From Heptranchias perlo (taxonomy: Eukaryota), in contig NC_090329.1 of the NCBI RefSeq assembly GCF_035084215.1, positions 119,660,001 through 119,724,000 of the forward strand: a stretch of DNA of 64,000 bases, written 5' to 3'. This document shows, in pieces, positions 1 through 64,000 of the stretch. Made by a program: the position numbers and the translations under genes. Below the pieces are notes generated by a model. The model was not told where the DNA came from. It saw nothing but the letters and a program-made list of their open reading frames with translations, and searched no databases. Positions within the stretch are counted from its first letter, which is position 1. Each line of letters begins with the position of its first letter.

Positions 1-1265
1 TGCCCTGGGGCTGAGATGATTGGGCTCCAACAACCACTACCATCTTCCTTTGTTCTAGGTATGACTCCAGCCACTGGAGAGTTTTCCCCCCGATTCCCAT
101 TGACTTCAATTTTACTAGGGCTCCTTGGTGCCACACTCGGTCAAATGCTGCCTTGATGTCAAGGGCAGTCACTCTCACCTCACCTCTGGAATTCAGCTCT
201 TTTGTCCATGTTTGGACCAAGGCTGTAATGAGGTCTGGAGCTGAGTGGTCCTGGCGGAACCCAAACTGAGCATCGGTGAGCAGGTTATTGGTGAGTAAGT
301 GCCACTTGATAGCACTGTCGACGACACCTTCCATCACTTTGCTGATGATTGAGAGTAGACTGATGGGGCGGTAATTGGCCGGATTGGATTTGTCCTGCTT
401 TTTGTGGACAGGACATATCTGGGCAATTTTCCACATTGTCGGGTAGATGCCAGTGTTGTAGCTGTGCTGGAACAGCTTGGCTAGAGGTGCAGCTAGTTCT
501 GGAGCACAAGTCTTCAGCTGGGATGTTGTCGGGGCCCATAGCCTTTGCTGTATCCAGTGCACTCAGCCGTTTCTTGATATCATGTGAAGTGAATCGAATT
601 GGCTGAAGACTGGCTTCTGTGATGGTGGGGATATCGGGAGGAGGCTGAGATGAATCATCCACTCGGCACTTCTGGCCGAAGATGGTTGCAAACGCTTTAG
701 CCTTGTCTTTTGCACTCACGTGCTGGACTCTGCCATCATTGAGGATGGGGATGTTCGCAGAGCCTCCTCCTCCCGTTAGTTGTTTAATTGTCCACCACCA
801 TTCACGACTGGATGTGGCAGGACTGCAGAGCTTTGATCTGATCCGTTGGTTGTGGAATCGCTTAGCTCTGTCTATAGCATGTTGCTTCCGCTGTTTAGCA
901 TGCATGTAGTCCTGTGTTGTAGCTTCACCAGGTTGGCACCTCATTTTTAGGTACACCTGGTGCTGCTCCTGGCATGCTCTTCTACACTTCTCATTGAACC
1001 AGGGTTGATCCCCTGGCTTGTTGGTAATGGTAGAGTGAGGAATATGCCAGGCCATGAGGTTACAGATTGTGCTGGAATACAATTCTACTGCTGCTGATGG
1101 CCCACAGCGCCTCATGAATGCCCAGTTTTGAGCTGCTGGATCTGTTTTGAATCTATCCCATCTGCACGGTGGCAGTGCCACACAACACGTTGGATGGTGT
1201 CCTCAGTGTGAAGATGGGACTTCGTCTCCACAAGGACTGTGCGGTGGTCACTCCTATCAATACTG
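1..1265 (-). mobile_element. Non-LTR retrotransposon ORF2 fragment (Jockey/CR1-superfamily, 'family A'), frameshifted, runs off the window start
   Basis: Minus-strand translation gives PWFNEKCRRAC...SSREWWWTIKQL...KAMGPDNIPA, then after a frameshift WKIAQICPVHKKQDKSNPANYRPISLLSIISKVME and ALDIKAAFDRVWH (RT N-terminal motifs). Near-identical to 21557-22125. Confidence 0.9.
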
Positions 1266-1332
1266 CATTGGTGAAGCTCTGACAGAATTCCCAGCCTATG
1301 AATTAATGAAGCTGCCGGGTGAGCCCGAACTT

Positions 1333-2240
1333 TAGAGTCATAGAGTCATACAGTCATAGAGTTATACAGCACAGATAGAGGCCCTTCGGCCCATCGTGTT
1401 CGCGCCGGCCATCAGCCCTGTCTACTCTAATCCCATATTCCAGCATTTGGTCCGTAGCCTTGTATGCTATGGCTTTTCAAGTACTCATCCAAATGCTTCT
1501 TGAATGTTGTGAGGGTTCCTGCCTCCACAACCCTTTCAGACAGTGAGTTCCAGACTCCAACCACCCTCTGGGTGAAAAAGTTCTTTCTCAAATCCCCTCT
1601 AAACCTCCCGCCTTTTACCTTGAATCTATGTCCCCTTGTTATAGAACCCTCAACGAAGGGAAAAAGCTGCTTAGTATCCATCCTATCTGTGCCCCTCATA
1701 ATTTTGTACACCTCAATCATGTCCCCCCTCAGCCTCCTCTGCTCCAAGGAAAACAAACCCAATCTTCCCAATCTCTCTTCATAGCTGAAGCGCTCCAGCC
1801 CTGGTAACATCCTGGTGAATCTCCTCTGCACCCTCTCCAAAGCGATCACATCCTTCCTGTAGTGTGGCGACCAGAACTGCACACAGTACTCCAGCTGTGG
1901 CCTAACCAGTGTTTTATACAGCTCCATCATAACCTCCTTGCTCTTATATTCTATGCCTCGGCTAATAAAGGCAAGTATCCCATATGCCTTCTTTACCACC
2001 TTATCTACCTGTTCCGCCGCCTTCAGGGATCTGTGAACTTGCACACCAAGATCCCTCTGACCCTCTGTCTTGCCTAGGGTCCTCCCATTCATTGTGTATT
2101 CCCTTGCCTTGTTAGTCCCTCCAAAGTGCATCACCTCGCACTTTTCCGGGTTAAATTCCATTTGCCACTGTTCCGCCCATCTGACCAACCCATCTATATC
2201 GTCCTGCAGACTGAGGCTATCCTCATCGCTATTTACCACC
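1333..2240 (-). mobile_element. CR1 LINE, 5'-truncated; RT C-terminus, 3' UTR and tail
   Basis: ORF 1427-2239: WQMEFNPEKCEVMHFG...LYKTLVRPQLEYCVQFWSP...FFTQRVVGVWNSL. (TAGAGTCA)n tail at 1333-1365. Confidence 0.95.
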
Positions 2241-2727
2241 CTTTCTCCAGCTGAACAATGGGTAAACAGGATCCATCCTTTTTAGCTCCCACCAGACGCT
2301 CCATCCACTTCCTGACTGCTTCCCCAGGCTGAATTAATGGTGCCTGAGTTCTATTACCCACATCCTCTCCATCGTTGAGTGCCACTTACTCAGCATCCCT
2401 GTCCTACGATGCATTGAAATCAGAATCCTTACCCTTGTTTACAAATCCCTCCATGGCCTCTCCTCACTCTGCCTCTGATTTATGTGGCCAGGTCTTTAGC
2501 TCGACTCACACCCGTTACCAGGAGAATGGGCTAGATATGATGGGAGAGTTGAAGGGGGGAATCACCACTCCACTCCCATCGGACACGAGCACCCGCTGGA
2601 TGTCAACCCAGTATTCAGAGACCCTATCCTTGTCTCCGTTCACCGGGGCCCCTTGGGTTAGGGAGAGGAGAAAAGTTCAACCAGGATTCTCACTCCTAAC
2701 CAATATTAAGTGTCCTACTGCTGGGAA

Positions 2728-2822
2728 GTGTGCGTGTGCACGCATGTGTGTGTGTGCCTGTGTGTGTATGTGGGTGTTGTATGTGGGTTTGTATGTGGGT
2801 GTGCATGTGGTTGTGTATGTGT
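2728..2822. repeat. Degenerate (GT)n microsatellite
   Basis: gtgtgcgtgtgcacgcatgtgtgtgtgtg...gtatgtgggt runs. Confidence 0.85.
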
Positions 2823-4344
2823 CGGCATTTGGTGAACACACTCTCAGGCATGACTTTAGTTCTACCCCCTGTGGTGAGTAACCTGCTCACACCCTACGTT
2901 TACCTGAATGAGATACTAGAGGATACCCAAGACCTGTCGATCAGTACCTCAGGAAAGATTCAGCGCTGGAAGGGCAGGAGGGAGAAAAAAGGGGGGGATA
3001 ATGTCCGGTACAAATGCAGGTATCCCAGGCCTTGCTCATTTGGAGTAATTGCCACTCACTTTAGTTTTAAAAATTGTAAACTATTTGGATGGTTCTTACT
3101 CTGCAATTCAGAACTTGAAGCAAGTTTGTGGTTTATCTTGTTCTTATTGATCATAAATCCTGCTCCTACCAGTGCTGACAGCTCTGATTAAGCCCCACGA
3201 ATGGGCAATTATTTCATCGTTATTAGTGTTCATCACATGACCTGCATCATGATTAAAGGAGTAAAGCTCCATAGTCCAAACAAATCTTCAGATCAGCCAG
3301 TTTGTTTCAGTCCGTTAAGTAATCCTTTGATGTGGTGCAATGGTACACCGATCACACCAAGAAGATGTAACATTACTGAACAGTTTAAACATTACCATGA
3401 AAGTGACTCATACCTCTAGTCTCACATGATGTACTGTCAACATTCACAGAGAATTGAAGGGGCTAGGGCTCTCCCGTTGCTCTCTGCTACACATTAAAGT
3501 CGAGTGCCTAGTTTGACCCATCCCTCTAAATTATAAGCTTTCTAATATCGGTTCATATTGTGGTCCTAGACCCTTCCTCAGAACTGTGCTCTTGGCCCAA
3601 GAGTCTGCATCTAAATCATGAACCTAACTTTTCTCTTTTCAGATGTTATTGGGCCTGTTGTGTACTTCCAGCATTTTGATTTCAGGTTTCCAGTTTTATA
3701 ACCCTCTTACATGGTTTTTGATCTTTCAATCTTTAAGACAAAGTTTAAAAAGACTAACTTACGTGGTTGGGAAATGTGATTGGTAGTTATGGGGGTAAGC
3801 GAGACCAAGATGGTATCATAGAACCATAAAAGTTTACAGTACAGAAGGAGGCCAGTCGGCCCATCGTGTCTGTGCTGGCCCTTTGCTAGAGCAAAATGTA
3901 AATGATCAAATTCACCATTAGATACAATGGCTGGTGCGCTAAGGGAAGGGAGCTTGCCGCCCCTACCCAGTCTGGCCTACAAATGACTCCAGTCCCACAC
4001 TACACGATTGGCTCTTAATGCCTTCCTAAAAGGCCGAGCAAACCACTCAGTTGTACAAACAATCATTACTGAAGATGAAGGCTCACCACCATCGGCTCAG
4101 GGGACGGGTAATAAATATGGCCACGCCAACATCGTCCAAGTTTGGAGAACTAATTAAAAAAAGAACATTTGTAAAGAAAAAAAGGCAGGTGAAGGTTCTG
4201 GTTACAGACCTGTTATCAGAATTAAACATTCTCCTGTCTTTTCTCTTATCAGATCCTGATGGACCTGTTGTTAATTTTTCAGCATCTCCCATTTCAAATA
4301 TTGTTCTTAACTCGTTTTACGATACAAACATGCAGGTTGTGACA

Positions 4345-4580
4345 CATAGAATCACAGAATGATACAGCACAGAAGGAGGCCATTCGGCCCATCGTGCCTG
4401 TGCTGGCTCTTTGAAAGAGCTGTCCAATTAGTCTCATTCCCCTGACCTTTTTCCATAGCCCTGCAAATTTTTCCCCTTCAAGTATTTATCCGATTCCCTT
4501 TTGAAAGTTACTATTGAATCTGTTTCCACCTCCCTTTCAGGGGTGCATTCCAGATCGTAACAACTCGCTGCCTAAAAAAA
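4345..4580 (-). mobile_element. CR1 3' end fragment
   Basis: acagcacagaaggaggccattcggcccatc...gctctttgaaagagc 3' UTR stem-loop shared with the other CR1 copies. Confidence 0.85.
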
Positions 4581-4764
4581 TGAAATCTAAAGTAATAAAA
4601 GTGTTGTAGGAGCATTAAAACTACATATGAACAAGCTGACTTAAAACTAACAGTTACTAATGTCTGTAGTACAGGAACATGTATACTCTGCAGTGGAATA
4701 GGGGACCTTGATCTTATTAAATCATCCAGCTTTCAACGAACTCTCTAATCTCTGTTCTGACCTG

Positions 4765-5860
4765 TGTAAGAACACTGGGGTCGATACTATGACAAGAATA
4801 TTCATCAAGGGCACCAGACCAATCCTTAACTCCTTCACCTTAACTCCTCGTCAAGGAACTGTCTGGGGTTTACCACCCAGTCTATGCCTAGCAGTTAATG
4901 ATGTCTAAATTTGGCTCACCGAACTGTCTTAAATCAACCAGTTCAGATTATATTAGCATTTAAACTACCAACCTCACATCAGGATCCGCACAAGCTACTG
5001 AGTGAACAAATTAACCCTTTCTTGCCAATTATCAAAGAAGTCAGACAACAAAGTCATGAGCTAACAATTGTTTATTAACCGTCGAAACATATTTGGCAGA
5101 AATTAAAATGAAATATTGAGTATGCCAGTAATTAGTAGATAGGGTTAATTGACAAAATAAATAACTGGTTACAAAGGCAGTTCAGTTATGTCACAGTAAT
5201 TCAGCATTAGCTAGTTACTGATTATAAATTTACAGTTGAGATCAGTGGCTGAGATTGATATAAATTGGTGAGATAAATTTCAGATTAGGTTCCTTAGGTT
5301 CATTAGATAGTCAGTCTATTCAATAGATTAAAATCCAGATGCTTGTAGCTAGCAATGTTTCCAGAATTTATACAATCCCGCCCTTATGAGCTGGCATGGA
5401 TGAACTGGTTGCCTTGCCTTTCCCTGGGAGGATGGTATTAACTTCTGAGATGTCAGGGTGATGAACCTCCATCTATAGAGGTGCTATCCATTCCCCCTGG
5501 ACCCTCTGCTCCTGATTATATTATCAGAAGCTTTATGGTTTCAGAGTAAACAAAACTTCCTAAATGCAGGTCCACATTATATGAGCCCACTCCACTGTTG
5601 CTTAGCCAATTGCAATTGTGAGATTAGCAAGCACTGTTACCATGGTGAGCAACCTCTGGCTGATCCTCGAGCATGACAAACTCCCTGGGTTAGATGCCAG
5701 CTACTGCACCGTGACTGACAGAGTGGGACCGGATTCTGTGGGAAAAGGTCGGACATTAGGTTCCAGTTTTCGGTCCCTCATTGTGTCAGGATGACCTCAT
5801 GTCTCTTTTGTCGCAGCTTGGAAGCTGCCACGTGACGCAGCAGTAGGCAAGGGAAAAGCA
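4765..5860 (-). mobile_element. Putative solo LTR (right boundary uncertain)
   Basis: Begins TGTAAG at 4765 after CCTG; a CA followed by CCTG occurs at 5859-5864 (possible 4-bp TSD). Minus-strand AATAAA near 5072 and TATA-like motif near 5580. Non-coding and single-copy in the window. Confidence 0.35.
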
Positions 5861-6152
5861 CCTGGAGGGCTGGGCCTTTGCCAGAATCTGGTTTTAGTTT
5901 TATGAACACGCATTAGCTCCATCAGCAATAAAGGTTTGGTGAGAGATAACTGTGTCAATGTGTACATTCAAAATAAACTGCACGACCAAATCAGACTCTT
6001 ATGAAGTTAACTTCCTAAACTGTGAACTGTTGCCAACTCTCAACAACCTCTCATTAGACCGATTTCTTCCCTCACAGCCTCCCCTAAACAATTTAAAGTG
6101 GTGAAAAGAGCCAGAATGAGTGCGCAAAGCCTGGAGGAAAACGAGGCTGATC

Positions 6153-6530
6153 CATAGAATCATACAGCACAGAAGGAGGCCATTCGGCCCATTGTGTCTG
6201 TGCCAGCTCTTTGAAAGAGCTATCCAATTAGTCCCACTTCCCCCATTCTTTCCCCATAGTCCTGTAAATTTCTCTTTTTAAAGTATTTATCCAATTCCCT
6301 TTTGAAAGTTATTATTGAATCTGCTTCCACCGCCCTTTTAGGCAGTGCATTCCAGATCATAACAACTTGCTGCGTAAAAAACATTTCTCCTCATTTCCAC
6401 TCTGGATTTTTTGCGAATTATCTTAAATCTGTGTCATCTGGTTACCGACCCTTTTGCAAATGGAAATAGTTTCTCCCTATCTACTCTAACAAAACCTCTC
6501 ATAATTTTGAACACCTCTATTAAATCTCAA
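6153..6530 (-). mobile_element. CR1 3' fragment
   Basis: Tail catagaatcatacagcacagaagg followed by decayed RT C-terminal sequence. Confidence 0.85.
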
Positions 6531-6744
6531 TTAAACTAATTGTGATGTTGCCATTCACCCATCCTGGTGGGATGGCTGAAAATCACCTGAAATGTTGTGA
6601 GCGTCTTGCAAAACAGTGACTGGAAACGAAAAGGGTAAAATGAAAACAAAACTGCGGAACTGTTGGAAACCTTGGAAAAGAAAGGTGGAAAATTTTGAGT
6701 CAGTCAGCACCTTCAGTGTGAGCACAGTTGTGGTTTCCATATTA

Positions 6745-7320
6745 TTAAAAGGATATAGAGGCACTGGAGAAAGTGCAAAAAAGATTTACTAGGATAATAC
6801 TAGAACTGAGAGGTTATACCTATCAGGAAAAATTGAACAAGCTGGGGCTCTTTTCTCTAGACCTGAGAAGCGGTGACCTGATAGAGGTCTTAAAAATGAT
6901 GAAGGGGTTCGATGGGGTAGACGTAGATAAGATGTTACCACTTGTGGGGGAGTCCAAAATTAGAGGCCATAAATATAAAATAGTCACTAATAAATCCAAT
7001 AAGGAATTCAGGAGAAACTCCTTTACCCAGAGAGTGGTTAGAATGTGGAACTCACTACCACAAAGATTGGGTGAGGCACAGACTCGGTGGGAAGAATGGC
7101 CTCCTTCTGTGCTGTAACCTTTCTACGATTCTATGATTCTATGAAATAGCATAGATACATTTAAAGGGAAGCTAGATAAGCACATGAGGGGGAAAGGAAT
7201 AGAAGGATATGCTGGTAGAAGAAGAGGGATGGGTGGAGGCTCATGTGGAGCTTAAACACTGGTATAGACCAGTTGGGCCAAAAGGCCTGTTTTTGTGCTG
7301 TACATTCTGTGTAATTCTAG
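6745..7320 (+). mobile_element. CR1 3' fragment with a second short CR1 tail nested at ~7070-7143
   Basis: QKRFTRIILELRGYTYQEKL...FTQRVVRMWNSLP; (TTCTATGA)n tail at ~7120-7143. Confidence 0.85.
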
Positions 7321-7809
7321 GTTCTGAGGCCCTGTCTTATCTCTGTGTACTTCCAGCATGTGTCTCTGTTTAACTCAAATATCCTTTGATCCCCCTGAAA
7401 CCTGGATTTGAACCCAGTCAGAGTAGGACGGTGAGCCATCAGGATTGCCCAGTTCTGCTGTTCAATTTTTATTCAATTTCCTTCTCCTATCTTTTTCTGA
7501 AGGTGCTCGCTGGTGCTGGGGTATGGTTTTATGGGCCTCCAGCACCTCCCTCACGTTGCTAATCTTCATGAGAGAGCCTCGGTATGAGTTACAGTCGGCT
7601 ATTCCACATGGGCACATCACAGCCAAGCCAGATCATGTCCCCAGCCGACATCCGCTTTCCAACTGGAGTGACTGACTGGCAATCAGGAGCAGGAAACTTG
7701 AGTAATTTTCCCCCCCTTTAGCCCAGGGGTGGTGAGGGAAACTGTAGAATTCCTGCTGCCATCACAACACCAACCAACTAATCAACAGGAGACCTACATT
7801 GGTTCTTAT

Positions 7810-8220
7810 TCCATCAATGCCTCCAATTTAAAATTCTCATCTTTCTGTTCAAATCCCTCCATGGCCTCACCCCTCCCTATCTCTGTAACCTCCTCCAGCC
7901 CTACAACCCTCTGAGATCTCTGCGTTCCCCCAACTCTGGTCCCTTACGCATCCCCTACTCCCGTCGCTCCACCATTGGCGGCTGTACCTTTAGCCATCCG
8001 GTCCCTAAGCTCTGGAATTCCTTCCCTTATCCTCTTTGCCTCTCCACCTCCTTTAAGATGCTCCTTAAAATCTTTGACCAAGCTTTTAGTCACCTGTCCT
8101 AATATCTCTTTATGTAGCTTGGCGTCAAATTTTGTTCGATAATCGCTCCTGTGAAGTGCCTTGGGACGTTTTACTACGTTGAAGGCACTATATAAATGCA
8201 AGTTGTTCTGTTGCTGTTGA
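7810..8220 (+). mobile_element. L2 LINE 3' fragment
   Basis: FKIL...KLWNS...LKT coding remnant and 3' end aaggcactatataaatgcaagttgtt. Confidence 0.85.
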
Positions 8221-8821
8221 AGCACTGTTTTCTGTGGTCTATTCTTTACCTGCTACACGAAGATATAAATGAGCAGTAGGGACGGTATGTGAAGGCTCAG
8301 CACTGACACAGACGGTCTATACATTACAGAACATTACACGACTCCACATAACAGCATCTGACAGATTAATGGGAAAGCTGAAGTAAAACCCTCAGCACTT
8401 TATATAACTTTGCTAGTGATCTGAAGACTTTTACAACTCCCCTTTCACCCTAAAATGGAAAGCCTTCAGTTTACCATCACGTTAATTTGAGTAATGGTGC
8501 TTGATCCTGCCATACGCCCCTTTCCTGCGATGATCTCGAACAGTGTATTGGAGAGAAGTGTGCTGCATTGCTAAATCAAACTCTCCATTTAGGGAAGTGT
8601 ATGCAGGCAGTCAAGGAGTGAATGTAAACGGAGCATGACAGAGGTGGAAGTGAGGAATTATGGGGAGTAAATAAAACGGTCATTTTAGGTCAGCACCAAG
8701 TCTACTGTAACTATAGTGATTGTTTTAAAGAAAAACTGTTCCTTTCATTTATTGTTCTAAAGGTATCATAGAATTGGAATATAATGCTTGAACCAGGGAT
8801 TTCCTTACAGAAAAGAGTTGC

Positions 8822-9470
8822 GCTTTCTCAACCAGCCCTGCCACTTTCAACGATTTGTGTACATATACCCCCAGATCTCTCTGTTCCTGTACCCCTTTTA
8901 GAATTGTGCCCTCTAGTTTATATTGCCTCTCCTCATTCTTCCTACTGAAATGCATCACTTTGCATTTTTCTGCATTAAATTTCATCTGCTACGTGTCCGC
9001 CCATTCCACCAGCCTGTCTATGTCCTCTTGAAGTCTATCACTATCCTCTTCACTGTTCACTACTCTTCCAAGTTTTGTGTCATCTGCAAATTTTGGAATT
9101 GTGCCATGTACACCCAAGTCCAAGTCATTAATATATATCAAGAAAAGCAGTGATCCCAGCACTGATCCCTGGGGAGCAGCACTGTACACCTCCCTCCAGT
9201 CCAAAAAACAACCGTTCACCACTACTCTCTGTTTCCTGTTACTTAGCCAATTTTGTATCCATGCTGCCATTGCCCCCTTTATTCCATGGGCTTCAATCTT
9301 GATGACAAGCCTATTATGCGGCACTTTATCAAATGCCTTTTGAAAGTCCATATACACCACATCAACTGCATTGCCCTCATCTACCCTCTCTGTTACCTCA
9401 TCAAAAAACACTATCAAGTTAGTTAAACACGATTTCCTTTAACAAATCCATGCTGGCTTACCCTAATCAA
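8822..9470 (-). mobile_element. CR1 RT core fragment
   Basis: [32 protein letters not shown] motifs. Confidence 0.95.
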
Positions 9471-9617
9471 ACACTAATATTGCTCGTATACAATATTCAG
9501 ATGCCAGGAGAAGCTTTATTACTGTAATGCTAGCACTGCGCTACCATTGTTTACATTCTTTACTTCTAAGTGGTTGTCTTCCCTTTTTCCCTGTTCTCTT
9601 TATCTGCAATCTCTGTT

Positions 9618-10740
9618 TCATAGAATCATGCACAGAAGGAGGCCATTCAACCCATTGTGCCTGTGCCAGCTCTTTGAAAGAGCTGTCTAATCAGTCCCTC
9701 TCCCATGTTCTTCCCCATAGCCCTACAATGTTTCCCTTTTCAAGTATTTATCCAATTTTGAAAGTTACTGCTTCCACCACCCTTTCAGGCAGTGCAATCC
9801 AGATCATAACAACTCACTGTATAAAAAAATTTCTCCTCATCTCCCATCTGGTTCTTTTGCAAATTATCTTAAAACTGTGTCCTCTGGTCATCGACCCTCC
9901 TGCCAATGGACAGTTTCTCATTAATCACTCTATCAAAACCCCTTGTAATTTTGAACACCTTTATTAAATCTCCCCTTAATCTTCTCTTTTCTAAAGTGAA
10001 CAACCCAAGCTTCTCTATTTTTTCCACACAACTGAAGTCCCTCATTCTTCGTATCATTCCGGTAAATCTCCTCTGCACCCAAAGCCTTGACATCCTTGCT
10101 AAAGTGTGGTGCCCAGAATTGGACACAACACTCCAGCTGAGACCTAACCAGTGTTTTAAAGAGGCTTAGCATAACTTCCTTGCTTTTGTACTCTATGCCT
10201 CTATTTACAAAGCCAAGGATCCCATATACTTTCATAAACAGCTTTCTAATTTGACCTGCTACCTTCAAAGATTTGTGTATGTGAACTCCCAGGTCTCTCT
10301 GTTCCTGCACCCCCTTTAAATTTGTATCATTTAGTTTATATTGCCTCTTCTCATTCTGCCACCCAAAATGTATCACTTCACACTTCTCTGCATTAAATTT
10401 CATCTGCCTTGTGTCTTCGCATTTCACCAGTCTGTCTATGTCCTCCTGAAGTCTGTTACTAACCTCCACATTGTTTACTACATTTCCGAGTTTCGTGTCA
10501 TCTGCAAACTTTGAAATTATACCCAAGTCCAGGTCATTAATATATATCAAAAAGAGCAGTGGTCCTAATACTGACCCCTGGGGAACACCACTGTATACCT
10601 CCCTCCAGTCTGAAAAACAACCGTTCACCACTACTCTCTGCTTTCTGTCCCTTAGCCTTTTTTCAAGCTGTCACTGCCCCTTTAATCCCACGGGCTTCAA
10701 TTTTGCTAACAAGTCTATTATGTGGCACTTTATCAAATGC
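9618..10740 (-). mobile_element. CR1 RT core to 3' end, frameshifted
   Basis: [35 protein letters not shown]; 3' tail at ~9618. Confidence 0.95.
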
Positions 10741-10959
10741 ATAATGTGCCACACACTTGTTATGACTTTTTACATTATTTCTATCTAGCACACCCGATTC
10801 CACCTGTTCGTACATTTTTTTCTTAAACCTTCAAATCCTTTACTTACTTTTTGCTCTGAGTTTCTGGGATCCATTTTAGAGGTGGGTCCAACATTGAAAA
10901 AAAATGGCCTCCAATCAATGAAAAACTAAAGGCAATTTTTTTTCAGTGAACCAACACCT

Positions 10960-11197
10960 TCTTTACTCAGAGAGTGGTGAGAATGTAGAACTCGCTACCA
11001 CAAGGAGTGGTTGAGGTGAATAGCATAGATGCGTTTAAGAGGTAGCGAGGTACATGAGGGAGAAAGGAATAGCAAGACATGTTGATAGGATGAGATGGTA
11101 AGGTGGGAGGTGGCTTGTGTGGAGCATAAACACCAACATAGACCTTTTGGGCCGAATGGCCTGTTTCTGTGCTGTAAATTCTATGTAATTCTATGTA
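10960..11197 (+). mobile_element. CR1 3' end fragment
   Basis: tttactcagagagtggtgagaatg...ttctatgtaattctatgta tail. Confidence 0.85.
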
Positions 11198-13569
11198 GGT
11201 CTCTGAAGATTGATAAAGATGTGTTGTAAAGGGGACCAGGCCAATCTAATTTTTCCTCAAACTCTGAGCTCTCAGGCTGACTGGGATTGAAAAGAAATGT
11301 TGAGCCGCATAGAAATGTTTGGAGCCGCTGGTTGATGAGAGCTCATACCTGAGATATAGCTCCATGTTGGTCTGTCTGTGGCTGCCATCTTGGATGGAAA
11401 ACTAAGAGACTATAGGAGGCAAACAAGAGAGGGAGCAAATACAGCAAAGAAATATTGTATTTAAAAATACAGCACAAAAAAAATCAATAGCTGCTGTTTC
11501 TCTTTGCTTCAGACATCCTTTCTGTCAGTGCAGTCTCTTTCTTATTTCTCTTTACCAGTCATTTGGTCATGTCGCTAAGTTGTGCACTCAGATCCCACAG
11601 CTGTGTAATGTCCCCTCTACTATTCAAAAACAGGATTGGGCAGACTTCACGGATTACTTGAGTTCTGCTCTTGTGGTTTAGCATGTCACTTGAACCCCCT
11701 TGACTGGACTATTGCCATAAGGTTCAGTTGGAGGCGTTCAGCAATCTCTGGCTAATAAATGTTATAAATAACTTCATGTGTATTTTTTCCTTCAATCATA
11801 TAATAAATAAAAGGAAATGATAAAATTCTAAACGGTGAAGTCAAAGGGACCATAAGAGGAGCTTTCTTTAGTCTGGTTGAGTAAAGGAACATGGAGGCTC
11901 AAAGTCTCATTGTGCAACATTAAGAATGAACGAGCTAATGTGGTTGTGTGAAATTCCTTCGTCTAATATCTTAGTGAAAGTGCTAATTCCCTTATTTTAA
12001 AATAGTGGAATAGAGGAATAAATTAACATGTTCATTACTATTCACAGAGCCAGCGCACATGTTGTGCGGCTCCTAGATTGAGCTCCAAGTGGGCTTTCAT
12101 CTCATTTTGCATTCACACCATATTTTTGTCTCAAATTAGCAATAGGAGGAATTTCACCCTCGCCGCCTCACATGCAATATAAATCCATCCATTGAACTCA
12201 ATGTTATGAAGATTGATCTATCCAGCACTGAGGGACAAAAAATAATGCAACACATTTCTGTCTCAGAGACGACTCCGGTTGGACGGTCCCAAAACTTTGA
12301 GCCATTTACCAAAATAATGGGTCTATAAACTATTATAAACTGTCATCACAATCTGAGAATACATCTGGAAACTGGAAACAAACGACTGCAGATTGTTACA
12401 CAGCTTGTAAAGGAATGCTCTCAACTGCTCAGCAATTGCCTGCCCTTTTGTCAAACGTAGATCTAATTTACACCATAAATGTCCAGGAGGAAGATGAAGT
12501 ATTTTTTTAATAGTTTTTTTCGCACTAAAAAGAAAAGAAAGGAAGATTTGAAATTATATAGCACCCTTTACGACCTCAGGATGTCCCAAAGCACTTCACT
12601 GCCAATGGAGTACTTTTTTGAAATATAGTCACTGTTGTAATGTAGGAAAATTAGGTTTACAAACTTAATGCCCTATTGCTACAGGGCAGTACTGAAGGAG
12701 TGTTGTGTTGTTAGAGGTGACGTCTTTCCAACAAGACTTTAAACCAAGGCCCTGTCGGATTGTTCAGTTTGATAATAAAGATGCCATGGCCGTATTTGAT
12801 GAGGGGAAGGACATCTCCTGCTGCCTTGGTCAACCAACACCAAATTCTCATTTGTTGTTTGTGGGATCTTGATGTGTGCAGGATGGTTGCCATATTTGCC
12901 TACGTAACAACAGTGACTGGTAGGAGACTCAATCAAACAACCTTCATAAAATTAATGACAAAGTGTAGTCCTGCCCACGAAGTAACTAAAGGAAGAAAAA
13001 GACAAGCGGGCGAGGCCAGTGTAATGTCTGTTTCCCTGTGGGACCAAGGATAAGGAACCACACTCTTCCTGCCTGTTTCTCTCTTTCCTCATCTTCTGCA
13101 GTTCCTTATTCCCATTTTCCTGAGCACGTGATTACAATCATTCCCTTCAGCACTGCCCTGCTATGTGGCAAGACTGACTAACAATGAGCCATCTGTCTGA
13201 TACACAGTCATATCAGCCGCACAAACTCATCACCAACAAGACTACCATTGTACATTGAATTAAAACCTTTGTTCTTTATCTTAAATAAGTTAGAAAAATA
13301 AATACCAGACTTTTTTCTTTTTGCGACATTTAAACAGAGATAACTTAATATGGCCGTTATACGACACAATGATGCACAGCAGTAGACTGATAGACAAGAA
13401 GACTGAAAGCCTCACTGATACAACCTGATATAATGGGTACTGAGCAAGCTGGGTACTCAGAAACCAGCTGTGCAGATTTTTGTAATCGTTCAGCAGACAA
13501 AATAGCTCCATTCTTTACGACAATTAAATTACAAATATCGTGGGGCCATATCCAATGGTGATCAGCTCT

Positions 13570-14103
13570 CTTGACCGGCCTCCCATCTTACACCCCCCGT
13601 AAACTTGAGCTCATCCAAAACTCTGCTGCCCGTTTCCTAACTCGTACCAAGTCCTGTTCACCCCTGTGTTCGCCGACCTACGTTGGTCTGACAATGCCTC
13701 GATTTTATAACTCTCATCCTTGTGTTCAAATCCCTCCATGACCTCACCCCTCCCTATCTCTGTAACCTCTTCCAGCACTACAACCCTCCGAGATTTCTGC
13801 TTTCCTTCAATTCTTGCCTCTTGCACATCCCCGATTTTAATCGCTCCACCACTGGCGGTCGTGCCTTCAGCTGCCTAGGTCCTAAGCTCTGGAATTCCCT
13901 CCCTAAACCTCTTCGCCTCTTTACCTCTCTCTCCTCCTATAAGATGTTCCTTAAAACCTACCTTTTTGGCCAAGCCTTTGGTCACCTGTCCTAATATCTC
14001 CTTATGTGGTTCGGTGTCAAATTTTGTTTCATAATGCTCCTGTGAAGCGCCTTGGGACATTTTACTAAATTAAAGGCCCTCTATAAATGCAAGTTGTTGT
14101 TGC
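13570..14103 (+). mobile_element. L2 LINE 3' fragment
   Basis: LELIQNSAAR...GGRAFSCLGPKLWNSLP...LKTYLF; (GTT)n tail. Confidence 0.9.
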
Positions 14104-14336
14104 AATTCACAGGCAGAGTGACCTCCGTGGTAATCTTCCTCTCATGTCAAAAACTATGTAACATCGGAATTTTCTGGGTTAGCTGGAGTTCACTGCTGGC
14201 TTCTTCCAGTTTCCCTGCACGGTATATAATGTCCTTTCTTATTTCATTCTCAAATATTCAACATTTTGGTTTATTTCCATTTTTTTTCTACCTTCCCCCC
14301 ATTAAAGCACCTTACAAGATGGCAAGATGGGTTCAA

Positions 14337-14768
14337 AAAAAAGGAAGGCTTGCATTTATATAGCGCCTTTCACGTCCTCAGGACATCCAAAGTGCTTCCC
14401 ATCCAATGAAGTACTTTTGAAGTGTAGTCACTGTTGTAATGTAGGAAATGCAGCAGCCAATTTGTGTGCAGCAAGGTCCCACAAACAGCAATGTGAGAAT
14501 GACCAGATAATCTGTTTTAGTGATGTTGATTGAGGGATAAACATTGGTCAGGACATCCAGGAGAACTCCTCTATTCTTCGTTGAACAGTGCCATGAGATC
14601 TTTTACATCCAGCTGAAAGGGCAGACGGGACCTCGGTTTCACGTCTCATCCAAAAGACGGCAGCTATGACAGTGCAGCCCTCCTTCGGTGCTGCACTGGA
14701 GTGTCAGCTGAGATTTTGTGCTCAAGTCTCTGGCTCAGAGGGGAGAGTGCTACCATTGAGCCATAGCT
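14337..14768 (-). mobile_element. DeuSINE (SacSINE1/AmnSINE1-type): tRNA-like head, Deu domain, L2-type tail
   Basis: Tail cttgcatttatatagcgcctttcac, Deu core cccacaaacagcaatgtga...gagggataaa...gtgccatg...tctcatccaaaagacggc, head ...ctgagcca. Confidence 0.85.
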
Positions 14769-15744
14769 AAGTAAAGAAGGAACTTCAGCCCATTTGATCT
14801 CATCCTTCCAGGATACCGACCCTGCTGTCATCTCGTGACAATATCCAGTTGTTTCTTTATTGAGCCCAGTGTTCTGGCCTCAACCATTCCTTCTGGCAGA
14901 TGTGTAATGGGACGTTTGTTGGTGTCTGATATAAATCTGCCCTGTCCTCTGGTCCCACTGGCCTGACTCTCTCTCCTCCCCCCCCACCCTCCTCTATCCA
15001 GTTCATGTTGGTATTGTCCCCACTCCCCTCTCAGTCCAGTTAACATTAATACCTCCCCCCCCCCACACACCGGTGCCAATCCTGCCTCCCACCTCCCTCT
15101 GCTGCTCCTCCAAAGTATTGAAATCCACTGGATTCTGCGGGTTGGGAATTCCTCATCTTGCAAGAATTCCTGCCCACAGCAGTGTTCCAATTGCAACAGG
15201 GGGGTGAGGCAGGGGTGGGGGGGGGGGGGGCGGTGGAGAGATGAAGGAGCCGGGATGGGCACTGAGGCCAGGCAATGGTGCTGATTTTCATCTGCAAAAA
15301 AGTGGAGTCTGCCCTGTAAACGCTGACTGACCTGCAGGCGGTCGGTGAGTGTGTAGGTTTAGGACAGATACTGGGAAAGAGAAACAGAAAACCCTGGAAA
15401 CTCTCAGCCAGTCAGGCAGCATCTGTAAACAAAGGAAAACATTGATGTTTCAGGCATAGCACATCATCAGTACTTAAAGCTATTACATATGCCTGGAAGT
15501 ATTTCTTTACATAGCTGGAATGGGCTATTAGAAAATGTGGTTTAGGTCAGGACACTGGACTCATTTAAGAAACAGCCAGATGTGAAGAGATGGGCTGAAG
15601 GGCCTTCCTCATCCAAACCGACCTTGTGGTCTTGTGATCTCATCCTTCCAGGATACCGACCCTGCTGTCATCCCGTGACAATATCCAGTTGTTTATTTAT
15701 TGAGTCCAATTGAGGGACAATTCATATCCGTCGTTCTGCAATTA

Positions 15745-16190
15745 CATAGAATGTACAGCACAGAAAAAGGCCATTCGCCCAACAGGTCCATGCCGATGTT
15801 CATGCTCCACAAGAGTCTCCTCCCGACCCTTTCATCTAACCCTATCTAACCCTTCTATTCCTTTCTCCCTCCTGTGTTTATCCAGCTTCCCTTTAAATGC
15901 ATCTATGCTAGTCGCCTCAACTGCACCTTGTGGTAGCGAGTTCCACATTCTCACCACTCTCTGGGTAAAGAAGTTTCTCCTAAATTCCTGATTGGATTTA
16001 TTAGTGACTATCTTATATTGATGGCCCCTAGTTCTGGTCTCCCCCACGAGTAGAAACATCTTCTCTACGTCTATCCTATCAAACCCTTTCATAATCTTAA
16101 AGACCTCTATCAGGTCATCCCCCAGCCCTCTCTTTTCTAGAGAAAAGAGCCTTAGCCTGTTCAATCTTTCCTGATAGGTATAACCTCTTA
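15745..16190 (-). mobile_element. CR1 3' fragment
   Basis: ORF 15832-16164 LFSLEKRGL...FFTQRVVRMWNSLP. Confidence 0.9.
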
Positions 16191-16911
16191 GGTATGCTGC
16201 AGTTCACAAATGGTGTGCCTTGTCACTTCAGTCACTACTGTTGTTTAGTGAAAATCAAACGACATCATCAACTGGACCCGGCCAGTAGGTGTTGCCGGTA
16301 AAGATGCCAACTATATCCTACAATGGACTGAGAAAGACGCCAGCAGTCGATCTGTAATCACAAGTAATTTATAGTCGCTGCAGTAAATAGACTGGAATTC
16401 TGACAATATTTACTTTACAGAGATATAGGTCTAAACAGAAAAGCAGCAAATGCTTTCATGCCAAGGTTTTATCACTACTGCACAAACAATGCTTAATTGG
16501 AGCAAGTTGTGGTTTTGTAGGAAATGTACACTGATGCCCACAGAAACAAAACTAGATTTAACTGTTCTGCACTCTTCAGTGAATCAAATGGAATTGGAAA
16601 CAATGTTTCGTGTTATCTAAACACAGTCGCTAACTGAGTATCTTACCCACATTGGTTAAAGTTATCCCAGACAGATTTAAATTGTGACTAACTTGGATCT
16701 CTAGGCCCGGATTTTGCAGTCTACAGTAATATTAATGCCTGGGTCTGAATTTGCAATCTGTAATAATATTCCTGTCTGGGTCTGGATGTAGCAATTTAAC
16801 TGAGATTGCTGTTTGAGTATGGGTTTTGCCAGCAACAGTAATTCTAGTGTCTGGCTCTGAATTTTGCAGTCTGCCATAATAAGATAACTGGTCGGGTTTG
16901 GATTCTGTATT

Positions 16912-17079
16912 CTACTGACTGGGTCTGGGATTTGTGATCTACTGACTAGGGTGGATTTTGTGATCTACTGACTGGGGGGTTGATATTGTGGACTACCGAC
17001 TGGCGGTGGATTTTGTGATCTACTGACTGGGTCTGGATTTTGTGACTTACTGACTGGGTCTGGATCTTGTGATCTACTG
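16912..17079. repeat. 27-bp minisatellite (~6 units), preceded by more diverged longer units from ~16700
   Basis: Unit ctactgactgggtctggattttgtgat. Confidence 0.8.
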
Positions 17080-17389
17080 CAAATTTTACTGACTGAGTTG
17101 GTGTAATCAAATAAATAGATGCTGAACCAAAGTAGGAGATATTAAGAGGGGTGACCAAAAGCTTGGTCAAAGAGGTGGGGGAGGTGGAGGGGTTTAATGA
17201 GGAAATTCCATCGTGGGGTCTTGACGGATGTAGGCACAGCTACCAATGGTGGGAGAAGGGAGGAGGGGATGCACAAGAGGTCAGAGTCAGAGGAACAGAT
17301 AGTTGTGGGACCGGGGGGGACGCAAGGCCATGAAGGGACTTAAGAGGTTGAGAATTTTAAATTTGAGGCAGTTGGAAACTGGAAGCTAT

Positions 17390-17845
17390 GACATGTGACA
17401 TGGGTTGGTAATTGGTTGGGAGGTAAGAGATGGACAGTAGGGATAAAGGGAATGTACTCTGATTTATGGGGTGTGGCAAGTGGTATTCGGCAGGGATCTG
17501 TACTGGGGTATCAGCTTTTCACAGTATATATTAATGACTTAGATGAAGGAATATAGAGTTGAATATCCAAATTTGCAGATAGCACTAAGTTAAGAGGCAC
17601 AGTAAGTTGCTTAGATGGGAGCAGAAAGTTACAAAGGGATATAGACTGACTAAGGGAGTAGGCATAACTGTGGAAAATGGAGTTCAATATGGAGAAGTGT
17701 GAGGATCTGAGAAAGACAAATCAGGATATTTTCTTAATGGCGAGAGACTAGGAACTGTGGCAGAGCAAAGGGATTTGGGTGACCAGGTACACAAATCACT
17801 AAAAGCTAGTGCACAGGTACAAAAAGTAATCAAAATAGCTAATGG
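17390..17845 (+). mobile_element. Old CR1 RT core fragment
   Basis: Decayed QGSVLG..F.VYINDL and KFADSTKL motifs. Confidence 0.75.
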
Positions 17846-17849
17846 AGGG

Positions 17850-18230
17850 AGAGATTTAGGAAGACGGTGCATTCAGAGGAGAGAACACAAGGGGAGCTGA
17901 GATGGAGATTCAAATCACTGAGGAGGAGGAGTTTCTCTGTCCGGAGGCTGAGGGAGGATATCTCAGGGAGAAACGGAGTAGGGCTTAGGGTGGGTGGTAG
18001 ACAATGAGAATTTTAAAGGAGAGTCAAGAGGGGTGGAACAAGGTGAGGTGCTTAAAGGAGGAGAAGGCGTCAAAGGAGATGGGGGAGAGATCGTGATTTG
18101 GGAGGAATAGGTAGTGGAAAATATAACCAGGTGGGGAGGCCTTAGTGAGGGACAGGGTGTTGCAACCGGTGAGTCAAGTTTAGTCAAAGCCAAAATGTCA
18201 ACGCAATTATCTACAGTAAGGTCATGAAAG
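17850..18230 (-). mobile_element. L2-type AP-endonuclease domain remnant
   Basis: Minus strand reads HDLTVDNCVDILALT (DILALTETW-like motif) and, after frameshifts, FKILIVYHPP-like sequence. Confidence 0.6.
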
Positions 18231-18318
18231 ACATATATAATATAATAATATGGTGTAAATATATTATACACGCATACATACAACAACTAACAGAATTATA
18301 GAATAACAAAAAACTTAT

Positions 18319-18455
18319 GGGGACTGTATGGTGCAGTGAATTAGTTACCAGTCTTTCAATTCTGGGCCTGAGTTAGAATCCAGCCCAGCTTGACTGGAAA
18401 TGTGAAATGACTTTAAACAAACTTAATCCAATTCCTAGGGAATGTCAGGCGAGAA
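18319..18455 (+). mobile_element. tRNA-derived SINE head, LF-SINE-like, internally deleted
   Basis: ggggactgtatggtgcagtg...gagttagaatccagccca (A/B-box-like), then tgtgaaatga...ccaattcctag resembling the LF-SINE body as recalled. Confidence 0.4.
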
Positions 18456-18849
18456 CAACGTCAGACATGGCTGTGGTCTCCTGTCCCCTTTACCTATTGA
18501 TCAAACAGTCTGCCAACAACGCCAAAACAGATTCTCTGATAATTTATCTTATTTGCTGGGATCTTGCTGTGTGCAAATTAGCTGCTGCATTTGCATATAC
18601 AACATGCAGTGACTACATTGCAAAGGTAATTAATAGATGGTGAAGCACTTTGGGACATCCTTAGAACAGGAAAGGCGTTATATAAATGCAAGTTCTTTCC
18701 ATATGACAAATGATCACATGAGGGAAGTATTCACAGGGTTATCACATGACATGTCAGTACCTTCAAGGGGGGCGGGGGCTGGAGAAAATTGGGAGCAGGA
18801 GGTAAAATCTAGTCTTGATTGACGTTTTGAATTCAGTAGGTTGGAAATA

Positions 18850-19681
18850 GGTTTCTAGAACTAGGGGGCATAGTCTCAGGATAAGGGGTCGGCCATTTAG
18901 GATTGAGATGAGGAGAAATTTCTTCACTCAGAGGGCTGTAAATCTTTGGAATTCTCTACCCCGGTGGGCTGTGCATGTTCAGTTATTGAGTATATTCAAG
19001 GCTGAGATCGATAGATTTTTGGACTCTAAGGGAATCAAGGGATATGGGGATCGGGCAGGAAAGTGGAGTTGAGGTCGAAGATCAGCCATGATCTAATTGA
19101 ATGGCGGAGCAGGCTCGAAGGGCTGTATGGCCTACTCCTCCTTCTATTTCTTATGTTCTTATGTTGGTTTCAATTAGTTGGAGAGGCCTTAGAAAGAGTG
19201 CAGAGGAGATTTACCAGAATGATACCAGGGATGAGGGACTTCAGTTATGTGGAGAGACTGGAGAAGCGGAGATTGTTGTCCTTACAGTAGAGAAGGTTAA
19301 GGGAAGTTTTAATAGAGGTGTTCAAAATCATGAGGGGTTTTGATAGAGTAAATAAGGAGAAACTGTTTCCAGTGGCAGGGGGGTCAGTGAGCAGAAGCCA
19401 CAGATTTAAGATAATTGGTAAAAGAACCAAAGGGGAAATGAGGTAAATTTTTTTAAAGCAGGGATTTGTTATGATCTGGAATGCACTGCCTGAAAGGGTG
19501 ATGGAAGCAGATTCAGTAGTAACTTTCAATAGAGAATTGGATAAATACTTTGAAAGGAAAACTTTGTAGGGCTATGGGAAAGGAATGGGGGAGTGGGACT
19601 GTACCAGCTCTTTGAAAGAGCCATCTGATTATTCCCACTCTCCTGCTCTTTCCCCATAGCCCTGCAAATATTTCCTTTTCA
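18850..19681 (+). mobile_element. Two tandem CR1 3' fragments (18850-19165, 19180-19620) ending in a fold-back junction to a minus-strand CR1 3' piece (19620-19681)
   Basis: ALERVQRRFTRMIPG etc.; imperfect symmetry around gctctttgaaagagc. Confidence 0.85.
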
Positions 19682-20044
19682 TGATGACCGTTCATCCCAT
19701 CGCACCTTAAGGAGCTTCTCATTCATTCCCATTCCTCGTACTCTTTTAAATTTTTTTGCTTCAAATATTTATCCACTTCCCTTTTAAAAGCCAGCGTGGA
19801 TTCTGCTTCCTCCAGTATTTCACCAGTTGAGCTTTCGCCGTCCAATTTTCAAAAGCAAAAAGAAAACTACAAAAACGATTTTCTGTTATATTTTGATAGC
19901 GAATTGATTTGAGTTTCAATTCCCAAAAGTCACGCTGAAAACGTACGGTGCTCTGGACAAGCCACACCTGGAGTGAAAATAAATGTTGGGGAGGGGAGTA
20001 GCTGTACAGTGGTCAGTACAACATTGTACTCCTGAAATTTGATC

Positions 20045-20298
20045 GTAGTCATGATGTGGAGATGCCGGTGATGGACTGGGGTTGACAATTGTAAACAATT
20101 TTACAACACCAAGTTATAGTCCAGCAATTTTATTTTAAATTCACAAGCTTTCGGAGACTTCCTCCTTCCTCAGGTAAATGTTCAGGATCTCGGAGATCCT
20201 GAACATTTACCTGAGGAAGGAGGAAGTCTCCGAAAGCTTGTGAATTTAAAATAAAATTGCTGGACTATAACTTGGTGTTGTAAAATTGTTTACAATTG
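20045..20298 (-). mobile_element. Penelope-like element terminus with perfect inverted duplication and 12-bp TSD
   Basis: Arms 20086-20191 and 20193-20298 are exact reverse complements. TSD tgaaatttgatc at 20033-20044 and 20297-20308. Tail atgatgtggagatgccggtgatggactggggttga lies outside the palindrome. Confidence 0.85.
20205..20245 (+). ncRNA. Minimal type-I hammerhead ribozyme motif (mirror copy on minus strand at 20139-20179)
   Basis: AUUUAC-CUGAGGA-A-GGAG(GAAGU)CUCC-GAAA-GC-UU-GUGAAU: CUGANGA and GAAA boxes, stem II GGAG/CUCC, stem I AUUUAC/GUGAAU, palindromic AAGCUU stem III. Confidence 0.8.
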
Positions 20299-21194
20299 AA
20301 ATTTGATCAGCAGAGAGGTTAAAGCATCTTGAAACAATAAACCAGGTGTAACACAGGGTTAAATCCACATTAATAATACACACACAGCCCCTTCTTAAAA
20401 TACATTATGTCACTCTCTACACACAATGGGAAACAGAACATCAAAGACGCAGTTTATCTCCCTCTGCAAGGTCATTAGTGTTGGCTGCAGTGAGTCACTA
20501 CACACACTTTACAATCTCTTCCTGTCCTTTGATCTTAGAATCATAGAAAGTTACGGCACAGAAGGAGGTCATTCGGCCCATCGTGTCCGTACCGGCCAAA
20601 AAAGAGCTATCCAGCTTAATCCTACTTTCCAGCACTTGATCTGTAGCCCTGTAGGTTACGGCACTTCAAGTGCACATCCAAGTGCTTTTTCGATGAGCTG
20701 AGGTTTTCTGATCTTCTTATTCCCAATACTCAAAGGAATCTACCACAAAATATAGATTGGAAATCACAGCCCGATGTTACGGCTGTGAAATTTCTTATAC
20801 CTTCTTAAAGTACAGCCTCTAAAATCATTCAATCTAATGACATAAAAACGTGGGTAAAGGCACAATTTCTGCCCTGGATTTTGTTCTGGGGTTGTCCCTT
20901 GTGTGGTACTGTTGTTGAGTTTACTACTTATGGTTGCCTGCTCCATTTGGCAGCAATGTACCATTAGCTTAAGTGCAGGTTGTCTGTATCAAATGAAACC
21001 AAGCCCTGCTGTATAAGGCACAGTGACTAAAACACCAGTCAAGCCAGTTATTAGGGGGCGGGGCTGACTAAAATAAACTGGAATTATCTTCATTGATGTA
21101 TCTATGCTCAAAGTCCCATTTGAACCAGGGTTTCACAGCTCATACTTTAGTTACTCAGAGCTAAAAATGGGTTTGCTGTGATTTACACATATCA

Positions 21195-21395
21195 TCAACA
21201 TCACTAAAAAACAGATTATCTGGTCATTATCACATTGCTGTTTGTGGGACCTTGCTGTGCGCACATTGGCTGCTGTGTTTCCCTACATTACAACTACACA
21301 TGACTACACTTCAAAAAGTATTTTGTTGGCTGTAAAGCGCTTTGAGACATCCTGAAGTTGTGAAAGGCACTATATAAATGCAAGTATTTCTTTCT
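21195..21395 (+). mobile_element. DeuSINE 3' half
   Basis: acagattatctggtcattatcacattgctgtttgtggg...aaaggcactatataaatgcaag. Confidence 0.8.
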
Positions 21396-21556
21396 TTTTA
21401 GGGAATCGTTAACATTCATTGTGATCATTTGAGAGGGATTATTGGATCTGAAAACAATGTGCGATTTTACAAGCCTATCTCCAGTGACTATATTATCTGG
21501 AGTTTATTTAAACAGACACTACCCAAATATGATCAATATTTTCAAGAATTATTACC

Positions 21557-22257
21557 TAGCGTTTGCAACCATCTTCAGCCAGAAGTGCAGAGTGGATGAT
21601 CCATCTCAGCCTCCTCCCGATATCCCCACCATCACAGAAGCCAGTCTTCAGCCAATTTGATTCACTCCACGTGATATCAAGAAACGGCTGAGTGCACTGG
21701 ATACCGCAAAGACTATGGGCCCCAACAACATCCCGGCTGTAGTGTTGAAGACTTGTGCTCCAGAACTAGCCGCACCTCTAGCCAAGCTGTTCCAGTACAG
21801 CTACAACACTGACATCTACCCGACAATGTGGAAAATTGCCCAGGTATGTCCTGACCACAAAAAGCAGGACAAATCCAATCCGGCCAATTACCGCCCCATC
21901 AGTCTACTCTCAATCATCAGCAAAGTGATGGAAGGTGTCATCGACAGTGCTATCAAGCGGCACTTACTCACCAATAACCTGCTGACCGATGCTCAGTTTG
22001 GGTTCCGCCAGGACCACTCAGCTCCGGACCTCATTACAGCCTTGGTCCAAACATGGACAAAAGAGCTGAATTCCAGAGGTGAGGTGAGAGTGACTGCCCT
22101 TGACATCAAGGCAGCATTTGACCGAGAACCTTCGCTACACGGACTGCAGCGGTTCAAGAAGGCGGCTCACCACCACCTTCTCAAGGGCAATTAGAGATGG
22201 GCAATAAACGCTGGCCTCGCCAGCAACGCCCACATCCCATGAACGAATAAAAAAAAA
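21557..22257 (+). mobile_element. Family A LINE with internal deletion (RT N-terminus fused to 3' end), poly(A) tail
   Basis: ORF 21715-22194 ...ALDIKAAFDR|EPSLHGLQRFKKAAHHHLLKGN*; ends gaacgaataaaaaaaaa. Confidence 0.9.
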
Positions 22258-22379
22258 TTTGAACATGTGAGCACCCAGCGGGTACGAGAGCCAATAGCGT
22301 TGGAGCACTCCAGAACCCAAACGTACAGGCCACGTGGCCAATCTGCAGCATTTCAAAACTAATGTCAACAGACTTTCTA

Positions 22380-22808
22380 CTACTTGTATTTATAGAGCGC
22401 CTTTCAATGCTTCAGGACATCCCAAAACGCGTTACAGCCAATTAAGTATTTCTGAAGTGTAGTCGCTGTTGTAATGTAGGAAATGCAGCAGCCATTTTGC
22501 GCACAGCACGGTCCCACAAACAGCAATGTGATAATGACCAGATGACCTGTTTTGGTGATATTGGTTGAGGGATAAATATTGGCCAGGACACCAGGGAGAA
22601 CTCCCCTGCTCTTCTTCGAAATAGTGCCATGGAATTGTTTACATCCACCCGAGAGGTCAGACCTGAGAGCCTCGGATTAATGTCTCATCCGAAAGATGAC
22701 ACCTTTAACAGTGCAGAACTCCCTCAGTACGGCACTGAAGTGTCGGTCTAGGTTATGTGCTCAAGTCTCTGGAGTGGGATTTGAACCCATGACCTTCTGA
22801 CTCTGAGA
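22380..22808 (-). mobile_element. DeuSINE, near full length
   Basis: Same tail, Deu core and head order as 49675-50110. Confidence 0.85.
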
Positions 22809-23556
22809 CACTGGCTCATCAATCCAGAAAATGACAATCCCTCCTTCACACCATCCATCAGTTTCTTAAATGATTCCAAGGTTTGTGTCTCCATTAACCT
22901 CCTTGGAGGTCCATTCCACATGTTGATGCTGCCTATGCATTTTGTTTCTTTGTCTTGCCTTTATTCCCTCTCTCATCGTTGGTCTGTTTCTGTGTCCCTC
23001 TTTTCTAATGTTCTTTTTGTCTGTTTATTTTGGCTCAGTTGTAACCTGATCACTGGTAAGTTATCTGGTCAGCCTCACTTGTAGAGAGATTTGTTCCATG
23101 CCATGGCTGTCTCCAACAGATCCTGTATACATTTCACTGATACAGCATCTGGTCCCCTGTGAGATGATAGACTGTTTAATATTGCACGTTCTCTCAAGTT
23201 TAAACACCTCAGCTGGAGCCTGACTTTTAACAGCCAAACACAACCCCCGAGCTTTTCACAGCTAGCCTGGGGGACAGCTGCCCTTTCAGTACCCTCCCAC
23301 TGTGACTGACTGAACGTGTCATTAGCCTAATCTTTACACCTACCCCCTGATCCCTTCATTTCTACCACCCACTCCAATCACTGGTCCATTTTGCCTGCTT
23401 ATAATGTCCCTCCCTATCTCTGTAACCTCCTCCACCTCTACAACACTCCAGGCACTCTGCATTCCTACAACTCTGGCCACTTCCTTTGCCCCACCATTGG
23501 CAGCCGTGCCTTCATCCGTTTGGCCCTAAGCTCGGGAATTCCCTCCCTAAACCTCT

Positions 23557-25200
23557 CATAGAATCATAGAATCAAAGAAAATTTACGGCACGGAAGGAGG
23601 CCATTCGGCCCATTGTGTCCGGGCCAGCCAAAAATGAGCCACCCAGCCTAATCCCACTTTCCAACACTTGGTCTGTAGCCTTGTAGGTCACAGCACTTTA
23701 GGTGCATATCCAGGTACTTTTTAAATGAGTTAACGGTTTCTGTCTCTACCACCCTTTCAGGCAGTGAGTTCCAGATCCCCACCACCCTCTGGGTGAAAAA
23801 AAATTTCCTCAGCTCCCCTCTAATCCTTCCACCAATCACTTTAAATCTATGTTCCCTAGGTTATTGACCCCTCTGCTAAGGGAAATAGGTCCTTCCTATC
23901 CACTCTATCTAGGCCCCTCATAATTTTGTACACCTCAATTAAATCACCCCTCAGCCTCCTCTGTTCCAATGAGAACAACCCCAGCCTATCCAATCTATCC
24001 TCATCGCTAAAATTCTCCAGTCCTGGCAACATCCTCATAAATCTCCTCTGTACCCTCTCTAGTGCAATTACATCCTTCCTGTAATGTGGTGACCAGAACT
24101 GTACACAGTACTCAAGCTGTGGCCTAACCAGTGTTTTATACAGTTCCAGCATAACCTCCCTGCTCTCATATTCTATGCCTCAGCTAATAAGGGAAGTATT
24201 CCATATGCTTTCTTAACCACCTTATTTACCTGTCCTGCTACCTTCATGGAACTGTGGACATGCACTCCAAGGTCCCTTTGTTCCTCTACACCTCTCAGTA
24301 TCCTCCTATTTATTGTGTATTCCCTTGCCTTGTTTGCCCTCCCCAAATGCATTACTCCACACTTCTCTGGATTGAATTCCATTTGCCACTTTTCTACCCA
24401 CCTGACAAGTCCATTGATATTTTCCTGCAGTCTTCAGATTTCCTCCTCACTATCAACGACAAGGCCAATTTTTGTATCATCTGCAAACTTCTTAATCATG
24501 CCCCCTACATTTAAGTCCAAATCATTAATATATATCACAAAAAGCAAGGGACCTGGTACTGAGCCCTGCGGAACCCCTCTGGAAAGAGCCAATTTTGGAT
24601 CCAATGGGCTTGTACTTTTTTGACCAGTCTGCCATGTGGGACATTGTCAAAAGCCTTGCTAAAATCCATGTAGACTACATCAAATGTGTTAACCTCATCG
24701 ACCCTCCTTGTTACCTCCTCAAAAAATTTAATCAAGTTAGTCAGACGCGACCTTCCCTTAACAAATCCACGCTGACTGTCCTTGATTAGTCCATGCCTTT
24801 CTAAGTGACGGTTTATCCTGTCCCTCAGAATTGATTCCAATAATTTGCCCAACACCGAGGTTAGACTGACTGGCCTGTAATTACTCGGTCTATCCCCCGC
24901 TCCCTTTTTAAACAATGGTACAATATTAGCAGTCCTCCAATCCTCCAGCACCACACCTGTACCAGTGAGGATTGGAAAATGATGCTCAGAGCCTCCGCTA
25001 TTTCCTCCCTTGCTTCTTTTAACAGCCTGGGATACATTTCAACCGGGCCTGGTGATTTATCTACATTCAAAGATGCTAAGCCCCTTAATACTTACTCTCT
25101 CACTAAGTTTATCCCATCCAATATTTCACACTCCTCCTCCTTAACTACAATGTCAGCATCGTCCCTCTCTTTTGTGAAGACAGACACAAAGTATTCATTA
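23557..25200 (-). mobile_element. CR1 ORF2 (RT) with frameshifts and an internal deletion, through the 3' tail
   Basis: KSPGP..YPRLLKE, DWRTANIVPLFKKG...NYRPVSLTS, YMDFSKAFD, LYKTLVRPQLEY; tail catagaatcatagaat. Confidence 0.95.
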
Positions 25201-27154
25201 AGTAAGTATTCATTAGGAATAGCCTCTCTACCTCTCTCTCCACCTTTAAGACGCTCCTTAAAAACTACCTTTTTGACCAAGCTTTTGGTCACCTGTCCTC
25301 GTGTCTCCTTCTTTGGCTGATAGCACTCCTGTGATGCATTTTGGGACATTTTACTACATGAAAAGAGCTATATAAATGCAAGTCATTGTTATTATCACTT
25401 CTCATTTTCATCGACTTTCTATGATACTGTAAGCCCAGTTAGTGTCATACCTGTGATTGGCAGTAGACTATTGTATTAGGGACATAGGAACAGGGCCATT
25501 CAGCTCCCCGAGCCCGTTCCGCCATTCAGTTAGACAGTGGTTGATCTGTACCTCCACCCCGTTTACCCGCCTTTGCTCCATATCCCTTGATACCATTTAC
25601 CCAACAAAAATTAGAGGTCTATAAAAAGACCTGCAAGTGGCAGAAGTCGTGGGAATACACAGCAGGTCAGTCAGCATCCTGAGGGGAGAAATAGGCAGAT
25701 TAATGTTGGGTCTGTCGACCTTCATCAACTTTCCTTTCTTTTGTTCATTTGCTGGTGGGCCAGCTGAGTATTTCTAGAATTCTCCCTGTTTATTCCACAC
25801 GTTCTATAATTGACGAAGCCTCTCACCAGTTTGTGAAAACCTAGGCCGTCAGCTGTTTTAATTTCTTCTTCAAATATTTAGCACACTTTCTTTTCACCGC
25901 TGTACAGCCCTGCAGACCGAGGGCGAGGCAAGCTCAGAGGGCAGCTCGCAGGAAAAATATTTTTTGAAAACAAATTAGTAGTACTGATCTGAACGTACAG
26001 GAAGCAGATGTGAGGACATAAAAGGAGCCAAAACCTCTGAAGGCAGGATTTGGAAAACAGCGTTTGTAACTTTGCAGAAACACAAGGGACAAGAGGCTTG
26101 ATCTCGGCCTTGGAGCAGTAGGGCTCCAACTGGTCTCGGTATCAACGGTTGGGGACAGGGGGGGAATAAAAAAATCAGACAAGCTTCCCTCTCCCGATCA
26201 CTATCCAGTCACCCCTCCTTTAGGAAAGTGTGCCGTGTGGTTGGCAGGTAAGGTCAGATAAGGTCAGATGCCTCCCTGCGGTTGAATAGCCTACTGATAC
26301 GCAAGGTTGAAAATTATGCACAGTGAATGGTCGCTTGGACGAGATATCGGGGGGAGTGGGACGGGCACCATTGCCCATGGAACAGTGCACAAGCATGATT
26401 AGAGCTAGGCCATTCAGGGGTGAAATCAGGAAGCACTTTTTCCACACAAAGGGTAATCTGGAACCCTCTCCTCCAAAAGGTTGAGGATGCTGGGACAATT
26501 GAAATTTTCAAAACTAAGACTGATAGATTTCTTTGTCAGGTGAGGGTATCAAGAGATATGGAGCAAAGGTGGGTAAATAGAGTTGAGGTACAGGTCAGCC
26601 ATGATCTAATTGAATGGCGGAACAGGCTCGAAGGGCAGAATAGCCTACTCCTGTTCTTAATATTCACAACCAGTGCCTTAGAAAGAATGTGTAAATATCT
26701 GCTGCCCATTGCTGAGGAAAGAATATTGAAAGGGGACAAAAACCCACTGTTGCCCTGGTTTCTGGGGTTAAATTGAACACCGTCTCTCTCTTAAATTAGT
26801 ACAAACCAGTCAATCTCCTGAAACATGACTCCAAGCCCTGTGTAATTGAACATATCATAAATCCATTTGAAACCATCACTAACAAGTCCCATGTGAATGA
26901 CTTTCACATTCTTTATGCCAATTTAAAAACACACACACGCACACTGTGGCTCTGCTCTGAGTGCTCTGCAGACTCCCCCCACATTAAGCGCATGCTGTAT
27001 ATTTAAAGGAGAGGGATTACTCCAGGGGCATGTTTAGAATGTTAGGTACCTACTTTTTGATCAGTTCCATGTGTTTTAACCTCGAGTTTTCCCAGGCTTT
27101 TTTTTAAACCAACAATGGATTCCTCCGGCCTCTGAATGGATAATTTTACTAAAT

Positions 27155-27190
27155 GGTGCCCCCTGGTGGGCAGCCTCGGCCTCCTGGTGG
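27155..27190 (-). promoter_or_regulatory. Tandem CTCF-like motifs in a CpG-rich unique stretch
   Basis: Minus strand CCACCAGGGGGCACC (27155-27169) and CCACCAGGAGGCC (27178-27190) match the CTCF core. Confidence 0.5.
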
Positions 27191-27669
27191 GGGGTGGGGG
27201 CGCTACATTGGAACCCGGACGCATGCTCCAATTCCCACCGTGTGCTTTCGGCGGGCGAGGTTCCTCGTCAGTATCCCGCTTTCGTAAAACTTCCCCTTCT
27301 GCTCAGCGACTGGGTAAATGTATTGGTGAAGATTCCCTCCGGAAAGTGTCTCCAATATCCCCCAGGAATATCGAACAGAGGAAATGTTCGCAAAACACAT
27401 TGATGTTGTAGCTGCACGTAACAAACTAAGGGACTGTTACCATAATGTGGCCTGACCTCAGCCTCTGACATGCACCTTGAGTCATGGGGACAACATTCAG
27501 CTTAAGAATGGAAGTCCAGGGCATTTGGCCTAGTGGAGTTCATCGTCCTGGTAACCAACCTGGTATGCCAGCCCTCCCAGCCTGGCATCCAGATGTATTT
27601 GAAACACCACCAATATCTCCATATCTACTACCCAGACATTTATCACAGCTTGGGCTAGATCCTGATTTA

Positions 27670-28530
27670 CCGATCTGCCAATGCCTCGATTTTAAAACTC
27701 TCATACTTGTTTTCAGTGCCCTCCATGGCCTCTCCTCTCCCTATCTCTGTGACCTCCTCCAGCCCTACAACCCACCAGGATCTCTGCGCTCCTCCAGTTC
27801 TGGCCTCTTGTAATCCCCGATTTTCATTGGCCCTCCATTAGTGGCCGTGCCTTCAGCTGCCTAGAACAACAACAACTTGCATTTATATAGCGCCTTTAAT
27901 GTAGTAAAACAAACAGGAGCGTTTTCAAACAAAATTTGACACCGAGCCACATGAGATATTAGGACAGGTGACCAAAAGCTTGGTCAAAGAGGTAGGTTTT
28001 AAGCAGCGTCTTAAAGGAGGAGAGGGAGGTAGAGAGGTGGAGAGGTTTAGGGAGGGAATTCCAGAGCTTAGGGCCTAGGCAGCTGAAGGCACGGCCACCA
28101 ATGGTGGAGCGATTCAAATCGGGGATGCGCAAGAGGTAAGAATTGGAGGAGCGCAGAGATCTCAGATTGTTGTAGGGCTGGAGGGGGTTACAGAGATAGG
28201 GAGGGATGAGGCCATGGAGGGATTTGAAAACAAAGATGAGAATTTTAAAATCGAGGCGTTCTCAATGTAGATCAGCAATGTAGGTCCGCCTAGGCCCTAA
28301 CCTCTGGAATTCCCTCCCTAAACTTCTCTGCCTCTCTACCTCTCTACCTCTCTCTCATCCTTTATGATGCTCCTTAAATCCTACCTCTTCGGCCAAGCTT
28401 CTGATCACCTGTCCTCATATCTCTTTATGTGGCTCGGTGTCAGATTTTATTTTATAACGCTCCTGTGAAACACCTTGGGACGTTTCACTACATTAAAGGC
28501 ACTAAATAAATGCAAGTTGTTGTTGTTCTT
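27670..28530 (+). mobile_element. L2 3' fragment containing an opposite-orientation L2 (27865-28287)
   Basis: Outer copy is broken at gcctag (27859-27864) and resumes at gcctag (28288-28293); inner copy starts with (AAC)n tail. Confidence 0.9.
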
Positions 28531-29666
28531 GTTGTGTGGGTGATAGCGAATTGGCAGTCTGTCCAGTGGGGTTTTCCCATTGGTTCACTTACTGGGTGGG
28601 AGCCTATGCCAACATAATAGGGAAAACGTCATTTTTTAAAGAACGTACTGAACCAACGGCCTTTATGCAAAACCCGACTGCACAACCCAGTCCAACCAGG
28701 TAATCTGTTTTGAGGTGGATGGAAATAAAAGTCATGAGAGATGTAAAACTGGCCGCCAACTCGCTATCGCCCAAAGTCAAGATCTGGCCCTTGTGTTAAA
28801 ACATTCCAGCTGATATATATGGTTTAAATTTACGATAAACCCCTAACTCTAAGACAGCTGGCTGGGTGGTCAACTTACAACCAATCCCAGCCATCTTTCT
28901 GTTTTGTGGGAAAAAGAGCGGGTCAATGGTTTGCAGGGAGAGAATTCCAAGTCAGAATTCGTGGCACGTGGCCATCTACGACTCTTCACGGTTCTCTCCT
29001 TTCTGGGGCTGACCGTCCACTTGTTGGAACAAATCAATGCGAATCGTAGACTGCATTGTGCTGTGAACTGGTAGTCACTGGGAAGCGGCTTGAGACCGCC
29101 CGAAGCTCACTTCGCCAAACTGTGGCCCTTATTCGGCAGCGATTTGGAGCCGGAGAAGGTTTACAAACTCAGCAGCTGTTGTGGGGACAGGACTTGTTTC
29201 TTAGAAGAGACAACCGTAAATCTGTTCACAGATTGTAAGCGTTGACTTAATGTCTGACATCTGCATTCCTTCTTCTTCAGTAGCTCTGTTGCATCTCTAT
29301 TATAGAACCATAGAAGTTTACAGCACAGGAGATCATTCGGCCCATCAAATCCGTGCTAGCTTGTTGCTAGAGCAGTCCAAAACTAATCCCATTGCCCACA
29401 ATATATTGTAAAATTCTCCAGCTGCCAGACATCGTAAGCGAGTTCGTGAAGGTTGTCGCTGGTCACTATTTCCAGCAAGATTAGGAGACGCATCCTAAAG
29501 GGGCACGAGAAGCACCAAACAGAGAAAATCTTCTCAAACGCGTTGACCCCCCAGTGGCGCTACACACAGCGAGCAGAAGACTTCTTACCCAATAAAGGCA
29601 TTGCTTACACTAGGTATTGGGTCTAGGGCAATGGGTATGGTGGTATAGTGATTATGATAATCAGCT

Positions 29667-30130
29667 AACAACAACAACAACAACAACAACAACAACTTGC
29701 ATTTATATAGCACCTTTAACATAGTAAAACGTCCCAAGGCGCTTCACAGGATTGTTATGAAACAAAATTTGATGCTGAGCCACATGAGGAGATATTAGGT
29801 CAGGTGACCAAAAACTTAGTCAAAGAGGTAGGTTTAAGGAGCGTCTTAAAGGAGGAGAGAGAGGTAGAGAGGCGGAGAGATTTAGGGAAGGAATTCCAGA
29901 GCTTAGGGCCTAGGCAGCTAAAGGCATAGCCACCAATGGTGGAGCAATTAAAATCGGGGACACACAAGAGGCCAGAATTGGAGGAGCGCAGAGATCTCAG
30001 AGGGCTGGAGGAGATTACAGAGATAGGGAGGGGCGAGGCCATGGAGGGATTTGAAAGCAAGGATGAGAATTTTAAAATCGAGGCGTTGCCGGACCGGGAG
30101 TCAATGTAGGTCAGCGAGGACAGGGGTGGT
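29667..30130 (-). mobile_element. L2 3' fragment with expanded (AAC)n tail
   Basis: (aac)~10 followed by ttgcatttatatagcacc; GGYAFSCLGPKLWNS. Confidence 0.9.
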
Positions 30131-31499
30131 GCGTTAACGGGACTTGGTATGTGACTAGTAAGCCAGGGATTGTGAGTTGAAATTGACAAATCTGTTCATT
30201 TGTGGGCTATAAAAAAAAATGACCCTGAAAGCTTTAAAATCCCAACAAATGTTCTTCGGGGAAGGAAACCTGTCACCCGTACCTGGTCTGGCCTCTATGT
30301 GAGTCCAGTTCCACACTACGTGCTTGACTATCAATGTCCTCTGAAGTGGCCTAGCAAGCCGGTCAGTTGTATAAATAATCAGCATGAAACAACAAGAAGA
30401 GGAAGACCACCCGCCTTCTCAGGTCAGCTCACGATGGGCAATGAATGTGACCTTGCCAACTTCACTCACATCCTGTGAAGAAAACAAAAGATGAACAGAG
30501 CCATCAGCAGTACGTGGATGTGTGGTTACTTGGATTTTATGGCAGGATTTAAAAAGGGAACCTAAATCTAACCAGATGAAATATTATCTTGCAGCCCATT
30601 CCGTCTGCCGAGGCTGCATTCTCTGCCAGAGACTGTAATCCATCCTCTGGTTGAATAAAATCCTTCCCCTCCGCCCCCCCCACCATTAACTCTGTGGCAA
30701 TCTGACCCTTGGATTCAAGTTCGAATGCAAAAAATCTGATGAGAGACAAAGAGTAGCTGGTCTCAAAAATCTGAATCGGGCATGGAAATTGTCCACTTCA
30801 TCCCCCACTTATCTGATTACACAGTTCAGTTACCCTCTGCTTGATTTTATTACCCATATTTTCGGCTACAGTTTCTTCCAGTGATTGACATGAGCGAAAA
30901 AGTCGGTGCGGGTATGAAACAGAAAAGCCTCTTCCCTCCTCACACTGATTTTGTTTACACTCACATTACAAGTTACCCTTATACGGAGGGCCGTTAGTGC
31001 AGTGAGATAATCCCAAGGTCCTTCCTTCACAAGGGGGTGGATCTGAGACTAAGCAAGAATTGGGAGAAGAGGCCAGGGACGCAGAGAAAGCTGACAAAGT
31101 CATGGCTTTTGAGGGTGGGGAGACGTGTAACAAAGTGCAGGGGCTTAGGAGCTGACCTCCAGCGCGCTGTGATGGAGCAGGGGCCGGGAATTGCATATTG
31201 GGGTGAGGGGAGAGAGGGAGGAGGCACAGATTCTGGGCTCAGAGAATTCAGGTGTGGGGAGTGAAGGAAGGATGAAGGAAAGAAAGGAAAGGAAGGAGGG
31301 AAAGAAAGGAAAGGATGGAAGGAAGGACTTTCATTTATATAGCACCTTTCATGACCCCACGAAATCCCAAAGTGCTTTATAGCCAATGAAGTACTTTTGA
31401 AATGTAGTCACTGTTGCAATGTACCAACTATCTGCTGCACAGTGTCAGAGACCACCCTCAGTCTCTACACACATGTTGGATGCTCTGCAAACATCCTTC

Positions 31500-31779
31500 A
31501 ACAGCAACACCCAGCAATTTGCATTTATATAGCGCCTTTAATGTAGTAAATCGTCCCAAGGTGCTTCTCAGGAGCGTTATCAAACAAAATATGTCACCAA
31601 GCCACGTGAGGAGATAGGTGACCCACAAAAGCTTAGTCAAAGAGCTAGGTTTTATGGAGCGTCTTAAAGGAGAGAGAGGTGGAGAGGTTTAGAGAGGGAA
31701 TCCCAGAGCTTAGGGCCTAGGCAGCTGAAGGCACGGCCACCAATGGTGGAGCGATGAAAATCAGGGATGCGAAAGAGCT
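31500..31779 (-). mobile_element. L2 3' fragment flanked by a ~28-bp direct repeat
   Basis: catgttg(g/a)a(t/g)gctctgcaaacatccttc at 31472-31499 and 31780-31807. Confidence 0.85.
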
Positions 31780-31929
31780 CATGTTGAAGGCTCTGCAAAC
31801 ATCCTTCTTTTATAAGCAGGGCCTAGTACCCTGGTCATGTTCATTCTCAGATTCTTACACAGTTCAGCTCTCACTGAAGCTACAGAGAGCTGCATTGGTG
31901 CGATTGTAGGCACTCTGTGATTGGCCCGG

Positions 31930-32688
31930 AGCGCGGGATCAGCAATAAAAGGAGGACTGAGAGAGGAGAAAGAGAGCAGGGCGTGGGATTGGCGATAAAA
32001 GGAGGAGCGAGAGAGGAGAGAGAGAGAGAGCGCGGAGTGTGGGATCAGCGATAAAAGGAGGAGAGAGAGAGGAGAGAGAGAGAGCGCAGAGTGTGGGATC
32101 AGCGATAAAAGGAGGAGAGAGAGAGGAGAGAGAGAGAGCGGAGCGAGGGATCAGGATAAAAGGAGGAGTGAGAGAGGAGAGAGAGAGGAGAGTGGGATCA
32201 GGATAAAAGGAGAGAGAGAGAGGAGAGAGAGAGAGCAGAGCGAGGGATCAGGATAAAAGGAGGAGTGAGAGAGGAGAGAGAGAGGAGAGTGGGATCAGCG
32301 ATAAAAGGAGGAGTGAGAGAGGAGAGAGAGAGAGCAGAGCAAGGGATCAGGATAAAAGGAGGAGTGAGAGAGGAGAGAGAGAGAGCGCGGAGCGAGGGAT
32401 CAGGATAAAAGGAGGAGTGAGAGAGGAGAGAGAGAGAGAGCGGAGCGAGGGATCAGGATAAAAGGAGGAGTGAGAGAGGAGAGAGAGAGCGGAGCGAAGG
32501 ATCAGGATAAAAGGAGGAGAGAGAGAGGAGAGAGAGAGCAGAGCGAGGGATCAGGATAAAAGGAGGAGTGAGAGAGGAGAGAGAGAGAGAGAGCGGAGCG
32601 AAGGATCAGGATAAAAGGAGTGAGCGAGGGGAGAGAGAGAGGGGCGTGGGATCGACGATAAAAGGAGGAGTGAGAGAGGAGAGAGAGG
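31930..32688 (+). repeat. Purine-rich tandem array (~15 units of ~45-56 bp) at the 5' end of a CR1
   Basis: Unit gagcgagggatcaggataaaaggaggagtgagagagg(ag)n. Confidence 0.9.
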
Positions 32689-34560
32689 TGAAAAAACACC
32701 TAAAGTGACGTCAGGACAAGGGAAGGAGCTGATTAGTGAGAGGCTGGTGAGTGTTTTTATTAAGTCTTTAAGTTTACTTTTGTTAAGTTTAGTTAATAAT
32801 ATAATAACAGAGGCATGGCAGCGCACCTCAGTCCCGTCAAATGCACATCCAGTGCCATGTGGGAACTCCAGGACACTTCCCGTGCAGGAAGTATCATCAG
32901 CTGGAGGAGCTCGAGCTCCGGGTTTCAGAGTTTGAGCAACAGCTGGCGTCACCGCAGTGTATCCACGAGGCTGAGAGCTCCGTGGATAGCACGTTTCAGG
33001 AGGTGGTCACCCCGTGGGGTTGAAAACCCCTTTAACAAAAGACATTTGAAGGAAAGGGTTAACTGTACCCCTTTTAAACAAAGAGATTTGAAAACCTGCA
33101 AACACAGTAATGTGGTAAACTGTGTTCTCGCAAATCCTGTTTTTCCCTCACTGACGCTGATGACATTGGAGAAGTGTGAGTTTCGGGATCGAAGACATTG
33201 TACTGTGATAGATATCTAGATTATTAAATAAATAAGCTGGATGGATAATATTGAGTTTAAAGCGTTGTCAGGCTTTCAAAACACAAAGGCATTTGGAAGC
33301 ACAAACTTTTCAACACAGCAGGGGGTAATGTAAGAAAAGGAACAAGGACATACATCAAAGGCTTCGGATTGGGAAAGCAATGATAGGTGTGAAAAAAAGC
33401 CTGGGTCTCTCATTCCTATCTGGTAATCTGTTCAAGAGAACTGGGATTTGTAAAACATCGAATAGTGTTGCACTCAGCATATGGTAAAAACGTGTAAGGA
33501 ATGGATTTGAAGCCACTGCAGCAAACAAAATTGGAGACGTCAGGACCATTAAGAATGTCTGTGTGTGGAACTGTAAGGAGCTATCTCTACATGAAAGGCC
33601 ATAAACAGAGACAGTAAAGGGGCCTTTTACAACCCATCGTTCGAGCACATGGTCTTTTCTACATCAAAGGGTCTCCAGTCACATGATCAAAGCCTAAACT
33701 GTCAATCATTGAGGTTATGTTAATGATTGAGGCATAGCAACAGGGAGCGATTGGACAAAAAGAATGACCCTCCCCAATCCTATGTCCTATTGGTAATAAA
33801 ACAATATAAAAAGAAGACTTTGGGAGAAGAACAGTCTCTTCACCACCCGGCAGTCACAAGGAACGCACACTGCAGTTGAACATCACGCAAGAAGAAGAGG
33901 ACCTCAAGGACTGAAGAGCTGATCAACCTTCAGGCCCAATGAGCAAAATCCTTGGTTTAAAGGTTGTCTGTGTGTTAATGATTTGCCTGATGTGTGTATG
34001 AATTGTTAAGTCATTACATAATAAGGTTGTGAATTATTAAGTGTATAGTGGGATTTTATAAAGGAAAGTCATTTGTATGGTTTGATTTTGCTTCATGAAT
34101 GCTCGTATGAATGATGACATCATTAAATAATTACTTTTGATTAACAAAACTACCGTGAGTGAGGGTGACTTTCTTTGCTTGACTATCCGTCCAGTGTCCA
34201 AGAATAACCCAAAATAAGGAATTCCTTACACCCCGCAGTTTAAGAGAGTGCAGGCAGAGAGGGAATGGGTGAACGCCAGACAGACAAGGAGGACCAGGAA
34301 GGTAGAACAGGAGTCCCCTGAGGGAATCTCACTCTCTGACCAGTATTCAGAACAGAGGGAGAGGGTTCGCCTGGGGAGTGCAGCCGGAGTCAAGTCCATA
34401 GCACCACGGGTAGCTCAGATGTACAGGGGAGGAGGAGAAAGGTCAGGAGAGCGATAGTGATTGAAGATTCTATAATTAGGGGAACAGACAGGTGTTTCTG
34501 TGGCCGCAGACATGATTCCAGAATATTATGTTGCCTCCCTGGTGCCAGGGTCAAGGATAT
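32689..34560 (+). mobile_element. CR1 5' UTR and ORF1 remnant, split by a solo LTR
   Basis: MAAHLSPVKCTSSAMWE...CRKYHQLEELELRVSEFEQQL...DSTFQEVVTP (Zn-finger/leucine-zipper-like) resumes after 34230 and reaches IVIEDSIIRGTDRCFCGRRHDSRILCCLPGARVKDI (SGNH/esterase-like domain of CR1 ORF1). Confidence 0.85.
33015..34230 (+). mobile_element. Solo LTR, 1216 bp, 5-bp TSD
   Basis: TG...CA termini; CCCCG at 33010-33014 and 34231-34235; removal restores contiguous CR1 ORF1. CCAAT 33774, ATTGG 33789, TATAAAA 33805, ATTAAA 34122. Confidence 0.8.
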
Positions 34561-34814
34561 TACAACACCAGGTTATAGTCCAACAATTTTATTTGAAAAT
34601 CACAAGCTTTCAGAGGCTTTCTCCTTCATCAGGTGAATGTGGGAATCCTTGAACGTTTCGCATTTATATTCAGAGAACAATACCTGGTGATTACAGATAA
34701 TCTTTCCAACTGCCTGTTGTCAAGGCAATCAAAGTGTTCAGACAGAGAGGTGTTACCTACAGGACCACCGAATATACAAACGGCCAGAACACAAGACAGA
34801 GAGAGAGGGAGTTT
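34559..34814 (-). mobile_element. Penelope-like element terminal fragment
   Basis: ttacaacacc..ttatagtcc...cacaagcttt matches the 20100-20180 family; the remainder matches 48765-48935. Confidence 0.85.
34598..34638 (-). ncRNA. Minimal type-I hammerhead ribozyme motif
   Basis: Minus strand AUUCAC-CUGAUGA-A-GGAG(AAAGC)CUCU-GAAA-GC-UU-GUGAUU. Confidence 0.75.
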
Positions 34815-34820
34815 CTCCCT

Positions 34821-35695
34821 CTCTCTCTTCCACAGAGCTTTCTATTCAAATTTCATTTCCCTGCTGGTTCACTGTATTTTTCTTCATGTATTTATTTAAC
34901 CCACCCCCCTGACAATATGTCCAGATTGATTCCGCTTCAATAGCAAAAGAAACGTAGAAGTTTAGAGCACAGAAGGAGGCCGTTATTTCCACCATGCCTG
35001 TGATGGCTCTTTCCCAAACAAACCAAAACTAATCCCACTACCCTGTTCTTTCCCCATAAATTCTGCATCATCCCCTGCTTCAAATCTTTATCTACTTTTC
35101 CCTTAAAAGATGCAATAAAGAAAAAAATAGAAAGACTTGCATTTATATAGTGCCTTTCATGACCTCAGGACATCCCAAATCACTTTACAGTCAATGAAGT
35201 ACTTTAGAAGTGCAGTCACTTTTGTAATGTAGGAAATGGGAGGGGGGCAGACGATTTGCACGCAGCACGGACCCACAAACAGTAATGTGGTAATGACCAG
35301 ATAATATTGCTGTTCTCTGCTTCCTCCATTCCCAGCGGAAAAGCATTCCAACCCTCTGCCTCAGAAATTTCTTATTAGTGGTAATGTGTTTCATATTCTA
35401 ATAATCCTTTTGGGGGACAAAAAAACATTCTTCTAACCTCAACCTTTATATTTCTCGTACTAACCTTGAGTTTATGTCCCTCTTTACTCTCACCTCACAA
35501 AATCTTTCACTATTTACCATCTCAAGCACTATCAAAATTTTGGACACTTCTATTATATCCAACTGGCGGCTCACCACCGCCTTCTCGAGGACAATTAGGG
35601 ATGGGCAATAAATGCTGGCCTCGCCAGCGACGCCCACATCCCGTGAACGAATAAAAAAAATATATCCCCGAGGTCAATTGGACATTACGTTCCGA
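34821..35695. repeat. Left arm of a ~780-bp inverted duplication (partner 37346-38123)
   Basis: Near-identical reverse complement throughout; the ORF track gives mirrored peptides (MKHITTNKKF..., MECFSAGNGG..., MSLCPSLLSP...). Confidence 0.95.
35561..35660 (+). mobile_element. 100-bp family A LINE 3' end with 7-bp TSD
   Basis: tatatcc at 35554-35560 and 35661-35667; the right arm shows the empty site. Confidence 0.9.
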
Positions 35696-37126
35696 GGACT
35701 GGAGAATTGCAAATGTTACACTCTTGTTCAAAAAAAGGGTGTAAGGATCAACCCAGCAATTATAGGCCAGTCAGTTTAACCTCAGTGGTGGGGAAGCTTT
35801 TAGAAACGATAATCCGGGACAGAATTAGCAGTCACTTGGACAAGTGTGGATTGATTAGGGAAAGCCAACATGGATTTTTTAAAAGGAAATCATGTTTAAC
35901 TAACTTGATAGAGTTTTTTGATGCGGTAACAAAGGGTCGATGAGGGCAATGCGGTTGATGTGGTGTATGTGGACTTTCAAAAGGCATTTGATAAAGTGTC
36001 GCATAATAGGCTTGTCATCAAGATTGAAATCCATGGAATAAAAGGGGCAGTAGCAGCATGGATACAGAATTGGCTAAGTAACAGGAAACAGAGTAGTGGT
36101 GAACGGTTGTTTTTCGGACTGGAGGGATGTGTACAGTGGTGTTCCCCAGGGGTCGGTACTAGGACCACTGCTTTTCTTGATATATATTAATGACTTGGAC
36201 TTGGATGTACAGGGCACAATTTCCAAATTTGCAGATGACACAAAACTTGGAAGTGTAGTGAACAGTGAACAGATAGACTTCAAGAGGATATAGACAGCTT
36301 GGTGGCATGGGCGATCAGATGAAATTTAATGCAGAAAAATGCAAAGTGATACATTTCAGTTGGAAGAATGAGGAGAGGCAATATAAACTATTTTAAAACG
36401 GGTACAGGAACAGAGATCTGGGGTATATGTGCACAAATCGTTGAAGGTGGTAGGGCAGGTTGAGAAAGCGGTTAAAAAAGCATACGGGATCCTGGGCTTT
36501 ATAAATAGAGGCATAGAGTACAAAAGTAAGGAAGTCATGATGAACCTTTATAAAACACTGGTTCGGCCACAACTGGTGTATTGTGTCCAGTTCTGGGCAC
36601 CACACTTCAGGAAAGATGTCAAGGCCTTAGAGAGGGTGCAGAAGAGATTTACTAGAATGGTTCCAGGGATGAGGGATTTTCGTTCCATGGATAAACTGGA
36701 GAAGCTGGGGTGGTTCTCCTTGGAACAGAGAAGGTTGAGAGGAGATTTGATATAAGTATTCAAAATCATGAAGGGTCTAGACAGAGTAGATAGAGAGAAA
36801 CTGTTCCCATTGGCGGAAGGGTCAAGAACCAGAGGACATAGATTTAAGTTGATTGGCAAAAGAACCAAAGGTGACATGAGGAAAAACTTTTTTACACAGC
36901 GTGTGGTTAGGATCTGGAATGCACTGCCCGAGGGGGTGGTGGAGGCAGATTCAATCATGGCCTTCAAAAGGGAACTGGATAAGTACTTGAAAGAAAATAA
37001 TGTGCAGGGCTACGAGGATAGGGCGGGGGAGTGGGACTAGCTGGATTGCTCTTGCATAGAGCCGGTGTGGACTCGATGGGCTGAATAGCCGCCTTCCTTG
37101 CTGTAACCTTTCTATGATTCTGTGAT
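35696..37126 (+). mobile_element. CR1 ORF2 RT to 3' tail, frameshifted
   Basis: [60 protein letters not shown]; tail ttctatgattctgtgat. Confidence 0.95.
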
Positions 37127-37345
37127 ATTGCCGGGCAGATTCAGAGCACCTGTGGCAGCGCCATAACAACAGAGCGTGCGCAAGATTGTTTGCAGGCTGT
37201 CGTCATGACATTACGTTCCTGATCATGGACCTTCGCCAGTGTTAGAGGAAGGACCGTTCATCCTGGTTACTCCTGCAGGATCAGGAGTGGAGATCGACAA
37301 CAACCACCCCACTGCAATTATGGTGGCGGAGCAGATCAAGCACTT

Positions 37346-38123
37346 TCGGAACGTAATGTCCAATTGACCTCGGGGATATAATAGAAGTGTCCAAAATTTT
37401 GATAGTGCTTGAGATGGTAAATAGTGAAAGATTTTGTGAGGTGAGAGTAAAGAGGGACATAAACTCAAGGTTAGTACGAGAAATATAAAGGTTGAGGTTA
37501 GAAGAATGTTTTTTTGTCCCCCAAAAGGATTATTAGAAAATGAAACACATTACCACTAATAAGAAATTTCTGAGGCAGAGGGTTGGAATGCTTTTCCGCT
37601 GGGAATGGAGGAAGCAGAGAACAGCAATATTATCTGGTCATTACCACATTACTGTTTGTGGGTCCGTGCTGCGTGCAAATCGTCTGCCCCCTCCCCCCTC
37701 CCATTTCCTACATTACAAAAGTGACTGCACTTCTAAAGTACTTCATTGACTGTAAAGTGATTTGGGATGTCCTGAGTTCATGAAAGGCGCTACATAAATG
37801 CAAGTCTTTCTTCCTAGTTTTTTTCTTTATTGCATCTTTTAAGGGAAAAGTAGATAAAGATTTGAAGCAGGGGATGATGCAGGGTTTATGGAGAAAGAAC
37901 AGGGTAGTGGGATTAGTTTTGGTTTGTTTGGGAAAGAGCCATCACAGGCATGGTGGAAATAACGGCCTCCTTCTGTGCTCTAAACTTCTACGTTTCTTTT
38001 GCTATTGAAGCGGAATCAATCTGGACATATTGTCGGGGGGTGGGTTAAATAAATACTTGAAGAAAAATACAGCAAACCGGCAGGGAAATGAAATTGGAAT
38101 AGAAAGCTCTGTGGAAGAGAGAG
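37346..38123. repeat. Right arm of the inverted duplication (contains a DeuSINE 3' part and an old CR1 tail)
   Basis: Reverse complement of 34821-35695 minus the LINE insert. Confidence 0.95.
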
Positions 38124-39099
38124 CACCAACACGGGTACAAATAAATTCACATTTTGAACCCTTGGTTTTTTTTCATGCAAACTTCTTAACTCCTACAGTT
38201 CACCTGAAAAGGGGCCATTACTTTGAAACAGGCGTCAGTGTTTGAGGATTGTGAAGCAAAACAGCAAACTATTCAGAAGCAGCAAGATCCCCAGCTGTAA
38301 ATGATTGCTATTGTGGGGATATCTTTTCAGGCAGTTATGCAATTTTTTTTGTGAGATTTAGACCCCCCCCCCCTTTTATAAGAGTGGGGGGTTAGGGTGT
38401 GTTTTAAAACAAATCAAGCAACCAAAATAAGTGTCAAATAATTTTATTGTAACGGTCCAGGATACATTCCAGTCCCTGCGGTGCCCACCGGCCGCGGAAA
38501 GCCTCAAGCGTACCGGCAGACACCGCGTGCTCCCTCTCCAGGGTCACCCGGGCGCGGAGAATGCCGCGGAAGAAAGGCAGACAGTCGGAGTGACCGCCCC
38601 CACGGGCCGCGTCTAAACTGGACCTGTGCAGTTATGCAATCAGGCATAAGTGATTTGTTAATTTTAATGGCTAATTTTCCTTCTAATGTGGGGAGTTGTA
38701 TTATTGATCAGATAATTGGGTTGCTGAGAAGACGTGTGTTTGTACTCGATAGTCCCACTGAAGACAATGGCAGTGTGAGTGTCTGTGCAAATGTCATCCT
38801 CCTTACATTGCTGCAGTTGCTGGGAGCGCGTGGTACCTGTTGTAATTAGAAAGTAAACCCCTTGTTTCACACATGCATTCCTGTTTTAAGTATCGTTTTC
38901 AGATGCAAATGGCAAGCATACTGAACTGGCTTGTTCTCGCCATCTTTGTTAATCCAGGAGTTTTAGCACCGCTCTTCAGTGATGAGTGACCTTTGATTCA
39001 AGCCACAAAGGTGTGAGATGCGGTCTAGGTCCACATTGGTGGTAAGCAATTTGTCTTGTGGAGTTGGACACTGTGTGACCCTATGATCCCCTACCACTA

Positions 39100-39662
39100 T
39101 AAAAAGAAAGGCCTGCATTTATGTAGCACCGAGTGTCTCGAAGCACTTCACATACAATTAATTACTTTGATGTGCAATCACTGTAGCCAAAGATGCCGAG
39201 TATTTTAGATATTGCAAGGTCCCACAAACAGCAATGAGGTGATCCACCAGGTAACCTGTTTTGGTGGTGAGACGAGGAATGTTGACCTTCCTGCACTTCT
39301 TCAAACAGTACCGTGGGATCTTTAACATCCACCTGATAGGGCCTTGTGTTAATATCTCATCCCTAAGGAGAGCACTTCTAACAATGCTGCACTCCCTCAC
39401 TACTCACTACTGCACTGAAGTGTTAGCCTAGATTATCAGGTAGATAGTCTGCAAGGTTTCCCTGAGTTCCCATCATAACTTTTGGTGGAAGATTGGCGGA
39501 AAAGCCAGAGAATGACGTAAACAGCCGATTTTCCGGATTTTTGCCGCTCTTTCACTGAAATTGCAGTGGAGATTGGAAGAATCCCAACGGGAAAACCTGG
39601 AGTGTGGCTCAAACCCACAACCTACTGACTCAGGTGTCAGTGATATAACTGAACCAAACTGA
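39100..39662 (-). mobile_element. Diverged DeuSINE interrupted by an imperfect palindromic MITE-like insert (~39437-39600)
   Basis: SINE breaks after gcctagattat and resumes ctggagtgtgg; the insert has ggtttccc...gggaaaacc and ggcggaaaagcc...ggatttttgccg symmetry. Confidence 0.65.
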
Positions 39663-39869
39663 CAATTTCAAGGGCCCTGAAATTCCTCCGCTCTGGGAGG
39701 GTGGAGAGGAAGATTTCTGCCCCGGGGGATCAAGAATTTGGAGGGATCTGCAGATCTCCCATTGAAGTTACAGTGGGAGATTGGGACAACCCCAATTTCA
39801 GAGCTATAATCTCAATGGACCTACAAAATAAACTATTCATCCAATGTGATGCCAATCGTACTTAGTACA

Positions 39870-40330
39870 GGGCTAAACGGGTTAAATTGAGGCCAAGCTG
39901 CATAGACTAGGTTTGTATTCCCCGGAATATAGATTAAGGGGTGATTCTATTTGAAGTGTTTAAGATGATTAAAGGAATTGATAGGGTAGATAGAGAAACT
40001 ATTTCCTCTGGTGGAGGAGCCCAGAACAAGGGGGCGTAAACCTTAAAATTAGAGCTAGTCCGTTCAAGGGTGATGTCAGAAAGCACTTCTACACACTAAG
40101 GATAGAAGAAATCTGGAACTCTCTTTTCCCGCCCCCCCATCTGTTGAGGCTGGGGGTCATTTGAAAATTTCAAAACTGAGATTGATCGATTTTTGTTAGG
40201 TAAGGGTATTAAGGGCTACGGAACCAAGACTGGTAGATGGAGTCAAGATGCAGATCAGCTATGATCTAATTGAATGGCAGAGCAGGCTCGAGGGGATGAA
40301 TGGCCTACTCCTATTCCTATGTCCTATGTA
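39870..40330 (+). mobile_element. CR1 3' fragment
   Basis: gagaaactatttcctctggtgg...gatctaattgaatggc...cctatgtcctatgt tail. Confidence 0.85.
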
Positions 40331-40503
40331 GTGTTCGGCTTCTATGGATGTATCTGGGATAGGCCTTTGCCTACACAGCAGCAATGGGTGTTGAACATTT
40401 GGTAATATTTCGGTAATTTCACCAGAGGAATAAAATCAGCCTTGCTTGTTGACACTGGGTCAGCTTGGCTCAGATAGTTAGAACCCTCCTCTCTTGGTTA
40501 GAA

Positions 40504-40582
40504 TGATGTGGAGATGCCGGTGATGGACTGGGGTTGACAATTGTAAACAATTTTACAACACCAAGTTATAGTCCAGCAACCT
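40504..40582 (-). mobile_element. 79-bp Penelope-like terminal fragment with 12-bp TSD
   Basis: First 75 bp identical to 20052-20126; tcttggttagaa at 40492-40503 and 40583-40594. Confidence 0.85.
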
Positions 40583-41624
40583 TCTTGGTTAGAAGGTTGT
40601 GAATTTGAGCTTCTTATCAGACTTCTAATATAAGCGAGCACTAGTAATGAACGCTTTACCGTGCTATAAGGGATATTATTAATGAACACATTAGTGCGTA
40701 CTGGGTATATTAAGAATATGCTGTGCAGTACCGGTAATGAATACATTATCCATAGTGACGATTATAGCTCCAGCATAAGTTCGCTCGTTGGCTTGCGTTG
40801 CTATCTCCTGACCTCTTGAACTTTTCATCCTTGCATTATAAAAAAAAATTTTGAAGAAGACCCGAAATAATCCAGATTACTCACAGCTATTGCTTTGAGA
40901 GACAGATATTTAATCCAGAAGGTTCTATATGAGACAAAGCACCCTTCAGGAAACCGGTTTCTGAGTTCATTCCATATCTAGTGGGTTGATATAATAGCTG
41001 CATTTTAAAATAAATCTTACAAAAGCCCGTGTAGAGTAAAATCAACAAACTTCAGCACTTCTGAATGAAAAATGGCTCAGGATACGCTGACCCTCCCGAG
41101 AAAGGTTGAGCTCCAAACACAGATAATAAAACATATCGCAAGAGGGTCAGCAAAACCAGGTTAGCTCTTACTGCAGGTTTGCTGGGTTCGTCTCGTGATG
41201 TTCCTGCATTTTTTTTAGTGGAATGATAGGGATAGAAAAATGGAATTTGTTAAAAAGGCGGATTGGGACGTTTTTTTTAAATGGCAGCCCAGTTCCATCA
41301 ATGTGTCTATTTATAAATATTTAAACACAGATAGACGTTTTTAGCTGTACTATTGAACCGAGAGATTTGTTTTTAGCCAGTCTCTGAAGCATTTCTGTAA
41401 GGCTGCGATGGATTCTTTTAGGGGGCAGTCAAAGAAATACGGTGAGTTTTGACTGACTGTCAGTGTTAATTCACACAAAGCAGAATAAGCGCAGTAATCT
41501 GTTCCAGGGTGGCGCACATGCTCATTGTAATCCTTCTCACTGACAAATGTCAGTGGTCAATATATTCAGCTGAAAAAATGAACTAGAGCAAAACCAAGCT
41601 CTTCGGGCCTATTTACTGTTCAGC

Positions 41625-41974
41625 TCTTCTGTCAGTCTGTAACCTCTCCCCATCACACCTCTATCTACTGGTCCTTTTACTGATGGGGTCTTCTGTCAGT
41701 CTCTCACCTCTCCCCACGACACCTCTATCTACTGGTCCTTTTACTGATGTGGTCTTCCATCAATCCCTAACCTCTCCCCATCACACCTCTATCTACTGGT
41801 CCTTTTACTGATGTGGTCTTCTGTCAGTCTCTAACCTCTCCCCATCACACCTCTATCTACTGGTCCTTTTACTGATGTGGTCTTCTGTCAGTCTCTAACC
41901 TCTCCCCATCACACCTCTATCTACTGGCCCTTTTATTGACAGGGTCTTCTGCCAGTCCCCAACCTCTCCCCATC
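41625..41974. repeat. 64-bp minisatellite, ~5.5 units
   Basis: Unit starts tcttc at 41625, 41689, 41753, 41817, 41881, 41945. Confidence 0.95.
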
Positions 41975-43315
41975 CCAGCTACAGATACCTTCATTGATAA
42001 GTGTCCTTCTTGCCTGTGTCAAACCTCCACCAACACCCACCCCCCCCCAACCTGATTCTTCTTTTTTTACATGACATCATTGACCACTGGCGTTTTCTAA
42101 AATTGGTCACATTACTAAAATACAGAGAGACAAATGGGGGAGGGACAAAGTCTTTCCACCAAAACCATCTGGACACCAAATGTTCTCTCAAAGTTTACTT
42201 TTGAAGGACCCTTTCTTTATTAGTGGTGTTGTGATTTATGACTGATCAGGCCGAGGGGAGTACCAATCACAACAGTCAGAACTTCCATAATCAGTACCAT
42301 TTGGCACCTGAAGCTATTTCAATAAAGCAACAAAGGATAAGGGAGGGCGACACATTTCATTAGGCTATCAGATTTATTGACTGTGAACTTTAAACACCAC
42401 TTAATGTTTTTTAAAACTTTAGGCAAGTATCAAAGAGAAGGAACTAATAGAGATCCACATGCAGAGCTGTTGTTAACTTTTAATTTGCTCTTGAGATGTG
42501 TGAAAAACATCGATGAGCCAGTATTTATTGCCCACCCCGATTACCCTGAGGGCATTAAGAGTCTAAACCAGTGTGGATCTGGAGACACGTGTAGGCCAGT
42601 CCAGGGAGGGGTGGCAGGAGCCTTCCCTGAAGGATATTAGTGAACCAGTGGGTTTTTATGACAATCCAACAGCTTTCATGGTCATTTTATCTGATGCCAG
42701 TCCACAAATTACCACATTTATTGAATTCAGTTTCACTACTTACTGTGATAATATTGTGAGCTCACATCCACTTGGGTTGCTAATCCACTACCATAACCAT
42801 TACCTCACCACTGTCCCAGATACAGGTACAACACCCACCTCCTTTCCATACACATTATAACTCGTCACAGCTCTCTTGCCCAATAAAGAAAAGAGATAAT
42901 ATATTGCACCTTATCGCTTTCAGGATCTAAACTGACACTCAAGTGCAGTACTGAGGGAGTGCTGCATTGTCAGATGTGCCATCCATGAGGCATGAAACTA
43001 AGGTACATCAGAAAACACAGCAGCCATTTTACACACAGAAAAAATTGTGAGACGAACTTCAGCTGAGTAAATTTATTTTTGGACGTTTTGATTGCAGGAG
43101 GAATATTGAGCAAGGGATGGCACACCTGACAATGCAGCACTCCCTCAGTACTGCACTGGAGCGTCAGCCTAATTCACGCACTGAAGTCCTGGTTTGAGGT
43201 GTGAACCCATAACCTTATGATTCAGAGGAAAGAATGGTCCCAACCAGGGCAAGCTGTCAGAAAGAGATTATGTATTACATATTGATATGTATGGTATTTG
43301 CATATTGTTAATTGA

Positions 43316-43329
43316 CCACCAGATGGCCC
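43316..43329 (+). promoter_or_regulatory. CTCF-like motif
   Basis: CCACCAGATGGCCC resembles the CCACCAGATGGCGC core. Confidence 0.35.
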
Positions 43330-44954
43330 TCTGATGGGAATATGCACTTTGTAGCACTCCAATGTCTTCTCTTGCTCTTATATTTCCTTGTGATTCGTTG
43401 ATGGAATATTCCAGAGGGCCTGGAAGTAAAAGCATCTAGTTATTACCACACCAATTCTAATGGTGGACAACCAATGGCACACCTAAGGTAATCCTTTTGA
43501 CTGAATTTCTTTTAACAACACAGTAAAATGTGGTTTGGCAGATGACTATTTGTAAGAGCACGTTTGAAATTTATTACTAGGGGGTGGGATGCCATTGCTT
43601 GGAGATGGACTATGTTCCTATATTTGGCACTCACCAAGTACACATGAGTCAGGTACAGCTGGAGTTAGCTGTAGAGTCAAGCTGTTTCTAGCCTACCCAA
43701 TACTGACCTCAGATGATTACTCTCACTGCACCAGTGTGACAACCCCCCTTATCCACGAGACTGCCAATCAGTGTCACATTCTGGAGAATTTTCTACTGTA
43801 GACCCACACCCATTGACCAGGAACTAGTTCTATTCAACTTTGCCTTTATGAAAATGTAGTTACAAAAGAAATGGGAGCTCATGCTGAATAAGAATTTGTT
43901 TTCCTGCTTTTTCTTTCTGTGCAGCCCAACTGACAGGAGCTGTGTGTTTCTGAATTCAAGATAGGGCCCATCACTGCTAAATGGTGCATTCTAACTCTAT
44001 TTTTGTCCATGGAGTGCTAGTAAAGGGCATTGTCAATAATATTAGTTCCTTTTTGGAGAGTTTTAGATTTCTAGAGATATTCTAATAGGATAGATAGTAC
44101 TAGGATGTAATGAAGGGGCTGTTTAACTTATTGTGCATTTTGCAAGCAACTTATTGAACTTGGTTAAAACATTTGGTTCATCTGAGTTGAGTAATGCTGA
44201 AGAACTAAGTGTTGGAAGCGATTGGAGCTTTCAAGACCAAGATCAATAAATATGTGTTAGGTCAGGGTATCAAGGGATATGGAGCTAATGCAGGTAATTG
44301 AAGTTGAGGTGCAGATCAGCCATGATCTAATTGAATGGCAAGGCAGGCTCGAAGGGCTGAATGGCCTACTCCTGTTCCTATGATTTCACTTGGGGCCTTT
44401 GTGGGTTTTGCAGGTCCCTCAATCTGCCTGTTAAGACAGAAAAGGTAACCATGGATGACGATTACCTCGAACTCTCCACGTCGGGCCCTTACAATTGGAC
44501 GGGAAACTATCTTCCCCTTCAGTCTGGATGGGCTTTGAATGCAGACCTCAGAGGTCTATCACAATAAACTACTGTATAAGTCATTCCCTGGACCCTTCCT
44601 TCATCCCCAGAAATTTATCATCTTGTAAAATGTTAAGCTCAACTTGCTTCCTATTCTAATAAAGTTTCTGCCATTACCATTAAAAGATTCACATATAATA
44701 TAAACCTGGGAGATATGAGGTGACTGCTGATTCTCTGCAAGATGCATGTTGGCACTTCCTGACTGAAAGGTGAAGGGTTAGGACAAGTCCTGGTGATTAC
44801 TAGGACCATTCCATACATCGTTGCCATGCACCAACCAAAGGAATTACTGTGCTTGATGAACTTGTAGGGCTTCAATGTGGGAACTTTGCTCATAACAATG
44901 ATTATATGAAATATGAGAACAGAAAAATGATGGAAATGCACAATGGGTCAATCA

Positions 44955-45235
44955 ACAACAACAACAACTTGCATTTATATAGCGCCTTTAACGTAGTAAA
45001 ATGTCCCAAGGCTCTTCACAGGAGCGTAAATCAGACAAAAATTGACACCGAATCAAAGAAGGAGATATTAGGACAGGTGATCAAAAGCTTGGTCAAAGAT
45101 GTGGGTTTTAAGGAGCGTATTAAAGGAGAAAAGAGAAACGGAGGGGTTTAGGGAGGGAATTCCAGAGCTTAGGGCCTAGGCAGCTGAAGGCACGTCTGCC
45201 AATGGTGAAGAGATTAAAATCGGGGATGCGCAAGA
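44955..45235 (-). mobile_element. L2 3' fragment
   Basis: (aac)n ttgcatttatatagcgcc tail. Confidence 0.85.
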
Positions 45236-45390
45236 GTCAGCATCTGTTATTGACATTTTGGATGTGCATCCTTTATTAGGTTCTAATGAAGAGTACACAT
45301 CCGAAACGTTAACCTCCCTTTTGATTTTACAGAGGCTGACTGACCGGCCACATATTTCCACATGTCAGATTTCCAGTACTTGCAATCATC
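45236..45390. mobile_element. Old palindromic PLE-derived repeat with decayed hammerhead
   Basis: Imperfect hairpin 45259-45303; ggtt-CTAATGA-agagtacacatcc-GAAACGTT-aacc followed by acagaggctgactgacc...tttcca. Confidence 0.55.
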
Positions 45391-45469
45391 TGCCTTTCAT
45401 TGGTACTTGATATGAACTGGATCCAGGACCCCATTCTTGCTCATTGGTAATTGTCCGACAGCAAACATT

Positions 45470-46310
45470 TCCTTCAATTGGGAAGATCGAAGCCATTGTC
45501 TTCGGTCCCCACCGCAAACTCCATTCCCTAGCCACCCACTCCATCCCTCTCCCTGGCCACCGTCTGAGGCTGAACCAGACCTTTTGCAACCTTGGCATCC
45601 TTTTTGTCCCTGAATGAGCTTCCGACCACATATCCGCTCCATCACCAAGACCACCTACTTCCACCTCTGTAACATCGCCCCTCTCTGCCCCTGCCTCAGC
45701 TCATCTGCTGCTGAAACCCTCATCCATGCCTTTGTTACCTCCAGATTGGACTATTCCAATGGTTTCCTGGTCGGCCTTCCATCTTCCACTCTCCATAAAC
45801 TTCAGCTCATCCAAAACTCTGCTGCCCGTATCCTAACTTGCACCAAATCATGTTCTCCCATTACCTCTGTGCTCACTGACCTACATTGGCTCCCGGTCCG
45901 GGAGTGCCTTGATTTTAAAATTCTCATCCTTGTTTTCAAATCCTTCCATGGCCTCGCCCCACCCTATCTCTGTAACCTCCTCCAGCCCGACAACTCTCTG
46001 AGATCTCTGCGCTCCTCCAATTCTGGCCTCTTTCGCATCCCCAATTTTAATCGCTCCACCATTGACGGTCGTGTCTTCAGCTGTCTAGGCCCTAAGCTCT
46101 GGAATTCCCTCCCTAAACCTCTCCGCCTTTCTACCTCTCTATCCTCCTTTAAGTTGTTCCTTAAAACCTACCTCTTTGACCAAGTTTTTGGTCACCTGTC
46201 CTAATATCTCCTTATGTGGCTTGGTGTCAAATTTTGTTTGATAACACTCCTGTGAAGTGCCTTGGGATGTTTTACTATGTTAAAGGGGCTATATAAATGC
46301 AAGGTGTTTT
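45470..46310 (+). mobile_element. L2 LINE 3' 0.84 kb
   Basis: ORF 45614-46204 ETLIHAFVTSRLDYSN...QLIQNSAARIL...LHWLPV...KLWNSLP. Confidence 0.95.
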
Positions 46311-47402
46311 TGAAATGAACTGGATCCAGGACCCCACACTTGCTCATTGGTAATTGAAATGAACTGGATCCAGGACCCCACACTTGCTCATTGGTAATTG
46401 AAATGAACTGGATCCAAGACCCCACACTTGCTCATTGGTAATTGAAATGAACTGGATCCAGGACCCCACACTTGCTCATCGCTAATTGAAATGAACTGGA
46501 TCCAAGACCCCACACTTGCTCATTGGTAATTGATATGAACTGGATCCAAGACCCCACACTTGCTCATTGGTAATTGATATGAACTGGATCCAAGACCCCA
46601 CACTTGCTCATTGGTAATTGATATGAACTGGATCCAAGACCCCACACTTGCTCATTGGTAATTGATATGAACTGGATCCAAGACCCCACACTTGCTCATT
46701 GGTAATTGATATGAACTGGATCCAAGACCCCACACTTGCTCATTGGTAATTGAAATGAACTGGATCCAGGACCGCACACTTGCTCATTGGTAATTGATAT
46801 GAACTGGATCCAAGACCCCACACTTGCTCATTGGTAATTGAAATGAACTGGATCCAGGAACCCACACTTGCTCATTGGTAATTGATATGAACTGGATCCA
46901 AGACCCCACACTTGCTCATTGGTAATTGATATGAACTGGATCCAAGACCCCACACTTGCTCATTGGTAATTGATATGAACTGGATCCAAGACCCCACACT
47001 TGCTCATCGCTAATTGAAATGAACTGGATCCAAGACCCCACACTTGCTCATCGCTAATTGAAATGAACTGGATCCAGGACTGCACACTTGCTCATCGCTA
47101 ATTGAAATGAACTGGATCCAGGACTGCACACTTGCTCATCGCTAATTGAAATGAACTGGATCCAGGACTGCACACTTGCTCATCGCTAATTGAAATGAAC
47201 TGGATCCAAGACCCCACACTTGCTCATCGCTAATTGAAATGAACTGGATCCAAGACCCCAAACTTGCTCATCGCTAATTGAAATGAACTGGATCCAAGAC
47301 CCCACACTTGCTCATCGCTAATTGAAATGAACTGGATCCAAGACCCCACACTTGCTCATCGCTAATTGATATGAACTGGATCCAAGACCCCACACTTGCT
47401 CA
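46311..47402. repeat. 44-bp minisatellite, ~25 units
   Basis: Unit tga(a/t)atgaactggatcca(a/g)gaccccacacttgctcat(tgg/cgc)taat. Confidence 0.97.
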
Positions 47403-47889
47403 ATTCTGCATCTGGTAAATGACAAAAGAAATATTTAAGAGGCTTAGAGCAGGAATCTGGCCACTTAGAAAGCAACAGAGTCGGGCACGATGCACAAGTT
47501 GTTGAGACTGATCTATGAGACACAATTAAAGAGCTTGTTTGTGCGTTGTAACTTTGGAAAGCATGCCCCCCCACCACGGCTATCAATTTACCAATGGAAC
47601 ATGTGCAGCGAGCCTAACTTCAGAAACTTATCATGAAGGATTTGCACAGTGGATGCATGTCAGGATACAGCGGGTTACTGAAAATAAATTGTCAGCTGAC
47701 ACGAGTGGAATGACTCACAAGCCCTTCAGGCATTGCTGAGGAGCAAGACAAATAACTAATCTTCTGTGATCCTCCTCTTTCCGATGTGTGTTCCATTTAT
47801 TTTACTCGCCCCCGGCTGGGTTGTATTTCTGTGCATAGCCCTGCCATTTATAATTTCAGTGCGAAAGAGAAGCTTCAGAGGGGACGGTG

Positions 47890-49600
47890 CCAGAAGACTT
47901 GAATATTGCAAAAGTCACACCCTTGTTCAAAAAAGGAGAGAGGGATAAACCTGACAATTACAGGCCAATCAGTCTAATGTTGGTGGGGAAACTTTTAGAG
48001 ACAATAATTGGGGACAAAATTAATTGGCACTTGGAAAATATGAGCTAATAAATGAAAGTCAGCACTGATTTGTTAAAGGAAAATCATGTTTGACTAACTT
48101 GATTGAGTTCTCTGATGAAGTAACGGTGAGGGTTGATGAGGGTAGTACAGTTGATGTTGTGTATATGGACTTTCAAAATGCATTTGATAAAGTACCACAT
48201 AATAGACTTGTTAGCAAAATTAAAGCCCATGGGATTAAAAGGACATTGCAGCGTGGATACAAAATTGGCTAAGGGACAGAAAGCAGAGAGTAGTGGTGAA
48301 TGGTTGTTTTTCAGATTGGAGGGAAGTATACAGTGGTGTTCCCCAGGGGTCAGTATTAGGACCACTGCTCTTTTTGATATATATTAATGACCTGGACACG
48401 GGTATAGAGGGTATAATTTCAAAATTTGCAGATGACACGAGACTCGAAATGTAGTAAACAATGTGGAGGATAGTAACAGATTTCAGGAGAACATAGACAG
48501 ACTGGTGAAATGGGCAGATGAAGTGATACATTTTGGTAGGAAGAATGAGGACAGGCAATATAAACTAAATGGTATAATTTTAAAGGGGGTGCAGGAACAG
48601 AGAGACCTGGGAGTGCACCTACATAAATCTTTGAAGGTGGCAGGACAAGTTGAGAAGGCTGTTAAAACATATGGGATCTTGGGTTTTATTAATACAGGTA
48701 GAGTACAAAAACAAGGAAGTTATGCTAAACCTTTATAATTGTAAACAATTTTACAACACCAATGTGGAAATGAAATCCTCGAACCTTTCGCATTTATAAA
48801 TCACAGAACAATACCTGGTGATTACAGATAGTCTTTCCAACTGCCCGTTGCCAAGGCAATCACTGTGTGCAGACAGAGAGGTGTTACCTACAGGGCCACC
48901 GAATATACAAACAACCAAAAAAAAACAGAGAGAGAGGCAGAAACATCCGGAAGGAAGAGAAAGACAGCAAATGACCCATTATATTAAAAACAGATAACTT
49001 TTGTTCACTGGTGGGGTTACGTGTAGCGTGACCCACCAACTAAACCTTTATAAAACGCTGGTCAGGCCTCAGCTGGAGTATTGTGCCCAATTCTGGGCAC
49101 CACACTTTATGGAGGATATCAAGGCCTTAGAGAGGGTGCAGAAGAGGTTTATTAGAATGGCACCAGAGATGAGGGACTTCAGTTACATGGATAGTTTGGA
49201 GAAGCTGGGGTTATTCTCCTTAGAACAGAGGAGATTCGATAGAGGTGTTCAAAATCATGAACGGTTTTAATAGAGTAAATAAGGAGAAACTGTTTCCAGT
49301 GGCAGAGGGGTCAGTAACCAGAGGACACAGATTTAAGGTGATTGGCAAAAGAAGCAGAGATGACATGAGGGAACATTTTTACGCAGTGAATTGTAATGAT
49401 CTGGAATGTACTGCCTGAAAGGTGATGGAAGCAGATTCAATAGTAACTTTCAAAAGGGAATTGGATAAATATTTGAAGGGAAAAAATTTACAGGGCTATG
49501 AGGAAAGGGACTAATTGGATAACTCTTTTAAAGAGCCGGACAGGCACGATGGACTGAATGGTCGCCTTCTGTGGTGTACCTACTTTGATATTATGATCTG
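47890..49600 (+). mobile_element. CR1 ORF2 RT to 3' tail, interrupted by a PLE insert
   Basis: [40 protein letters not shown]. Confidence 0.95.
48739..49039 (-). mobile_element. Penelope-like terminal fragment lacking the hammerhead, 14-bp TSD
   Basis: ctaaacctttataa at 48725-48738 and 49040-49053; homologous to 34559-34812 and 20086-20112. Confidence 0.85.
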
Positions 49601-49674
49601 ATCGAGGTGCTACCTCTGAGCCAAGGCTGACAACTAAGGGAGGCTGATTTGACTGGGATAAAAGAAAGATTTAA

Positions 49675-50110
49675 AGAAAGACTTGCATTTCTATAGCGCC
49701 TTTCATGATCTCAGGACATCCCAAAGCCCTTTACAGCCAATGAAGTAATTTTGAAGTGTAGTTACTGTTGTAACATAGGAAATGTGGCAGCCAATTTGCG
49801 CACAGCAAGATCCCACAAATAGCAATGTGATAATAACCAGATAATCTGTTTTAATGATGTTGGTTGAGGGATAAATGTTGGACAGGGCACCAAGGAGAAC
49901 TCCCCAGCTTTTCTTCCAATAGTGCCATGGGATCTTTTACGTCTACCCGAAACTGCAGACGGGGCCTCGGTTCTACGTCTCATCCGAAAGACGGCAGCTC
50001 TGCACTGGAGTGTTAGCCTAGATTATGGGTTTAAGTCTCTGGAGTGGGGCTTGAACCCACAACCTTTTGACTCAGAGGCGAGAGCGCTACCACTGAGCCC
50101 CGGCTGACAC
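49675..50110 (-). mobile_element. DeuSINE, near full length
   Basis: Minus strand tgtcagccggggctcagtggtagcgctctcgcctctgagtcaaaaggttgtgggttcaagcccc (Pol III A and B boxes), Deu domain, tail aaatgcaagtctttcttt. Confidence 0.9.
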
Positions 50111-50732
50111 AGGAGGGTCTGGATGTGTTGCTGTCCCGATAGACAGCACCATCATCTGTGCTAACTCCAGCCCTGCCCTCGCTGCTGGACACTGCCCTCA
50201 TGTTGCTGTTTGGGACCTTATTGTCAGCAAATTGGCTGCTGTGTTTCCTACAACAGTGACTACACTTCAAAAGTATTTCATTGGCTGTAAAACGCTTGTC
50301 CTGGGGTTGTGAAAGGCGCTATAGAAATGCAAGTCGTTCTTTCTTCTCAGCACTAATCTGTGTGACTGTAGACTTGATGGCCCCAATGTGATTCTGTGAA
50401 GCCCTCGACTGACATCTCTCTAAATGCGATCCCCCAGCATGAGGAAGCCTGAGGAGAGAGAGCCCATTCCATATTGGTGCCCAAGTCCTCTATAGCAGCA
50501 GTCTGAGCATTCACAACAGGTGGGATTAGGGTCTCTGTCAATGGGAGGCTGTGTTGCAGAAGTCCCTCGAGTTGCCGTATGCTCAATAGTGAGCTGAATG
50601 CCTGAGAGTCCACCTGTTTGGGTTACATGCTCACAAAGCACCTTTCTTTCAATAGCAGGCCCGTGAGGCCCACACCGATGGACCTTCGGGGAGCAGGTAC
50701 AAGCCCCTACCACTACCTGCTCCTGCTCAGCT

Positions 50733-51156
50733 GTGCTCCGTACATTACCCGGTGCTCGGTACATTACCCGGTGCTCGGTACATTACCCGGTGCTCCGTAC
50801 ATTACCCGGTGCTCGGTACATTACCCGGTGCTCGGTACATTACCCGGTGCTCCGTACATTACCCGGTGCTCGGTACATTACCCGGTGCTCCGTACATTAC
50901 CCGGTGCTCCGTACATTACCCGGTGCTCGGTACATTACCCGGTGCTCGGTACATTACCCGGTGCTCGGTACATTACCCGGTACTCCGTACATTACCCGGT
51001 GCTCCGTTCATTACCCGGTGCTCGGTACATTACCCGGTGCTCGGTACATTACCCGGTGCTCGGTACATTACCCGGTGCTCCGTACATTACCCGGTGCTCC
51101 GTACATTACCCGGTGCTCCGTACATTACCCGGTGCTCCGTACATTACCCGGTGCTC
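50733..51156. repeat. 19-bp CpG-rich minisatellite, ~22 units
   Basis: Unit gtgctc(c/g)gtacattacccg. Confidence 0.97.
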
Positions 51157-51965
51157 TCTGCTCAAACGCAGTATCTAAATCCTCTGGGGTGGGCGTACCT
51201 GGGCTGGTGGTGCTTACATGGGTAACACTGAGGGATGCTGGCACTGTGAACTGCATGACACCTCTGACGCACTCAGCCAAGCTACAGAACTAGAGGAAGG
51301 GAAAAGGACAGTAGGGGACTATGCTGCCATCTTGACAAGCTGTCAAATACAGCTTACAGCAGCTTACAAGTTACACTGTGTTATGCTTGAGGTTTGATGC
51401 CAGTGAGTGAATGAGTGATTGAGGATGGCACAAACCCTGAATTGGTCGCTGACTCTGACTTCTTCATTTCCCTGCTCCCCTCTATACTTTCGGCAAGGTG
51501 CCCGTCTAGAAATCTCCCAAGGATATTATTTTATGTTATGTTATGGGCTCCCCTTCCTGGGCGGGTTTGCTAATCCTGATTAGGGCTGATTCCCTTTCAT
51601 GGACACTAAACAGACACTAAGCACCTGAGGTGCACCTCACCTGACATATCAGAGGAGCAGGCCACCTCAAAAGGGAATTGGATCTATAATTGAAAAGGAA
51701 AAATGTGTAGGGCTATGGGGAAAGGGCAGGGGTGTGGGACTAACCTGGATAGCTCTTTCAAAGAGCTGGCTCAGGCACGATGGACCGAATGGCCTCCTCT
51801 GTGCTGTAAGATTCTATGATTCCCTGCTTGGGAGGCCCTCAGTCTTTGGCCTGCTCAGCAGACCCTTCGGTCTACGGTAGTCTTGTGGCAGGCCCTTGTG
51901 CCAAGTGCCTTCAGGCACCACTAAGCACCGCTATGCTGGGGCTCCCAACGGTGGGACAAACAGCA

Positions 51966-52325
51966 ATTTTTTTTTATTCGTTCATGGGATGTGGGCATCG
52001 CTGGCAAGGCCGGCATTTATTGCCCATCCCTAATTGCCCTTGAGAAGGTGGTGGTGAGCCGCCTTCTTGAACCGCTGCAGTCCGTGTGGTGAAGGTTCTC
52101 CCACAGTGCTGTTAGGTAGGGAGTTCCAGGATTTTGACCCAGTGACGATGAAGGAACGGCGATATATTTCCAAGTCGGGATGGTGTGTGACTTGGAGGGG
52201 AACGTGCAGGTGGTGTTGTTCCCATGTGCCTGCTGCCCTTGTCCTTCTAGATAGTGCAGGTCGCGGGTCAGGGAGGTGCTGTCGAAGAAGCCTTGGCGAG
52301 TTGCTGCAGTGCATCTTGTAGATGT
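51966..52325 (-). mobile_element. Family A LINE 3' end
   Basis: KSWNSLPNSTVGEPSPHGLQRFKKAAHHHLLKGN*; poly(T) at 51967. Confidence 0.9.
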
Positions 52326-52653
52326 GGTGTTTCCTCCTCCATGTGGTGCAACCCACCCCCCTCCCCCATAGTAATTTTTGGTGTCTGCAATACAAAATAA
52401 AAAATTGCAGCTCCCCTTTAAGAAGCTGACGCAGGATCTTGAACCCTGCAGCAACACAGGAAGTCCCGCCCCACAGCCGGTCAACTGCCAATGACTCAAT
52501 CAATGTAGCAGGCTTAAAACCCTGCTCCCGCCCAGTCGATTGCTCAGATAGGATAATTCACCCTAATTGTAGTGAAAAAATCCTTCAGGATTTAAATATG
52601 CCAAAGGAGATCTTAAGGGATTTGTGTCCAAAACCTACAAGAATCCTATTACA

Positions 52654-52901
52654 TTTTTTTCATTCATTCTCAGGATGTAGGCATTGCTGCCATTTATTGC
52701 CCATCCCCAATTGCCCTTGAGAAGGTGGTGGTGAGCCGCCTTCTTGAACCGCTGCAGTCCGTGTGGTGACGGTTCTCCCACAGTGCTGTTAGGAAGGGAG
52801 TTCCAGGATTCCGACCCAACGACGATGAAGGAACGGCGATATATTTCCAAGCCAGGATGGTGTGTGACTTGGAGGGGAACGTGCAGGTGGTGCTGTTCCC
52901 A
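52654..52901 (-). mobile_element. Family A LINE 3' end
   Basis: Same C-terminus and tail. Confidence 0.9.
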
Positions 52902-53744
52902 GAGGATCTTTGAGCTCAGCAGAATACAAAGTATTTACCACATCACGACTGTCACTAAGGGCCCGCTTTACCTGCCATTAGCACCCTGGGATCACTTACT
53001 CCCCAGCCACTAAGCACAGGAAATAGATGTGAAGACCTGTAATGCCGGGTCTCTTTCCCCCCCCCCCAACCTTGATGTTGTTCTGGGGCTTCCCCCAAGA
53101 GGTTGGCAATAGACAGAGGCCAGGGCAGTCATTCAAAACAGGTGAAAGAGGCCATTCTGGGCCTACCTGCCTCACTTTCCTAATTCCCTCACCAGCCAGG
53201 CACCAATTTGGAAGGAGCTCCCAGCAGAAGCAGGCCTCAAGACCTTATGACCAGCCCCTGTCCAATCGGCAAAGGTCCAGCAGCGGCCAGTGAGGTCTGC
53301 TTTCCAGGCACAATGGACCAGGGATTGGAAGGAGAACTTCTGGCTGCTCGTCTTGTAATTCTGGGCTCCTTAGCCTGACCAAATGTGCGTCAGCTTGGCT
53401 GCATTGGCAGGACTGTTGTGAAGATTATGGGCTTCAGCCCCACAGAGGGACCCAAGGGCTAAAATTCCAGTGCAGTACTGAGGCCTTTGGCACAACATTT
53501 AGGGTTGAATTCAGAGGTGTCACAACTGGACGAGTTACCTTATCTGCAACACCCACAGCCCAGTCACATCTGGATGAGCAACTCATCCTCAGCGCTTCCA
53601 CAGTTAAATTTTAATGACAAATTTATAGAAGCCCTGCTCCTCCCAACCCTAAGATCTAAATATTCTTGGGACATATCCTGCCTGCAAAATTCCCTCATGC
53701 AGAAACAACACCCCATTTAATGCAATAAAAAAAAATTAATACAC

Positions 53745-54332
53745 CTTGTTACCTCTTCTGGCCGGCCTCCCATCTTCCCCCCTCTGTAAACTTGAGCTCA
53801 TCCAGAACTCTGCTGCCCGTATCCTGACTCGCACCAAGTCCCGTTCACCCATCACCCCTGCCCTCGCTGACCTACATTGGCTCCCGGTCCAACAATACCT
53901 CCATTTTAAAATTCTCATCCTTATTTTCAAATCCCTCCATGGCCTCTCCCCTCCCTATCTCTGTAACCTCCTCCAGCCCTACAGCCCTCCGAGATCTCTG
54001 TGCTCCTCCAATTCTGGCCTCTTGCGCATCCCCTATTTTAATCGCTCCACCATTGGCGGCCGTGCCTTCAGCTGCCTAGGCCCTAAACTCTGGAATTCCC
54101 TCCCTAAACCTCTCTGTCTCTCTAGCTCTCTCTCTCCTTGTTGTAAACTTCTATGATTCTCATTTAAGAAGCTCCTTAAAACCTACCGTTTTGACCGAGC
54201 TTTTGACCACCTGTCCTAACATCTCTTTATGTGGCTTGATGTCAAATTTTGTTTGATAATCGCTCCTGTGAAGTGCCTTAGGACGTTTTGCTATGTTGAA
54301 AGTGCTGTATAAATGCAAGTTGTTATTGTTGC
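53745..54332 (+). mobile_element. L2 3' fragment
   Basis: LELIQNSAARILTRTK...LHWLPV...KLWNSLP. Confidence 0.9.
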
Positions 54333-55114
54333 TCATTGTCCCACAGATTTGTTTCCAATTGGGCCTCAACATCCATAGCTTACTGAGGTCAAAAGAAAAA
54401 TAAAATTCAGACATCTGACGCCAAAGGACAAATCTGATTTTATTGGTTTACATGCTTAGTCTGGCATCAGTTTGCACGAGTGGGCCTAATTATTCCTTTT
54501 CTCAGGTTCACTAACTCGCACTTCCCCCAAACAAGCTCCTCTTGCCACTTGAGCATGTAGTTTTCTTTGAAACTTATATATTCAAATGAAAGAAACCTTC
54601 CTCCTGCGTGACCTGCAAAGAGAAAAGCAATAAATAAATCGCCCTCAGCAGCAGCTCAGTCTGCAGATTCATGCAAGGGCATTTTTCGAGCAAAGGCTGC
54701 GTATTCCATGCAAGGCCCCACTCTGAGCTGGTGGCAGCTTCCTTCACTGCCCTCGCTCCTGACCTTTGAACCGAAGGTCACTGGGAGCAGCTTTTACTGC
54801 GATGGCTACCACAGGTGGGCAGCATGGGGAAATGAAGAGGGAGCTTCCAAAGTGGTTTCATCTGCTTCTTTATAACCACTGGGGCATTGACGCAAAACAG
54901 CTGTCGACTATACGGATAGGGCTTTGACGGACACTGGCCCGTTCCCCAATACAGTACATCCTCCTGACTGGAAATTTGGGGAGGTTTTCTTTCCTTTTTT
55001 TTCTTAAAGCACCTTTTAGTTTTGGGTCCAAAGACGTGCAAAAGTTCTGGAACAAATTCTTCACATTCTGCAGAGGAGGGATGGGGGGAGCGGTACTTGG
55101 GGGAGAGGGCAATG

Positions 55115-55592
55115 TAGGGTTGCCAACTCTCCAGGACTGTCCTGGAATCTCCAGGAATTAAATATTAATCTCCAGGACACTGCTGGGAGCAACAGGGTTA
55201 GATGAGTAGGCTCGTGTGGAGCATAAACATCGGTATAGACCAGTTGAGCCGAATGGCCTGTTTCTATACTGTAAATTCTATGTAATCGGAGAAAAATCAT
55301 AGAGTCGCCTTTAAAAAAATAAGTCTTTTTAAATTTTCTTTGAACACTTTTGTTTGTTAGTTGTAAACATTTTGGAGATTGGCGGGGGGGAAGGCTGTTT
55401 GACTGACAGGCAAGAGTCATCCATTCGAGTAACAAAGAGTCTATTCACTTACCAATTGGCATAGGGAAGGAGGTGTGTCGCGAGGATAGACTTGGCGGGT
55501 GACCGAAGACGGGGGAGGGGGCGGGGCAATTGGAGGCAAGAGGTCATGTGATGAAATCTCCAGGAATACGTCCAACCAGAGTTGGCAACCCT
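55115..55592. mobile_element. Non-autonomous hAT-type (Tip100-like) DNA transposon with a CR1 tail nested at ~55195-55287
   Basis: Terminal inverted repeats agggttgccaactct / agagttggcaaccct; subterminal tctccagga repeats; no TSD recognisable. Confidence 0.7.
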
Positions 55593-56204
55593 CACGGAAA
55601 GGAGAAAATTGGTGAGATAGATTTATTTTAAAAATGAGGAGGTTCCTTTACCAGCAATTCCATTTCTACCAACTGAGACCTGTTGACCATCCTGTCAGCT
55701 CTCTTAACTGGTGGAAAGCTCAGTTGAAGGCAAGTAACCAGCTCTCATGCATGTGTTTGTGCCCGAGCAAGTAGAGCTCTGTGACTTCCTCTCACATTGC
55801 TGCTCAAACACTGGTGCTCAGCAGGTGTAACATTAGCACTGGACTGAGACACAGGGCCTGACTTTCCTGACATTTACCCCAATGTAATCCCTACTGCCCA
55901 GGCCAAAGCTCGGGGAAAAAGGGGGCGGACACTGGTTATGCCAGGGCCTCCACCCTTTTATGTTGGCTCGGGATTTCCAGGGCTTCCCCTGGGGGAACAG
56001 AACAGGGCACATGCCTATAATGGGAAGAGGTCCAGCGGGCCATTATTAATGAGGCAGGAGGAGGCATTCTCAGCCCCCTGTCTCTCAATTTCTTGTGACT
56101 GCAACCCAGGGCAAACAGTACAGTACAGGGCGGGGTGGGGGATGGGGGGAATCTCAGGCGGCCTTGCAGCATGGGAAAGTGGTGAGAAGGTAGGTGTGCC
56201 AATT

Positions 56205-56635
56205 AGAAACATCGGAAATAGGAGCAGGAGTAGGCCATATGGCCCCCCGAGCCTGCTCCGTCATTCAATAAGATCATGGCTGATCCCCATATCCCTTGAT
56301 TCCCTTAGAGTCCAAAAATCTATCGATCTCAGTCTTGAATATACTCAATGACTCAGCACCCATAGCCCTCTGGGGTAGAGAATTCCAAATATTCATGACC
56401 CTCTGAGTGAAGAGATTCCTCCTCATCTCAGTCTTAAATGTCAGACCTCTTATCCTGAGACTATGTCCCCTTGTTCTAGACTTTCCAGCCAGTGGAAACA
56501 TCCTCTCAGCATCTACCCTGTCAAGCCCTCTCAGAATCATATATGTTTCAATGAGATCCCCTCTTATTCTTCTAAATTCCAGAGATTATAGGCCCATTCT
56601 ACTCAATCTTTCCTCACAGGACAACCCTCTCATCT
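56205..56635 (-). mobile_element. CR1 3' fragment
   Basis: ILRGLDRVDAERMFPL...FTQRVMNIWNSLP. Confidence 0.9.
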
Positions 56636-56639
56636 TTTC

Positions 56640-57328
56640 AGCAACACCAGGGCCTGACTGGGGTGGCCAGCCGAGCCCACAGCTGCAGGCCTCTTGGGCC
56701 TGTGCTCCTCATTCTATCCTGTTTCCTGCTGCTAGGCCCTGCCAGGGAGTGGACCTGTGTCGGGCAGTGGGGGGTGGGTGCAAGTGATCCTTGTTAACGG
56801 CCAGGTCCACCAAAATCAAGCACGGCTCGTCCTGGACAGGTGCAGAGCACACTGTTGCCTGTCCAGCACCAGGGCAGAGGGGAGCCAGGAATATTGAACC
56901 CGCTGTTTATTGCCGCTGTGCTAAAGTAATGGGTTTCTTCTGGCCACCTGGTACGGAGGGAGGGAGTGGGCAAGTCGGAGGACCTTCTCCTGGGCCTGGC
57001 AAAAAACAGCCGTTCACTGGTCGTGGATGAGGGTGGATCAGGCTGCTCGCCTCTCTTTCCCAGTCTAGGCCGTGCCCAGATGGCCTTGGAGAGGGAACAC
57101 ACAGTGCTTGGGGCCTTCTGTGACCGGTGGGCGCAGCAGGTCATTGAGTGTCTTATCGACAACGATAATAACCTTGTGATTTAAATTGGGAGTTTATTTT
57201 AATTTAACCAGAGTTTATGTTTAATTAGATTAGTGGTTCCTCCTCAGTTTGAGGGGCTATTCGTGCAGTTGCCTTTCAGTTTAGTGACACTGGAGCAGCC
57301 TCACCCCGATACATTTATTTAAAAGAGG
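56640..57328 (+). mobile_element. Tx1/L1-clade LINE 3' remnant
   Basis: LLLGLAK...SR...PLF...RA..LEREH...AF.DRWA...C..D.DNNLVI* resembles Tx1 ORF2 C-termini; T-rich 3' UTR follows. Confidence 0.55.
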
Positions 57329-57969
57329 CAAAAAGCAACGTTGGAGTCCCAGAACAAAGAGGGATTTCTGAAACCCAAGCCGTCATTAACCATTAACTTG
57401 AGCTGCAATACGTTGTGACTGTTACCAAGAGAGGGTTTGAGACTGAGAGACGAACAGGACTTTGATCCATCCATCTCGTCAGCATCATTTTGATTTCATG
57501 AGCTGGTGCTCCCCCTATTGATGCAATGGAAAGAGTTCAGGAGTGTGACCCAGCAGGGCTAGGGGCGAGGTGTGGGAAATCAGACACTTGCTTTTGAAAG
57601 CTCAAATTCTCCTCTTGTCCCAAGTGTCTCAAGTTAATTAGAGGCCTAATAAAGGGAACAGAGGGGTGTACTGACACTGCCAAATTTCCCTTTTTTGGTT
57701 GAAGAACCTAAACAATTTGCCATTTAATTGCCACCACGACGCACGTCAAGTCCTTCCGATGATTCAGCCAATTGAGGCACGGAGGAGCCATGTGGACTAC
57801 GAGTGATTCCAGGTCCCCCTCCCCCCACCCCCTACACCACTGCAATTGTGAATCCCCCCCCCCAGGACTTGCTGTCCAATGTAGTGCCAACCCAAATACA
57901 GTGAGCTGCACGGACATCCATTTGGGGCGGGCAGGATGTGGGTTCTGTTTACACGAGGCCCTGACCTCG

Positions 57970-58130
57970 ACGTGGTCCAAGCCTCCTGCTGCTCCCCTCT
58001 GTCGAATAGCCCTTGACATGTTCCAAGCCTCCTGCTGCTCCCCTCGGTCGATCAGCCCTCGGAGTGGTCCAAGCCTCCCGCTGCTCCCCTCAGTCGATCA
58101 GCCCTTGATGTGGTCCAAGCCTCCCGCTGC
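57970..58130. repeat. ~47-bp tandem repeat, ~3.5 units
   Basis: gtggtccaagcctcc(t/c)gctgctcccctc recurs four times. Confidence 0.8.
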
Positions 58131-58409
58131 CCCCCACACGCCCCCCCCCCCCCCCCCGAAGGTCAGCCAACGTATCTCACCGGCCTTCCGCCCAAATGAT
58201 AAAATGGCCCCTTTAATGTTTTGTTGTTCAAATGTTATTATCCCTGCGGAATGTAATAAAAGGTGGTGTTTAAGATGATTAAAGGATTCGATAGGGTAGT
58301 TAGAGAGTAACTATTTCCTCTGGTGGGGAAGTCCAGAACAAGGGGGCATAACCTTAAAATTCGAGCTCGGCCATTCTGGGGTGATGTCAGAAAGCACTTC
58401 TTCATACAA

Positions 58410-58790
58410 AGAAAGACTTACATTTATACAGCACATTTCACAAGGTCAAGACGTCCCAAATTGCTTTACAGCCAATTAAGTACTTTTGAGGTGCAGCCAC
58501 TGTTATAATGTAGGAAATGCAGCAGCTAATTTGCTCACAGCAAGGTCCCAGAAACAGCAATGAGATAATCACCAGATAATCTGTTTTAATGATGTTTGTT
58601 GAGGGATAAATATCGGCCAGAACACCGGGGAGAACTCCCCTGCTCTTCTTCGAAATAGTGCCGTGAGGAATCTTTTCCGTGCATCTGAGAGGGCAGACGG
58701 GGCCTCGGTTTAACATTTCATCCAAAAGACAGCACCTCTGACAGTGCAGCACTCCCTCAGTACTGCACTGGAGTCTCAGCCAAGGTTTTG
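58410..58790 (-). mobile_element. DeuSINE lacking its head
   Basis: Tail and Deu domain as in 49675-50110. Confidence 0.85.
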
Positions 58791-58805
58791 TGATAAAGTA
58801 ATACA

Positions 58806-59356
58806 TTTTTTTTTATTCGTTCATGGGATGTGGGCATCCCTGGCGAGGCCAGCATTTATTGCCCATCCCTAATTGCCCTTGAGAAGGTGGTGGTGAGCCG
58901 CCTTCTTGAACCGCTGCAGTCCGTGTGGTGAAGGTTCTCCCACAGTGCTGTTAGGAAGGGAGTTCCAGGATTTTAACCCAGCGACGATGAAGGAACGGCG
59001 ATATATTTCCAAGTCGGGATGGTGTGTGACTTGGAGGGGAACGTGCAGGTGGTGTTGTTCCCATGTGCCTGCTGCCCTTGTCCTTCTAGGTGGTAGAGGT
59101 CGCGGGTTTGGGAGGTGCTGTCGAAGAAGCCTTGGCGAGTTGCTGCAGTGCATCTTGTAGATGGTACACACTGTGCGCCGGTGGTGAAGGGAGTGAATAT
59201 TTAAGGTGGTGGATGGGGTGCCAACCAAGCGGGCTGCTTTGTCCTGGATGGTGTCGAGCTTCTTGAGTGTTGTTGGAGCTGCACTCATCCAGGCAAGTGG
59301 AGAGTATTCCATCACACTCCTGACTTCTGCCTTGAAGATGGTGGAAAGGCTTTGGG
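58806..59356 (-). mobile_element. Family A LINE 3' 0.55 kb
   Basis: ORF 58869-59315 MEYSPLAWMSAAPTTLKKLDTIQDKAARL...HHHLLKGN*. Confidence 0.9.
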
Positions 59357-61358
59357 TATTACTTGAGAATTACTTTCAGAAATCTCCTTGGACACTTCAG
59401 CATTGTAAAGGGTAGAAAACCGGGTCAGGTTTACCCTCGGAACATCAAAACATTTCCTTATGTGCTTGGCCTCTGTTTGCTTTTGTGTTGTACTTTAATT
59501 ATGGCTGGCAAAAAAAATAAAGGACGGGGCCTTGGATCCACGCTGCTCGTATTCAGTTTCATATTGTTACCAGCTGTTTGTTTATATTGTGTATAGATTT
59601 TACTTGCTAGCAATTAATCACAGTCTTTTAAAATGTGATAGGCCTGAACCTCTCTCGTCTCCATTCTGAGGAAAAGGACAGTCTCAACTACATTATTATT
59701 AAACCCCATTAGCAACTGAACAGACTCCAGTTCTCCCCTCCGCTATCCCACTTTCCCACCATTTTGACTGCAGGCAATTTAACCACATGGGGCATCGCGA
59801 CTGTTTCTGATTCTCTCCTCACCCGACACCCACCCTCGGACATCCAGCCAGGGGGTCACTGGATAGCGATCGGGAGTGAGAATCACGCCAGTGTCTCCCT
59901 GCCTAGTCCAGTTGTGCTGGAGCCAATTGCTGCTGGACTGTAGTACCCACCTCGGCTAACATCAGCTGGGGATTGTTGATGTGTGATTTTTTTTTTTCCT
60001 TTTATAGTTTTCTTTCCTTTTGGCAATATAGGAGCAGGAATAGGCCATTCAGCCCCTCGATCCTGTTCTGCCATTCAATCAGATCATGGCTGATCTATAT
60101 CTCAACACCATTTACCCGCCTTAGCTCCATATTCCTTGATACCCTCACCCAACGAAAAATGAGCAAAGCAGAGGCGTGAACCTATGTGCAATGGGCATTC
60201 TGAGCACCAACCTTCTTGTGCTGTCTCACTGCCTTGCAAGCTCTTCACTGAAAGGGGAAAGGTTGGGGGTGGGGCGGGGGGGGGGGGGAGGAAGAAAAAG
60301 CCTGAGGGGCACCACGGTGAAGCACCTTGGGACCTTTTACTAAGTTAAAGGCGCTATATAAATGCAAGTTGTTGTTGTGGGGCCCGTTCCCAAGTGGTCT
60401 CCAGCGCTGCCTCAGCTCCGAGCGTCTCCCAGGCACAAGCTCGGAGAATCGGTTCCACTGAAGGGAGGGTTTGCCTGCGCCTCACTGCAGCCCGAGGGCA
60501 GGAAGGCTGACATGTGAGTACACAAGCTCTTGCTCTCTGACAAGCATCAAACTTTATTACACCCCTGGCCCGGGGCCAGCGCTTTGATATAGAGCAGCGA
60601 TCCAGATTAAGGTGGTTAGCAGCAGCTCTGTAAGCAGTCAGGTAGGGACTGCGAGCTAGAGAAACCTGTACCAACGCAGCAGTGAATCACGCCATAAAAT
60701 AAGACAGCGGGGATGTTGCTGGATCTCGTAAAGCGGGCCATTTTCTTCCGAAGGAGGAAGTACCGTTCCCATAAAAGTATTAAATTGTCTTCCACAGCCA
60801 GAGCTTGCTGGAGGACAGTCGATGAGAAGGGAGAAATCACTTTTTACCAGTCGCGTTACATCAATCTTTCTCACATGCCCATCCTTCCTCGTTCTATTTT
60901 TTACATGAATTAGCAGCTCTCCCGTGGCATTACTCACGGTGAGTCGGACACTGGAAAGAAAGAAAGAACTTGCATTTATATAGCACTGCTCATGACCTCA
61001 GAACAACCTCAAGGCACTTCACAGCCATTGGAGTAATGTTTGAAATGTAGTCACTGTTGTAACGTAGGAAATGCACCAGCCAATTTGCACACAAAAGAAT
61101 AGCCACTTGTATGTGGGGACTGGACCAGTAGATTTGTATCCCAGTGACGAGCTGACACCTTCAGGAGGGGATGGGAAAAACGTCGAACAAAATAGGAATT
61201 AGTATGATGTTCAATAGAAAATAAATCAATAGGGACAATATTTATTGCATGGAATAATTATCATTCGGTTCCTCTACTGAGCTGCGCTAACTGCTGCACA
61301 GATTCACCCATGATATGCACAGGGCTGGTAACGCTGTGCAGAGTTGGTCTGGCCATTT

Positions 61359-62174
61359 TGTTATACTGGGGTGATAATATACTAGCTTGAGGCCTCCCTA
61401 ATGTAGACTTCACTTTGATATATGTTAGTGGATATTTCCGTTACTGTCACAACAAAGGGTTGTTAATCCTTCAACAATAACTTCCGCGTGATTCCGGCCC
61501 AAGTGTTTATTTATCAACATGCTTTAATAGATTGACTCACAACAGTATTATCGTTATAATACAACGGTCTTCAGATTGCATTAAATGGCAACCTGGTTTT
61601 CCCGCGGACTCAAATTGATCGGATCTGACCTCCGTAGGCTGCCTGGGGCAATGGACTTCTGACTGTCCTCTCGAGCGTTAACTTTTGGGAGGGAGTATGC
61701 CTTATCTTTATACTGTTCTGCACGCAAGCATCTCTGGTCTTATCTGCTAGTCGTAAGTCCTTCCACCATGCTGACGCTACGTTAGCAACTCAAGATAGGC
61801 TGATTTACATAACCTAACCAATGACTTGAACTTTCATCTCTGTTCACAAACTGTGAGTTCCTCCGAGGAATGCCTAGGTCCTTGCTTATTACACCTCTTG
61901 CTTTAGTGTAGACCACCTGCAGACGTTGTAGCAAGTCTCCATAATTCTTACTTATATAAGCGATCTCTGAATGTTATCTATTCAATGCAATATTGGCCTC
62001 ATACTCCTTGATGTACTGCTGTGTTAGCTGTCCTTGTTTTCACAGAGATGATGAACCACGCCCCTGCCTCCCCCCAACTTTAACATTCGCCCTCTTGCTA
62101 AAATGTCTGTGGCGCTATGACACTAGGCGAGATGGGATACTTGACTATTCCTAGTTTTAAACCATAATCTTACA
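61359..62174 (-). mobile_element. Putative solo LTR, 816 bp
   Basis: Minus strand TGTAAG...TAACA termini; TATAAA (61707-61712) followed by AATAAA (61506-61511); flanks attt/atat (4-bp TSD with one mismatch). Confidence 0.55.
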
Positions 62175-62231
62175 ATATAGCAAGTGGATGGAGCATTGTG
62201 TCAGCTCACTGTCTTTCACCCTAGCACCGCA

Positions 62232-63160
62232 GGTGTCAGCTGTGGCTCAGTCAGTAGCACTCTCTCCTCTGAGTCACAAGGTGTGTGGGTTCAAGTCCTA
62301 CTCCAGAGACTTTTCACATGGCTGACACTCCAGTGCAGTACTGAGGGAGTGCTGCGCTGTCAGAGGTGACATCATTCGCACATTAAACTGAGGCTCCGTG
62401 GTGCCACCTCAGGTGGACTTAAAAGATCCCATGGCACTATTTCAAAAAAGAGCAGTGGAGTTCTCCCTGGTGCTCAAAACTCTGCTGCTTAATTCGCATT
62501 CTCCCATCACCCCTGTGCTCGCTGACCTACATTGGCTCCCGGTCCGGGAACGCCTCAATTTTAAAATTCTAATCCTTGTTTTCAAATCCCTCCATGGTCT
62601 CGACCCCCAGCCCCCCATCTCTGTAATCTCCTCCATCCCTATAACACTCCGAGATCTCTGCATTCCTCCAATTCTGGCCTCTTGCGCATCCCTGATTTTA
62701 ATCGCTCCACTATTGTCGGCTGTGCCTTCAGCTGCCTAGGCCCTAAGCTCTGGAATTCCCTCCCTAAACCTCTCCACCTCCAACTCTCTCTCCTCCTTTA
62801 AGACGCTGCTTAAAACCTCTTCGGCCAAGCTTTTGGTCACCTCCTTATGTGGCTCGGTGTCAAATTTTGTTTGATAATCACTCCTATGAAATGCCTTGGA
62901 GCGTTTTTGCTATGTTAAAGGCACTATATAAATGCAAGTTGTTGTGGTGGTGGTGTCCTGGTCAATATTTATCCCTCAACCAACGCCTAAAACAGATGAT
63001 TGGTTTGATTTCATTGCTATTCGGGCGACATTGCTGTGTGAAAATTGGCTGCCATGTTGCCTGAAACAATGACTAAATTTCAAAAGTATTCCATTGGCTG
63101 TGAAGCGCTTTGAGACATCCTGATTTTGTGAAAGGCGCTATATAAATGCAAGTCTTTTCT
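62232..63160 (+). mobile_element. Full DeuSINE with an L2 3' fragment nested at ~62475-62948
   Basis: SINE breaks after ttctccctggtg and resumes tggtgtcctggtcaatatttatccctc; the insert reads LADLHWLPVRERLNFKILIL. Confidence 0.85.
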
Positions 63161-63379
63161 TACTTTTCACTTGGGTTTGAATCCATCCCAGACTGATGGG
63201 ATGAAATTCTTCTCTCCCTGCTGGCTGCTAGAGTCCTGACTAAAGTCACGGCTGAGCCCAATCTGATACCCAGGCACGCGTGTGTCCCAGAGGAAGCAGG
63301 AGCCCAGGCCGATCCTCCCCCTCCCTAATATCTGAAGAGAATTGGCCTGTCTCTGTCCCAGCTGAGAGCAGACTGTTGA

Positions 63380-63710
63380 AGATGATTGAAGAATTTGACA
63401 GGGTAGATACGGAGAAACTATTTCCTCTGGTGGGGGAGTCGAGGACCAGGGGGGCATAACCTTAAAATTAGAGCTCGGCCGTTCAGGGGTGATATCAGAA
63501 AGTATTTCTCCACACAAAGGGCGGTGGGAATCTGGATCTCAAAAAGCTGTTGAGACTGGGTCAATAGAAAATTTCAAAACTGTTAGGTAAGGATATTAAG
63601 GGTTACAGAACCAAGGTGGGTAGATGGGGTTAAGATACAGATCAGCCATGAGCTAATTGAATGGTTTGAGGGGCTGAATGGCCCACTGTTAGGGTGCACT
63701 GTTCCTATGA
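63380..63710 (+). mobile_element. CR1 3' fragment
   Basis: gagaaactatttcctctggtggggg...gatcagccatga. Confidence 0.8.
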
Positions 63711-63828
63711 CTGGCAATCAAACCTGAGACCTCCTTGATCTGTAAAGGGGTTCAATGGAAAAACTCATACTGGGCAATTTTAACCTAACCCCCCACTTTC
63801 CAACAGGAAGCTGAAGGGATTGGATCAG

Positions 63829-64000
63829 CCGTCCGATTTACGCTCCCGTCCGATTTACGCTCCCGTCCGATTTACGCTCCCGTCCGATTTACACCCCCGT
63901 CCGATTTCCCCCCCCCGTCCGATTCCCCCTCCCCGTCCGATTCCCACCCCCCGTCCGATTCCCACCCCCCCGTCCGATTCCCACCCCCCGTCCGATTTCC
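63829..64000. repeat. 17-19-bp tandem repeat running off the window end
   Basis: ccgtccgatttacgctc grading into ccgtccgattcccaccccc. Confidence 0.9.

Follow-up and report, generated by a model that had tools for sequence, protein, structure and literature searches.

How does a perfect palindrome with a ribozyme-like motif on each strand come to lie between the two copies of a target-site duplication (TSD), and to what kind of element does it belong? These questions are raised by a short insertion in a 64,000-nt stretch of Heptranchias perlo DNA, which is called the window here. Its structure, its sequence motifs, its related copies and its junctions are considered in turn.

Palindrome and target-site duplication

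The palindrome described in the first-pass annotation, with arms of 106 bp and a 1-nt loop, is confirmed. The arms at 20086–20191 and 20193–20298 are exact reverse complements of each other, 106 nt each, and the loop is the single base G20192. The runner-up perfect palindrome in the 64-kb window has arms of only 14 nt. The reported 12-bp TSD is present as well: TGAAATTTGATC flanks the insert on both sides, at 20033–20044 and 20297–20308 (both plus strand). Because the first 2 nt of the right copy overlap the outer end of the right arm, the TSD is 10–12 bp long and the insert 252–254 nt. With tandem arrays masked, 5000 random pairs of positions were drawn in this geometry, and 0 of them had a direct repeat of at least 10 nt. 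Without masking, 55 of the 5000 pairs had a repeat of at least 12 nt, and masking removed all of them.

The left TSD copy, on what is probably the first-strand priming side, is followed by a one-sided 3′ tail at 20045–20085 (minus strand). The left arm is a 5′-truncated pLTR with its sense on the minus strand, and the right arm is an inverted, tail-less, 5′-truncated pLTR with its sense on the plus strand. The two arms meet at the head-to-head junction 20192. The tail had been given as ~35 nt. This length is right when it is counted from the common end of the family at 20051, but at this locus the tail has 41 nt. The insertion had also been regarded as very recent, which agrees with the 100% identity of the arms and with a sibling copy that is 100% identical over 77 nt.

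Contigs of four runs (among 24) were mapped on the left flank and one arm. Palindromes are a known class of artefact, and an assembly or library artefact (a fold-back chimera) has to be considered here. Such an origin is nevertheless very improbable, because the outer end of the right arm, at the tail-less start of the family, repeats the left target site exactly (0 of 5000 random pairs do so), and the left junction is found in contigs at flank depth. That this junction is real is shown by a single contig of X1, a run that may be the source sample, which covers 19820–20071 with 0 differences.

Minimal hammerhead motifs on both strands

One hammerhead per strand had been proposed, and a minimal type-I motif does occur once on each strand. 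The plus copy lies at 20205–20245, with a predicted cut after CUU at 20239. Its stem I consists of 20205–20210 and 20240–20245 (AUUUAC/GUGAAU), and its core of CUGAGGA (20211–20217), an extra A (20218), stem II (GGAG/CUCC) and GAAA (20232–20235), followed by GCUU. The minus copy at 20139–20179 is the mirror of the plus copy, has its predicted cut after 20145 and fits the min-HHR of PMC4209133. Inspection by eye and a regular expression, rather than a covariance model, served to match the motifs to the description in that paper. In the window the core is found 2 times, versus 0 times in 60 simulated windows.

The predicted pairing probability of stem I is moderate (0.33–0.58), and the motif folds no better than its shuffles (z = −0.57), which is usual for a motif so small. 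The hammerhead call therefore rests on the core pattern. A search with hammerhead models, suggested in the first-pass annotation as a check, did not support the call: on the window, Rfam gave 0 matches at gathering scores, and at E<=10 it returned no hammerhead model, just sub-threshold, hairpin-driven matches of the miRNA type. Since miRNA models match at E 1e-9 to 1e-10 and long inverted repeats lie within a TSD, a microRNA precursor, or a MITE or fold-back DNA transposon, has to be weighed. This explanation is largely refuted and hardly credible. The miRNA matches score far below the gathering thresholds and are due to nothing but the hairpin. The 41-nt one-sided tail shows that the inverted repeats are not terminal. 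Each sibling has a single arm, and its truncation varies and affects just one end; a second long arm is seen in 0 of 3.

PMC4209133 characterizes min-HHRs by an extra base at 9/10.1 and a palindromic 15.2–16.2, and it reports dual min-HHRs on opposite strands, 100–700 bp apart. Like these metazoan PLE motifs, the motif here has a CUGANGA core, an extra base between 9 and 10.1, G10.1-C11.1, GAAA and a palindromic 15.2–16.2, lacks a stable helix III and forms an opposite-strand pair. This predicted hammerhead differs from the motifs of PMC4209133 in that N7 is G and the cut triplet is CUU; its helix II has 4 bp versus 7–8 bp in the Schistosoma motifs.

The activity of min-HHRs is described as low in PMC4209133, even for dimers, and the idea of hammerhead dimers is summed up in PMC6765202. 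In our computation, the predicted energy of the target dimeric fold was −14.3 kcal/mol versus −22.3 kcal/mol for the best dimer, and each monomer was predicted at −8.4 kcal/mol. An in-cis hammerhead dimer at the locus was ruled out, as each strand has one sense copy.

A probable truncated Penelope-like element

The insert is very probably a heavily 5′-truncated, very young insertion of an EN+ Penelope-like element (PLE), the palindrome having formed at insertion. This degree of confidence applies to identity and formation at insertion jointly and excludes the joining step. A PLE pLTR with a minimal hammerhead and a tail had already been suggested, and the layout fits published PLE insertions. 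The EN+ PLE features found are a minimal hammerhead in a pLTR, a tail of 35–41 nt at one end (published 30–40 nt), variable 5′ truncation, an adjacent inverted 5′-truncated copy and a TSD. According to PMC3846280, the pLTRs of a typical Penelope insert have an inverted pLTR beside them; one of these bears a tail of 31 bp, the TSD is 8–10 bp long, and palindromes are frequent at the head-to-head junction. PMC8557442 describes an inverted 5′-truncated copy with a tail of 30–40 bp on one side and calls the mechanism of formation unsettled, and PMC8969392 gives the same inverted-pLTR scheme.

The insert is like the EN+ PLE inserts Pen2a/Pen2 of Adineta vaga (PMC3846280) and Penelope of D. virilis (PMC2377424), and like the scheme given for PLEs in general in PMC8557442, in having an inverted 5′-truncated copy placed head-to-head, a tail of 30–40 nt on one side only, a TSD of ~10 bp and a junction palindrome. 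In contrast to them, no ORF is left, and both arms are cut in the first pLTR, 1 nt apart, so that the whole insert is one palindrome. The junction palindromes described in the published inserts are 15–38 bp long and lie within longer inserts. Poseidon of Anolis (PAc, PMC11167929) also has two end points ~35 nt apart which bound the tail, as well as a hammerhead in the pLTR. The hammerhead and tail of PAc overlap the ORF start, whereas here the first ATG is at the end of the tail. Inverted products are not treated in the available text of PMC11167929. The locus is a known PLE architecture, and its new point is that both pieces are cut just upstream of the hammerhead. No direct description of shark PLE hammerheads was found in the literature covered, which excludes subscription papers and Repbase/Dfam entries.

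The link to an element with RT and GIY-YIG is putative and is drawn from the anatomy. In the window, Pfam gave 0 GIY-YIG matches (42 + 146 frames). We infer that the ATG at 20052–20050 (minus strand) is the start of the ORF of the element. The sense strand of a second copy in the window (48737) ends in ..SRYT-stop, which we take to resemble PLE C-termini.

Sibling copies in the window

The window contains three other copies of the family. The sibling at 40503–40579 (minus strand) consists of the tail and 42 nt, is the one that is 100% identical to the insert, has no hammerhead and no long inverted arm, and is flanked by a 12-bp TSD at 40492/40583. The copy at 48737–49039 (minus strand) is tail-less, lies inside a LINE-like repeat and has a 14-bp TSD at 48725/49040, an internal deletion and a short fold-back at its 5′ junction. 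The deletion, at 48762–48763, takes out the hammerhead region and leaves the TSD intact. The copy at 34557–34811 (minus strand) is older (88% identical over 84 nt) and has no inverted arm, and no TSD was found around it. TSDs of 12, 12 and 14 bp are present in three of the four window copies. A long inverted arm is seen in 0 of the 3 other copies, that is, in 1 of 4 in all. The four copies (20045, 34557, 40503 and 48737) are in one orientation, with the sense on the minus strand, which may be chance (n = 4).

The ends of these copies coincide. Copy 40503 starts at the common tail end of the family (20049–20052), and copy 48737 starts within 2–3 nt of the start of the right arm, whose outer end it matches; both of the latter overlap their own TSD by 2 nt. 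As the tail-bearing end occurs in two copies (20045 and 40503) and the tail-less end in two others (the right arm and 48737), both end points are properties of the family.

Abundance and boundaries of the family

The family is present in high copy, and 16,561 of the 15.4 million contigs of run X1 match one arm and the flank. The summed depth in X1 is 13 on the flank versus 1e5–5e6 on the element, a depth that is not a copy number. At least 212 X1 contigs exit the element at 20049–20052 into unrelated flanks (agreement 0.36–0.37), which locates the tail end. Runs X6 and X12, which are from other organisms, contain related elements and do not cover the unique flank; contigs drop rare alleles. 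Pattern scans of metagenome contigs and viral contigs gave 0 matches.

Beyond 20191, the sequence of the family starts with CTCGAAG. This was read from a loose end in run X19 (8 contigs, agreement 0.76), which is a single mixed consensus from a run guessed to be RNA, and the continuation resembles CCTCGAAC in copy 48737. Longer family copies exist, and 20191/2 is thus not the absolute end of the element. The depth falls over 20171–20192, which is no test of an RNA end because edge effects are mixed with subfamily divergence. In run X12, a loose end at 20175 (10 contigs, agreement 0.68, a consensus too mixed to count) includes the core of a sense hammerhead and may mark a further inverted joint. 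A loose end behind 20157 in X1 comes from a related subfamily and has a hairpin-like joint in hammerhead stem II with a 7-nt loop; it is formed by 7 contigs, mostly with only 9 loose letters, and may be one locus. Among the joints listed for contigs on the left flank and one arm, none changes strand. Four go-back joints are listed, their strand not being stated, and none of them is at 20191/2.

These data bear on the proposal of the first-pass annotation that the insert may be a non-autonomous, retrozyme-like unit. Such an independent palindromic mini-element would be copied in full from the hairpin RNA of a master copy. The complete TSD and the perfect arms would agree with this proposal, non-autonomous PLE derivatives exist (bioRxiv 10.64898/2026.07.22.740005; PMC8557442), and 52 X1 contigs extend past the ends of the mapped stretch. 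However, the layout is that of a documented inverted-pLTR truncated PLE insertion, none of the three window siblings is two-armed, and the family sequence runs past the centre. The four go-back joints and the hairpin-like loose end at 20157 lie elsewhere than 20191/2, and there is no tandem array. Within the hairpin RNA (predicted −187 kcal/mol), the hammerheads would be hidden, as would most of the sequence beside the RT start sites. The proposal is accordingly improbable. A fold-back point that differs in every genomic copy had been named as its refutation. This test is weak, since a fixed RNA 5′ end would by itself make the fold-back point recur, whether or not there is a mini-element.

Retrozymes are described as head-to-tail tandems with mostly canonical type-I hammerheads (PMC7229834; bioRxiv 10.64898/2026.07.22.740005). 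The insert is like the non-LTR retrozymes of these two sources in being non-coding and PLE-related, in its type-I hammerhead and size of ~250 nt, and in its long TSD. Unlike them, it has no head-to-tail tandem, and its hammerhead is minimal without helix III, not canonical with contacts between loop 1 and loop 2. Because there is one sense hammerhead per strand, no monomer could be cut out of the locus and circularised.

Joining of the two arms

The truncated PLE insertion leaves the question of how the two arms were joined. The RT/endonuclease of an autonomous PLE elsewhere would have built the palindrome during insertion. The plus-strand nick would have served as primer at the tail end and the minus-strand nick at the tail-less site. 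Both cDNAs would then have been extended almost to a common RNA 5′ end, with a difference of 1 nt. In the last step, the 3′ end of one cDNA would have switched, with no homology, to the other cDNA and used it as template. The resulting insert would have no function of its own, and the hammerheads would be passengers.

Several observations bear on this scheme. The arms start at different points, the left one at the tail end and the right one at the tail-less site, and each is joined to one copy of the TSD. At the centre (20192), the minus-strand base C agrees with the family sequence, unlike the plus-strand base G, and microhomology is absent. Stem I lies 13 nt downstream of the centre, and the predicted cut site is ~47 nt away. 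The tail-less start is common to the right arm and copy 48737, and there is no self-complementarity at the centre, which suggests that the palindrome was probably built at insertion and not copied from a mini-element. PMC11167929 describes a PLE protein, predicted to be a dimer, that cuts the two target strands and extends each of them in vitro; reverse transcription begins at two internal sites bounding the tail, and hammerhead cleavage is not needed in vitro. The D. virilis transcript starts inside the pLTR (PMC2377424), and a transcript start of this type would supply a defined RNA 5′ end.

The likeliest route of joining is therefore that the two target nicks primed synthesis at two different internal start sites and that a blunt head-to-head jump followed; we infer it with about even confidence. 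A more specific version is that the joint is the direct footprint of twin target priming, with a PLE dimer, one RNA whose 5′ end lies just upstream of the hammerhead, and a blunt template jump; this version is tentative and less likely than not. In the literature covered, which excludes subscription papers, self-priming and endonuclease resolution have been published, and no model of twin priming with a blunt jump was found.

Two other candidates for the joint were tried and rejected. A fold-back at the hammerhead cut site was ruled out by the distance of ~47 nt from the centre, and a native palindrome at the centre as the annealing point was ruled out by the X19 loose end and two older copies.

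Fold-backs at the 5′ junctions of sibling copies

The same PLE insertion could also have been completed by snap-back. The tail-primed cDNA would have folded back, or would have been capped by a hairpin, and would have been extended along itself by the PLE RT or a repair polymerase. The copy-back would then have been cut or have stopped at the tail boundary and been joined to the second target end. Self-priming is how PMC3846280 reads the junction palindromes, and for the tail PMC8557442 suggests resolution by an endonuclease. Snap-back would also account for the equal lengths of the arms without a fixed RNA end.

Both of the other TSD-flanked copies, 40503 and 48737, have short templated fold-backs at the 5′ junction, so that snap-back synthesis seems to occur in the family. 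At the junction of copy 40503 (40570–40612), the few inserted bases are an inverted copy of the adjacent flank. They form a hairpin with a 9-bp perfect stem and a 5-nt loop, which was reached by 11 of 5000 random windows. This junction looks as if the target 3′ end had snapped back and had then annealed to the cDNA over 3 nt. Copy 48737 ends at its junction (49009–49039) in a 7-nt inverted copy of its own sequence, with an imperfect stem of ~12 bp and a 5-nt loop, and resembles cDNA self-priming. The folding energies of the two fold-backs are −8.8 and −8.2 kcal/mol; among 3000 random windows, −8.5 kcal/mol is reached by 59 and −8 kcal/mol by 91.

In contrast, the palindrome itself is less easily explained by snap-back. 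Past the centre, the sequence of the family is not self-complementary, and a hairpin primer with a 1-nt loop would be hard to form; beyond 20191 it gives no such primer unless 2–3 untemplated bases chanced to pair. The copy would moreover need to stop in the same 2–3 nt where the independent copy 48737 was primed. In vitro, extension was seen on both strands of the target (PMC11167929), and the junction hairpins of the siblings were spotted after the fact, with n = 2. Snap-back is thus a serious competitor, to which we assign roughly one chance in three. Counting the junctions of young palindromic stubs could separate it from twin priming.

RNA fold and surroundings of the locus

It had been proposed that transcription would sequester the ribozyme in a dsRNA hairpin, and the modelled folds bear this out. 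In read-through RNA of either strand, the predicted pairing probability of the hammerhead helices drops from 0.33–0.97 to 0.000, as the antisense arm is made first. The predicted folding energy of the hairpin RNA is about −187 kcal/mol. Run X19 (guessed to be RNA) contains contigs of the family and none on the flank, which is evidence neither for nor against transcription of the locus. The locus is expected to be a neutral passenger insertion. It is of little importance by itself, being one among very many stubs of an active retroelement family. If palindromic stubs occur often, they would readily supply perfect 100-bp hairpin RNA, provided they are read through.

By Pfam, no host gene or exon was found near the site (42 of 42 frames of at least 120 aa, 145 of 184 shorter unmasked frames and one read-through frame). 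The same scan gave only RVT_1 fragments and repeat-driven or sub-threshold matches. A short frame at 3001–3093 (plus strand) has one internal stop and no Pfam match at E<=0.001. We take it to resemble an F-box motif, possibly as a pseudo-exon or by chance.

At least 45% of the window is internally repeated, and its repeats look like those of a cartilaginous fish. An imperfect 46-nt inverted repeat (80%) at 19553–19678, 350 nt to the left of the insertion, is formed by two LINE-like 3′ ends. Inverted SINE-like repeats at 21208–21386 and 22381–22553, ~1 kb apart and 79–91% complementary, lie on either side of an RT fragment. Minisatellite arrays occupy 46310–47402, 50733–51156 and 31927–32688, with periods of 44, 19 and ~50, respectively.

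What the first reader, a model, noticed from the sequence alone, without database searches (positions are those of the whole stretch)
34559..38123. Penelope fold-back and template switch appear to have built a 780-bp inverted duplication and removed the middle of a CR1
Seen: CR1 ORF1 stops at 34560 and a hammerhead-bearing PLE fragment follows. At its truncated end is a perfect 14-bp hairpin (agagagagagggag-TTT-ctccctctctctct, 34798-34828). The hairpin's last 8 bases are also the first bases of an inverted copy of 37346-38123, which runs to 35695 and joins CR1 ORF2 at the RT N-terminus; the rest of ORF1 and the endonuclease are missing. Inference: PLE cDNA self-primed, switched via (CT)n microhomology to genomic DNA ~3.3 kb away, copied ~780 bp backwards and re-joined inside the CR1. 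PLE inverted termini are known; I do not recall PLE-driven inverted capture of flanking host DNA with deletion being described.
Basis: partly seen in the sequence, partly recalled or inferred. Interest (0 to 1): 0.8.

Follow-up and report, generated by a model that had tools for sequence, protein, structure and literature searches.

The report
Fold-back repair scar at Penelope insertion
A piece of a jumping gene sits at an old chromosome break where the cell deleted about 2 kb and pasted in a flipped copy of nearby DNA; the scar is real, but it looks like a known kind of DNA repair accident, not a new trick of the jumping gene.

Summary
The arrangement is real: CR1 5' part, a 251-bp Penelope-like (PLE) fragment, a 14-bp hairpin, an inverted copy of 37346-38123 (13 substitutions in 767 columns, changes on both arms), then CR1 ORF2 with about 1.9 kb missing. 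The hairpin loop TTT is the complement of the next PLE bases (seen in a second copy at 48.9 kb); a cDNA snap-back would keep AAA. Eight of the 14 stem pairs are simply the junction microhomology. The geometry (deletion, inverted duplication, 1650-bp single-copy spacer, 2-bp microhomology) is the fold-back inverted-duplication pattern, described in human rearrangements and beside L1 insertions. Most likely the right-hand end of a break folded back, copied 778 nt and was joined into a PLE head-to-head junction. I prefer a break at a pre-existing PLE palindrome (0.45) over one step during insertion with twin priming (0.28): the copy lacks the target-site duplication seen at 3 of 3 other copies, starts about 15 nt inside the usual end, and looks older than the arms (weak CpG test). 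I found no PLE case in seven literature searches. One fossil event, new host element, known process.

The parts
31914..31921 (+). Left copy of a putative 8-bp target-site duplication (TCTGTGAT) of the host CR1
   Evidence: Only shared 8-mer between the two CR1 ends; chance 0.002 for this 8-mer in a 30-position window, 0.017 for any 8-mer between random windows. It overlaps the CR1 tail repeat on the right, so it is suggestive, not proof.
31922..34560 (+). 5' part of a CR1 LINE: AG-rich tandem-repeat 5' region (about 31940-32690), ORF1 from ATG 32815 (broken, interrupted by a 1.2-kb insert), cut off in the esterase-like part
   Evidence: tblastn of bird CR1 model P0035 to 34436-34594, E 1e-8. 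'Esterase' is a recalled label.
34561..34811 (-). PLE 3'-terminal (pseudo-LTR) fragment, 251 bp, 5'-truncated; no target-site duplication; 3' side starts about 15 nt inside the end used by other copies
   Evidence: 88% to copies at 20098-20181 and 48774-48940; end mapping and duplication search
34599..34637 (-). Minimal type-I hammerhead motif; the G10.1-C11.1 pair has decayed to G-U in this copy
   Evidence: Own descriptor, 3 hits, 0.03 expected; features from PMC4209133 passages; no Rfam hit
34798..34828 (.). 14-bp hairpin = PLE head-to-head junction: forward copy to 34811, inverted PLE piece 34811-34828 (TTT loop templated; 34821-34828 shared with the duplicated arm)
   Evidence: 17 of 18 match to the reverse complement of 48927-48944
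34821..35695 (-). Inverted copy of 37346-38123 (768 bp of copy plus a later 107-bp insertion)
   Evidence: 13 substitutions in 767 columns; of 5 sites with paralogue data, 3 changed on the right arm and 2 on the left
35561..35660 (+). 100-bp LINE 3' end with A-rich tail, inserted after the duplication; 7-bp duplication TATATCC at 35554 and 35661
   Evidence: 93-94% to three other window copies; absent from the right arm, which has one copy of the target
35694..37126 (+). 3' part of the CR1: ORF2 from just before the RT domain (frameshifted) to the tail; 2-bp microhomology GA (35694-35695) with the arm; right copy of TCTGTGAT at 37119
   Evidence: PF00078 pieces, one above the gathering score; about 50% to bird CR1 ORF2; junction
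35696..37345 (.). 1650-bp single-copy spacer between the arms (CR1 3' part plus 220 bp of unique DNA): the inferred fold-back loop
37346..38123 (+). Original (donor) segment, 778 bp; ends in the only AGAGAGAG of 35696-42000 and continues into unduplicated DNA on both sides

Best explanation
Two steps. (1) A PLE inserted into ORF1 of a full-length CR1 in the family's ordinary head-to-head form: two truncated copies making a near-unspaced palindrome with arms of up to about 250 bp (inferred; the copy at 20046-20298 shows this form intact). (2) The palindrome later broke near its centre (inferred). The right-hand DNA end was resected; its 3' single strand lost the other PLE arm, the target duplication and about 1.9 kb of CR1, folded back on itself at 37346 using 2 bp of microhomology, and a host polymerase copied 778 nt rightwards to the first (AG)4 tract. 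That new 3' end annealed by 8 bp to the (CT)n tract left in the stub of the inverted PLE arm and the ends were joined. A LINE 3' end later inserted into the new arm. Shown: the product, junctions, microhomologies, templated TTT, order of the last insertion. Inferred: the direction of copying, the palindrome, the timing.
For: Geometry = deletion + inverted duplication + 1650-bp spacer + 2-bp inverted microhomology, as in fold-back rearrangements (spacers 766-70,466 bp, 2 bp in 7 of 13 junctions; PMC3907307 passages). TTT is templated PLE sequence, which fits a remnant of a full inverted arm. The same family makes a 213-bp palindrome with a 12-bp target duplication 14 kb away. 3 of 3 other PLE copies have 12-14-bp duplications, this one none. 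Four other PLE ends map to two positions (20051; 20086-20087), this one to 20101, as expected if the surviving arm is the shorter one (PMC3846280 describes an inverted pLTR 37 bp shorter). CpG decay: 3 of 5 reference CpGs lost in this PLE copy, none the other way, against 2 of 26 branch-sites in the arms, Fisher p = 0.02. Non-spaced inverted repeats are recombinogenic in mammalian cells (PMC3300023 abstract).
Against: No orthologous locus or family consensus was available, so the pre-existing palindrome is not seen. The CpG test uses two other copies that may be a different subfamily, has five sites, and was post hoc. A perfect stem is less likely if the PLE is old (0.12 at 10% decay vs 0.83 at 0.9%), unless palindromes self-correct. 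TTT rests on one reference copy (88% identical). Two bp of microhomology is near chance (134 of 1000 simulated junctions in PMC3907307). The sequence cannot fix the direction of copying.
Confidence: 0.45

Rival explanations
1. One step, during insertion: the PLE nicks CR1 ORF1 and reverse-transcribes 251 nt; the opposite end is resected, folds back and copies 778 nt as above; its AGAGAGAG end then primes a second, 10-nt reverse transcription on the PLE RNA (twin priming) and the two cDNA ends join through one G-C pair.
For: Explains TTT, the 8-bp microhomology, the short overlap and the missing target duplication with no extra assumption. Each step is inferred for L1: fold-back inverted duplication next to an insertion, fold-back plus twin priming, 1-10-bp duplications at 10 of 32 internal junctions (PMC11702581). 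A purified PLE protein cleaves and extends both strands (PMC11167929).
Against: The PLE looks older than the arms (weak). The PLE end joined to CR1 is about 15 nt inside the sites used by four other ends. Twin-primed L1 insertions usually keep their target duplication. Needs more than 3.5 kb of resection while the RNA survives.
Confidence: 0.28
2. Replication template switching at an existing PLE palindrome: a fork stalls just past the palindrome centre, the nascent ...CTCTCTCT end switches to 38123, copies 778 nt leftwards and switches again to 35694 (FoSTeS/MMBIR type; names recalled). Same direction as the first reader's, but DNA-templated and host-driven.
For: Gives the same product, TTT included; 8-bp and 2-bp microhomologies; fits the age and end evidence as well as the best explanation.
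Against: Needs two long-range switches ahead of the fork; 48 AGAGAGAG starts with up to 12-nt match lay upstream in the CR1 5' region against one at 38116.
Confidence: 0.12
3. One reading: PLE cDNA snaps back on itself, copies 14 nt, jumps by (CT)n microhomology to genomic DNA, copies 778 nt backwards and rejoins inside CR1.
For: Perfect stem including the GGGAG variant not seen in the 48.9-kb copy; 8-bp microhomology; self-priming is proposed for PLE palindromes (PMC3846280).
Against: The loop should be AAA but is TTT, and TTT plus the flanking G equals the complement of the next four PLE bases; matching by chance through untemplated bases is roughly 1 in 20 to 1 in 64 for three bases (base frequencies), or a later 3-nt micro-inversion is needed. 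Only 6 stem pairs are PLE-only. Needs an RT to copy 778 nt of duplex DNA about 4.3 kb away.
Confidence: 0.07
4. The two CR1 pieces are different insertions and nothing was deleted; a 5'-truncated CR1 and the inverted arm lie next to an unrelated CR1 5' part.
For: No full-length relative was found to link ORF1 and ORF2 (no ORF1 match elsewhere in the window; empty). CR1 copies truncated near the same RT position occur in the window (47893, 24945).
Against: Same strand, right order, and an 8-bp repeat at the outer ends.
Confidence: 0.04
5. Assembly or read artefact (fold-back chimera, or the other haplotype mis-joined).
For: No reads were available; the inner 430 bp of the arms have only 1 substitution, which polishing could cause.
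Against: Both arms carry their own derived changes and one has a LINE insertion with a 7-bp target duplication; junctions have microhomology; a chimera would give near-identical arms.
Confidence: 0.03

Closest known systems
L1 insertions with inversion or inverted duplication of target-flanking DNA (Mendez-Dorantes et al., PMC11702581, Fig. S9A-C)
   Same: Truncated retroelement joined to an inverted copy of nearby DNA; inferred resection, fold-back and displacement synthesis of the opposite end; one case with twin priming.
   Different: PLE not L1; germline fossil not cell culture; 778-bp duplication with 1650-bp loop and about 1.9 kb lost (the L1 inverted duplication spans about 0.13 kb by its printed coordinates); may postdate the insertion.
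Fold-back inverted duplication with deletion (Hermetz et al., PMC3907307)
   Same: Deletion, inverted duplication, single-copy spacer of kb size, 2-bp inverted microhomology at the spacer junction.
   Different: Interstitial and sub-kb, healed against the left end of the same break; no terminal deletion, telomere addition or dicentric stage is visible.
PLE head-to-head inverted termini and tail (PMC3846280; PMC8557442; PMC11167929)
   Same: Inverted truncated copy abutting the 5'-truncated end; minimal hammerhead; the 20-kb copy shows palindrome, one-sided 35-40-nt tail and target duplication.
   Different: Here the inverted copy is only 18 nt, there is no target duplication, and host DNA follows in inverted orientation. 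The host-DNA capture described for rotifer PLEs is between pLTRs with a target duplication, not a local inversion.
Local fold-back templated inversions at double-strand breaks in yeast (PMC11724301, abstract only)
   Same: Microhomology-primed fold-back synthesis at one end, capture by end joining at the other.
   Different: Mostly 5-34 bp; no retroelement involved.

Membership tests
Penelope-like element (truncated copy) | Minimal hammerhead motif in the terminal repeat (core, extra base before stem II, palindromic helix III) | tested here: met
   Own descriptor hit at 34599-34637, 0.03 expected; stem II closing pair decayed; Rfam no hit
Penelope-like element (truncated copy) | ORF with telomerase-like RT and GIY-YIG endonuclease | not testable with these tools
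   The fragments found in the window are terminal pieces of at most about 300 bp; no PLE ORF was searched
Penelope-like element (truncated copy) | Inverted truncated copy head-to-head at the 5' end | tested here: met
   34811-34828; full form at 20086-20298
Penelope-like element (ordinary insertion) | Target-site duplication | tested here: not met
   None adjacent to the junctions of this copy; 12, 12 and 14 bp at 3 of 3 other copies
Penelope-like element (ordinary insertion) | 3' end at one of the two initiation (tail) positions | tested here: not met
   Starts at 20101-equivalent vs 20051 and 20086-20087 for four other ends; subfamily difference not excluded
CR1 LINE (one element) | ORF1, then ORF2 with endonuclease and RT; both pieces from one insertion | tested here: inconclusive
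   ORF1 and RT homology met; endonuclease absent; 8-bp terminal repeat supports one element; no full-length relative to compare
Fold-back inverted duplication with deletion | Inverted duplication separated by a single-copy spacer of 0.8-70 kb | tested here: met
   778-bp arms, 1650-bp spacer (range)
Fold-back inverted duplication with deletion | Inverted microhomology of 2 bp or more at the spacer junction | tested here: met
   GA at 35694-35695; near chance on its own
Fold-back inverted duplication with deletion | Adjacent deletion on the break side | tested here: met
   About 1.9 kb by bird CR1 spacing: 473 aa between endonuclease-start and RT-start motifs in 4 of 5 models that had both (411 in the fifth), about 160 aa of ORF1 from one model; inferred, no empty allele
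Fold-back inverted duplication with deletion | Dicentric intermediate and terminal healing | not testable with these tools
   Event is interstitial; works like the fold-back step but is not the terminal form
Twin-primed insertion (L1 type) | Microhomology at the second priming site; internal breakpoints close together | tested here: met
   8 bp; overlap 14 nt (6 nt PLE-only) vs 1-10 bp in L1
Twin-primed insertion (L1 type) | Target duplication kept; rearrangement simultaneous with insertion | tested here: inconclusive
   No duplication; CpG test points to an older PLE, p = 0.02, weak
Direct cDNA snap-back | Loop retains the next template-derived cDNA bases (AAA) on the strand joined to the primer | tested here: not met
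   Loop is TTT, the complement; one reference copy

The most novel reading that the evidence does not exclude
PLE head-to-head junctions are a recurrent germline source of local deletion-plus-inverted-duplication in this genome, either because their palindromes are fragile sites or because the PLE reverse transcriptase captures 3' ends made by host fold-back repair; the strand identity of the loop bases would then be a genome-wide fossil readout of which end primed first and of how PLE inverted termini form, an open question in PLE biology.
Probability: 0.25. Interest if true: 0.6.

Novelty: new member of a known kind. Interest (0 to 1): 0.3.

Why it matters
As one event it changes little: it rearranges dead repeats, and no host gene was identified in the affected stretch. 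Its value is as a worked example. It extends a rearrangement class seen with L1 in cell lines and in human patients to a PLE in a vertebrate germline, and it suggests a cheap test: compare loop bases of PLE palindromes with the family consensus to tell snap-back from double priming, and count how often palindromic copies have lost a flank. PLE papers read here call the origin of inverted termini unresolved.

Tried and rejected
Rfam (whole window, E<=1): no hammerhead; the best hits were microRNA models on the 20-kb palindrome, below gathering score. Free RNA folding of the hammerhead region was not better than shuffles (z 0.73 and -1.0). Homologue search with an ORF1 piece: none of 38 candidates passed, so no close full-length CR1 for the deletion size; bird models were used (10 of 120 hits in tblastn). 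A second ORF2 search to place the organism gave 32 hits, 53-70% identical, with no species name; not used. The organism is therefore not established by a tool; I recall these repeats as typical of cartilaginous fishes. An exact-pattern scan of bacterial and archaeal genomes for stray PLE copies found nothing. The 52-codon open frame in the spacer (37209-37364) has no Pfam, solved-structure or atlas support: rejected as an exon for now. No second PLE reference covers the centre of the 20-kb palindrome, so the loop test could not be repeated there. PMC12910113 and PMC9977147 passages held no PLE-linked inverted duplication.


Full report
Observation. The window is repeat-rich vertebrate DNA; the CR1 RT is about 50% identical to bird CR1 proteins. 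I recall the repeat set as that of a cartilaginous fish; no tool confirmed this. From left to right the locus reads: CR1 5' region and broken ORF1 (31922-34560); PLE fragment on the minus strand (34561-34811); hairpin (34798-34828); inverted arm (34821-35695); CR1 ORF2 from just before the RT domain to the tail (35694-37126); 220 bp of unique DNA; the original segment (37346-38123), which continues into unduplicated DNA.

The arms are a real, aged duplication. They differ by 13 substitutions in 767 columns and three small indels. Five sites could be polarised with paralogues in the window: three changed on the right arm, two on the left. The left arm alone carries a 100-bp LINE 3' end flanked by a 7-bp duplication, with one copy of the target in the right arm. 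A fold-back read artefact would not look like this. Substitutions are uneven: 12 of 13 lie in the outer 347 bp (KS p = 0.003, or 0.011 counting adjacent pairs once), which arm-to-arm conversion or polishing could explain; unresolved.

The two CR1 pieces are probably one element. TCTGTGAT occurs at the 5' start (31914) and at the tail (37119); chance 0.002-0.017 depending on the null, and the right copy overlaps the tail repeat. Bird CR1 models put 473 residues between the endonuclease-start and RT-start motifs (4 of 5 models with both) and about 160 residues of ORF1 after the break (one model), so about 1.9 kb is missing and the donor end lay about 4.3 kb from the break.

The PLE family in this window. 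Three other copies exist. At 20046-20298 the copy is a 213-bp palindrome (105 of 105 arm positions identical) with a one-sided tail of 35-40 nt and a 12-bp target duplication; at 40503-40579 a 77-bp end with a 12-bp duplication; at 48737-49039 a copy inside another CR1 with a 14-bp duplication. The finding's copy has no duplication next to any junction, and its 3'-side end lies about 15 nt inside the nearer of the two positions used by the four other ends. Two initiation sites that define a tail are reported for the anole PLE (PMC11167929, parts 1-2 of 4 read). A minimal hammerhead descriptor hits only this copy and the two arms of the 20-kb copy (features from passages of PMC4209133).

The hairpin is not a simple snap-back. 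The 48.9-kb copy runs on past the point where the finding's copy stops, as AGAGAGAGAGGCAG-AAAC. Bases 34811-34828 match its reverse complement at 17 of 18. The junction is therefore head-to-head: forward copy to position p, inverted copy from p+4, sharing one G. If the cDNA attached to CR1 ORF1 had folded on itself, the loop would read AAA on the + strand; it reads TTT. Of the 14 stem pairs, 8 come from the (AG)4 end of the genomic arm and only 6 are PLE-only. TTT is what one gets if the opposite strand was the primed cDNA (a full palindrome later cut down), if a second end primed on the RNA, or, half the time, after replication through a hairpin-capped end. This argument rests on one reference copy, 88% identical.

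The rest is a fold-back scar. Deletion, inverted duplication, 1650-bp single-copy spacer and 2-bp inverted microhomology are the features of fold-back inverted duplications (PMC3907307, passages: spacers 766-70,466 bp; 2 bp at 7 of 13 junctions, but also at 134 of 1000 simulated ones). One intramolecular event explains deletion, spacer and arm together: the resected right end, trimmed to 35694, primes at 37346 and is extended to 38123, the first AGAGAGAG downstream. A CR1 paralogue reads GTGCCAGA where the donor reads GTTCCGA, so the pairing may have been longer but imperfect. For L1, an inverted duplication beside an insertion by fold-back and displacement synthesis, and a fold-back inversion with twin priming, are inferred in PMC11702581 (12 of 24 matching passages of the main text and part 3 of 5 of supplementary file 1, legends and labels only).

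Timing. Sequence alone cannot separate one step from two. For two steps: missing target duplication, non-canonical PLE end, an intact palindrome of the same family nearby, and more CpG decay in the PLE (3 of 5, none in the opposite direction) than in the arms (2 of 26 branch-sites; p = 0.02). The PLE differs from the two other copies at 22 of 220 columns, against 0.9% per arm, but part of that may be subfamily difference. Non-spaced inverted repeats are recombinogenic in mammalian cells (PMC3300023, abstract). Against two steps: a perfect stem is less likely in an old copy (0.12 at 10% decay). The fold-back of the right end is common to the first two (0.73).

Literature. PLE inverted termini, junction palindromes, self-priming as a hypothesis, template jumps and capture of host DNA between terminal repeats are in print (PMC3846280, parts 1-4 of 5 read; PMC8557442, passages). 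I found no PLE with an adjacent local inverted duplication and deletion in searches; the library lacks most subscription papers, including older Penelope work that I recall linking the element to inversion breakpoints in Drosophila, and I did not read supplements of the PLE papers, which could hold such cases. PMC11724301 was seen as abstract only; and as listings only.

Verdict. It works like a fold-back inverted duplication healed into a PLE junction, a process known from L1 and from human rearrangements. It is a new member of a known kind, a single fossil event in dead repeats. Interest 0.3; it would rise to about 0.6 if a genome-wide count showed PLE head-to-head junctions doing this often.

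Noticed in passing
window 20033-20308: Textbook PLE head-to-head palindrome: 213 bp, 1-nt centre, 35-40-nt tail on one side, 12-bp target duplication; it scores as a microRNA hairpin in Rfam below threshold. The 10 nt next to the centre do not match the other copies.
   Followed up: partly
window 40492-40594 and 48725-49053: Two more PLE insertions with 12- and 14-bp target duplications; the 48.7-kb copy sits inside another CR1, has an internal deletion and about 10 extra bases at its truncated end. Two of four PLE copies in the window lie inside CR1 elements.
   Followed up: partly
window 37203-37370: A 13-bp perfect inverted repeat (37207 and 37348), part of a bulged quasi-palindrome; the left end of the duplicated segment falls 2 nt into its 9-nt bulge. 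Only 0.8% of the window lies within 3 nt of such an arm. Unexplained; could have exposed the priming site or directed a cut.
   Followed up: partly
window 34821-35695 vs 37346-38123: 12 of 13 substitutions fall in the outer 347 bp of the arms; the inner 430 bp have one. Possible arm-to-arm gene conversion or polishing effect.
   Followed up: partly
window 33015-34228: 1.2-kb insert in CR1 ORF1, unique in the window, with a 7-nt repeat at its ends; looks like a solo LTR (label recalled, not tested).
   Followed up: no
window 31938-32690: CR1 5' region made of about 15 AG-rich units of 46-56 bp.
   Followed up: no
window 37209-37364: 52-codon open frame in CpG-rich unique DNA of the spacer; no Pfam, structure or atlas support.
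   Followed up: yes
window 41536-41980, 46310-47400, 50600-51200: Minisatellite arrays: 64-bp units, about 40-bp units and short coding-looking units.
   Followed up: no
window 136-696 and 21558-22126: Two 95%-identical LINE copies in opposite orientation 21 kb apart; dispersed repeats of a young family, not a local duplication.
   Followed up: no
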